NCBI GenBank assembly: GCA_964016885.1
Contig: OZ024740.1
Coordinates: 332,134,001-332,198,000 of the forward strand
Direction of reading: 5' to 3'
Length of the DNA: 64,000 bases
DNA from: Eledone cirrhosa
Taxonomy: Eukaryota
Below, in pieces: positions 1 through 64,000 of the stretch. Numbering within the stretch: position 1 is the stretch's first letter; every line of letters starts with the position of its first letter. A program made the position numbers and the translations under genes. The notes under the pieces are model-generated. The model made no database searches, was not told the DNA's origin, and saw nothing but the letters and a program-made list of their open reading frames with translations.

Positions 1-1282
1 GTGCCATGGAAATATATGAACAATAGCTAGCAAACTTAATATCCATTAATAATAATAGATACGTATTAAATAAAAACAACATTTTATAAATAATAATTTA
101 TGGTTTTTACTTAATCCATAAGTATCGAAAAATATATGTTTCTTAACAGTGACTGGAAATGAGGTATATTAAGTGGTATAGAACTGTAATGGTTTCTTTC
201 ACGTTTAAATCAAAAACATACCATTTGATATATGAAAAAGGGCAATAATTATTCATTTACGATATGAAGATTTCTGGAAATTTATTGTGCGTGTTTTGCT
301 GTAACCTCTGATACATGTGTAATTATATAAGGGTGAACATACACACATTTACTTCATCATAACATAGAAAACAATAATACAAACGTTAATATATAACTTA
401 CATCTGTAACCATAAGTATATGTATTCAATAATAATTATTCATAAAAGGAATTTAAAGCTAACTAGACGAATTAAAAAGTAAACAATAATATTCATCAAA
501 TAAACAGAATGATAATTATAAATTATATCAACTATTAAAACATTTCCGACATAAAACGAGTGGCAAAGCTAGATTTAATTTAAATAAACTGTGTACATTA
601 TTTGATACACACAGGCCATTTAGAAACTAAATCCGCCATCTAACCATTTGTCCGTGAGTGATTCTCATTATAATACAACTAAATATCGACAGCCGACACA
701 TATATCCGTGTCTCTGAACAAATATATGAAGGGAGTATTCGTAAGTGACTGTTTGTCTTGTAAATATCACTGTATGCCCAGCTAATTAATTTTATATTTG
801 ACTTCTTTTACATTATAATATTTTTTTATATTGATTTTTATTATAAAACATAGGCTATTATTAGTCATGTGATTATTTTCTTAAATTTATCTATATTTTC
901 AACAGTCACTAATACATTTTGTATACCTTTAAGTATTTATGTCTTGTACTATAGAATTTACTGTTTCTATCACGTATATAAAATTGTTTCTACATATATA
1001 ATGAACGTTCTATAACAGTCGCGTGTTTGTATACAATCGGTAAAATCAAAAGTTTTGCAAGTAATTTTCAACAGCTATTTTTCGTATCCAGTTATTGATG
1101 GTGTTATACTTTTAAACGATTTTGTTCAATGGACAATTCTAAATACAAAATCAGTTGCCTGCCTTCCTGTATTTACACCATATGTTTTTTAACTGCAATA
1201 TTATATTCCGTAAGGTCACATCTCCTTTGGCGGTCTAAAAATATCTGACTGATGAAATGACAAGTCAGTCAATCATATTGGT

Positions 1283-1575
1283 GGCCTCCCCACAGCCCCG
1301 GCGGACAGAATAGAGAAGGCGTTTCCCCGGAGGACGGCAAGGGAGACGTGCTGGAAAGGCCACTCCAGCTCGCGGGGCTCACACCTGCGACTGGCCAGCA
1401 CAGCGCCTATGGTGGTGAGTAGGGAGGTAGCCCTAGGGCCGAGAACACCAGAAGTCTCCACTGCCAAGAGTCCAACCGCAAACCTGTCGGAGAGCAGCCG
1501 GTATTTGAAGAGTTTGGCCTCAGCCCGACGTGCAGCAGAACCTGGGTTAGTCGCAGACTGCACCAGGTTGCGGAT
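1283..1575 (-). mobile_element. CRE-like non-LTR retrotransposon 3' fragment (restriction-like endonuclease)
   Basis: AE.K..KY..LSDRF...AVETSGVLGPRA..LL..IG..L...EPRELEW.FQ.VSLAVLRGNAFSIL; closely similar to the copy at 51740-52322. Confidence 0.75.
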
Positions 1576-2202
1576 ATTACAGAAACTCTTCTGTGAAACC
1601 TCATTTCCAATTAATGTCCTACTGCCAAGAAAATGTTCTATCGTAGACGTTGTATCCACTCTTTTGGCACGTTTTTACATATTACTATTCTGTGTCGAAA
1701 GAGATAAAAAAAAACGCACAAAAATGACATCTGCAATATTCTATACTAGTGGGTATACTGAAGATAAAATGCACATATATTCGCACTTTCAAAATATAAT
1801 GCATAATTACAACATATTAAATTTATCCGCATGATTGCTTGTCTGCCGAATAATATATAAACTGATACGTTACAGCGCCAGGACCAGTGTGGTGACATGC
1901 GATAATCTACCGACCTATTTTAACATTACTAGGTTTATATTATTCAACTAACATTACATTGTCCCTATCATATATTGTACTAGTAAAGTTTACTTCTCAA
2001 TTCTCTCCATTTTCTTAAAAATGACTATAAGCTGTATCTAGAATTTCAAAAAAGTTAGAATTTTTTTCTGAAAAGAAATTATTTAAGGTGTTTAAATTGA
2101 ATGTATATATATGATTGTGTGGATGCACGAGTCACTAAAGCGTAGCATTTTCAAAACTATTTATGGTTGAATCAAGAAAAATTTGAACAACGATATACTA
2201 AC

Positions 2203-2275
2203 CCTCATACTTGTCATTCCCAACAAGTGGTTTACCATCTGGTGATGGCTTTTTAAACATCAAGAATGGTGGGGA
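2203..2275 (-). CDS. AMPA-type glutamate receptor, internal exon (start of S1 ligand-binding segment)
   Basis: Acceptor cttttcag, donor gttagt; 73 nt, phase 0-1. Encodes SPPFLMFKKPSPDGKPLVGNDKYE(G), matching GluA SPYVM.KK...GN.RYEG. I could not find the next exon in the window. Confidence 0.88.
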
Positions 2276-3934
2276 CTGAAAAGATAAAGAATATAAACAT
2301 ATGTAAAAAAAAACAAGCTATACAAAACATAAATTTTAAAATATATGTGTTATTGAAATGGTACGTAAATGCTGATACGTAAATAAAAGACGACGCTGAA
2401 GATGCCCCTATGTAGCAGTAACATTGGAGAATGCATTTACAGCTTATTTAAACATTGTAGACGATTCGTATCTATACCCAAACATGTGTGGGGGCAAAGA
2501 TATTTGTTAAAAGAGAGAGCTTCCAAATAGAGACGGTTATCTCGATAATTTTATAACTAATAATACAGATAACTTTTAAAGACATACATCCTCTAATATA
2601 AATGCATATGCAAATTCATTTAAGAATACATTGAATATATCAGTATATCACCAACGTTATCTAACCAGCAGCTATGTCTACTAGATAGCATGCTGACTCT
2701 TCAATGTGATGACAAATTAGTCGTGATATAAACATGTACTTGGCGACATATATTCTGAGCCATATGCTTCCGAATTAAAAGAGTTTAAGGCATATCCTCC
2801 ATATATCAAAGACAGAAATGTATATGACTGTATTCAATATAGGTCTCGATACATTCGGGAGAACACTTGGAATGAAAAATGGAAAAGAAAGTGCTAAATA
2901 CAAGTGTTTTGAAATTGAAATAAATAATTTGCTGGACATGAAATTAAAAACATTATAATAAATCACAATTTGAGAACAGCCATGATAAAATAATGATTTC
3001 TTTATTAACCACAAGGGTTGACATAAAGTAGACATTAAGAACAGTGCGGGACAATGCAGGACGGTACAAATGGGCATTTCTGCGTGTAAAAAAAAACAAA
3101 AACAGAGGATGTAACAAAAAAATTACAATGAAAAATGATAAAATAATATGAACAAAAATATTAAAAAATAACATTCTACGCACAAAAAGAGAACACTTAT
3201 TTCCAGACGCAGACAACATCCTACGTAAGATATTTTCACGCCATAGATCAAATACTCTACACGTTCTTTAAGAACGTATAGCACCAATCAAATAGTGAAA
3301 TTACGGGACAAAACAACGTCATAAAATGCCACAACAAAGCAAAATTGATGAAATATACAAAAACAAATTTACATTCCAAAACGTCAACACTTTTCACAAT
3401 ATATGCGAGCTACTATTACATATGTTGGTGTAATAGAAATAAAACTGTAACAAACATGATAAATAAAAATAAGAATAATACTATTATTACCATACTGACA
3501 TGGTTATATATGTACTATAACAGGCGTTAACAAACATTAAAATATTGACAATTCTACATATGTTCCATAAAATAGCACTGGTTTGTATAACCTCCAATTT
3601 ACATAATCTGAACAACTGATACAACATATAGTATACAATATAAAGCAACCAACTCAGAATGTAATAAAGGCAATCAGCAGTCAAAATGATTGAACACATA
3701 TTCCAATATAATTCACACCCGATACTATATAGTAAACGCAATCACCATATAACAAATTAACGCAATCTGTATTAAACACTCTACAGGTCAAGCTGACGAA
3801 AGTCTAACAGAACATTTAACAAAATTCTGTTGATAAGAAAGATAGAGGTAGCACATAATCATAATTCTAATCCAACAAATGACCATGCTGCCGATTCATA
3901 ATGAACATAATAGAGATATTGCTATAGAAAATTG

Positions 3935-4130
3935 CTTGAAGCTGCTGAAAACATGCTGCCGCCACTGCTTCTGCTGCTGTTGATGATGCTGATGATGTTG
4001 TTGATGATGATGTTGATGATGATGGCGATAGCCGTGGTGGTTGTGGTGGTGGTGATTGTGATGATAGTAGTGGTGGTGTTGGTGATGGTGGTGGCGAGGG
4101 TGATACTATTAACATTAATAGTAGTAGGTT
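3935..4130. repeat. Degenerate trinucleotide simple repeat (GCT/GAT/GGT)n
   Basis: Runs of gatgat, ggtggt and gctgct just past the exon donor at 4154. Confidence 0.85.
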
Positions 4131-4154
4131 AAAGGAAATAGTAAGATATTTTAC

Positions 4155-4265
4155 CTCTATTGTGGTAACAATCAGTCTTTTTCCTGTCATAGTGTAGTTT
4201 TGTTGTGGGGCGGTATGTTCCATCTCAACTTCGTTGAAACCGTGATTTGGTGTCCAGTTTCCAAT
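4155..4265 (-). CDS. AMPA-type glutamate receptor, internal exon (ATD-S1 linker)
   Basis: Acceptor tttatttctcag, donor gtaaaa; 111 nt, phase 0-0. Encodes IGNWTPNHGFNEVEMEHTAPQQNYTMTGKRLIVTTIE (IG.W ... VTTI motif). Confidence 0.9.
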
Positions 4266-4577
4266 CTGAGAAATAAAGCAAATTTTAAATAAATACAAGA
4301 AGATACCCTGGGCTGCTCGAGATATTCACCACCCGAATAGTAGTCAATGCTTTTAATGAGAGTGGTATTCTGTGTGTATGTATGATTACACATCCAATGC
4401 TAATAGTGCGTGCAGCGGAGATAGACGATCATTTATAATTCGTAAAATGTTACTTGTTTCAATAACCTAGTAAAAATAAAAAAATAATACAAAAGCATTC
4501 TATCCGAGACAATCCAGTCAATATGTGCTTGATATGTACAAATTATATACAAAATGTATATTGGCATAAAATAATTA

Positions 4578-4869
4578 TCTATATATATAAAACTGAGTAT
4601 GTCTGTCTGTGGGTGTGTGAGTTTGAATCCCTAAAATTCGAGAAACACCAAACCGCCTGTTTTCAAACTTTATATATGTAATACTTACGTTTCAGGGAGT
4701 GTTCTGAGCAAAAAGGATTTAAAATTGTCAATGCCCTAGCGACCGCATTAGACGATTTAGCGATCTCTCTCTATAATTCTTAGTCTTTCTCTTTTTAGAA
4801 TATAACGTCGCGCCCTTATATTATATGTCTGTATATCTGGCTGATTGCATTACGTCACTTCCCTGAGGA

Positions 4870-4950
<81 letters not shown>

Positions 4951-5536
4951 ACCTAAAACACGAGAAGTAGCCAGCCGATGTTTTCAAATTTTACATGTGT
5001 ATTACTTATGTTTCAGGGAGTGTTATTCACATAAACAATTCAACTTTTTTTATCTCTTAGGGCCCGCATTAGGTGAAAAACTGCGTTTTAAAGCTTTTTA
5101 GGGTTTTTTGAGGCGTTACGTCAGACTGATTTCCTTGAAATTGTAACTATGTATTAGTTAGTATCTTCTACATGCCGTGAGCAAAGAAAATCCAACTTTT
5201 TTATTGCCTAGGGCTTGCATTAGGTGAAAAACTTCATTTTTTCAGTTTTTCGAGGGCTTTTTGGAGGCGTTACGTCTAGCCGATTTTCCCGAAATTTCAA
5301 GTCATATTATGCACATAAAAGAAATCATTTTCTTGATCCCCTAGGGCCCGCATTAGGTGAAGACCTGCATTTTTTCTGCTTCATCGAAGAAAATCTTAAA
5401 GATTATCCAGCCCTCAGAGTATTCGGTTTATTTTCTTTACATATTGTCCAGGCATGCAGTTTATCCACGATTAGGTCTGTTGGCGGCCCGCGTTCCAAAA
5501 TACCCTATCCCGTGCAACGCCGGGTACCACTGCTAG
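4578..5536 (+). mobile_element. Non-autonomous Helitron
   Basis: Starts A|TCTATATATATAAAA and ends with a GC hairpin (cccgtgcaacgccggg, 5509-5524) then CTAG|T. No TSD. Internal (GT)n and sub-repeats built on ctagggcccgcattaggtgaa. Confidence 0.85.
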
Positions 5537-5546
5537 TATTCTATAT

Positions 5547-5666
5547 AACTGTTTCTACTTGTGGCACAAGGCCAGCAATTATCCCAGTGTATTACTGGTA
5601 CTTTATTTTATCGACCCCGTAAGGATGAAAGGCAAAGTTAACCTCGGCGGGATTTGAACTCAGAGT
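5547..5666 (-). mobile_element. tRNA-derived SINE (partial)
   Basis: Minus strand has B box GAGTTCAAATCCC then core gcctttcatccttacggggtcgataaaataaagtaccag, which recurs at least 7 times in the window. Confidence 0.85.
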
Positions 5667-6216
5667 GCCAATTCGGATAAAGTACGCATTAATTTAAAAT
5701 ATCATTTCGATATTTGTTCCTAGTCTCTCTTTTTAAAGGCTACAGAATACGATGCTTTTTCAGTCGAAAAAAGAATAGTTTCATAAGTTCGGTTTCATTG
5801 CATTCCCTCTTCACTGTTTAATTAGACACCAGATCATGAACGTTAAGTATAAACACTAAAATATTTAAGCTAAACCCTAAACCCAACACTAGCCATAATG
5901 CTAATCACTAAACCCTAAGCCTAAAAGCCTATATCTTCTACTCATATAGACACAAACCGTAACTTCAGGTCACTGATGAGTTCGGTTCCTTTTTTTACTT
6001 ATATACACTCTGCTATCCCAATTATTGAGTACTTAGCTGAACATTGTATTATTTGTCTGAACTGGTAACTCCCAATCTCTCTCTCCTCTCTCTATCTCTC
6101 TCTCTATCTCTCTCCTCTTCCCCTCTCTTTCTCTTCTCTCTGTCTCCCCTCTCTCTCTCTCTCTCCTCTCTCTCTCCTCTCTCTCTCCTGCTATATATAT
6201 ATATATATTTTTTTTT

Positions 6217-6650
6217 CTAGGGCGGGTAAAATTCCCGAGATCCATGGACGAGTGCTCTCCAGCGGTCTCTGTCCCTCATTATCGCTGCCATGTCCTGCGT
6301 CTCCAACAGACCAGTGTCTGTCCTTAGGGCATCAACATACGTTAACCTTGATCTTCCTCTTCCAGTGTGTCCATGTAGGGGCTCCCACAGGAGCACTGAG
6401 TGCAATGTCAACTCTGGATGTCAGTGAGCATGTCCAGCTAACCCCAGTCTCCTCTGTGTCACTTTTGAGCTGACTTTTGGGAGCCTCCCATACAGCTCTG
6501 AGTTTTTCATCCTCAGTGTATACTGATTAATGTTCAGAGCCATCCTCAGCATTCTCGTGTAGCACCCATCCACCATCTGAGTGAGTTTCTTGGTCAGCGT
6601 CCAAGTCTCAGACCCGTACAGCAGCACAGACTCCACTACAGCAATGAAGA
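6217..6650 (-). mobile_element. RTE-like LINE 3' fragment
   Basis: VESVLLYGSETWTL...LAGH...GR.RLTYVD; near-identical to 62327-62760; flanked by (TA)n. Confidence 0.9.
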
Positions 6651-7623
6651 CATACATATATATATATATATGTATGTCTACATATGTTGTGTTATTTAGA
6701 CGGATTGGTTTTCTACAGACATTCCCAATTCTATTTAACACCTAGACATTCGTGAAATATGTAACCAATTAGTCTAGCCTATACGGTTAATATATATGTG
6801 TAATAACTTTGCTAGTTGGTTTTACAGTAACTAATATAATAAGATTGCTACAGCACTTTCTTACTATTACCCTGATCGCTTGTGCATAGCCTGCTTTTTA
6901 TGTCATGCCTGTCTATATACTTGTTATACTCAGCTCTATCCTGTAATAACCATAATTTGGTTGTGCATGGCTTGTACTTATGTAATACCCACCTATATGC
7001 TTGTGGAGTACCCATTGGCTACATAATTCGGGTACCTACCAGTATACCTTGTGTATGTATAACATGGTGGGGATTCTGATTACTGTGGGCTTGCTGGATG
7101 TACTGCAACGACCTCCTAATGCTTAGATAATTATAAGTTACGGGGGATCCTATCCACTCGTTTTGGTAGGAACCAGCGCTTAAATTCCTCTGGCTACTTT
7201 ATGTTCTTTATGTGCTTAACATATTTTTCTTCTTTCTGTTTTTATTTCTTTTTTAAACACTTTTTTTATTTTTTACTTTTTACTCTTTATATTATCTTCC
7301 TTTTATTTTTTTATTTTTTTATTTTTTTTATTACGATTATTTTTTTAATTGTATTATTATTTTTTTATTATTATTATTATTTTTTATTATGTTTTAACAA
7401 TTGCCTGTATCTTTTGTCTTTGCTTTTGTGTGCACTCAATTATAACTGCATCTTGTAGAATCCGCTTGTGCCCTGGCATTTAGCTGTGGTGATTAACGAC
7501 CCCAACATGAACCCCTCCTTGTTCCCCATCTCCGATCTCCCTATCTTTACCCTCTTTTGCATTCTGATTCTTCGTGTGACTAGGCTCTGTGGAGCTTATA
7601 CTCAGCACTGTGTTTATTAAGGT

Positions 7624-7664
7624 CTGAGGATTCCTACCAAAAGGTATGGATGAAACATTGTAAG
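7624..7664 (+). ncRNA. Degenerate hammerhead motif in a Penelope-type terminal repeat
   Basis: CTGAGGA - tcctacc/ggtatgga stem - GAAACATTGTA, followed by AATAAA. Stem I does not pair well. Confidence 0.5.
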
Positions 7665-7808
7665 CAAATAAAAACTGTTTGAGTATGTAAGCGTTCTTTG
7701 GTTTCTTTTAAATATTACGGCTCTGTTCTTGTACATTGAGCTAACACAGTACTGTCATAATACAACACGGTATATATGTGTTTATGCACATATGCTCCGT
7801 GCTATACG

Positions 7809-7874
<66 letters not shown>

Positions 7875-8715
7875 CACACATAGGTACAAATATAACACTC
7901 TCCCCTCCACGTTGTGTTTTTGATTTATTCTTTTTTTCTTCTGTCTTTCTTTTGCAAGAGCGCCTTCATTCTGCATTAAATGCTGCACATGACATATCTC
8001 TGCATTTGTTTATATAAACAACGAGGCCTATCAGTTTGAATGGGCATGGGTTAAAACAGTGTTGAGGGGACTCGCAAACAATCACATGGAAAATAATGTT
8101 CTTTTTTTAGGAGGTTAGAGCCATTCAGATAGAACATTAAATATAAAAAATAATGATTTCTTTATTATTAAATATTAAAATTAATGATACGAAATTTCTG
8201 GGAATTTTGCCTTGAAGGTGTTTAATTAGTGCGTAATATTTCTGGATAAAAAATAACTTGTCAAATGCAGGGCACTCTATGGTGACCTTATTCTGGCATT
8301 ATGCCCTACTCATACACACACACACACACACACATATATATATTTAATTGTGTTGTATTTCTTCCTCCCGAATTCTATTTTATTCTTGCTACCGTAAGTT
8401 CATTACTTCTGTGGTTGAACCGTTGTGAACCTATCACTAATCACACGAGTCTTGAGCAAAAGTGATATGAAACATGCACAAATAATGGGATGGGTGATCT
8501 ACACGTTACTATTGTGTACCGAAGCTTGATTCGAAGCAAGTTTTATCATATATTTCCGCATAAAAATATGTTCGAAACTTCATTGAATAATATTCCACAT
8601 GTTGATCATCGTTCTTTTTAAATTTTTATTCACAGTAAAACTGAAAAAAAACGCTTAGTTTAATTTCATTTAATAAAATTATCAAAGAATTAAAGAAATA
8701 TGCTAAATGTATTGG

Positions 8716-8764
<49 letters not shown>

Positions 8765-8768
<4 letters not shown>

Positions 8769-10967
8769 CTTCTAAATCAGACATAGGAAAAATTAGCAAA
8801 CAAACTTGACAGGGTAATAACTCAATTGAAAAAGAAAATAGAAATAAAATTATGGGGCAACACTAGCGAAGCAATTCGCTGGTTTAATAACGTTAAGAAC
8901 AAGAGTAAGTCTAAGTTTATACAATTCGACATTGACGAATACTACTCTTCAATCTCACCCAGTACTTTACGTAAGGCCCTATCGTTTGGCAAAGTCAATT
9001 CCGACCTAACAGAGGACGAAATTAATATTATTCTAGAGGCTAGGAAAAGTAATATCAAGTTTGATAACTGCTACTGGGAACGTAGGAACAGACCCACAAA
9101 CTTAGACATCACCATGGGCTCTAACAACTCAGCGGAGGTCACGGATCTTGTGGGAATTTACATAGCCCACATACTACATGGAAAATTTAGTAATCTACAG
9201 GGGGGAATATATAGAGATGACGCGCTTTTATTAGTTAATAACTTTAATAACCAAAATTTTGAAAGGCTACGGAAAAACATTAGAAATTCTTTTAGTGATC
9301 TGGGTCTAAAAATAACGTACGAATACAATCTTAAAGTAGTAAATTTCCTTGACGTAACTCTTACTTTGAATACTGGACTGATACGATCCTTCCACAAGAT
9401 AAATGAGAACTTTACCTATATTAATTTTAATTCGAATCACCCACTTTCCATGATTAAATCGGTTTCCCGTAGTATTTCTCTCAGAATCTCTCGCCTATCG
9501 TCTAACTCTGAGATTTTCAGTGAACATGCTGAATACTATAATAACGCATTAAGGAATGCAGACCACCGTGATAAAATAGAATACATTGATAAGAATCTCC
9601 ATAACACACATAGCTGCACACGCAATCAAAGAATATATAACCGGGGTACAGTAATACAAGCGCACACATACAGTACCACCAGACATACTAATAGAAAATC
9701 ATCAACAAATGAATCACGTTGTAGAAAGTATATCTTGTACAATCACATTTTTAATGTTTCGATTAGTACAAAACTATATCTTTCATTCTTTAAGTTAATT
9801 AACAATCATTTCCCTAGTTCCCATAAATACAGTAAGATTCTAAACTCCAAGACTATTAAGCTATCATACTCCACCGCACCAAACCTTGAAGCATACATAA
9901 AAAACGTAACTTAAAGCAATTATTAAACAACACTACAAAACAAAATATTTTAGTAACAGATGAGCATAACTTAATATCGGCCTCCCAACCACCAAATGGG
10001 AGGCGGGTATTACACAACCCACCTGAACTGTTATCCCAACCTATCCATGGTATACCTGCTACCCACAACAAAAACTGCAACTGCCACCTACCCGAAAAAT
10101 GCCCATTCAAGAACAAATGCCTAGAGTCCAACATTGTTTATCAATGCACCGTTTAATCGAACGACCAGAAATGGTATTACATTGGGTCTACTACTACCTC
10201 CTTTAAATCTCGCTGGTATCGTCATCGATTTTTGATGAAGCATCCTAAACACCGTCTTGTGACTACGCTCGCCAATAAGACCTGGCAACTCCGAGAATGC
10301 AACCGGCAGCTTACCTTGAAATGGGATAAACTATCCAGCGCTACTGCATATCGGAGTGGATTGAAGTACTGCAGATTATGCAACCTTGAACTATTTTATA
10401 TCTTAAAATCCCAAAACAAATTACTAAATAACAGAATCGAACAATCGTTATACTGCAACCACAAACTGAAGGCTAAATTCTCTCACTATAAAATAACTTA
10501 ACATTTGAACACGAGACTGCAAAATCGCTTTATCGCTAACTAATTCCTCTCAATAACTACTTCCTAACTATATCCCTCACCCCCACACTACAAGCCAATA
10601 CCCTGCTTATCATTATAAATGGGTACTTGAGTGCGATTTGCAGACTACAACTATGAACTCGGTGTATCCCCCATATCGTAGCCTTCGTCTGTCTCCTCTC
10701 TATCTCTCTTTCTTTCTCTCTCTCCCTTCCCCTCTCTCTCTCCCCCTCTCTCTCTATATCTCCCTCTCGCCCTCGGTCTACCACACTCCCTCTCCACATC
10801 TATGAACCTGCTCTCTGTGGTAATAAATAATCCCAATCTTGACCACATCAACACAATGCCTGAGGGCTGTCACCTTGAGAATAAACAGTAAAATAAAACC
10901 CCTACCACAACATTTTGATTAAGCTATCTGTATTCAAACCACTCTCCCCACTTCTCAAACCCCTACA

Positions 10968-10999
<32 letters not shown>

Positions 11000-11372
11000 T
11001 CCCTCTCCCCTTCTTTCTCTCTTCCTTTCTACTCTATCTTCTCCAATAACTTCCATTAAGAAATACAAGGGTATTTACATTTTAACCATTCTGCTCTGAG
11101 GAAATGGTAGTGGCAGCAGAGCATGACTAGCCAGTATAACTACTGTTGAAACATTTGTAAGCACTCGGAATAAATTACCTTTTTATGATATCTACCTGTT
11201 ATTATTCATTCTTTATCTACACACCGGAATACAGAAGGATCAGAAACTGAATTTTTCCGACTATTCTTCCATAACTCGTTCAGTAACCCCTCACCGTACG
11301 TCAAATCTATCTAGTGTAGTAATTAACCATTACTGCATTCTGGATAACCCTAAGCATTTCTTGCTTAACCTA
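8765..11372 (+). mobile_element. Penelope-like retroelement, 5'-truncated and disrupted (Naiad-like RT + GIY-YIG)
   Basis: RT motifs W.NT..AIRWF, QFDI.EYYSSIS, DITMGS, GIYRDD, VNFLDVTL, SNHP. After a frameshift near 9900 comes NCNC...CP...C...IVY...YIG.T...FK.R...H...CRLC (stop near 10154). The 3' region carries a hammerhead. Bounded by (TA)n on both sides. Clade call is from motif memory. Confidence 0.88.
11092..11163 (+). ncRNA. Type I hammerhead ribozyme in the Penelope 3' region
   Basis: Stem I TGCT/AGCA; core CTGAGGA; long stem II AATGGTAGT/ACTACTGTT; GAAA; stem III ACA/TGT; GUA cleavage triplet; AATAAA follows. Confidence 0.85.
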
Positions 11373-11381
11373 ATATATATA

Positions 11382-11430
<49 letters not shown>

Positions 11431-11495
11431 GTTGGGACACGTAAATAAAGGGGACGCGAGGGTAAACAAACAAAATGGTGAAGCAACAGAAAGTG

Positions 11496-11570
<75 letters not shown>

Positions 11571-11856
11571 TTATAAATCATGTCTACAGAATTATTAGAT
11601 AAACAAAATATATACTCCATTTCCTCTGCCAAACAGCACAATCAACCATATAAAAAATCAATTATACTAAGCCATAAGGATAAAAGCTCCTATGAAGAAA
11701 TCTCCGACAAATAAACGAGAGTGGCTTCTTCGCGTTATCCACAGCAGGTTATTTATCCAACATTTCGACAGCATGCATAAATTGACCAAGTACATAATTA
11801 ACCATATACCATTCGGTGTAAAATCAAACATAGAAGGACTGTGTACATACCGTAAC

Positions 11857-11937
11857 TATCTCTACCAATGGTTTCATCCGTATTTTTAGATATCCTATTA
11901 ATAGGAAATCCATTGAGTTCGGAATCATCCGGAGATA
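11857..11937 (-). ncRNA. Hammerhead motif (U4G change) in a non-coding element (about 11567-12130) between (TA)n tracts
   Basis: Stem I TATCTC/GAGATA; core CGGATGA; long stem II TCCG..TCCTA/TAGGA..CGGA; GAAACCATTGGTA. Confidence 0.75.
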
Positions 11938-12148
11938 AACTCAAAAATAGACACTTAGTATTCCAAGCCGATCGCGCCAAAATTAGATTCAAAGATGGCT
12001 AAGAATCACACTATGGCCGTGGTCAAGTTGGAAAGAATGTGATTGGCTGTTGACGGCGTGTAGGCCTGTCGCTCGAAAGGGTAGCCAAATATCGTCAAAT
12101 TTAATCTCACCCTTACGGGAGATTATTAAATATATATATATATATATA

Positions 12149-13731
12149 TGGAATACTTAGAAGTCCAGATATATGAACAGTCCAAATCAAAATACGGATT
12201 GAACTTCCACAAATATTTATCAGAGAATTGGAAACGCTACTTGGATGATTGCCTCATTCTTTGGTCCCACAAACTTAATAAACGGCATCAATAACCACAT
12301 CCAATTCACAATGGAATACAGCCAAGATCAACTCCCATTTCTGGACATCTTAATCACACAAAAAGACACAAATATCGAAACTGACATACACTACAAACCA
12401 ACAGATTCCAAACAATATCTGCTATTCACCTCCAACCATCCAAAGCACACGAAGACGAACATTCCTTTTAACCTAGCAAGAAGAATTTGCACAATTGTCT
12501 CCAATTATGAAACGCGAAATAAAAGACTTCAAGAATTAAAGGAAATTCTACTCGAGAGAGATTACCCACTATTACTAATAAATAATGGAATAGAAAGGGC
12601 TAAAGCAATAGGCATTGATGAATTACGGAAACAGAAACAAATTCAAGGTACGTCCAATATTCTATCATATATCTCAACACACAACCCAAGAAATGCGGAA
12701 GCTTACAACACTATTCACAATAACATCCCACTACTAAAACAAAACCCAAGAATGAAAAAAGCCCTTGAAACACACAAAATAATCAAAAGCAAAAGACAAC
12801 CAAAATCACTGAAAACATTACTCACCAATGCCAAATTACCTACCACAAACCCACAACCAAGTATCAAAAAATGTGGTCGCTCTAATTGTGGAACCTGCAC
12901 TCACCTCATTGAAGGCAACACGTATACATTTAACTCAGGACAAAATTTTACTGTAAAAAATCACTTCACTTGCTCATCAAAAAATCTAATTTATGCCATT
13001 AAATGTAAAGGATGCAATGAAGATTATATAGGACAAACTAAACTCACACTCAGAAACAGAATGACATTTCATCGCCAACAATTACGAGATCCAACCACGA
13101 GACAGATACCACTAAGTGCACATCTAGACATTTGCGCAAGTAATAAGACACCCAAATTCCAAGTCTTCCCATTTTACCTTTGCGCTAACAATACAACAGA
13201 ACAAATGCGAATAAATAAGGAAAATATGTTTATTCAAAAATATAGACCAACATTAAATAAGGTTTAATATACATTATGTCAACACCACAATATGACATAC
13301 ACCAGCACACATAACACCTTCTACTTTAGAAAATAAAAACCCGAACTAAATAAACCTTAACATACGTTTGCACTGGCAATACAACAGCAAACACGAAAAA
13401 GTAAGGAAAATATGTTCATTCAAAAATATTCCTACTAAAGGAATCACTTTCCTACACACACACATACACACACACACAATATATATATATATTCTCTTCA
13501 TCTTAACATGCCAACCATACTCCCACACACATACACACACATAACAACCCCCACACCTACAACTCCCTCCCCATTTCTACTAATAGAACCACTTTCCTAC
13601 ACACATATATATATACACACACACAAAATATATATTCTCTCCATCTTAACATACTCGCACACACATAACACCCATATACACACACACACAACTCCCTCCC
13701 CCATCTCTACTAATAGAATCATCTTCCAATA

Positions 13732-13798
<67 letters not shown>

Positions 13799-14483
13799 AC
13801 ACACAAGCACACAAATAAACATACATATCTTCACTTCAATAGAAAATCTGAACTCTGACACCCCGGCGAGCTGGCCATATTCACTGAACCAGAACATTTC
13901 TCCCAATCCCTTTTCTCTTGACCACTATCTCTTCATTGTCATAACATTCACTATAAAGACTACAGAATAGTTTTCCAAATAAGGGCGCAAAAATGTAATG
14001 AAAACTTGTTCACGTGACAGCCAAATTTCATTTATAACCAACCCCAAAAAAGCCTTCGTGAGCCTCCTTTTTTCAAGTAAAAAGAAATTCAAACACTCAT
14101 ATATGAAAAAACAAGCTGTGACACCCCCCTCCCCCTCTTATTTGAAGAACTATTGTAACGCGAACTTGCGCGAAATTTATTATAATTATTGACAAACCAA
14201 TCAAATTACTTCTCGAAAAACCTGGCATTTCGAGCCACTTTTTCCATATAAAACAAGTAACATTCAGAGACCAACCAGATGTGAGAAAAACCACAGACCC
14301 TCCATCTCAACTCACCTTTTGAAAAGCAGAAGAACTGCGAAACCGGTAAAGGAACCAAATAAATATATATATTTTTTAAAAAAATAAGACTCCATTTGCA
14401 TTTTCGATTTCATCTCTTTTTCTTTATACTTTCACTCGTGTAGGACACCTCGGTTATTTTTCATTTTGTAAAAAAAACCTCAC

Positions 14484-14490
<7 letters not shown>
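12149..14490 (+). mobile_element. Penelope-like retroelement, 5'-truncated (Neptune-like RT thumb + GIY-YIG)
   Basis: WKRYLDD (frameshifted), IQFTME, LPFLDI, YKPTD, SNHP.H, CGRSNCGTC linker, FTCSSKNLIY..C..C...YIGQT...R...H. ORF 12245-13267, long 3' region with a hammerhead, (TA)n on both sides. Confidence 0.92.
14315..14352 (+). ncRNA. Minimal hammerhead with U3-A8 core variant
   Basis: Stem I CCTT/AAGG; core TTGAAAA; stem II GCAG/CTGC; GAAA; palindromic stem III ACCGGT; GUA; AATAAA downstream. Confidence 0.8.
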
Positions 14491-14534
<44 letters not shown>

Positions 14535-15588
14535 AGGAAGTTATAGTTTACTTGAAGCATTGCGTAATGAGGTATAAACGTTTGGAGTTGGAAGGCCAAG
14601 ACAATGCAGGTATGGATATAGAATATAAATGCAAATGCAAAAGATATTGTTGAGAATTATTCTTTTACCTTAAATTTATTCAAATATCCTTAATTTTCGA
14701 GATAATATCTCTTCTTGGGAGGGAAGTAAAGGGATTAATCCAGTGTTCTAATTAGCTTGCCAAGTCATGCTGACAGGAAATGGTATAGAGATTCCATGCT
14801 ATCTCTAATGTCAAAGAGTGAAGGTTAGGTGGATAAAAAGTTGTCTCCCTTTAAAGGGGGTTTTTGTACATGTATGTTTAAGTGTGTGGGAGAATACGTG
14901 AAGGCGTAAGTATGCGTGTGTGTGTGTGTGAGTGTGAGAAGATATGTCTAGAAAGTACGCATTTATATATATATATTTTTATATATATATATGTGTGTAC
15001 ATACGAACCTATGTTTGTTTTCTTTTTTTCTAGTGTTAATTTATAATTGATAACCCCTCCCACTTACTTTCTCTTTGATTTAAACATTTTTATTCTCTTA
15101 TATTGTTTCATTTTTATATGTATCGAGCCTCAGACTGACACCACTTTGGCTGATAGACTCCCTTCCCTCTATATATCTCTCACATGTGTGTGATCGCGCG
15201 CGTGTGTGTGTTTATACGCGTGGTTTCATACTTGTATGTGTGTATATTTCATTCTTTAATACCTGTATCTGGATGTTCGTTAACTCTATTATCTTACAAT
15301 TCCTTTTTCAACATATATTATATACGTATTTGTGGTCACACATACACTCATATGCTTGCCCTCATATATGTACTTACGCACATATCTTTTCACTATAGAC
15401 ATGCATTTGTATATACACACATATGTACATTTGTGAGTGAATATACACACATTTATACACATACCATAAATATATTTCCTTATTTTTTTATATATCTCTT
15501 GCATTACTTTTATTTATATTTTTTGCCCGTTAAACTTTTGCCTTTCTTGAGGAGATTTTTCAAATATCTCACTATGATTTAGATTGCT

Positions 15589-15652
15589 TTATCCGACGAA
15601 CGAATGAGGACTTTTTTCGTATTCGTCTTATTCGGGAAACCTCTGGTAATGA
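15589..15652 (+). ncRNA. Hammerhead motif (U4C change) near the right end of a (TA)n-bounded block (14533-15762)
   Basis: Stem I TTAT/ATGA; core CCGACGA; stem II CGAATGAGGAC/GTCTTATTCG; GAAACCTCTGGTA. Confidence 0.7.
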
Positions 15653-15758
15653 GGTAATTAGATTGTATTGTTTATTATACATTAAATTTAGCTCTGGCAT
15701 TTACATAGAGCACTCTTCACTCCTATGACTTTTTCAATTTTCAACGGAAACTTCAATA

Positions 15759-15862
<104 letters not shown>

Positions 15863-16192
15863 CGAGAGAGAGATATTAATGCTTGAAATTAGTTTTGTCT
15901 GAATGAAAATTGAAATTTGAAATTACATTATTTTAGTTTTGAAAGGAAAGTTTGAAATAAAATTATTGTTAAGTCTGAAGTGAAATTTGATCTTGTGTGC
16001 TAACAATAAACCGAAATGATCGAAATACCGGTATGTGCCAATCTTCAAAGTTTTCACTACAATCGTTTTTCATAAATGTTTCTCTATCCTAAATAATAAT
16101 GACAGTAATTTTCGGTTTTAAATAGTATAAAAATGCCACAATTGTTTAAATCCATGGTGTGAATGTTCGTTAAATATATGTATATATATATA

Positions 16193-16372
16193 TCAAACAT
16201 CACGGACGCTCTATCTCAAAATTATTTTTGAAAAGCATTAGAAATGCGCAACCGGTAACACTTAAAACCAAAACTGAATACTAACCAATACTATTACTAA
16301 TTCTCACTTATTCCTAATTAAACTATTTTTCACTGTGAACAAGTTGTCAGCATTTTCTTTTCCGTTTACCAA
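16193..16372 (+). mobile_element. Short non-coding element with a TTGAAAA hammerhead-like motif; second copy at about 29860-30052
   Basis: Shared sequence cacggac.ctctatctcaaaattatttttgaaaag...caaccggta...ttccgtttaccaa; (TA)n flanks. Confidence 0.75.
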
Positions 16373-16385
16373 TATATATATATAT

Positions 16386-16604
16386 CACGATAAATTAACG
16401 GAGGCATAGGCCCTCGCTATTCACTGAAAAATATGTGCTCAAAGGAGAAGAAATCCTGAGCTCTTTAAAATACAATATGTTGAAAAGGTAACACACCAGA
16501 GAGAGATATACAGTGCGCTATCAATAACACAGGGAATTATTGATAACGCACTGTATATCTCTCTCTGGTGTGTTACCTTTTCAACATTTCAACATATTGT
16601 ATTT

Positions 16605-16605
<1 letters not shown>
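16386..16605. mobile_element. Short fold-back copy of the 42187-43080 family
   Basis: 16388-16539 matches 42187-42339; followed by an inverted copy of its own right part; inside (TA)n. Confidence 0.85.
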
Positions 16606-16687
<82 letters not shown>

Positions 16688-17197
16688 GGACTACATTGCT
16701 AAAGTTAGCTACTCCATACCACTTTATACTTGCACTTTCAATTACAACGGAGCAATTTCCATTTTTCTGGAAATTCTTTAATCGAAATTTCTTCTTTACA
16801 ATTTTCTCTTTTTCAATACAACTCAAATGTATTTCAAATAGAGTGGGTTCCACAAAATCGTAAATCCCTTATTCAAATGGCGTTTTTTCTATCTATTTAT
16901 ACTAAATGCATTTTATATTTTACATGCAATCTGCAATGTAATAACAGATAAAGACGTAAGCACTAAATGTGTCTTGATAATATCAATATTTGGTGCCAAA
17001 CAGTGGCGTCAATACACAATGGATATTTATACTAACAGTCTTATTTTTAAAAGCCACATTATTATATATTAAAGTTATTACTGTGTTTTTTGTGTGTAAT
17101 ACTTTTGTTTCCTTCTACGTCCTCTGATCGACGCCATTTTAGAATGATATATACATACACACATTGCTTATATATATATATATATATGTATATACAC

Positions 17198-17239
<42 letters not shown>

Positions 17240-19546
17240 GGAAAGGAGAGAGAGATATGTGCATGTATGTGCCTGCGCAAATGTGTGTGTACATGTGTGT
17301 GTGCGATATAAGCCGCATGTTGTTGTTGTTTTTTTTTTGGGGGGGGGGGGGGGGGCTTCAAACAAATCGCATCTACTATTTTATTCAGTTCTTTGAAATT
17401 TAATTAAATCAGGAAATATATGCACATACCATTAAGTCTGTGTAAAGAAAAAGAAAACAAAATAAGATAACAGAATTTTGATGAATAGCTAAATACTGTT
17501 AGTTATGGAGATTTGTTTTTGTCATTTAGAAAGAGTTTACTATTTTACAATATATCTATCTTATCAAGCCACTAAATTTGAAAGCCTTCCTTTAGATTTA
17601 GAATTCCAAAAATCGACATAATGGATGGAATATCTATTAAAGAACCCTTCATTCTATTTCCTCTAGGAATAGAATATTCATAGAAATTTGTTTATCAGTT
17701 CCATCTAAACATGCAACTTTTCAACTCATGATTTAGGCGATGTAATTATAACAATATCTAGTATACAATAGCATTTCATCTCTATCGTTAGTAGTGATGT
17801 TATTCATTGAAACTCATATTTAATCACCATTGACTTAGATGAGTAAAACTAGCTGTACTCTATTGCAATACATCAATGAATTCGGTTAGACCAAGACCGA
17901 TATTTCATTGTCCAGAAAATCGCCAATGAATTTTAATAAGTCCAGGCTCTTTCCAATACAATGTTTCTAATCGATGTTTACCGCATCTGAAAACCAAATT
18001 ATGCGTTTTTATCACATGTTATGAGATAATATATCAGAATTGTATTCAGGGTGTTTGAAGCAGAATATTTTAACAATGAAGCATTGTTGTACATATATAC
18101 AAGTAATGCCTCTTACCAGACCCCCACGCTTTTCTTTGTGTTATTGAACAAAACCTCACGTGACACACAAAGACCCTATTCTATCTAAGTATCAATAAGC
18201 AATTTCTGAAGATGTAATCTTTAATAAAAATCGGAAGAAGTTTTGGAATCGCAAATAAGGAATCTGAATAATGGAATCATTATGTACTTTTTAAAAAATA
18301 TATTTTATTTATGAGAACAATTCAAAAAATGGCGGTACGAAGAACATATGCTTTCAAGTGAAGTAAGAAGAAATATTATGAAATTAAAAATAAAAGTTGC
18401 AAGATTAAACGCAAAACCTTGCATGAGCGTTTGAACTGTGATCCTTTGAAATTTTATATGATATATAATGAGATTTTTGTGCATTGATGCTGATAAAAAC
18501 AGCATTGTACAACACCTAAGTGGATCTAATAACGTATGTATGTAGCCGTATCATTGTATATTTGAAAATAGAAACTATGCAAATATAGTCGTGTAGAGTA
18601 TTTTGCAAATGTTGATATTTTCTCTGATCTTCATATTAAATCATCTAATGCAATTCGCTTGTGAAAAAATTACCATTGTTTTTCTCATATTATCAGTCAT
18701 AATACGTATAATAATATGTTTTATTACAAAGCTGATGATGGATATAATATTTACCAACAAAGTAGCAGATTGGTAGATTAATAATTTAGTTAAATCAATT
18801 TACCACCTGGCCTTAAATGTTTTTAATAGTTTAGTTTTTAAGAAGACTCTTGTTTGTAATAAACCAATCAACATATATAGTGCACATTCAGAAAATGTGA
18901 AAATATGTGTTTATTCATAATTGCAATTTTTCAAAATATTTCGGAAACAAAGAACATGCCATATAATGCGTCGGTTATATATAGCATATTTAATGTCTGA
19001 AGTGGTAACCGCATGGAAATATTAAGGATATAACGTTTCTCATGGAGGCAGTTATATAAATATATCTTTATAATTATATGAATTTATCAAATGTAATCTA
19101 ATTATATACTCTTAAATAAGATTATTTTTACAACAAATATTTTAAAAGAAAAATATAACATATTCATTTGAAGTATATATATAACTCTACTCATGAAGCT
19201 GTCCATCTTTGGAAAATAATGTCCATATATTTTGCAATACAAAGAAACATGTCCTATTATCATTGGTTTAAATTTTGATTGTAAAATAATATCAATTTAG
19301 TTTTAAAATGCTTTTTTCGTCGTCAACCTTTACTGAATAAAATTAAATTAGTCGGTTAACCCTTAATAGGAATTATTTTTCATGCCCAATTTTCTATATA
19401 AATGTATAATATAACACTAAATATAAAACTTTAAAACTGTGACTAAGCTGATACCATGATATATAAGATTTATATCACTACATATACACACAAAATTAGT
19501 GTACGCAAACAAACATGCACATTCGTATATATGTGTGTGTGTGTGT

Positions 19547-19598
<52 letters not shown>

Positions 19599-19855
19599 TT
19601 TTGTGTGCTGTTAATTCGTTGAAACTGCAGGTGGTCTAAAAGCTGATGAGTTTATTTAAATGTTTGTGATCTCCGAACATCCATTCTCTTTCTTCCTCCT
19701 ATCAATTCTTCGAGCCGGTGATTTCGAGGTAATGTCTTACCCAGCACCGTATCGACGGCATTTTGCTGTTTTAACAGGTTCCTTAGGCCGAGTTTTCCAT
19801 TTTCCTACTTATATATATATATAGTTTAGGCAGTATATTGAGGAAAGCAAACAAG

Positions 19856-19921
<66 letters not shown>

Positions 19922-19924
<3 letters not shown>

Positions 19925-20062
19925 CGAAGGAAAAGTGGTAAGGAACCAGGTGGACCCTAACGCACCAAAGTACTCAATACTTAGGGTAGTAGAGTGGGTA
20001 ATAGGAACAAGTAAGACCCCGACGGCTGAGCTTAAGCCGTTTCGACGGCTAATTCTGGACTT
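19922..20062 (-). mobile_element. Truncated Penelope-type terminal repeat carrying the 3' half of a hammerhead
   Basis: Same family as 39661-39790 and 39863-40057. Minus strand reads GAAACGGCT..AGCCGTC^GGGG. (TA)n on both sides. Confidence 0.75.
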
Positions 20063-22124
20063 ATATATATAATGTTGTTTGCTTTCCTCATATTTCCACT
20101 CAATGTACTGCCTAAACTAATGTGTTTATCACGTTATGTCAATTTGTATTCAAATTGTATTTATAGCAAAAAGAGTAGATGTAACCATTTGTAATAGTGT
20201 ATCTGCAATGTTGAATCTTCGGGTACAAAGGAAATCCATTCACGTATGTGCAATTACTTTCTCCCATTCATTACACGTTTGAATACCTTTCTACATTACC
20301 TTCTATAGAATAAAACGAGCAACGTATATATTTATATGCCGTGCTTTGTAAGATATGTTTTGCTTGTTGAACATGTACGTATATAATTAAATCATATAAA
20401 AACAAATGTTCTGATGTGTTTTGCGAAGCTAAACTGTATCAAATTTAATTGTTTTTCTTCTGCTCGTGGAAGATTAATCAAAATGATACAGGTAATATTC
20501 CTAATTAAAGTATATGAACATTTGGTAATGATATATTCCATTACATTCTAATCAAACGAAAGGTGTTAGAAAGAACTGTATCTGATAACGTATTTTTTAA
20601 AAATACATTTGGTTAAAGTGCACAACATGATTTTGTAAATAGCAATCTAACACATACTATATCATAGCAACCATCAGGTATAACAACAATGGCATTTATA
20701 ATAATGGAAACTATGCACTAAGAAACACAAAATAATTAACGTATAAACAATATCTGTAAATGTTCTTTCTATTATGCATAAGGTCTCTGTAATCCGAATA
20801 AATCTTTCTTTATTGCAGTATAGGCATTACTCTCATTTCGAGCAAATTTATTATATGGAATACTGCTGTTATGAATTTAACTGGTAATTGAAAGGAAGTG
20901 TATTCAACACTGTATAATATTGAAGCACATTAAAGTATTTCACTTTGATTCTATATGAATAACATGATATGACGACGACCTAAAAAGTTAGCATCTACGA
21001 GGTTAACCTAGAATTAATAGTGAAGTATACATCAAGTAACACTTCACTGTGTTAAAAATATAAGGATCACATAACAATATATTGTCCTAGATACACAAAT
21101 ACATTAGGAATGGTTATGCATGGAATGCTTTTAACTGAAAGATCGGAAACCATCAACAGCAAAAAGGATCCATTGATGAAAGGACAGAATTAATTTCCAC
21201 ATATATAAGTGAAATATATGAAGCACATCTATTCATTCAATGTTTATTTTCTGAACCTTGCAATGCCAATAAGAAATAATTATACATAAAAAAATTAAAT
21301 CAATGATTTTAGTTTCAGAACAGCGATGGACGTAAGATTGTGTTAATATTTTAATGGCTTTGATACACTAAATGCGAATTTAATCACCAGTTGTGTTAAA
21401 TCACGGCTTTCCTCTACTATTATATGTGCAGCTATTTTCTTGTGGATAAGAAATTTCTTTTGAACCTACAAGGTTTTAGGTCTTTATTTACTAGACGACA
21501 ATATCTTATATATGTGGAGATTAATTCTGTCCAAATAAGGAGATAAAAACTGTGTCGAAATACGAAGTGGGACGTAGTATGTATGTATATAATATATATT
21601 TATACGTATCAATATATACCTATATATCAACATAATATTGAAAATATCGCTACAATATCGGCAGACTAATTTACATATCGCAAACTACAGAAAATCTAAG
21701 TATAGAACAATTAATCTCATGTGATTTTACGTAATAGTCGTTTGTAAGTTTTCTTGATAATCAAACATTATAAAGCTTCAGACAATAACTTATTAATAAT
21801 CAAGAAGCTTCACTGTGAAATTATGATTGGCGCCTTCTTAAAGTCATTAAGAACGTATCAGTTAATAATTTTCTGAAAGTCATAACAACAAATCTGTTTC
21901 GTTCAACAGCTACTCGATCTCGATATCGCTCATTCGAAAAACGTGTATTCAGTAATTTGATTTTGTTATCTGAAGTGTTAACAAAACAAACTCATTAACA
22001 TAAATCACTGTAGATACGAAAATACAGAGGCATACCTTTCAGCAACATTAATTTATATCACACAATTTCTCTATGTTATATACAGATTGAATATCCACAC
22101 ACACACATATATATATATATATAT

Positions 22125-22202
22125 TGGGTCCTCAAGTATGAAATTTATGGAAATTTGAGGAACAAAAACAAATTTTTACAAATTGCATACTTGACGGCCC
22201 CA
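22125..22202. mobile_element. Tiny MITE-like element in (TA)n
   Basis: Imperfect TIRs gggtcctcaagtatgaaattt / aaattgcatacttgacggccc. Confidence 0.6.
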
Positions 22203-22206
22203 TATA

Positions 22207-22325
<119 letters not shown>

Positions 22326-22393
22326 GGTTAACAGAAGTAACAACACAATCGGTGGGATATATTAGGTTAACGCTTGATATAGTAGGAAGAGAG

Positions 22394-22429
22394 TCTTAAC
22401 GTTTCGGACGCTAGTCCTTCATCAGAAGA
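22394..22429 (-). ncRNA. Minimal type I hammerhead ribozyme
   Basis: TCTT CTGATGA A GGAC tagc GTCC GAAACGT T^AAGA; palindromic stem III ACGT. Confidence 0.85.
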
Positions 22430-22549
22430 AATGATGAGGAATACGATAGATTGTGGAGACGGGCGGGTCGTAATTGGAAAAAAATTCTTTATATACATAT
22501 ATGTGTGTGTGTCGCAAACTCAACATTAATGATTAATGAAGAATATGTG

Positions 22550-22659
<110 letters not shown>

Positions 22660-23460
22660 GGTGTGTCTGTGTATTTTGGATGCTTATTCTGTAAATTCTT
22701 TAATAGTTCCGTTTAAATTTTGTATATAAAACATCTCCTTAATTTATATATACACAGATATAAAGCCAACATTATTAAAGGCTCTTTAATAGGCGCAAAA
22801 CTTACTTCAAGCCAATGCTATCCATGTGCCCAAAATGAGTTTCTAAATCCGACCTAACAACATATACATACCTCACTTGACAAAAATGAATTCTCTTCCT
22901 TAGAACTATACCCCAAAACACACGCCTAAACGTAACACTAATCAGGTGTAATTACTTCTATGGAAGTAACAAATATCATCAGGCTGCACTTTTCGTTGGT
23001 TCCATGTATCTGCAGTGGCCACTAAACCATTTCATAATCAGAATTATACTAACCACCTTATCACAAAATCCAGCCATATATTATCAACGAAAACGTACAG
23101 ACAAACTACAAATTGCAAATTGACCGTTTATTGAATTATATATACTCTTAAACTAACAGCAAAAAGTATTAGTGATATAATCTTCACGAACTGACTAATT
23201 CAACACATCTAATCTATTATCCGCAATCAACATTTAACGAACCGAACAAAATTGATATGAAACAAAACTCTAAGACTTTAGACAAGTGTTTCGCAACCTT
23301 GTTTTACTTATGGACCCCTTTAATTTTTTTGTACTTTGGTGGACCCCATAGCCATTTAATATTTCAATATCCTATTATATTTCTATTGTCTAGTTTGAAC
23401 TCGACTCTAGAGAGTTTTATATATATATTGAATTTTTGTTTATACATACATATATATATA

Positions 23461-23515
<55 letters not shown>

Positions 23516-23889
23516 ATTGGTGCTCTGAAACAATGATATATATATGAATGTATATATAGTGTATTGCAAAATACCCTATATATACATGATGCTATTTCAG
23601 AGCACCAATTCTAATTTTCAATTTCTGCTGGACCGGCGACCGCTCTGTATAATCAGTTCCTGATTATTAATGGAATTCTATAAGAATCCAACACACATAA
23701 TTTTCAGCAAACAGGAGGGGTAGTGAACTTTGATAAGTACCAAAAAGTACGAAACAGAGCTCTGTCAGATTATCTCCCCTGTTTGCAGAACATTTAAATA
23801 AGTGACATTCTAACTATTTTAAAACAATAGCGTATGGTCTTCAAAATGCTTTTAATTAAATATAGCAAAATACACTATATATACATTCA

Positions 23890-24933
23890 TATATATATAT
23901 AAATTTGTAGTTCCTGTCTGTTTGTTTGTTTGTTCACGAACTCCTCCAATTGTTTTGGAGATAGACCTCCATAACCATATATATTCTGAAACTACATTAC
24001 CTAGGGTACTTGGATAAGTATATTTCATTTTAATGAAAGGATTCCCCGGAGGCACAATCCCCCGCTGAAAATATTTTCCCTTCGATTTATATGAAATTTA
24101 AACCATAGGTAAATGATAGGATATGATGCCTATTCACAAAATTTCAGAAAATTACCATAATATTCAGACACTCTAATGGGGTTAAACCCCCTATAGTGAA
24201 AATGTTGGCCAATAAATGGAACAACATGTGTTGTAACAAGATTGCATGAGAACTTGATTGAAGCAACCATTATATTCGGGGCTTACAAAGGTCAAGCTCT
24301 TCTCATTCCGAGGATTCCACTGATACCAAGTGATAGCGAGTTGCCTTTTTCATTTAAGAGGCTGCAGTTCCTAGTAAGGTCATGCTTTGCCATGAGCATC
24401 AATAAGAGTCAAGGTCAAACTTTCAAAACTATTGGTAGAGATCGGACAAACCCATGTTTCTGTCATGTCATGTTTATATGGCTGTTTCAAGGACTGGAAC
24501 TTCAAAAATTCTCTACATTTTATCCAATCAAAGAAAGACAAGAAATGTTGCTTACCCTGAAGTTCTTCATTAGGACAAAGTATGAGATATATTTTCATGT
24601 ATTTATTATGTTAAAAAATAAATAATTAAACATTGAATTTCTAATTTGAAAATAATGCTTTACACAAAAATCAAATGATCAAGTTTTGAATTGAAATTTA
24701 AAAAAAGTTATTTACATGAAGCAAAATAAGAATAAGATTTAATAATGTAATTTCGATTTTATATATTACAAAAAATAATGTTTTCCAATTTTTCATGCAT
24801 TACATTTTACATTGAGTAATATTGAAATGGAGAGTTTTTCTCCATACATTATATCACTGATTTAAAATCAATCATCATCTTCTTACAAAAAGAAATGTGT
24901 GAAACACAGCAAGGCGCGTGTAATTTGGTTAGT
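23890..24933 (+). mobile_element. Internally deleted Helitron with a Pif1-like helicase C-terminal remnant
   Basis: LIPRIPLIPSD..LPF.FKRLQF.VR..FAMSINKSQGQT at 24242-24500. Helitron-like 5' end (tatataaa..ctgtctgtttgtttg) and decayed 3' hairpin followed by ttagt at about 24905-24933. Confidence 0.8.
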
Positions 24934-27644
24934 ATATATATATATATATATATATGTGGGGGGGGGGTATACATTTGTCAACACAAGACAAAATATTGAA
25001 GAAGTGACTCTGCAGACAATATTCTTGTGTGAGTATTTTATGCATATATATGTGTATATATATATTGTGTATGTCTGTACATGTATATACATTCATTTAC
25101 ACTTCATCATTCATTCAGGCTCTCATTGGTTTTTTGTGTTGCTTTTTCGATTTGTTTTTCTTTAAGATTTATGATATGCTCTTTGAAGAAATATTTTTTC
25201 AAGGACTTCTAAAATACTTCTGTGACACCCACAATGTACAACTGCTTTCGTTTCGACCTCCAAACCTCTTATACTAACCCAGTATAAAAATCACTGTTGT
25301 AAATAGAACCCTAACTTCACCATAAACACGTACGCAACAGAGATCTCAGCCCAAACTATCAAATACATAAAAATAATTTGAGAAATTCTACTAAACAATA
25401 TAAATAAAGTAACTAATCCTAACAAAAAATCAATTGATTACGCAAATTAATAAAATTAAAATTAGGCGTTTAACATTAAAGTAAAATTAGATTACACAAA
25501 TATATATGTTCCACAATTTCTATCCAAGTAAGAGAATTATATGCTCATATAATTAATTCACAAATCACTGTCTCGATAACAGCATGTTCATACATCTTAT
25601 GAACAACCTAGCCGGGTTGTGTCCATAAACAGAAATGGTAATTAGCTTACACCCTTGAGTTCACTTGTGTGAAAACCCTACACCTTTCAAATATATCATT
25701 TCAGTACTGACATAATTGAATATTTTTTAAATTTAAAATTCAATTGTTATGCGGTGAATAATATTTTGTATACGACAATGAAAATACGAATCTCTTCTTT
25801 TGGTGTATGCAAACAACGTTCCTTTTGTATAGATAATATGCAGATATTTAGAATAAAAAGAAAATGTACAATGGTTGCCAAACAACAACAACAAAAAAAC
25901 AACTCAAATATACCCGTGCATGATATAATTGATATGTGTTGAGTAAAGTATTACTAGGAAAAGGGTAGATATATTGTAAACATATGTCAAATGAAGGAAC
26001 GTAAATATAAGCAAAATAATGGACTTATTTTCCTTCTTGAAATAAATTGACAATTACACAAGTTTATCATTTCCCGCTAATCTCCAAAAGGTTTACCGTC
26101 AACAGAGTCACTCAATGATGCTAGATGCAAATAGGTCCGTGGAGTCAATTATATGCTTGCAGCAACATTGAAATTTCTTTGTATATTGGCAGATTATTTT
26201 CCATTTCGTCCTGTAAAAATATTAGGAATTCTATACATGTCAGAACTGTTTTCGACTGCGTCTAATCTTAGATTTACATCACATTTTTATTCTAAGCAAA
26301 TTTGGGAAAGTGTCAATAATGGCTGCCGAGATAAGAAAATTGATGTTTTTCTATTACTATTACTCAGAGGAAAAAGAGAGAAAAAATGGAGATTGGTATT
26401 CTTAAAAATTCCTTTTGATAACATTGAATATTCAGGAGCAGACGAGAAATAAAACATTTGATATAGACAAAACGAGGATATATTCAAATAAATTTTCGCC
26501 ACAGATACATTTTCTTTCGTTAACGGTGATTGTGTATTCGTATATTTTCAGATGACCTTTGAAAATATTGGTAGCTGAAACAGTTTTCCGAAGATGATTT
26601 ACTGATTTATTCGTTTTTCTATAAATATGACGATAAAAAAAATGTAATCAATGTAGCATAAATATGCTTCTAGTTTGTATAGTATGCCAAATTGTAAATG
26701 TTTCATTAATGTTCGTATATATCGAATGTCACATAGAGCAAACTAATTAAACACCATGCATATTGAACTATAATCTTCACACGTTTTGCCTCCCTATCAC
26801 CATTACCTATACACCCCACTGGAAAAAAGAGGCGGATAATTTTCATGTATATGTATGCATGTATATTTATATATATGTGTATTATATATTGTAAATTAAC
26901 CTACAGTTAGAAGGTTCGGCGCACGCAACCCTTTGTATAATGTTGCTATTCTTTGAATAATTATTTTTCCCTGGTTGTCCATATTTGTGTTTCTTATCAC
27001 GTTGTAGACACATCTGACCTCTATGACAGCTTCTTGAGAACAACTGCATCTAGTCATTGTACATTTTCTGGCAACATACTAAAGAGCTGCAGCCACTTTA
27101 ACCCCAAGCTACTGCAGTACATGGTCCTTACTCTAGCTGTCTGAGAGTGAGAAATTGAAGCTAGACCTTGGATATTCTGTTCGGGTGCTGGAGTATCATT
27201 CAATGCTAATGTTTGGTGCTAGTCCTTCCGGGATTTTCAATATATATATTACATGCGTTTCCCATATATATACTCCAGAGTGCAGTGTTTTATTCTTTTA
27301 GCCACTTCATGTCGCTCATACCTTTCAATCAGGTAAAGATAATGTAGCCTATTTAGATGGCTTTCATTTTCGCTGTTAATTTGACACAGTAGTCCGTATA
27401 TATTCTTACATCCACATACTTTGCATTCACATAATCTTTTAACAAATATATTAAGAGAGTAATTCTAACTATTGGGTTCGAGGAAATTCCAATGCTATTG
27501 ACAACTAAGTCTCGGGAATTACTCTGACACATGTTTGTACAATCACATAATTTTGTTCCAGTGATTTATTTTACGTAGATGAATAGGTGAGAAGGAAAAT
27601 GGGATTAATGTGTTTTGCTTCAACAATTTATGATATTATAATAG

Positions 27645-27830
27645 TTAATAATTAATAATGTTATAATCAATACACATATAATAATTAATAATTGAAACAT
27701 TTAATCAGTACTCATATAACTAATATTTAATATTACTATAATCATTACCCTATAATAATTAATAATTAAGCATTTAATCATTACACATAATAATTAATAA
27801 TTAATAACATTTTAGTCATTACACTGTAAT
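27645..27830. repeat. AT-rich degenerate minisatellite
   Basis: Repeated taataattaataatt...catttaatcattacacata units. Confidence 0.6.
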
Positions 27831-28278
27831 ATCAATATCATTATTGCATCGTTTTCTGATGTGAAACGAATCATTATAAAATTAGTTACCATTATCCAAA
27901 TTTAAATTTATTAATTTAATACATACTTGCATATTTGTATTAACCACCTTGACAGAAACATAAGCCTTCACCTGGAGAATGCAACATATAACTGTCTACG
28001 ACGGAAATCTGGTTGTGATAAGTAAATCTCTTGTCTTTGAATTATCTAAACTTACAGAGAGCTGAGTTCTGTGAAGAAGGTTCAATTTTACAGAAGGCAC
28101 TAAACGCATGCGTTTAACAATTGAAGATTGTTTCAAAAATGTTTGTTCAATAAAATAAAACTGCAGTTTCGTCATCCTCTCCTTACCAAAGCCACTTCCT
28201 TTAATGAATATCTCAACTGAGAGCAGCAAAATGAAAATAATCTTCAAATTGCTGAAGCAAACGCTTAAATATACTTAC

Positions 28279-28386
28279 TCTTCTTAGACCTTCATCCACC
28301 CGCAATTCATAGACATCCAGTTTGTAATCTCTTCGTCGTCCTTGTTCGTCGAAAGCCACTCTTCCAGACAAACCTCTGATGTCGAC
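28279..28386 (-). CDS. AMPA-type glutamate receptor, internal exon (end of amino-terminal domain)
   Basis: Acceptor ttgcag, donor gtaagt; 108 nt, phase 0-0. Encodes VDIRGLSGRVAFDEQGRRRDYKLDVYELRVDEGLRR, matching the iGluR V..EGLSG.I.FD..G.R..Y motif. This frame is not in the ORF track. Confidence 0.92.
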
Positions 28387-28634
28387 CTGCAATGTTTAAC
28401 AGAACAGTAATATGTTGTTGATAATGTAAATGCCATATACAAGTAACTAGATATATTAACAAGCAACATTAGGTATAAATACCTAATCAGGAAATACGAA
28501 AAATCCTTATTGAAAATGCGTTTTAATTTTCGTGAAGCATTGCCATATTTAAAAACAATGAATAAATTCTGAGGCAATATAACAATACAAATGATAATGA
28601 AGGAGAATATAGAAGAACATGAATAGCATTATTA

Positions 28635-28780
28635 AGGGGTGGTGGATTGGCAGTATCGGTAGAGGGTCAATCCCGCAGAGGTTAACTTTGCCTTTCATCG
28701 TTACGGCGTCGATAAAATAAAGTACCAGTAATACACTGAATATAATTGCGGGCCTTGTGCCAATAGTAGAAACAATTATT
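28635..28780 (+). mobile_element. tRNA-derived SINE (internally deleted)
   Basis: tggcagtatcggtagag...gaggttaactttgcctttcatc...gtaccag...agaaacaattatt. Confidence 0.85.
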
Positions 28781-29039
28781 AAAGTGTTAGCCAACTTTTC
28801 TCATGTTTGACAACTATATGGCAGTATTATTCGATTGCTGTTGCTGTGGTTGATTTTTAGAGTAGGTTGTTTTGTGTTAGCATCCGTGTGTTCGGAGAAT
28901 AATTTGTCTAATTCTTTGCATTCTGAGTTCAAATCCCGAAGAAATAAGCTTTGCTTTCACAACTCAGCATCGCTACCCCAGTGAGGTGGGCCCGGACGGA
29001 GTATGGGACCACATGTATGAATGGGCCACTTCGTGATCC

Positions 29040-29240
29040 CAGCGTACAGAACTTTGCACGTGAGGATGAGGAGGGTGTCACGTTTCAATAGCCATTCTAA
29101 CAGGTGGGGCTTACTCCTACATGTGGCCAACTTTGCCCCGATAGTAATAAAGAGAAATGTGGTCCGGGGGCCAAGAACACCGGTAGACTCTACAGCTACA
29201 AGTTCGAACACGTGGCTGCCAGGGAACGACCGATATTTCG
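29040..29240 (-). mobile_element. Degenerate CRE-like endonuclease fragment
   Basis: FELVAVESTGVLGPR...IGAKL...EWL; homologous to 1283-1575. Confidence 0.65.
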
Positions 29241-30089
29241 ATGTGATTATCTGCGTGTATAAATATAGCTGGTGGTGAAGACACCGTAAATGATTTTTGT
29301 TACAGATGCTGTGTATGTGGTTTGTGGGGATTTCAAAACCTGGTAGACGAAAGCATCTGGGTAGTCAGGGATTTCAGATGTTGCTGGAGATGACGTTGTT
29401 TTCAATCATTTTTAATGGTAAAACAAAAATAATATTTAAAAAAAAAAAACAGAAGAAAATGAGAAACGATAGAATGTGTGTTATCTTTGCAATAATTAAT
29501 AGCTTCGATCTATTTCACATATCATATTCATTTCTAATAAGGTTGTTAGGTATTTCGGAGGGTAGCGTGTTCGACTTTCATATCGCTTGTGTTCACATCT
29601 AACGGTAGAGAGATGTGCGTATTGAGTGCCCATGCGGTTCTCGGTTGAGTCTACTTTTCGGATAGTCAACCTGACAGGTTTGCTAGATAGTAGTAATTCA
29701 TGGAGTGTTGGTGAGGGTGGTGATGATGGTGACTAACCAGCCAGCACTTGCGGCAACATGCTGACAAACTACCATTTCATCAGTGGCGGTGGGGCTTAAG
29801 AACATTATTCTGAATGAATAATTTTGAGATAGAGTGTCCGTGTTGTTTGCTCTGATCAGAGCAAACAACACGGACACTCTATCTCAAAATTATTTTTGAA
29901 AAGGATTTAGAAATGGGCAACCGGTAAAAACTTAAAAACTTAAAACCACAACTGAATACTAACCCATACAATTACTAATACTCTTTTATTCCTAATTAAA
30001 TTATTTTTCAACTGTGAACAATTTGTCAGCATTTTCTATTCCGTTTACCAATATATAATAACTCGTGTGTTACACCTCTATTCTTTTAA

Positions 30090-30121
<32 letters not shown>

Positions 30122-30795
30122 AATTATGTGTATAGCAAGTATGAAGTGAGTCGAATACATGTACAAATTGTAGATTGAATACATGTATCAGAGATTCATT
30201 ATGTCTTAAGTGGAAGATTTGATTGTAGTTTGGTTGAAATGAGGGTAATTGGGAATCATTGATTTTTAAACAAGAATACATATGTAGCACGTTTTAAGTT
30301 ATTGGCAAAATTTGATTCATGCTCACTCAATTTTGATATTGAAGAAAAGTGAACCCTAAGTGAACAGAGTGAAATTAAATCATCTACTGAGTAAAAAGCG
30401 AGTTATTTATCCATCAAACTGAGTTCAAACGACGTTCAAATTTCCATCCGGTTTGTGTTAACAGTAGAATCAGCAATGTAATGCGAGATTAAAGAAATAT
30501 AATCATCACGAGGTGAAATAATCTATTTGTATACTACGGCGTTCTGTGAGAAGAGGTTATGATGTTAAAGTTTCGATAGAATAAACTATGTAAATTGTAT
30601 GGAAAAACCTATGTACATGTCTTGGCGTCCCAACACGTCAGAAGGTGAACATCGATGTAGTATAACGAGAGATAAGAGGGTAGTTACTATCTGGTTTGCC
30701 ATTTTGTAAGTCGTGGGTGATATCGTGTTTTGTTTACTACATGTACTTCGAAAATGACGAATATTAAATAGGATACGAAAATATAAATATTTTTC

Positions 30796-30880
<85 letters not shown>

Positions 30881-30917
30881 TTCACACACGCGCGCACATT
30901 CACACACACACACACAT

Positions 30918-30948
<31 letters not shown>

Positions 30949-31041
30949 CAGGTTGTCCCAAAAAGATGTATACACACGTTGATTAGCTGTACTGGAAATA
31001 TTTATCAGAATGTTGTTGAAGTGTGTATTCATTTTGGGGGA
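30949..31041. mobile_element. Tc1/mariner-like MITE remnant
   Basis: TA|CAGGTTGTCCCAAAA...tacacac and an imperfect complement gtgtgtattcattttgggg. Confidence 0.55.
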
Positions 31042-31100
31042 ATATATATATATAAAGTGTTACATGTATTATAAGATGTGTAGGGATAAAAGCTATGATT

Positions 31101-31290
31101 AATAATTGTTTCTACTTTAGGCACAAGGCCAGAAATTCACCAGTGCATTACTGCTACTTTATTTTATCGACCTCGTAAGGATGAAAGGCAAAGTCAACCT
31201 CGGCGGGATTTGAACTCAGATCGTAAAGGGACGTAACTATGCTGGAAAGCATGGCGTCCGACCCTTTACTGATACTGCCAATCCACATGA
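31101..31290 (-). mobile_element. tRNA-derived SINE
   Basis: Near-identical to 59740-59920; has A box (tggcagtatcagt), B box and core. Confidence 0.9.
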
Positions 31291-31989
31291 CATTGTACAC
31301 ATCATGATTATACGCCGCCTGTGGAACGGAGACATAAAACATCCTCCATACTGTGATTGAAGAAGTATTAATACTACAGCAACTCATCAAACTAGCACAG
31401 CCTGAAGCATCAACAATTAAGTGATATGTAATGTTTTGGGGCAGTTTCGATATGTCTTATTTCATTTATATATCTCTGAAAAAAATGTAACTGTACGAAA
31501 TGGAGACGCCAAAAATCTATGCAAATATGTTTGACAACAATGACTACGAATAGTCAACTAATATCTCTCTGGAATCCCAAGTACAGCAGCATGGCTCTTT
31601 TAGAACATCGATGTCAAAAGTTATTTTATCAAATATCTAATGTATGTGATGTAGATGAGTTTTGAAATATTACCTCAACAACGCAACCAAAGTGTCAATC
31701 GTAATAATGCCATGATAATTCAAGGTATAAGATTTATAATGGATTCAAATATGTAATAAAAACGAATCTCATCAACTCCATTAATTTCCTACGTAGCCAA
31801 GTAGACGGGATAAAATCACATTATGAAACCCATTAAATTATTTTACCTGGTAGTATTTCAAATTCTTTCAGAAACATTCCAACTTCAACTCGCATTCCAA
31901 CACACACACACATATATATATAAACATATATGTGTGTCTATGTACATATATATGTGTATGTATATGTGTAAGCGCATATATACACACAT

Positions 31990-32035
<46 letters not shown>

Positions 32036-32062
32036 GTATATACGTAAATACATATGTGCATA

Positions 32063-32155
<93 letters not shown>

Positions 32156-33149
32156 GTGTGTGTGTTTGTTTGTTTGTGTGCTTCTGTGTGTATTTATGTG
32201 TGTGTATGTGCGTGTATATATATATATTTCAAGAAGGTAGAAAATCGTGTGCGTATGTGTGCGTGTGCATGCGTGTATACGTGGTTGCTGATACACACAG
32301 ACATACGATATTGATATATTGAAGTATAGATGCCTGTATATATGTAAATGAAAATAACTGTGCTATTCTAAGGTTTCAGTAGGGAAAATCACTTGATTAC
32401 CGAAAGCCATTACGCATTAAATATATTGCATCTGTCAATATTGTTTATATTATTTGAAGAAGGAAACTTTGAATGAGTTATCAAAAGTGAAATGTTTTTT
32501 TGACTTAAGATGAAATAGATTATTTAAAGTACTAGGTATGTCTTTAATAATTGCTGTTTGAGAAATGTGCTTTCTTTCTGCTACAGAGAAAGAAATACCT
32601 TGATATCTTGGAGTATATACATACTCCACACGGGTGTATATGTAACAAGGCAGATTATAAATAGAGTTCCAAGTGCTTGGATAAATAACAACAGCCTCAT
32701 ATATATATATAATTAGTTACAAAAGTGACATATACAGGTACTTAAGTTTCATTGGGTTATACACCCCCAATTCATTCAGCCTATTGAATGTGTTGGGGTT
32801 ATATAACCAAACGAAACTTAACTAACTGTATATGACACTGTTGTAAATAATTATACTTAACACGTCCTATGGACGGAGTGAGAGAAGCAAGAAAAAAAAG
32901 ACAGACAAATGTCAGTAAAGAAAGATGAAGTAAAATATTAACATTTTAGAATGAGGCTTCTCTGTTTAGTGTGTGTGTGTGTGTATGTTTGCGTGGGGGG
33001 GGGGAGTCTGCGTGTGTGTGTTTGTACACATTTTTGACTGTACGAAAGTCAAAACGGATGGAACAATGCAAACACACACAAACATACACACACACACACA
33101 CACATGCACAAGAACGCGCACCAGGCTGGTTAGAGAAAATTTGGTGGTT

Positions 33150-33700
33150 CTGAATTAAAATGCCAATTCTTGCCCAGTCTTGAAGTGAGAATTTGGTGAG
33201 GCCGGAATCTGAGAGGTATTGTATATATGAATGATAAAACGGTACTGACAGGCAATATATGTGTCCCTGGGGTGGCCAGTTAGTCCAAGGAAGATGGTCC
33301 TACTGAGCGAACACCAGAGGAGTGGGACGACGTTTGTAAAGGTATAGGTAAAAGTGTGATGAGTGCCTAAGGAATGACGATGCGGACCGATGAGGTTTGT
33401 GATGTTGGCGAGGTTGTATGGCCATGCTACGTGCTTTTGCTACATACATAAAACCCTCTCCATCCCCGCAGATATGTGTCCATCTTCAAGCCAAGGCAAG
33501 ATAACAGGACAGTTACGAGCATCATATGTTTTATTCTCCTTGAGTTTAACCTCTCTGGGATGTGTAGCCATACTGACCACCTTTGGCTAATTGCAGTTTG
33601 GTGAAGATACTTAATCAATAGTTGGGGTGAACAACATGGCCGTTGTTTCTGTGGAGGTCGTCCACTATCAAACAGGTCTTGTTTTTGTGTTGCTATTTCT
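33150..33700 (-). mobile_element. Possible highly decayed Penelope GIY-YIG region
   Basis: GC-richer island with scattered HTFT / IYC-like codons on the minus strand; no continuous frame. Confidence 0.3.
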
Positions 33701-33920
33701 ACTTACCTTCCTCACCTTACCAGGGTTTGGTGGCGCAGCCGGTTTTATCGCCGATCATCCTAACATGAAATAAGTTGTACTGGGCTACATGGAACCAGTA
33801 GCAGGCAGAGACCTCTCTCTGTCTCTCTCTCTCTCTCTCTGTCTCTCTCTCCCTCTATCTCTCCCCCTCTCTCTCTCCCACTCTCTCTTTCTATATATAT
33901 ATATATCTCACACACTCATT

Positions 33921-33981
<61 letters not shown>

Positions 33982-34341
33982 CCCCCACACACACACACAC
34001 ACAGACCCCCCCCCCACACACACACACACCTACACACGCACATATATATATTCTTTTTATCAAGACTAAATAGGGAGTCTTGTTTTTCTGGAGTTTCGCT
34101 TGTTTATCACAAGGTCATTGGTAAAGAACTTATATACATATAAACCAAATATCAGAGATGTGTGAGAGTACTCTTGCGTTGGAATATCTTATAAATTAAA
34201 AGTAATGAATCGAGCGGAAAAGCGGACAAAACAGGAACAGAAAGAAATGATGAGTTAACAGAGGATAGTACAGGAAGGAATGAGAACATATTTTATGAAC
34301 TGGACAAACGCAACAAAAACAACGAAGAATTACGATCGTAC

Positions 34342-34545
34342 CTGTTTCAATGCAGACATTATTGCCTCACCATGCATCCAAGGTAAGGCATCCTTTATGT
34401 AACAAGGTACACCTTTTGTCTTATTATGGTTGTAGACAATTCCGCGCCGGAATGTGTGTTGAAACACTTTTATGTCTTTCTTTAACATATCTTCTAGGGC
34501 ATGAACTATCACGTTGGTAGCATCGATCGAAAGTGCTACTTCATG
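34342..34545 (-). CDS. AMPA-type glutamate receptor, internal exon (amino-terminal domain)
   Basis: Acceptor atttttattttcag, donor gtacga; 204 nt, phase 0-0. Encodes HEVALSIDATNVIVHAL...FRRGIVYNHNKTKGVPCYIKDALPWMHGEAIMSALKQ, matching GluA SAL.YD...RRG...C...PW.QG..I..ALKQ. Confidence 0.92.
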
Positions 34546-36704
34546 CTGAAAATAAAAAATTAAATAGAAATTAGAAAATCAAATTAAAATTTCGGACCTG
34601 TTGAAGAATAAATTATTCTTTTATGCTATGCAGCACAATTTTTTTTTTAATTGCTTAGTCAGAAATTAAAGGGCAAATCCCACGTCTCTTTTCAGGATCT
34701 CTGATACTGGTGGGAGGAAGGAAGGATGTCATCCATGAACTGGAGACCTAGTTCTGGAATGTTTGTCTATTTCAGCCGTTTGCCTTCTGAGTTCGCCTAA
34801 GATATTACTTATATTTCCGGATTCTTTGCGTTTTGAGTTTAAATTCTGCTGTAATCTAAATGTACCCGGCTTAAAATGACTCGATTAAATTTACCACATG
34901 TCTCTTGGGTGTTTTAGCGGAATCTAAATAAATCATGACGTCCTAAAAGATACCGCAATGCATATCCTCCAATTGGATTGGTAAATTAATTTTTCGATAT
35001 TGATAGGATGACAGCAAAATTGACTTGTGATATATTTGAACTCAGCTTATAGAGATCCGTAGCCCAAAGTGAAAGGCATTTTTGTTTTTAGCTTTAAGGT
35101 ATTTGAATTTCATCACCTATATACAAATGCTGTTAATTCATCTGTACTTGTGATGTCGCATTCTATCAAAATAAATGTATCAGTACAATTGATATGAAAA
35201 AATACAAATATAATTATCTGCATTATCTTTATCATATTAATCATTGTCACCGATATTGTCATTCTATTCTAATCAGAAAAAAATATAAATATTTATATAT
35301 ATTCTGAATGATCTAATTACTCAAGAAGGGAATCCTATTTCTGCAAATTAATGTACACCTGATATTATTGTTATTGTTTCATATATAACCACATATTCTG
35401 TATCAAAACGCTGACATATTTTTCAGTCCTGACATCGAGCTAATGAGTGGGCCTCAGTGGAGTATATCATTCTGCTAGAAATAATAGCTACATATCCGTC
35501 AAAGTCTGCCATACATATTATTATTCTATATGTATTTCGATATAATTTTTTAATACAACTAACTTTTTCCTACAAATAATACTGAATAGTTAGGACAAGA
35601 AATAAATCTGATAATCGGTCTCTCCTGGATCAAGACTAAATGACGTTAAACGACAACATCAACAACAGTAATCCTAACATGAAGCATGTTTTCTATTCAG
35701 AATTTAAGCATATTACTACATTTCAATTTCCCATAAGCACTCGAAATTTAGCATCGCTTAAAATCTAGATTTATTTATCTACAGCTTATAATAATCCGAA
35801 GCAAATCGGGTGAGTGCGATGACACTAGTGTTTGCTAACATTTGCCTCCTATGCTTAAGTTATGGTAAAAGTCAGTGTTCAATATAACAGGCAAAATGGA
35901 TTATGTACAGGCTACAAATCTCACTGTCAAGATCTTGTCTAGAAATTTATTGAATTGTGTAAAATTATATCTTCTGCGCTCTAATCAAAAGAATGTCTAT
36001 GTCTTTATCATCCAATATCATCGCGAAACCATGTAGTGGAAATTGGAGCAGAATTGTGGAACGAGAGTTCCACGTCACAAAATGGAATAGAAGGTAACTG
36101 TCGTCAGCCATTTGCATCAAAACAGAAGTGAGCTGGAGCGGCTTGTGCGCAGTTCCTTTCAAAAATCTCTCTATATTGGAGATGATACAGAAGAATTTCA
36201 CTTGTGTCAAATGTTGAAAGAATTCTAGCAAGAAACATCGACAAAACGATATATTACACGACAAGACATTCATCTACTCGATTTTGATATTCCAGAACCA
36301 TTATTTGTGTAAAATTCTGGGATTAGCACATGTCGTTGTACACAGCTTTCTTTGATCTCAACAAAGCCTTTTATTCCTTACATACTCGAGGTATGTGAAA
36401 GGTTCTTGCCAAAACAGCCTATCCAGAAAAAAAAATTAAAATCACTTTGATTTACCATATCGTAAAATCAAGGAGGCTTTTCATCTTAAAACGCATTCAT
36501 ACCATATTTATAGCAGTGAGAACTGATCATAAAATACCCGTGATATATAGGAGTGGTTCGACAAGGATAGGGCTCATATTACAAAGAGATTGCGAAAGTG
36601 ATACTCCGTGTAGCGACATAACACAGACTCAATAAATATTATTCCACTCTACCTAATAGGGTTGAGTATTTTCATTCGCTTAATGACACCTCAGACTGCA
36701 ATGC

Positions 36705-36742
<38 letters not shown>

Positions 36743-38866
36743 AGTGTGTATGTGTGCTTGTGTGTGTGGGTGTGTGCTTGTGTGTTTGTGTATGTGCTTG
36801 TGTGTCTGTGTGTTTGTGGTGTGTGTGTCTGTGTGTGTGTGTCCTCCATGTGTATTAATGACAATCACATAAGACAGAATACAAAAGAAATTCAACCTTA
36901 GTCTTATCTGCGTTACGTTGAAAAACCTGCCACGCTTTTCTCAAATTTTTATTATTATTGATATATTTTTAACATATAATGAACTGCACAATATTCCAGT
37001 TGCTCACAATAATTCGTGGAGAGTGAGAAGAAAGCAAATGGGTTTCTCTGCTCTGTGAAGTGAATGAGGGATGACAAAATAATGAAAAACCAAAATATTC
37101 AATTATATTAATGGCACGTGCAAACAGAAATAACCATAGAGACAACTCTTTTGAAAATAATGGGAAATATGAAGACTTGTTTCTGACAATAGTTTTCTGT
37201 AGGTGTATTAATTTTAGAATACCGTTTATGTATATTTTTTCTCTCAGCGTTCTCGTTTGTTTATTTCTAGTAGGTGCCTTTCATTTGTTTCGTTTATTAT
37301 ATTTTCGATTTTGTATATACTTTTCTGGTTTTTTTCCCCATTTGTTAGGATATAACTTTAATTCTTTTGTGTTATTGCTTGTTCTTTTTAGTTAGTTCAC
37401 ATACGTTTATTTCTTTCACTCATTTCGGCGCATTACGTTAGTCACGAGCTTCTCTCCATTTAGAATATGACAAAAAATCCTGGGGAACATACATAAACAA
37501 AGGGATATATATACCCGCATATATATATGTGTGTGTGTGTGTGTGTATGCAGTTAGAGAGAACAACATCCACTACTGCGGTGGCCAAAACATGCAATTAT
37601 ATAATATATATACATATGTGTGTGTGTGTGGTGTATTTCCTGTGTTTATATGCAGGGCTTATACAAATATTGGTCACTTTTCAGTGTTCTTATATTTCTG
37701 CACCTAACATATTTTTCTTTGTTATCCATCTTTAGCAACTGTTCAGTAAGAGTTTTCATCTCAAATGGAAAGTTCTACTCGGCAACACATTTGAGCACTT
37801 CGCAAAATCATTTCTTATTAGATAAATTATATGCCAACATATATTTTAATGTCACATTAAATAGTTAAAGTGGATCCCCAACTTATGCTCTTGTCTAAGC
37901 TATATCAGTTGGATTACATAAATAGATACTGTAATCTACTCCTTTTCAGCGTAAAAGTAACTCGGTAACTCGATACAAAACTCCGCAATAAACCACATAA
38001 AACAGTGTGAAACTTAAAATACACTTTAGAAAGGAAAGAAAAAAATGTTTTTTTAAGTAAACTACCATGCACTAAGAGTTTACAATTAAATATCCGAAAT
38101 GAAAAACTAAAAACTAAAAGAAAAACATAAAAAAAAAGTCTATTATGAATAAAGAACACAAATGTATTTTTTTCATCTGATGAACGCATTTACACAAAGT
38201 GAAAATTATAAAAATCTATATTTATAAATAAAAACAATACAACATCCATTCAACTCATATATGTTTATCCATCAAAGTAAAAAAATATATTTTGACAACT
38301 ACCTTCTAGCAACTGTCCAAAAAACATATTAAATATGTTTACACTAACTTAAAACTATCGCTAATGAACGTTGAAACGCCAATTAGAAAACGTAACCGAG
38401 AAATAATTTATTAACTTAAACTGAAGCATGAGAGCAATCGAAATACCAAAAGAAAACAAAAGCCTAGCTGGAAATGAAATACAAAATTTTACTAAAATTA
38501 TAATGCTTGGAACTCAACATAAATAATCCTGGCATATATTTTCTACGATACCAACACAAACAGCCGTCATATCCACTCTCATCCACACTCACACCTATAA
38601 ATGTAGAGAAGATAGATAGATATGAGCACTTATGCTTAGAATACGATCGAAATTGAAAATTCTAAAATTGAATTAGAATTTTCAGTGTATTTTGACACTA
38701 AAAATAGTTTAATACCTACGCATATAAGCCTCCATATCGGGAAAAATGGGCATTACCAGGCCTGGTGAAGTCCTTCTTTTCTCCGTTATGGAGGCCTATA
38801 TAGCCAGTTAGCAGACTATATTCTACATACACAGACACACACCACTCGCTCTCTCTCTCTCTCTTC

Positions 38867-39023
<157 letters not shown>

Positions 39024-39110
39024 GGAAAATTTGAACAGGAACAAAACAGAGAGGCAGTACAACGAATGTTTATTAATTTCACGCTCTTGAGAGTGGGGTG
39101 GTGGTGGGGA

Positions 39111-39142
39111 ACGACGTTTCGGGCATAAGCCCTTCTTCAGGT
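39111..39142 (-). ncRNA. Minimal hammerhead in a Penelope-type terminal repeat (element about 39021-39655)
   Basis: CTGAAGA A GGGC ttat GCCC GAAACGTC; stem I only 2 bp. Related copy at 54803-54833 has GACAC in place of GAAAC. Confidence 0.75.
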
Positions 39143-39660
39143 GAAAAGTGTGTGGGTAGAGAGTTCAAAGGGTGTGTAGGGGAGTGGTGGAGAGACATAT
39201 AGCGAAAAGGGGGTGGGAGGAAACGGTGCGAATGAAATAAAAATAAAAAACAAAAAAAAAAGCATGATCAAAATAAAATTAAAATGGGGTAAAACAGGTG
39301 GTGGAAGGGTGTGGGGCGTGTAGGGGTGGTTGCGGGTGGAGTGGGGAGAGGGAGGCGGGGTGTCTGAGCGGGGAGGGCTGAAGGTGGTGTGTGTGTGTAG
39401 GTGTACGTGTGTGTGTGTGCGTGTGTGTATGTGAAAGCAAGGGTTGGGGGAAGAACGGGGTTGCATGTTCAGGAAGAGGAGTATGTGGTGTGAGGTGTAG
39501 GTCGGAGTGTGTGTGCATGTGTGGATAGAGGGGTGGGGGGAGAGGAATCCGGAGGCTGAATGTGTAAATATGCGGTGGAACGCACGTGTGTGTGGGGTTT
39601 AAGCGTGTTGTGGGTGTAGGTGGTGCGTGGGAAAAAAAAAATTTGGGGGGTGTGTGGGTA

Positions 39661-39831
39661 ATAACAAAGGAAGTGTGGTAAGGAAACAGATGGACCATAA
39701 CGCACCAGAGTACTCAATACTTAGCGTAGTAGAGTGGGTAACAGGAAAATGTTTAACCCCGACGGCAGAGCTCAAACCGTTTCGACAGCTATATATATAT
39801 ATATATGTTTTTTTCTTCTCTCTCTCTCTCT

Positions 39832-39865
<34 letters not shown>

Positions 39866-40053
39866 CAAAGGAATTGTGGTAAGGAACCAGATGGACCATA
39901 ACGCACCAGAGTACTCGATACTTAGGGTAGTAGAGTGGAAATAGGAAAAAGTATGACCCCGACGGCAGATCTCAAGCCGTTTCGACGGCTATTTCTGAGT
40001 CCAGAAATAGCCGTCGAAACGGCTTGAGCTCTGCTGTCGGGGTCATACTTTTT

Positions 40054-40057
<4 letters not shown>
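39661..40057. mobile_element. Two truncated terminal-repeat copies, the second folded back on itself
   Basis: 39661-39790 and 39863-39996 are direct copies; 39941-40057 is an almost perfect palindrome. Confidence 0.85.
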
Positions 40058-40115
<58 letters not shown>

Positions 40116-40156
40116 GTATATATATATATTATATATATGTATATATATATATTATA

Positions 40157-40218
<62 letters not shown>

Positions 40219-40333
40219 TATATATATATATATACATATCTATATGATGGATTTTAAAAGGAGGCTAAACTATGTGACTAGTAGCGAACTCATAGCACAG
40301 AATAGTTGTGGCTATGTAGAGTGGGTGATGTAA

Positions 40334-40545
40334 TAATGGTTTCTGATTTTGGCAGAAAGCCAGCAATTTTGGGAGAGGGGAAATCAATTAAATCAACTCC
40401 AGTGGGTGACTGGTACTTTATTTATCGACCCCGTAAGGATAAAAGGCAAAGCTAACTTCGGCTGGATTTAAACTCAGAATGTAAAGGGCCGTAGCTCTAT
40501 ATCACAAAGCAGGGTGTCCGACGCGCCACTGCATTGGGAGGTGTA
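40334..40545 (-). mobile_element. tRNA-derived SINE (diverged)
   Basis: ctggtactttatttatcgaccccgtaaggataaaaggcaaagctaacttcggctggatttaaactcag. Confidence 0.8.
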
Positions 40546-41013
40546 ATAATAAATAGAATCTAGAGAAGGTAGTATTCAACGCATGGCACTACAAGTAGAC
40601 TGGCCGTATCAATCTCGTTGATCTCTCCAAAATTTTACCACAATATTCTTCTAAAGTCTTGGTGGTTGGCCGTTCAGAATCAATGATATTACTATTAATC
40701 AGCATCATAGCAACAGAAAGATATCTAGATGCATAGATAAATTGTAAGACAAAAAGACGAACAGATACAGAGTTTGTGATATATTCAGACAGACATATGC
40801 TCAAATTACCACTTTCTAAAATCTATCATAAAGCGGTTGTGACAAGGTCATCCCCTTTATTATACCAGATTAGATATTGTGATTAAAATATAGATTTTAA
40901 AACATTTAAACATTAATTGATTGAACACTCACTTTCCTGGGTAGAATATTGAGTATTCAATAAATTAAACTTGTATACACACACACACACACACGTATAT
41001 ATATATATATATG

Positions 41014-41089
<76 letters not shown>

Positions 41090-41340
41090 TTGTAGGCCCC
41101 TGACCATTTCAGCAAAGCTACCAATGAATAGCTTAACTGAACCTTAAAAATCAGGAGTACTCCCCCCCCCCCACCAGTGTGGGCCTGTGTCTAGAATTTT
41201 GTTCTGCCTTTGTTACTCTAAACATAGTTTTTTAAAGAATTCCACTTTCTTTAATCAACCAATGACCTCCACCCATCCTAATCACCACCCTCTCCCACTA
41301 CCAGAAGAGGTATAAATACCACCATATTACATGGACAGTC

Positions 41341-41391
41341 GGCTTCCTGATGATTTCTCCCGAATGAAACAGGTCTAGTCATGTAGAAGCC
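41341..41391 (+). ncRNA. Type I hammerhead ribozyme in a roughly 315 bp element (41089-41405)
   Basis: Stem I GGCTTC/GAAGCC; CTGATGA; stem II TTC/GAA; GAAACA...TGT A^. Confidence 0.85.
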
Positions 41392-41419
41392 ATTTCTATA
41401 TTGAATATATATATATATA

Positions 41420-41545
41420 GTGAAGGCGTGTGGCTGAGTGGTTAGGGAATTGGATTCGCAATCGTAAGGTTGTGAGTTCGATTCCTAGACCAGGCGATGC
41501 GTTATGTCCTTGAGCAAGACACTTTATTTCACGTTGCTCCTTCTA
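41420..41545 (+). mobile_element. Second tRNA-derived SINE family (head and core)
   Basis: A box tggctgagtggt, B box gagttcgattcc, then tgtccttgagcaagacacttt (CORE/V-type core). Confidence 0.75.
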
Positions 41546-41679
41546 CCTGGAGTTGCGACCGATAGATAGTATTAGCAATTGGAAAGACCAACGGAAACAT
41601 TGTTCCCTCGGTCCGATTTGACAAAAAAGTCGATCGTTTTTTTCATATATATTTATATATATATATATAGAGAGAGAGA

Positions 41680-42153
41680 GACGGTTGTCCCCTTGCTTCT
41701 GCTGGACACCATCAGAGGGCGTTAGTCCCGGTGTTTGCAGGGCTACGGCTTCCTAAAACCGTGTTCCTTTAGAAATACGAAATGTATATACATATTTCTA
41801 TAACTCTATGCTTGAAGCGAAATCCTATTTCTATTCTATTATAAGTTGAGCCAACTTATGCGGCTTCATATGCAAACGAGATTAATCACCTCATTTACAC
41901 AGACGAGAAAACTATATATTCTCGACTGTTTTCAAGTCCAGCAATTGCAAGCGGTGGAAGGGACAGTCCTGAAGAAGGTCAGTCAAGCCTGAAATGCATA
42001 GACGATTGTCCCTCTTGCTTTTGCTGGACACGTGAATAGGGCGTTAGTCCCGGTGTTTGCATAGATACGGCTTCCTAAAACCGTGTTTCTTTAGAAATAC
42101 GAAGTTTCTATACATATCTGTATAACGCTATGCTTGAAGCGAAACCCTATTTC

Positions 42154-42158
<5 letters not shown>
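41680..42158 (+). mobile_element. Retrozyme-like element: 1.5 copies of a 321 nt unit with one hammerhead
   Basis: 41680-41835 is repeated at 42001-42158; hammerhead at 41966-42003; microsatellite on both sides; no ORF. Confidence 0.8.
41966..42003 (+). ncRNA. Minimal type I hammerhead ribozyme
   Basis: GTC CTGAAGA AGG..CCT GAAATGCAT A^GAC; palindromic stem III ATGCAT. Confidence 0.8.
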
Positions 42159-43203
<1,045 letters not shown>

Positions 43204-44002
43204 TTAAAGTACCCTAGTAGTTAAAACACTAAAACACTAACTGATTGACCTCGCAATAGAGTGTAAGTTATCTTCTATTTAGAAAGTTGCCAGTGACTTC
43301 GAAGTTTTAATTTGATTGCTTCATCTAGCGTCTATATATAATGCTAAAATATATCGTAGTGTTAATAATTCCCAAGATTTCCTATTCTGGAAGATTACCT
43401 TTTTTTCTCATTGTCATTGCTTTTCCACAAAATATATGTGCCTCTATTGCGTGAACATCTTATATTAATATCTCTATTGGGAAATAATGACCTTCGGTTA
43501 TAATTTTAATATTTAAGTGATTTTAAGTTAAATAGATTGGACATTTTTCTATTCAAAAACACTAGTTTATTGACATCCATAATTTCAACGCAATGGCTAT
43601 TTTTTAAAAGCATTATTATTATTATTATTTTGTTTCTTCCTTCTTGCTAATACTTTATTGGTAATATTTTTGTTGTTGGCATTACTATAGCGTTTTTATT
43701 TTTATTATGAAATGTTCATATTTCAAAAATGTGACTAACATATAATGATTTCTTTATTTGCAGTGACGGCATATAAAAATGGGAAATAAAGTGCTTATGC
43801 ATAATTTATAAACTTCCATTGACTTTTGAGTAGATCGTGCTTTAAGGGTTGATCAAATGCTGACGAGGCATTTTTACAAACTAAATTGATTTCTCTTAAG
43901 AGAAAGTATCCTCATTTTGGTAATGTGTAGCTGACAATTTTGATATTGTGCTCCAGACAGTTCCACTTAAGTCTCTTGCATAGCTTAACATATGAGAATA
44001 AT

Positions 44003-44037
<35 letters not shown>

Positions 44038-44098
44038 GGTTTGGTTTGGTTTGGTTTGGTATTTGAAATAGAGAAAGTGTGTGTGTAAATGAGTGTGT

Positions 44099-44204
<106 letters not shown>

Positions 44205-45627
44205 GGGTATGTAAAGAGTATTAATGTATGACGTATTATTGATGATAAATGCATCAGATAATCGATCTAGAGATGCTGCATCCAGTAAATCATCATAAAA
44301 CCTATCGACCTCTAACAATGTTTCTTATGTCGTCTAGATATATTGGTAAACTTTATCGAACAATTCAAAAGATCAACATTATATCTACATGTTTCCCTCC
44401 GCTCGTCTTTCATTCCTTCACGTTCATACACTTCCTTTAAAACAATAATACTAAAATAAATGATGCATATAACAATGACACAAGACTACTTTCACTTGCA
44501 TAAATTATCATTTACAGTCGGGAAATCATTTGATCGAATATAATATATCGTTTTAAAGTATTTTATGCTTTCTAGATATGTAATACTAAGATTATATGGT
44601 TCCCCAGTTGGAACTTTTGATAATCACATTGCTGTAAAATACATATATATTTGAAAAAATAACGCTTTTTCAAGGATCAGTGAGACTACCGAATAACATT
44701 ATAAGCAGGTGTTTCATTCGTTGAGAATTTGCTGCATGAATGTTAATAGAAATAACATCTTGAGTTATCTAAAATCAAAATCAGTTGCAGGATTTTTGAA
44801 AGAAAGACACCAATGAAATGGAACATTTAGGAAGTATATTATATTCATATTGCAACACATATTACAAATATATTCTATATACAAAGCAGGAAATATATAA
44901 CTACATGCAATGATAAAATGAGCCGTGGAATGAACCAGGCAATTACCATAGTATTCGCTGTAGTGTAGCAAACTGAATAAAACTAATTTCTTCATCATAA
45001 ATTCAATAAATGGACATTTACGAATGGTAATTTCAGTGTGCTTAACCTAGTGGCAAGAACGGTATAGAGATTCCGGTGGATATGGATATCACATTTGTCC
45101 CCCATATATGTGTATGTGTGTGCGCGCGCGCGCGTGTGTTTGTGTTGAGCGCGCCGCACAATAACATTCGTACATTCATAAAATTTCATTCTCATTCTAA
45201 GTTTTATTAGTCTTTAATGCAAATTAATTATTTTCAGCTAAAATTAAGGAAAGGAAAGTAGTCTATCCTCAGATTGGACCAGAGAAACAATGTAGTTATT
45301 TCTCATGCCATTGCTGTGATTATCAGCCGCTCGAAACTTCAGCCAGAAAGGAGCAGGTTTTGGATAAAGAATGTACAGAAAGTAATCATATTCCGCCAAT
45401 CCACCGCCATACTCTACTACGCGATGTATCGAGACCTCTGTTGTATAATGGAAAACCTCGTTTAAAACTGGTTCTCTCCTGATATATATATATACATATC
45501 AATATATACATTAGTCGAAGTTGTTTTTCAATACTGTAACGATTATTTTGTAACTATGAAGGTATGTGTGTGTATATATATATATATAAATGTAAGTATG
45601 CACACGTACACACACACACACATACAC

Positions 45628-45661
<34 letters not shown>

Positions 45662-45821
45662 GTGTGCATACAGACACATATGTAAATATACATATGTACG
45701 TATGGGTTATATCGAACATTAATAATAATGTTCGATTCGTTTGTAAACAACGGCCCGATTTGAAGCTGTGCCGTACCCGTGACCGATTATCGCCTGTTTG
45801 TTCAACACAGGCTTTGAGGAA

Positions 45822-45862
45822 CAATCAACATGTTTCTGGGACATTACCCTTCATCAGGACTG
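45822..45862 (-). ncRNA. Minimal type I hammerhead in a fold-back element (about 45585-46105)
   Basis: CAGTC CTGATGA a GGG..CCC a GAAACATGT T^GATTG. The inverted partial copy at about 45992-46105 retains GAAACATGTT. Confidence 0.8.
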
Positions 45863-46105
45863 TATACATCTGCCAGTCTGTTAACCGGTTGAATATTTAT
45901 CGTATCTCCTTAAGTACATATCTGCTGAGTAGCCTCATTTGCATACCGACCGAGTTACGGCTGGCCTTGCCGAATATTAAAAATAACATTAGAATGGTAA
46001 TGACCCTGAAACATGTTAATTGTTCCTCAAAGCCAGTGTTGAACAAACAGGTGTCAATCGGTCACCCGCACGACACAGATTTAACTCGGCCGTTTGTTTA
46101 CAAAC

Positions 46106-46210
46106 CGCCGAGGTTAACTTTGCCTTTCATCCTTACGGGGTCGATAAAATAAAGTACCAGTAAAACATTGGGTAATTGCTGGCCTTGTGCCAACAGTAGA
46201 AACAATTATT
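46106..46210 (+). mobile_element. tRNA-derived SINE, 5'-truncated
   Basis: ccgccgaggttaactttgcctttcatccttacggggtcgataaaataaagtaccag. Confidence 0.85.
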
Positions 46211-46247
46211 AAAATTGTCGATCCCATATGTACATAGAATATATATG

Positions 46248-46314
<67 letters not shown>

Positions 46315-46319
<5 letters not shown>

Positions 46320-46895
46320 ATACTTTGGGAGGGTCATGTTGCCAATAATAAACACACGCACCAGTAACTTTCACTTCAATTTATTATAATACATTTATAA
46401 ATTTAGGAATTTATAAATTTCCGGTTGGTTGGTTGGTTGGTTCCACAACCAGATAGTTGTTTATATATTGTCAAAGTTCTTTCGTCACACATTATGTGAC
46501 CTCTTCAGTGACCGGCTGTTCTTTTCTTTGTTTTTGTGCCTCTCTTTTGTTCTGTCCTACGCCATTTTGTTTCTGTGTGTGTTGTGTGCTCAGTCTGCGC
46601 ATGCGCCACATCCGGGTGTCTGTGTGTGTTAATATTCGTTTATTTATTTGTTTATTTACATGTTACGGGTTGGTTGTTTGTTCTATGTGCGTGTGTTTTC
46701 ATTTTGTCCTGAATTGTAAGTTGTGATGTTGCTGTACACTCATATTTTCTATTTAATTTTGGTTGTAATTCTTTTATGTTTATTGCCTCTGTTATTTGTC
46801 TAAACATTGCGTCTTTTCTGTGTGTAGATTCTATTTTTATTTCTATGTTCTCTAATTTACCCTTATGTTCTATTTTAGCATGTTGGTAGAGTACA
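46315..46895 (-). mobile_element. Non-coding Penelope-type terminal repeat with a hammerhead at 46470-46512
   Basis: Homologous to 47519-48085; GTCA CTGAAGA G GTCAC..GTGAC GAAAGAACT T^TGAC; (TA)n flanks. Confidence 0.8.
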
Positions 46896-47160
46896 GATGA
46901 TATATATATATATATATTTATGTATATATATACATATATACTACATGTATATATATACTACTGTGCGTCTGTACACATATATGTATGTACGTATACATAC
47001 TTACATTTAAGTATCAGCCGTACTAAGAGTGAGAAATGAAATTTCGTTTCATTCTTTTCGCCCGGCCGACTAACTCACTCGATATGCAAATTAGGCTGCT
47101 CAGCCGTTAATATGCATAAGTATAACTTTCAAACGTTCAATCATCTGACAGGAAGGTATA

Positions 47161-47201
47161 CGATGCTGACGAAAGCTAATAAGCTTGAAACTAGTACATC
47201 G
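47161..47201 (+). ncRNA. Intact minimal type I hammerhead in a roughly 408 nt unit element (about 46955-47415)
   Basis: CGATG CTGACGA AAGCT aata AGCTT GAAACTAGT A^CATCG; stems I and II pair fully and stem III is the palindrome ACTAGT. Confidence 0.9.
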
Positions 47202-47416
47202 TTCTTGTGTCAGTGTTGAACAAAAGGGCGACGATGGTTGCCGAACACTGTACGGCGTAATTCGGGCTGTTTGTTTACAAACAAACCAATCATTATAATA
47301 AATGTTCGGCAAACCCATACGTACATATATATATGTGTGCATGTATGTATATATATATATACATACTACTGTGCGTCTGTATACATATATGTATGTACGT
47401 ATACATACTTACATAT

Positions 47417-47464
<48 letters not shown>

Positions 47465-47518
47465 TTTCTGAATTTGTTTAGCAAGATTCTTTATCTGAAA
47501 TCGTGTGTTGAAACCGAT

Positions 47519-48376
47519 ATTGTTATACTTTGGGAGGGTCATGTTGCCAATAAGAAACACACGCACCAGTTGCTTTCACTTCAATTTAATTTATTAAATA
47601 TTTATAAATTTACAAATTTATAAATTTCTGGTTGGTTGGTTGGTTCCACAACCAGATAGTTGTTTATATATATATAGTCATAGTTCTTTCGTCACACACT
47701 CTGTGACCTCTTCAGTGACTGGGGATTTCTTTCTTCGTTTCTGTGCCTTTCCTTTCTTCTATCCTACACCATTTTGTTTGTGTGTGGGTTGCGTGCTCAG
47801 TTTGCGCATGCGCCACATCCGGGTGTCTGTGTGTGTGTTTGTGTTCATTTTTCTATTTTTCTATTTATATTTTTTTATATTTTTTTATATTTTTATTTTT
47901 TTTTATTTTTTTTTATTTGTTTGTTTATTTATTTATTTATTGTTGGTTGGTTGTTTGTTCTATGTGTGTGTGTGTTTTCATTTTGTGTGTGTTTTCAATT
48001 GTAAGTTGTTTGTTCGATGTGTGTGTGTGTTTTCATTTTGTCCTTAATTGTAAGTTGTGATGTTGCTGTTCCACTCATATTTTCTATGCGCATGCGCAAA
48101 CTGAGCACGCAACCCACACACAAACAAAATGGCGTAGGATAGAAGAAAGGAAAGGCACAGAAACGAAGAAAGAAATCCCCAGTCACTGAAGAGGTCACAG
48201 AGTGTGTGACGAAAGAACTATGACTATATATATATAAACAACTATCTGGTTGTGGAACCAACCAACCAACCAGAAATTTATAAATTTGTAAATTTATAAA
48301 TATTTAATAAATTAAATTGAAGTGAAAGCAACTGGTGCGTGTGTTTCTTATTGGCAACATGACCCTCCCAAAGTAT

Positions 48377-48381
<5 letters not shown>
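47519..48381. mobile_element. Fold-back element with roughly 295 bp inverted arms, each carrying a hammerhead (47676-47720 minus, 48181-48225 plus)
   Basis: Arms 47519-47813 and 48087-48381 are nearly identical; AGTCA CTGAAGA G GTCAC..GTGAC GAAAGAACT A^TGACT. Confidence 0.9.
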
Positions 48382-48430
<49 letters not shown>

Positions 48431-48432
48431 CC

Positions 48433-48514
<82 letters not shown>

Positions 48515-48516
<2 letters not shown>

Positions 48517-48900
48517 CAGAGGTTATATTTAATTTGTTGGGATTCAACAAGCTTAAACATTTTTATAACTGATATAAAGCACTCAACAGCTTAGTGGAGT
48601 AAATATACAATATATTAACGAATTTTGAAACTATATTTATAAAAGCATATTTATTTTATTATACATATTTCAAGGGCCACCAAGGCAAATTATGGTCCGC
48701 CTTCATCAGAATTGACATACCCTGAAAGAAGACAACCTTAACGTTTGGAGCTTCCTGGATTTATTTATTTATAAAACAAATCTGTATTGTATTTTATCTG
48801 ATGAAAGCGCACCATAATTTGGCTTGGTGGCCCTTGAAATTTGTATAATAAAATATATATGGTTTTATAAATATAGTTTCCATTTGTTAAAATATTGTAT
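48515..48900. mobile_element. Fold-back element with hammerhead-like motifs in both arms
   Basis: About 48607-48710 is inverted at about 48797-48900; CTGATGA..GAAAT; same family as 50106-50560. Confidence 0.8.
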
Positions 48901-49204
48901 ATATATATATAAATGAAAGGTATAGAAAATATTATAGCAAAAAGCCAACAGTATTCCATAATATATAAGTGTCTATAGCGTCAAAATGGGAAAAATAGTT
49001 AACGTAAGATGTGGGAAAAATAATTCAAACTCAACTCAAAAAGAATCAGGATATAGATTCATCCTACAGAATTTAGTGAAATCCAGGGAAAAATCAATTG
49101 CGCCTTAACTCATGATAAAATAAAGTTTGAAATACTCATCCTTCAATTTGGAAAAACTTCAAATGCTCTGTATAGTTTTGAAGACTATATCACGAAAACT
49201 TTCA

Positions 49205-49272
<68 letters not shown>

Positions 49273-49334
49273 TTATATAATATTCAAATATAAATATTAA
49301 TAAAATAGATGTTCTTTTGATCAATTACATTTTA

Positions 49335-49380
49335 TTATACATATTTCGGATGTGCAATAGTACGTCCTCATCAGACAAAA
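49335..49380 (-). ncRNA. Hammerhead-like motif, same family as the 48.8 kb and 50.4 kb motifs
   Basis: attttgt CTGATGA GGACGTAC tatt GCACATCC GAAATATGTA; stem I register unclear. Confidence 0.65.
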
Positions 49381-50041
49381 TATAATGATACATGACATAC
49401 CCTGAGATGTTAAATGGTTAAGATTTAATCTATTTTCTTAATATTTATATTTTAATATTAATAACTCCGGAAAATTATTTTTTCGTAGAGTGCTTCCAAT
49501 CTACTGTAAAACTCATTCTTTGACATACTCATTGAATATTGTTTAACACTTTAATATATATTTATATATATATATTTCAATTACAACACAAAATAATTAT
49601 TTCACTACCGAATGCTTCGAGAAAATAGATATATATAGTTATATATAGTTATATATGTGTCAGTGTAAGTGCGCATGTATGTATTTGCATATATATGTAC
49701 GAATGTGTAAGTGCGTGGGTATGTGCTTATATATGTATGTGTTTATATATATACATATACATTTATTATTTTCCCCTTTACATATACTTCCGTTATTTTA
49801 TTTCAGCCTCGCTTTCAATTGTTCTCGACTTTGTTTTGAAATCCATATCTCACATTCATTTAAAATAAATTTTCATTCTGACGACCAAAGTCAGACGTCT
49901 GTGTCAGGCTCGTCTGTCTTCGTGAAACCTTTGGTAAATGAAATAATTATCTTATGTTGTTTATTTCTAACTAAAAAGCTCTGTAGTCTACATAGAGCAC
50001 TCTCTTTTCCTTTACCTTTCCTACGGAAACACTTCATATAT

Positions 50042-50105
<64 letters not shown>

Positions 50106-50106
<1 letters not shown>

Positions 50107-50560
50107 GATATTAAACAAATGGAAACTATATTTATAAAACCATATTTATTTCGTTATATATATTTCTGGGATATCATATTAAAAATATGTTATGCCTTCC
50201 TCAGACTCCTATTGTATTTACAATACATAAGCTGTTATATAAATAATTAGTGACATACCTTTTGAGAATGCAACTTCCTTTTAAAAAAGTTGATTTTTTA
50301 AAAGGAAGTTGCATTCTCAAAAGGTATGTCACTAATTATTTATAAAACAGCTTATGTATTGTATTTTGTCTGAGGAAGGCATAACATATTTTTAATATGA
50401 TATCCCAGAAATATATATAACGAAATAAATATGGTTTTATAAATATAGTTTCCATTTGTTTAATATCGTAAACCTACTCCAGAAACTGTCGAGTGCTTTT
50501 ATATCAGTTATAAAATATTTACTCGTTGTAACCCAACAATCTTAAATAAAACTTTTGCAT
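50106..50560. mobile_element. Near-perfect palindromic element (arms about 180 bp, centre about 50291) with hammerhead-like motifs
   Basis: 50106-50288 versus 50295-50470; CTGAGGA..GAAATATATA at 50370-50417; (TA)n flanks. Confidence 0.88.
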
Positions 50561-50644
50561 ATATATAACTTCATCGTTACAAAGTAATCGTTACAAGAAT
50601 ATTAAAATACATCTTCGACTAATGTATATAACGATAGGCAAATA

Positions 50645-50725
50645 CAGTGAAATTTCGTTATAACGAAATTCGCGGGGAATAAAAAACTCGTTGAAACGAA
50701 TAATTATTTATAACGAGTTCGACTG
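50645..50725. mobile_element. pogo/Tigger-like MITE remnant
   Basis: TA|CAGTGAAATTTCGTTATAA ... TTATAACGAGTTCGACTG. Confidence 0.6.
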
Positions 50726-51739
50726 AAACAAATCGAACGTTTATTTGTTAATACCTCGGGGATTAAAATGATTTAGTTGGTCTGAAAAATTCGTTGTAAC
50801 GGAATTATGCCAGTAAATGCCCTGATCCCCAATATCATCACTATTAACAAGTATTTTGTTCTGAAATGTTAGTTTAAAGTTTAAACTTCAAACAATGAAC
50901 AACCGCATTCAGACAGATAAAAGGGAAAAAAAACAAATTTCACACATCACGCGCACGAATACACATACATATATATTGATACATATGTACTCTGTTTTTA
51001 AACTTACATACAAACATACGTTACATTCACACATACAATCATAGACGAAGAGATACAAATATGCTTATCGACCAGAAAAAAAGAATCGGGTCAGAGACAG
51101 TACAATGAATGTATCCAGTCATCAAGAATAGTGGTTTAAAAAGTTAGTTAAGTTATGCTCAAACACACACAGACACATACACATACGCACGCACATACAC
51201 ATAGGCACATACAAACGCATTGATATTCCAACTCACACACATATGCACATGTAGGCAGATACACGAACATACACACAGGCACGTACTGATATATTCATCA
51301 CTAGACATATGTATAGACACAACAGGAAATACATATTCATTGACTGATTGCTACACACATACACATATATATACACAAACACAAACATACACACATACGT
51401 ACGCATATACATACTTATATACATACATACTTGTTTAAACCACCACCTGGTCCTTTGTATCTTTCAAAGCGGTGTCTGCTTTGAAACTACTTGACTAAAT
51501 AGTTAAAAGCTACTTACTTTTACTGTCCCCAAATTTCATACCGAGGCGTTGTTCAATTGATGTATGCATTCTTAATCCCTATCTGAAAAGTTGTTTAAGC
51601 AAAGTACAAACACACACGCACACACATACCAACACCCATCCCTACATTCATGAGCATCACATATCCCCCAGTCACTTTTAAATATACTCTTACAAACGTA
51701 ATATATATATATTAGATTTTATTAATTTACTTGTTTCAA

Positions 51740-52322
51740 TCGCCGTTTCCACGAGGCTTGGCGTCCGGATCTGCGAGTCACACAAATGACGCTGCGGACT
51801 CATTCGGCCTCAACCCGCTTTCCTTATGCTACAGTGCCGGCCGTCTCCACGCTATACTGCCCTCAACGAGGTCATAAAGCATGGCTTGGATGCTGCAGGC
51901 TTTCCCTCCCAGCTCTAGCAGGTGCGGCTGGACTGAAGAGACGGCAAACGGCCAGACGGCATGACCATATTCCCGTTCCGCGGTGGCACATTCCATCGTC
52001 TGGGATGCCACTTGCAACGACACTTTCTCCAGCCGCAATCCGGTACAGTCTGCGACTAACCCAGTTTCTGCTGTACTTCAGGCTGAGGAGTACAAATTCT
52101 CATTGTACCGACAGGTTCGTGATCGTGCCCTTGGCAGTGGAGGTTTCCGGTGTCCTTGGCCCTAGGGCTACCTCCCTACTCACCACCATAGGCGCTGAAC
52201 TAACCAGCCGCAGGTGTGAGCCTCGCGAGATGGAATGGCTCTTCCAGCGCATCTCCCTTACCATCATTCGGGGAAACGCCTTCTCCATTCTGTGTGCTGG
52301 GACTGTGGGGCGGCCAGCATGA
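51740..52322 (+). mobile_element. CRE-like non-LTR retrotransposon 3' end (zinc-knuckle remnant + restriction-like endonuclease)
   Basis: Across frameshifts: LGVRICESH..CG...SAGR...ALNEVIK..L..AG.PS...DGKRPDGMTIFP..IVWDATC.DT...AVE.SGVLGP...WLFQRISL.I.RGNA. Confidence 0.82.
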
Positions 52323-52424
52323 GGGATCTCATTTGCTCTCAATACAGAGAGATGGAGGAGAGTGAGAGAGATGGAGGCGATGACAGTGGGAGTCAACTCC
52401 TTATTATATATATATATATATATA

Positions 52425-52803
52425 TATACAAATTAAAATGAAGAATTAGAAATAGAAGCCAGGACTATCCATCATCAGTGTTCTACTAGCCATATAGGTA
52501 TTTCTTCGCATTAAAGACCAGATACCTCAGGCTAGCGCGAACAATAACTAAAATAAGTTATTGGGATAAAAAGAATTGGGTGGAGAAAGAGGGACAGGTA
52601 AACAAAAACGAATGGTGAGGCAACCTAAAGAGAGGATCTTTCTCCTCCCTATTCTTTTTATCCCAATAACTTATTTTAGTTATTGTTCGCGCTAGCCTGA
52701 GGTATCTGGTCTTTAATGCGAAGAAATACCTATGCTGGCTAGTAGACCACTGATGATGGATAGTCCTGTTTCTATTTATAATTCTCTATTTTAATTTGTA
52801 TAT
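52425..52803. repeat. Fold-back element, roughly 150 bp inverted arms, in TA context
   Basis: 52425-52576 versus 52650-52803, with a purine/pyrimidine spacer. Confidence 0.88.
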
Positions 52804-53059
52804 CACATATGCAACAACACAGCACGCCATTTTTCGTTCCTATATATATATATTCTCGGTAGAGCTGTGCGGACAGGAAGTAATTGTTGACACTGTTAGA
52901 TCTTACTATTCAATGATGTAGCTACAACGAAGCGAGTAATTAACGCCTCTTAAAAATACTAGGCTTCGCCGATGACTAGCTCGAATAAAACAAACAAAAC
53001 ACTGCAATGGGGCCGGAAATAAAGAAAAACATCCATACCGTTCTCTGTGTAAAATGGTT

Positions 53060-53256
53060 TCTTATATAGGTACAAGGTCAGCAATTGTGGAGGAGGGGTA
53101 AGTCGATTAAATCGACCCAGTTCGTGACTGGTACTTTTATCGACCCCGTAAGGATGAAAAGCAAAGTTAACCTCGGCGGGATTTGAACTCAGATCATAAA
53201 GAGCCATAACTCTATGCTACAAAGCATGGCATCTGACCCTCTACCGATACTGCCAA
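53060..53256 (-). mobile_element. tRNA-derived SINE
   Basis: Same head and core as the other copies, with a longer 3' part. Confidence 0.88.
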
Positions 53257-53299
53257 AATAGTGGCCCGTCCTGTAAATTTGGATTGAGGTTGGAAAGTC

Positions 53300-54289
53300 C
53301 AATATTCAGCTGTGGCGACAGATAATACAGCACAGGTGGTAATTGGGATACTCACAAGCTCCCGGATGTCAGAATACGTTAATGATTGGATCACATTAGG
53401 AGAGAGGATTTGCCTCTGGAAGCTTAGGCTGAAAGAAATGTCTCTGTGGGTGGTGGTATGTTATGCACCCAAAAGAGAGCCCAAATACAGATCTTTCCTT
53501 CATGAACTCACATAAGCTTTAAACGTAGTTAAGATTGAGTCATATAAACTTATGGGGGACTACAATGCACATGTTGGCACTGACTATGACATGGAAAGGA
53601 TTGATTGGAAGGATCGATCATCCCGATCTAAATACGATAAAAGGAGCCTTATTTGACTTCGATTCTAGGAATGGTCCTTCTATTATGAACAACCTACTCT
53701 TGGATCGATGGGCAGATTCTTGTTGCACTGATGTCTCTATGCGAATACCCTAGTATTTATTATCCAGATAAATGGCTTTAAGTCGAAACTATTCAATGTG
53801 AGTGTTGAACTGCGTAGAGTCACTTTACCTGTTCATAATCTTCATGGACAGGATTGACATGCGCAGAGAGGTTGGATGTGGCATAAAGACAGGCAGCTGT
53901 ATAATCAGTCAGCTGCAATTTGCGGAGGATATGATACTAATTAACATACCAGAAGTACGACTTAGCATGCACTTGTTAGGTTTGCTGCCAGGTGCTGCAC
54001 AGCTGAAATGATAAAACAGTGCCTCGAAGTCTGAGACACTTGTCCTCTGAAGGAACCGTGCACTTTACATGTGATTGGATACTGGCGAAGGTGGAGACGT
54101 TGAAATATCTCAATCTCGTGTCCAAGTGTGATGGAAGGCTGCATTTTGTGCAGAGGTGAGTGCATTAATATGCCAGTAATACAGATCTGTTGGCAACGGT
54201 TGCTTCTGAGAAGATGCGCTATAATGTGTGTTTGAGGACTCTGGCCCCACGACTCTCCAGGAATAAGAGACCGAAGAGGAAGAAAGATA

Positions 54290-54290
<1 letters not shown>
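53300..54290 (+). mobile_element. Decayed RTE-like LINE (AP endonuclease and RT remnants)
   Basis: ERI..L.L...VVVCYAP, GDYNAHVG, LF.IFMDRI...LQFA.D in broken frames. Confidence 0.7.
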
Positions 54291-54337
<47 letters not shown>

Positions 54338-54594
54338 GTGTGTGTGTATATGTGTGCGTGTGTCTGTGTCTGTGTGTATCTGTGTGTGTGTGTATATATA
54401 TGTGTATAAGACAGTCTTCAGCAGTTTCCGTTTAAAAATCCGTCTCAAGGCACTGGTCAACCACCATGATTGCTTTGAAAATTGTTCCCATTTGTCACTT
54501 GAATAACAAGTTAAAAATTACATACGTTGCGTACTTTTACCACCTCGAAATGTATTACATGTGTGTGTACGTATGAGTGTAATTATACGGAATG

Positions 54595-54714
<120 letters not shown>

Positions 54715-54995
54715 AATATATGTATAGTTCAAGAAGACAACAAATAGAGGTACAAAAGTCTTATTAGTTTCACGCTTTATATTGGAAGGAGGAAAGAAAG
54801 TTCGACGTGTCGGGCTTAAGCCCCTCTTCAGGAGTACAAAATAAAGACAGGATCACGATGGAGAAACAGAAGAAATATTCAGTAAAGTCCCATAAAAAGC
54901 GAAATTGAAGAGGATATGACTGCATGTGTGGGTAGAAAAAGTCAGGAAGAAAGAACTGGAGACATTCTTAATTGTATAGAAGATATATTACATAC

Positions 54996-55157
54996 CGTAG
55001 TCCAATTTCCCTCTGCTACCGGGCACCTCACCCGGTCCACTTCCTCAGAGATCCGTAGAAAATGTTGTAGATGCGGATTATCAGGGTCAAGTAGTTGAAA
55101 GCCTGTTAAGTTTACACCGCCGTATTTTAGCCTCTCAAGTGGAAGATTAATGAATCC
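54996..55157 (-). CDS. AMPA-type ionotropic glutamate receptor, internal exon (amino-terminal LIVBP-like domain)
   Basis: Acceptor ttattatatttacag, donor gtatgt; 162 nt, phase 0-0. Encodes GFINLPLERLKYGGVNLTGFQLLDPDNPHLQHFLRISEEVDRVRCPVAEGNWTT, resembling GluA GF..GGANVSGFQIVD (recognised from memory of the family). Confidence 0.9.
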
Positions 55158-56999
55158 CTGTAAATATAATAAATAATCTACATCAATAACTTTCGAAGCA
55201 TAACTGTTTAAACATAGTTTATAGACAAAGATACTTAAAGCTGGTGGAATATAATTATCAAAATGAAGTAGAAACAATGAATACTTTCGTTGAGTATATT
55301 CTCCTAAACCGTAGAAACGTTCAATTTAATCTTAGTTTCATTACGAATGCAATGTTCTATGTATTATAAATTATTGTCTGGTTATTAAGTGTCCAAACAA
55401 TTATAACAAAATCGTGTCTGTCTTCAATGACGATAGAAACAATTACTTTAAAATCACAACGGTTACAATAAATATATTTAATGCGTAGTCTGATAAAATC
55501 ATTAACCTTTGAGGAAGTATATAGCAGGAAAAAGAGAAACCGATCTTTAGATATGGTAAACGAAATTATATCGCCATTGGCGTTGCCATTGCTGATTCTC
55601 ACTGTAGTTCAAAACTCATGTAAGAAAATGACTTGATTTGAACTCGCAACTCACAAAACCAGATCAGATACCGCAACATATCACGCTCGACTCTTTAACC
55701 ATTTCGTCAAACCCTCGACCCTGGAAATGCAATGTATTATTTATCAACCCCGAAAGATGAAATACGAAGATAATCATAACGAAATTTGAATTCTGTATGT
55801 AAAGAGCCGAAATAAATACCGGGCCATTTCATCCAACGCTCTAATGACTACCAAATGACAGCCTTATAATAAACAACTATTTAACGAGTGTAGCAAAATG
55901 GGGATATCATTTAGAGGCTTACATTAGCAAGAAATGAATAAAAACAAATTTTAAAAATTGAGGAACACCAAAATAATTCGTCTCTGTTCTTATCATCACT
56001 CATGCTCTGTCTATCCACATCGCTAAATCTCACTCAACTTAGAACTCCCCATTTGCTCATGACTCTCCAAAAGGAATTGACTTGTAACTGTTGACGTGAA
56101 CATATACTCCAACCTCTCTGGTATCGGAGGGCTTGCAAAGGTTATAGGCAGAAAACTTGCCTACAGACTTACAAATAAAGAATATGTATAAAACAGACGA
56201 AATATCGAGAAGGATATCACAAGTATTTGATTTATATATATATGATTTATCTATTAGACACGCAGTTTTAGAATGTTTTAAGTCTGCGTGTTCTGACATA
56301 TATGCGTAGCTTGGGAATAAAAATTTCAAGGGGCATTACTGGCCGTGGTGATCCCTCCCAAACATGTTTTGTAATGTATCGTCTTATTGGCTAATTTCAT
56401 CGTCTTATTGGCTAATCAACCAATGAGAGTAATTGTTGCTCAAAAGCATCCGCCACTTTGTTTGCACGTTTATTTATCGTTTCGCTTTCGAATCTTTCTC
56501 CTGTATTTCGTCGTTTATCATCAAAATATGTTTCTCGTTTTGGTAAGTTATATTGTTAATTTATATATTATTTTTTAAATTTATAATAACTATTTATTTT
56601 TTCAGTTCCTTATAACATGCTTATACTATTGGTTGTATCATATTTACTTGTATATTTGTCCATATTATTGTTCGTTTTATGTTAGATTATTTTATTATTA
56701 TTATGTTACATTATTTTTTTATTATTATGTTAGACTATTTGTATGTAATATTTATTTAGTTTTTATTAATTCAACTATAACAGTTATTATGTAAAATATA
56801 TTTATTTAATATTGATTGTTTTTTGTAGTTGTTTATATTAAAAGTCTGAAACTATTTTTATACATCTTACAATAATATTTATAAGATCATTTATAAAATA
56901 ACAATTATATAATCTAATTACATTACAACGATAATTTATTATTAATATATATCATGTTTAACTAGAGTTATTACAAGCGTTGCCTTAAAAAATATTAAA

Positions 57000-57423
57000 C
57001 TAGACCTGAAAAATGCGCGAGCTCAAAAGAGCCACATAATGTTATAATAAACCTTCAAAAGTGTGGGACTAGAGTTGTTGTTCAAAAATATTGTAATCAT
57101 TATCTATGTGGCATCCTTTTATAAAAAAGAGACTCATAACGAACTCAAGACGACACGATAATTATTTAAGTGAATTTATAATATAGAATTCGGTTTAAGT
57201 GCATTTCGTATTAATCATTACTAAACATCTAATATGAGATATTGAACATTAGCTTAAATAATTATCGTGTCGTCTTGTGTCTCTTTTTTATAAAAGGATG
57301 CCAGAGAGTGTACGATAGATAATGATTACAATATTTTTGAGCAACAACTCTAGTCCCACACTTTTGAAGGTTTATTATAACATTCTGTGGCTCTTTTGAG
57401 CTTGCGCATTTTTCAGGTCTAGT
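57000..57423. repeat. Long inverted repeat, MITE-like or fold-back element
   Basis: Arms about 57000-57170 and 57253-57423 (ctagacctgaaaaatgcgc... / ...gcgcatttttcaggtctag). Confidence 0.85.
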
Positions 57424-58739
57424 ATATATATGGAGTGGTTAAAGGTGTGGTATCAGTTCAGGTATGGCAATCGGTTTAATTCACAGTAGTATATCTGTAA
57501 TACTATGAATTTGAGAAAGACCTATCATACTACATATAAAGAGAAGATCTATATAATCTACATGTGCAACGCTCTACGTTATTTATGATTTCTTATGTCT
57601 CTGCCTTAAATTTATATCTTGTGAATATATAATTCATTAAATAACTTTACTATTTAAATTGTATTTTAATTAAAGCTAACTTATTTTATATTTAACGCTT
57701 ATAACATGATCCCTGAACAATTATATTATTATTGGATGTTTAGTTCTACGAAATAAAGTATACCTCAATTCAATTTTTATACTTCTGATGTCATTAGATA
57801 TGTTTTATTTGCTGTTATATATTAACTTCTCTGCTGATCAACAGAGTACTTACAATTATAGTATTTGTATAATGATAGAGATTTTTTTTTATCTCTGTCT
57901 GGAAATATTTCAGCAGAAGGTTTAATTAGGTGTCATTTTAGAACCGGTAAATTCAAATTTAATTGGATGCAGAAACTAATGGAAAGTACTAAAAGACAAG
58001 TGTAAATTAAGTCGGCTTAATGGATTTTAGATGGTGATTAACTTACAAAGTTCCGTCTCAGCTATAATTAACGCTTTTCGGTGGGTGTGGTGCTAATATT
58101 TACTACACGGCGATCAATATGTGTTGTGCCAAGTAAAAGAACGTACTCATATGTAGCACATTTGAAAGTCTTCGCACGAAATACGAAATAAAATAGGAAT
58201 TTTAAAAGAATACGTAAACTGTTTTCGTCCAATTACCGTCTACTTGGCACGAGAAAAATTATCTTTTAACATGTTGAAGTGATTACCTAAGCGAAATTGC
58301 TCTCGAGAATGGATAATATTTAATAAATAATTAACTTTCTGCTGTCAACTACGTTAACAATACAATTAAAAATATAAACACCCGGGTAAAAATCAATTTT
58401 GACTTGTACGTTACTGACAAAAATATTTCCAAACATCTATTGCATGTTTGTCATTTGACGAACAATGTCCTCTTTTATTATATTCAAATTTAAAAAATAA
58501 TTATAGCCAATCAAATTTATCCATCGTTTGCACCAACAAGCTGTCAACTTTGTTTCTAGTATTTTATATATTTTATTTCTGGTTTTGTATCTGATTCAAA
58601 CAAAACATGCTATTAAATGGAACAAAATGGAAGTAAAAACAGGAAGTAGAAAGAAGAAAAAGAAGAAAAGGATCAATCAAGGAAAGAATGTGAGGGGCAG
58701 GAAAACAAACACTATACCCAAGTCCGAGTGGTGCCTCAG

Positions 58740-59240
58740 CCGCGTCCGGGGGGACAAAATGGCAAATGTGTTACCTCGGAGAATGGCCATAGAACCCGCT
58801 GCAGCAGCCACCCCAACACACGGAGGTCCCTGCTCAAGCGGGTCGCCGTCTATCCGACTTCACGGAGAAAATTAGGAGTGCGGGGATCCAGGACGCCAGA
58901 AGTATTTTTGGAGAACAGTGCAAAATGGAAGCGGTTGGTGAGGCCGCGGTATATCTTCCTCTTCTCTGCATTATGGACAGCGAAGACTGGGTTTCTGGCC
59001 GAAGCGACAAGGTTGCTGGAGGAGAACGAGTCGCTACATGTCCTGTCCCAAATTAGCAATTTGCCCAGCTCGAAAGAGAAGAAGTTTAATCCGTCGGTGC
59101 AGACCGAACTCATCAGTAACGGCTCCACAGCTGCATCTGTGTGGCTCACACACACAAGAGCAGAGGTGCTGTGTACTCCAATGCAGGTGCACACCTTATC
59201 AAGAAGGGTACCGGTTGACAATTAAGCCATCGAACTGAGT
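58740..59240 (-). mobile_element. Divergent CRE-like endonuclease fragment
   Basis: DGL.FF.F..GKLLIWD.TCSDSFS.SNL..SA.NP..A...AE.RK...F...TSGVL.PR..FL.EVG. Confidence 0.75.
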
Positions 59241-59429
59241 CAAGCGCCACTGTATAGTTGCCAAATCCAGTAGCTTTGACAACGGTAACTCGGGCAATAA
59301 CAGCCACATCACACATCAACAATCTAATTATCAGGCCGGTGTATCCATTTTATTGGATTATAATCTTTTATATTTTCAAAATGCTGAGAATGCTAAGTAT
59401 AGCAGAATTCTAAAGACACATTACTAATC

Positions 59430-59595
59430 CCCCTCCTCCTCCTCCTCCTCCTCCTCTTCCTCCTCATCATCATCATCGTCGTCGTCATCGTCATAATGAT
59501 CACACCCCCACCTCCACCATCCTGATACTACTACTACTACCACTACCACTACAACAACAACAAGAGCAACTACTACTACTACTATTACTACAAGG
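59430..59595. repeat. Compound trinucleotide microsatellite (CCT/CAT/CGT/ACT/ACA)
   Basis: Seen directly in the sequence. Confidence 0.9.
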
Positions 59596-59739
59596 TTGCT
59601 ATTTCTCCATCACCAATCTAAGATGTTATATATATTTAGAACAAATACGGTTATTCTAGCATTCTTATAATTGAACCACGCACGCATGATCATGGTTATA
59701 AATCAAGCAAACGTTTTCCCAAGAATTAATGCTTCTATC

Positions 59740-59920
59740 TATAATTGTTTCTACTTTAGGCACAAGGCCAGCAATCAACCAGTGCATTACTGGTACTTTA
59801 TTTTATCGACCCCGTAAGGATGAAAGGCAAAGTCAACTTCGGCGGGATTTGAACTCAGATCGTAAAGGGACGTAACTATGCTGGAAGGCATGGCGTCCGA
59901 CTCTCTACCGATACTGCCAA
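59740..59920 (-). mobile_element. tRNA-derived SINE
   Basis: Near-identical to 31101-31290. Confidence 0.9.
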
Positions 59921-60189
59921 ATGATCTGATAGTACCACACCCAGAAACTTTATATTGTGAATGATATATCTTTATTGGACCATATATATTAAAAAGAACA
60001 ATATGGCAGGAACTATAACATATAGTAAGTTACAGACAGTTTTAGCTTAGGGATATTATATTTATTCGCTAAAGGAAATACAAAATTATATGCCGAACAT
60101 AGCTACATAACTACACACACATACACACAGACACAGGCAAACATACCCACACATACAGACCCCCACACACACACATAAATACACCCACT

Positions 60190-60284
<95 letters not shown>

Positions 60285-60423
60285 TCTTCATTAATCATTA
60301 ATGCTGAGTCTGCGACTCCTTAATCTGGAGTTTCACCTATGTAGTCACAGACCAGACTGAAATAGAATTGGGAACTGCGTACCCATTCGCGCAGCCATCA
60401 TGATCTAGCTTATATATATATAC

Positions 60424-60505
<82 letters not shown>

Positions 60506-60534
60506 GGAGGGGTATGCGCGCGCGTGTGTATGTG

Positions 60535-60587
<53 letters not shown>

Positions 60588-61443
60588 GCTTGTGTGTGTG
60601 ATTGCGTGTGATGTGTATGTGTGTATATGTGTGAATGTATAAACTAAAAGTCAGAGATGTGAGAATTTTCTGTTGCGTCGGAATATGTGATAAATCAAAT
60701 GTAAGGTAACGAGTCGAAATGGAACAGATCACAGAGTAGAAATGACCCAAATGCCCATGGGATGTGACAGACACAACAATACTGCGATAAATTCCTATCA
60801 TCAGCGGACACCTCTAAAATCACAGTTTTTCTGTTGATAAACAGTCGAGACACGGAATAAACAATTTCCGTATGTATTGATTAATATTTAGTTTAACAGA
60901 ATTTTCAGACACTACACAGTACTTCTTCTAAACTTGCTTACACATTAACCACTGTAACCATTTCTATACTCTCCGGCCTTCCACACCTTTCACTCGAATC
61001 ATCTGGGTTTCTTTACCTATAATTCTCCCTTTCTTCTCTGAATATCGAAGAGATAGGATGTGTTTTCTGTTTATCGGACCATAAGGCTACATTTCATCAG
61101 CTTCTGTGTCGTGTACATTTATGTCCCGTTACCCCTTCTGAAATTTAAGTCAATTTCCTTGAGCCACGTTTCAGCGTATTTGTCTGACCTAACGTTGTAT
61201 TTTCTTTTCTCTTTTTCTGCTAATTTTCTCATATAATTAAACGATTACGCCTCGTCTTATTTTACGTGTCTGGACCATGACTAGTCTATTTTTCCGAACA
61301 GCCCCCGTGAAAAAGTACCTTTGTTCCGTATGACTGGGGTTTATTCAAAGTATTCACAATTACCACCCATAAAAAAAGATAAATTAAAAATAGAATATAT
61401 TTTTATAACCGGTAAGCACTTGATATTGTCTTTATATATATAT

Positions 61444-62210
61444 ATATATTGTGTGTTAGTTTAGCCTACCACAATGTCGGATTTGTCACGCTATTTAAAC
61501 GTATGTTATAGCTCTGAGACCTATCTTATCGAGTGCTTCGCTAACCCATCACTTCATATAAGTAGGCCGAATTACTTGCAAACCGCCAGAGATTCGATTT
61601 TACTGACTCCCAATTATATTAATCTCCTAGATTTATTAATTAACCAATTAATTTAATTGGAAAATTCTGTTGATTGGTTTATTATTAGCGTTAGTTTTAT
61701 AACATCTAGTCGATGATTAGCGGAAATTTAAATATTTCCATTTGCTAGCATTTGAATGACCCGCCAAAAACCAAGGGTTATTTCCCTTGCCGGAATTAAC
61801 ACGTGATAAATATAGATATGATTAGCAGCCGTGAGAGCAGCAACATATTTTATCACTCCTGATCCTAACCAGAACGAAAACCTGCTGATAAACTGATTCC
61901 TCTGTTCAGTCACCAATACCATGAACTTGCCACTAAAGTAAGTCTGATATTTGATTTCGGAGGCAGAGAAACATTTCAAACGTTCGTCTGATCTGTCCAG
62001 GTCTATTTTTCTCAACCTGATTAGTTTCTTCGTTACTTTGGTATATATTGTGTGTTAGTTTAGCCTACCACAATGTCGGATTTGTCACGCTATTTAAATA
62101 TATGTTATAACCCTGAGACCTATCTTATCGAGTGCTTCGCTAACCCATCACTTCATATAAGTAGGCCAAATTACTTGCAAACCGCCAGAGATTCGATTTT
62201 ACTGATTCCC

Positions 62211-62217
<7 letters not shown>
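61444..62217. mobile_element. Non-coding element with roughly 175 bp direct repeats 599 bp apart, inside (TA)n
   Basis: 61444-61619 is repeated at 62043-62218; no convincing ORF. Confidence 0.8.
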
Positions 62218-62275
<58 letters not shown>

Positions 62276-62326
62276 TATATATATATATATATATATATGC
62301 ATATATATATATATATATATATATAT

Positions 62327-63296
62327 CTAAGGCGGGTAAAATTCCCGAGATCCATGGACGAGTTCTCTCCAGCGGTCTCTGTCCCCCATTATCGCTGCCA
62401 TATCCTGCATCTCCAACAGACCAGTGTCTGTCCTTAGGGCATCAACATATGTTAACCTTGGTCTTCCTCTTCTAGTGTGTCCATGTAGGGGCTCCCAAAG
62501 GAGCACTGAGTGCAATGTCAACTCTGGATGTCGGTGAGCATGTCCAGCCAACCTCAGTCTTCTCTGTGTCACTTTTGAGCTGACTTTTGGGATGCTCCCA
62601 TACAGCTCTGAGTTTTTCATCCTCAGTGTATACTGATTAATGTTCAGAGCCATCGTCAGCATTCTCGTGTAGCACCCATCCACCATCTGAGTGAGTCTCT
62701 TGGTCAGTGTCCAAGTCTCAGACCCATACAGCAGCACAGACTCCACTACAGCAATGAAGAGGCGGATTTTCAGGTCTCTACGAAGGTCTGACTTCCACAC
62801 CGATCTCAAGCTGTGACACGCCGCCCAGGCCTTGCTCTTCCTCTCAACCACATCATCTTCCGTATTCCCAATCTTTGCTCCCAAATACAGGAAGTCCTCA
62901 ACCAATTCCAGCGGCTTCCCGCCTACATTAGTGATCCCCTCTGGCTTCTCAACATTCTCTACCAGATATTTTGTTTTAGTCTCATTCATTCTCAGCCCCA
63001 CACTCATCGACACAGTCTCAACCTCCCGCATCAAATCCCCTGCCTCCTTCACTGTATTTGTCACCAAAACTATGTCGTCGGCAAACTCAGCATCCGATAC
63101 CTTTTTCGCCCCAACTCTCCTGCTCTGAGCCGGTGCCACAATAAAGCCAGAGTCCTGGTGTTTCTCCAGTGCAAGGCGCATACAATAGTCCACTACGATG
63201 ATAAAAAGGTAGGGAGCCAATGTATCTCCCTGGAGCACTCCAGCCAGTATCTCAAAGAACTCTGTCATCCCATCAGGTGTAATGACTTGGGCTTTG

Positions 63297-63298
<2 letters not shown>
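62327..63298 (-). mobile_element. RTE-like LINE, 5'-truncated, open RT frame
   Basis: GVLQGDTLAPYLF, EFADD, GLRMN..KT, F.YLG, VLLYGSETW, RLRLAGH, RGRP; (TA)n on both sides. Confidence 0.93.
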
Positions 63299-63347
<49 letters not shown>

Positions 63348-63352
63348 CTTGT

Positions 63353-64000
<648 letters not shown>

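Follow-up and report, generated by a model that had tools for sequence, protein, structure and literature searches.

A hammerhead retrozyme family of Eledone cirrhosa with a U6-like promoter module and Penelope-like insertion ends

Penelope-like elements (PLEs) are described with copies in inverted orientation, a tail that sits on one of the ends, and a bias towards (TA)n (Craig et al. 2021, 10.1101/2021.04.23.441226). In Frangieh et al. 2024 (PMC11167929), the PLE reverse transcriptase (RT) uses two internal start sites, both downstream of the hammerhead ribozyme, the tail is the stretch between these sites, and both strands are extended; insertion in vitro did not need cleavage by the hammerhead, and for PAc the initiation sites were alike on both strands in vitro. 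Circles have been proposed for retrozymes by Cervera and de la Pena (PMC7229834), and a PLE origin of retrozymes is argued from homology and co-occurrence in a 2026 preprint (10.64898/2026.07.22.740005).

The locus presented here lies in a window of 64,000 nucleotides (the whole stretch of DNA that was analysed; 332134001-332198000 of contig C1) in the microsatellite-rich, 3.0-Gb genome of Eledone cirrhosa. We read it as a 5'-truncated copy of 1.5 units, produced by U6-type transcription, self-cutting, circularisation and insertion into (TA)n by a Penelope-like RT/GIY-YIG protein priming at two sites. Each of these steps is likely, and the reading as a whole has a probability of roughly 0.6.

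Structure of the locus and its hammerhead

The main structural elements of the locus are as follows.

41645..41679, no strand: left flank (TA)n(GA)5, the likely target tract, ending a very high-copy SINE-like repeat
41680..42000, plus strand: full unit of the retrozyme family, 321 nt; its 5' end is an ordinary truncation coinciding with the cut
41869..41880 (unit +190-201), plus strand: U6-like upstream promoter motif, TATGCAAATGAG in the family, with one substitution in the window copy
41913..41920 (unit +234-241), plus strand: TATA box; transcription start predicted near 41943 (unit +264, by U6 geometry), just before the hammerhead
41960..42012, plus strand: predicted type I hammerhead; stem I of 5+4 bp with a 3-nt bulge, stem II of 4 bp, palindromic stem III of 2 bp
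42001..42158, plus strand: incomplete second unit with 87% identity, which stops at 3'-end site B of the family, the downstream, tail-bearing one
42103..42119 (unit +102 to +118), plus strand: 3'-end site A, putative RT initiation site, unused in the window copy
42145..42160 (unit +144 to +160), plus strand: 3'-end site B, putative RT initiation site, used in the window copy
42159..42186, no strand: right flank (TA)14, shared with a second hammerhead family's inverted arm

The sequence GACGGTTGTCCC begins at 41680 and GACGATTGTCCC at 42001, directly after GAAATGCATA, which confirms the description in an earlier note of a 321-nt cut-to-cut unit joined through the hammerhead to 158 nt of a second unit; the alignment of the second unit extends to about 42158-42165. 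The earlier reading of the element as a non-coding hammerhead retrozyme was right. The longest ATG-started frame is 44 aa, in line with the absence of coding capacity claimed before, and the unit has the size and composition of a retrozyme (321 nt within about 150-450 bp, non-coding, GC under 50%). The insertion sits in the (TA)n end of a tRNA-like, very high-copy SINE-like repeat (41420-41640).

The insertion had been said to start exactly at the cut. The coincidence at this locus is real, but the left boundary is looser than "exactly" implies, and the caveat that it is uncertain by a few nucleotides was justified: the left edge reads (TA)n(GA)5 GACGG, against CATA^GACGG at an uncut junction. 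If the GA run was expanded by slippage after insertion, as seems plausible, ATA microhomology may have placed the start of the copy 2-3 nt upstream of the cut.

The hammerhead core comprises CUGAAGA at 41969-75 and GAAA at 41991-94, with a cut predicted after 42000 (AUA^). The fold has a z of -2.8, and Rfam at gathering score gave no match for the locus. Among 119 copies the full core is intact in 74, with N7 as the sole strongly variable column; tests of the intact core failed, in proportion, for 26 of 74. In an alignment of 49 copies (the window copy and 48 of 72 extracted ones, picked for equal length) 91% of stem cells are paired, against 35-52% in slid controls. Between subfamilies, compensatory changes occur at three pairs, one in stem I and two in stem II, where 9, 6 and 10 sequences are altered on both sides; these are largely one subfamily split, and hence few independent events. 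Judging from the variable N7 and the compensatory pairs, the hammerhead is under selection. The window locus holds a single complete hammerhead and consequently could not itself release the 321-nt monomer. Tandem copies with two complete hammerheads, characteristic of non-LTR retrozymes, make up 12 of 237 arms in the family, the window locus being outside this group.

Ends of the insertions across the family

A DNA search for the unit gave 2,374 candidates, 40 of which were scored, and exact patterns gave 169, 789 and 1,247 matches with none in the controls (the latter two patterns being 21/22-mers); the cut region is read through uninterrupted at 1,247 genomic places. The family comprises roughly 2,000 dispersed copies. 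The analysis covers 186 non-duplicate loci. The DNA search, with its bias towards full units, supplied 30 of them, and the others were taken from the first 100 matches listed for two patterns, on contigs C1-C4. Tests of 5' ends used pattern-sampled loci, with 237 arms of at least 60 nt in 165 loci. Copies diverge by about 5% from the column majorities, and with this divergence and the proportion of full cores given above the family may be mostly inactive. One subfamily, recognised in 13 loci from its diagnostic bases, carries an insertion of about 16 nt at +78; apparent 5' ends that pile up at +79 among loci of the second sample trace back to this subfamily insertion and were rejected as true ends.

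The 5' ends are scattered over the entire unit. The start at the cut had been taken as a retrozyme footprint, and a plot of the 5' ends of all copies relative to the cut had been suggested, with random ends named as the outcome that speaks against it. Random ends are what was found: of 237 ends, 6 are no more than 4 nt away from the cut, where 6.6 were expected (p = 0.65). The cut was passed 113 times and stopped at 6 times in the first set, and 91 times and once in the second; junction columns 316-3 contain no insertions in 204-236 copies. The start of the window copy at the cut is a coincidence, no more frequent across the family than chance gives.

These counts bear on the idea that an RT copies linear, self-cleaved monomers as far as the 5' end and jumps from one to the next, so that insertions begin at the cut. 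The window copy and loci L073, L055, L088 and L260 do begin at or near the cut, but given the chance-level frequency of such starts, more than 200 copies free of junction insertions and 3' ends located away from the cut, we regard this as highly improbable and refuted by the end map. The proposal that a monomer was either circularised or template-jumped before copying is affected unevenly: a circular template is plausible, whereas template jumping is disfavoured by the lack of stops and of insertions at the junction. A circular template would in any case not predict a 5' start at the cut. Reverse transcription over more than one unit, as previously suggested, is borne out by copies that cross a seamless junction. 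Mild excesses of 5' ends are seen at +258-278 (22 against 11.9) and +1-25 (28 against 18.2), in windows picked after looking and with 23 subfamily loci set aside; both coincide with the two arms of a long stem.

The informative fixed ends are the 3' ends, which the earlier note overlooked. They cluster at two internal sites, +102-118 (site A, about +110) and +144-160 (site B, mode +153), and the "tail" is the stretch of about 40 nt between them. Apparent piles at exactly +123 and +164 were partly due to TA-like letters in the reference, and the positions were refined with a single unit. A dinucleotide run adjoins 175 of the 237 3' ends, as expected for AT-rich or microsatellite targets. An inverted second arm is present at the 5' end in 77 of 193 insertions, with the 3' ends facing outward in all 77. 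Such pairs combine one A and one B end in 29 of 33 cases (p = 5e-6) and, in the second sample, in 15 of 18 (p = 0.003), a total of 44 of 51 that leaves aside 26 more pairs with an end elsewhere. In the neighbouring, unrelated 549-nt hammerhead family, 25 loci provided 16 pairs, and 11 of 11 counted have one end per site. A fold-back origin of the inverted arms was rejected, since either arm can extend further 5' (18 against 9 of 29).

The family also displays the 5' truncation and partial tandems that are hallmarks of PLEs. Because its 3' ends, inverted arms, one-ended tail and (TA)n bias match PLE descriptions, the element is likely a non-LTR retrozyme moved by a Penelope-like RT/endonuclease and behaving like PLE cargo. 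At many loci (for example L057, L061, L093 and L227) runs of (CT)n or (CA)n between the element end and (TA)n extend the last bases of the element, which suggests that element junctions seed compound microsatellites.

PLE GIY-YIG copies are abundant in the genome (10,595 candidates). In 105 GIY-YIG loci (30+20+55), which belong to several families and make up a small share of the PLE load, neither a 3' UTR nor a flank matched the unit; the element itself has no RT and GIY-YIG ORF, as an autonomous PLE would, and no link to such ORFs in these loci. The unit could instead be a terminal repeat (pLTR) belonging to an autonomous PLE, with copies bearing the ORF too rare to have been sampled. Every insertion hallmark is PLE-like, Xenopus retrozymes are described as matching pLTRs (10.64898/2026.07.22.740005), and the sample covers 186 loci out of about 2,000 and less than half of the PLE families. 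Against this, the 186 loci share no departure point into other sequence (flanks compared in the first locus set) and their arms circle the unit in every phase; the 105 GIY-YIG loci are without a match, and a Pol III-type promoter is ill-suited to an mRNA. We therefore consider a terminal repeat improbable and retain the reading as a retrozyme moved by PLE machinery.

The U6-like module, the RNA template and neighbouring repeats

In the U6 and U6atac genes of this genome the upstream motif lies at -76 to -78 and the TATA box at -30. Both were found in two single U6 genes, in 13 of 18 fetched copies of the U6 cluster on contig C19 and in the best U6atac match; the motif was absent from the four U2 copies viewed and from RNase P. 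The distance from motif to TATA is 43 nt in the unit and 46-48 nt in U6, and because this spacing is 3-5 nt shorter, we only infer a promoter function. An ungapped PSE comparison with the C19 cluster (13/21) was no better than shuffles, and the apparent likeness to the U6 promoter rests on the short motif and the TATA box. A T4 run at +250-253 would need read-through; U6 terminators in this genome are T7 or longer. The tandem U6 cluster (G000:C19:31780605-31840331) has a period of about 1.8 kb, and some U6 copies have a SINE-like insertion in place of the upstream motif; a tandem U2 cluster (G000:C3:307349256-307453739) has a period of about 2.2 kb and a TATA-like box near -31.

A gapped pattern of motif plus TATA gave 21,879 matches against 234 for the control, mostly in another hammerhead family, and the module is common to several hammerhead families. 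In three of six divergent matches the module is the sole part that matches the unit and is followed by a decayed hammerhead; the other three showed no match to the unit.

Several of these repeats surround the locus. At 42182-43083 lies the second hammerhead family, with 1.36 copies of the 549-nt unit, an inverted arm and a long stem III; it has 2,666 candidates, arrays to about 2 kb and 3'-end sites 88 nt apart, and lacks the U6-like motif. Two more hammerhead families with the U6-like motif and TATA are found at 47084-47400 (plus strand) and about 45700-45945 (minus strand), the former being the most abundant family (unit of about 470-500 nt, arrays up to about 7, internal (TA)n). A hammerhead-like fragment at 41310-41400, with a TATA box about 35 nt upstream and a (TA)n end, also occurs beside L077. 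A 201-nt tandem repeat at 39661-40065 and further CUGANGA..GAAA motifs at 46410-46520, 47700-48230 and 48700-50420, some in inverted pairs, are probably more PLE-type repeats.

In the preferred reading, transcription would begin near +264 of one unit and pass two hammerheads, and the self-cut, cut-to-cut monomer, with the promoter sequence now internal, would be ligated into a circle. A PLE protein would nick both strands of an AT tract, with site B as the starting point for extending one strand and site A for the other; cDNA synthesis would stop at random positions, and short microhomology would join the products to the target or to one another. A further round could start only from insertions that contain the promoter together with two hammerheads, as 3 of 237 arms do; the window copy could not seed one. 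If the promoter lies upstream of the start, a linear template would lose it every time it is copied, and yet 155 crossings of the predicted start region by arms were counted; this favours a circular template.

With the same element and PLE machinery, the template might instead be a linear multimer that is left uncleaved and comes from rare loci with tandem units, the hammerhead merely trimming or freeing transcripts. RNA that had not been processed was the main substrate in vitro (PMC11167929), a monomer with a 2-bp stem III cleaves poorly (PMC4209133), and in related families arrays reach about 7 units. Diagnostic bases are shared by units within one insertion in 79% of cases against 60% between loci, which fits both circular and linear models. 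Rare variants are shared more often between inverted arms (48 in 9,541 columns) than between tandem units (11 in 5,155), although these pairs are not independent and one locus contributes 8; this excess, unpredicted by a single circle, leans towards a linear multimer or later gene conversion. The excess of 5' ends at +258-278, a window picked post hoc, agrees with linear copying but also fits the long stem located there. An upstream promoter would cost about one unit per linear round, however, none of the 237 arms exceeds 2.3 units (733 nt), and upstream and downstream units show no consistent differences save one column, tentatively ascribed to alignment. On balance a linear multimer seems less likely, and we keep the circle as template.

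More tentatively, and with less than even odds, we suggest a superfamily of more than 20,000 hammerhead retrozymes with a captured U6-type external promoter, inheritable solely through RNA circles, in which a two-armed insertion results from one PLE dimer that primes each of the two target strands at a fixed RNA site of its own. If true, a single dimer priming from two sites would explain the Penelope tail and the inverted pLTR in one step.

Comparison with known systems

As far as the accessible text of PMC7229834 and Li et al. 2026 (10.64898/2026.07.22.740005) describes them, metazoan non-LTR retrozymes share with this family a non-coding, low-GC unit of 150-450 bp, a type I hammerhead, tandem and dispersed copies and the presence of PLEs in the genome. 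They form long arrays, whereas the insertions here are mostly dispersed, of 0.3-2.3 units, and known from DNA alone. The PLE tail at insertion ends and the U6-like promoter were found in neither source within those sections. The end map provides direct genomic evidence for PLE insertion of an animal retrozyme, for which the two papers, in the same sections, argue from co-occurrence and homology.

In the Schistosoma hammerhead SINE-like repeats and newt satellite 2 (as summarised in PMC6765202 and PMC2220036), too, a promoter precedes the hammerhead in the unit and more than one unit is needed to propagate. The Schistosoma repeats are described there as Pol III and the newt satellite as snRNA-type Pol II; the module here resembles the upstream region of the genome's own U6/U6atac and not that of U2. 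It gives the family a candidate promoter and, with it, a possible ground for requiring circles. The available main text of the octopus repeat paper does not mention hammerheads.

With EN+ Penelope-like elements, as described in the accessible sections of Craig et al. 2021 and PMC11167929, the family shares 5' truncation, partial tandems, an inverted 5'-truncated arm, a one-ended tail, (TA)n targets and two start sites downstream of the hammerhead. It differs in being a retrozyme without an ORF, with no autonomous partner found among the loci compared, and in that its start sites appear to be paired one per arm, whereas PAc in vitro is described without a strand difference (PMC11167929). With one arm per site as the rule, the in vitro system that already exists can be used to test how the PLE tail originates. 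In the literature, subscription papers and Repbase aside, a one-ended tail is described, and neither a U6-type promoter in retrozymes nor strict A/B pairing was found reported. The element class is thus already known; what is new is the U6-like promoter module and the pairing of ends, one arm per site.
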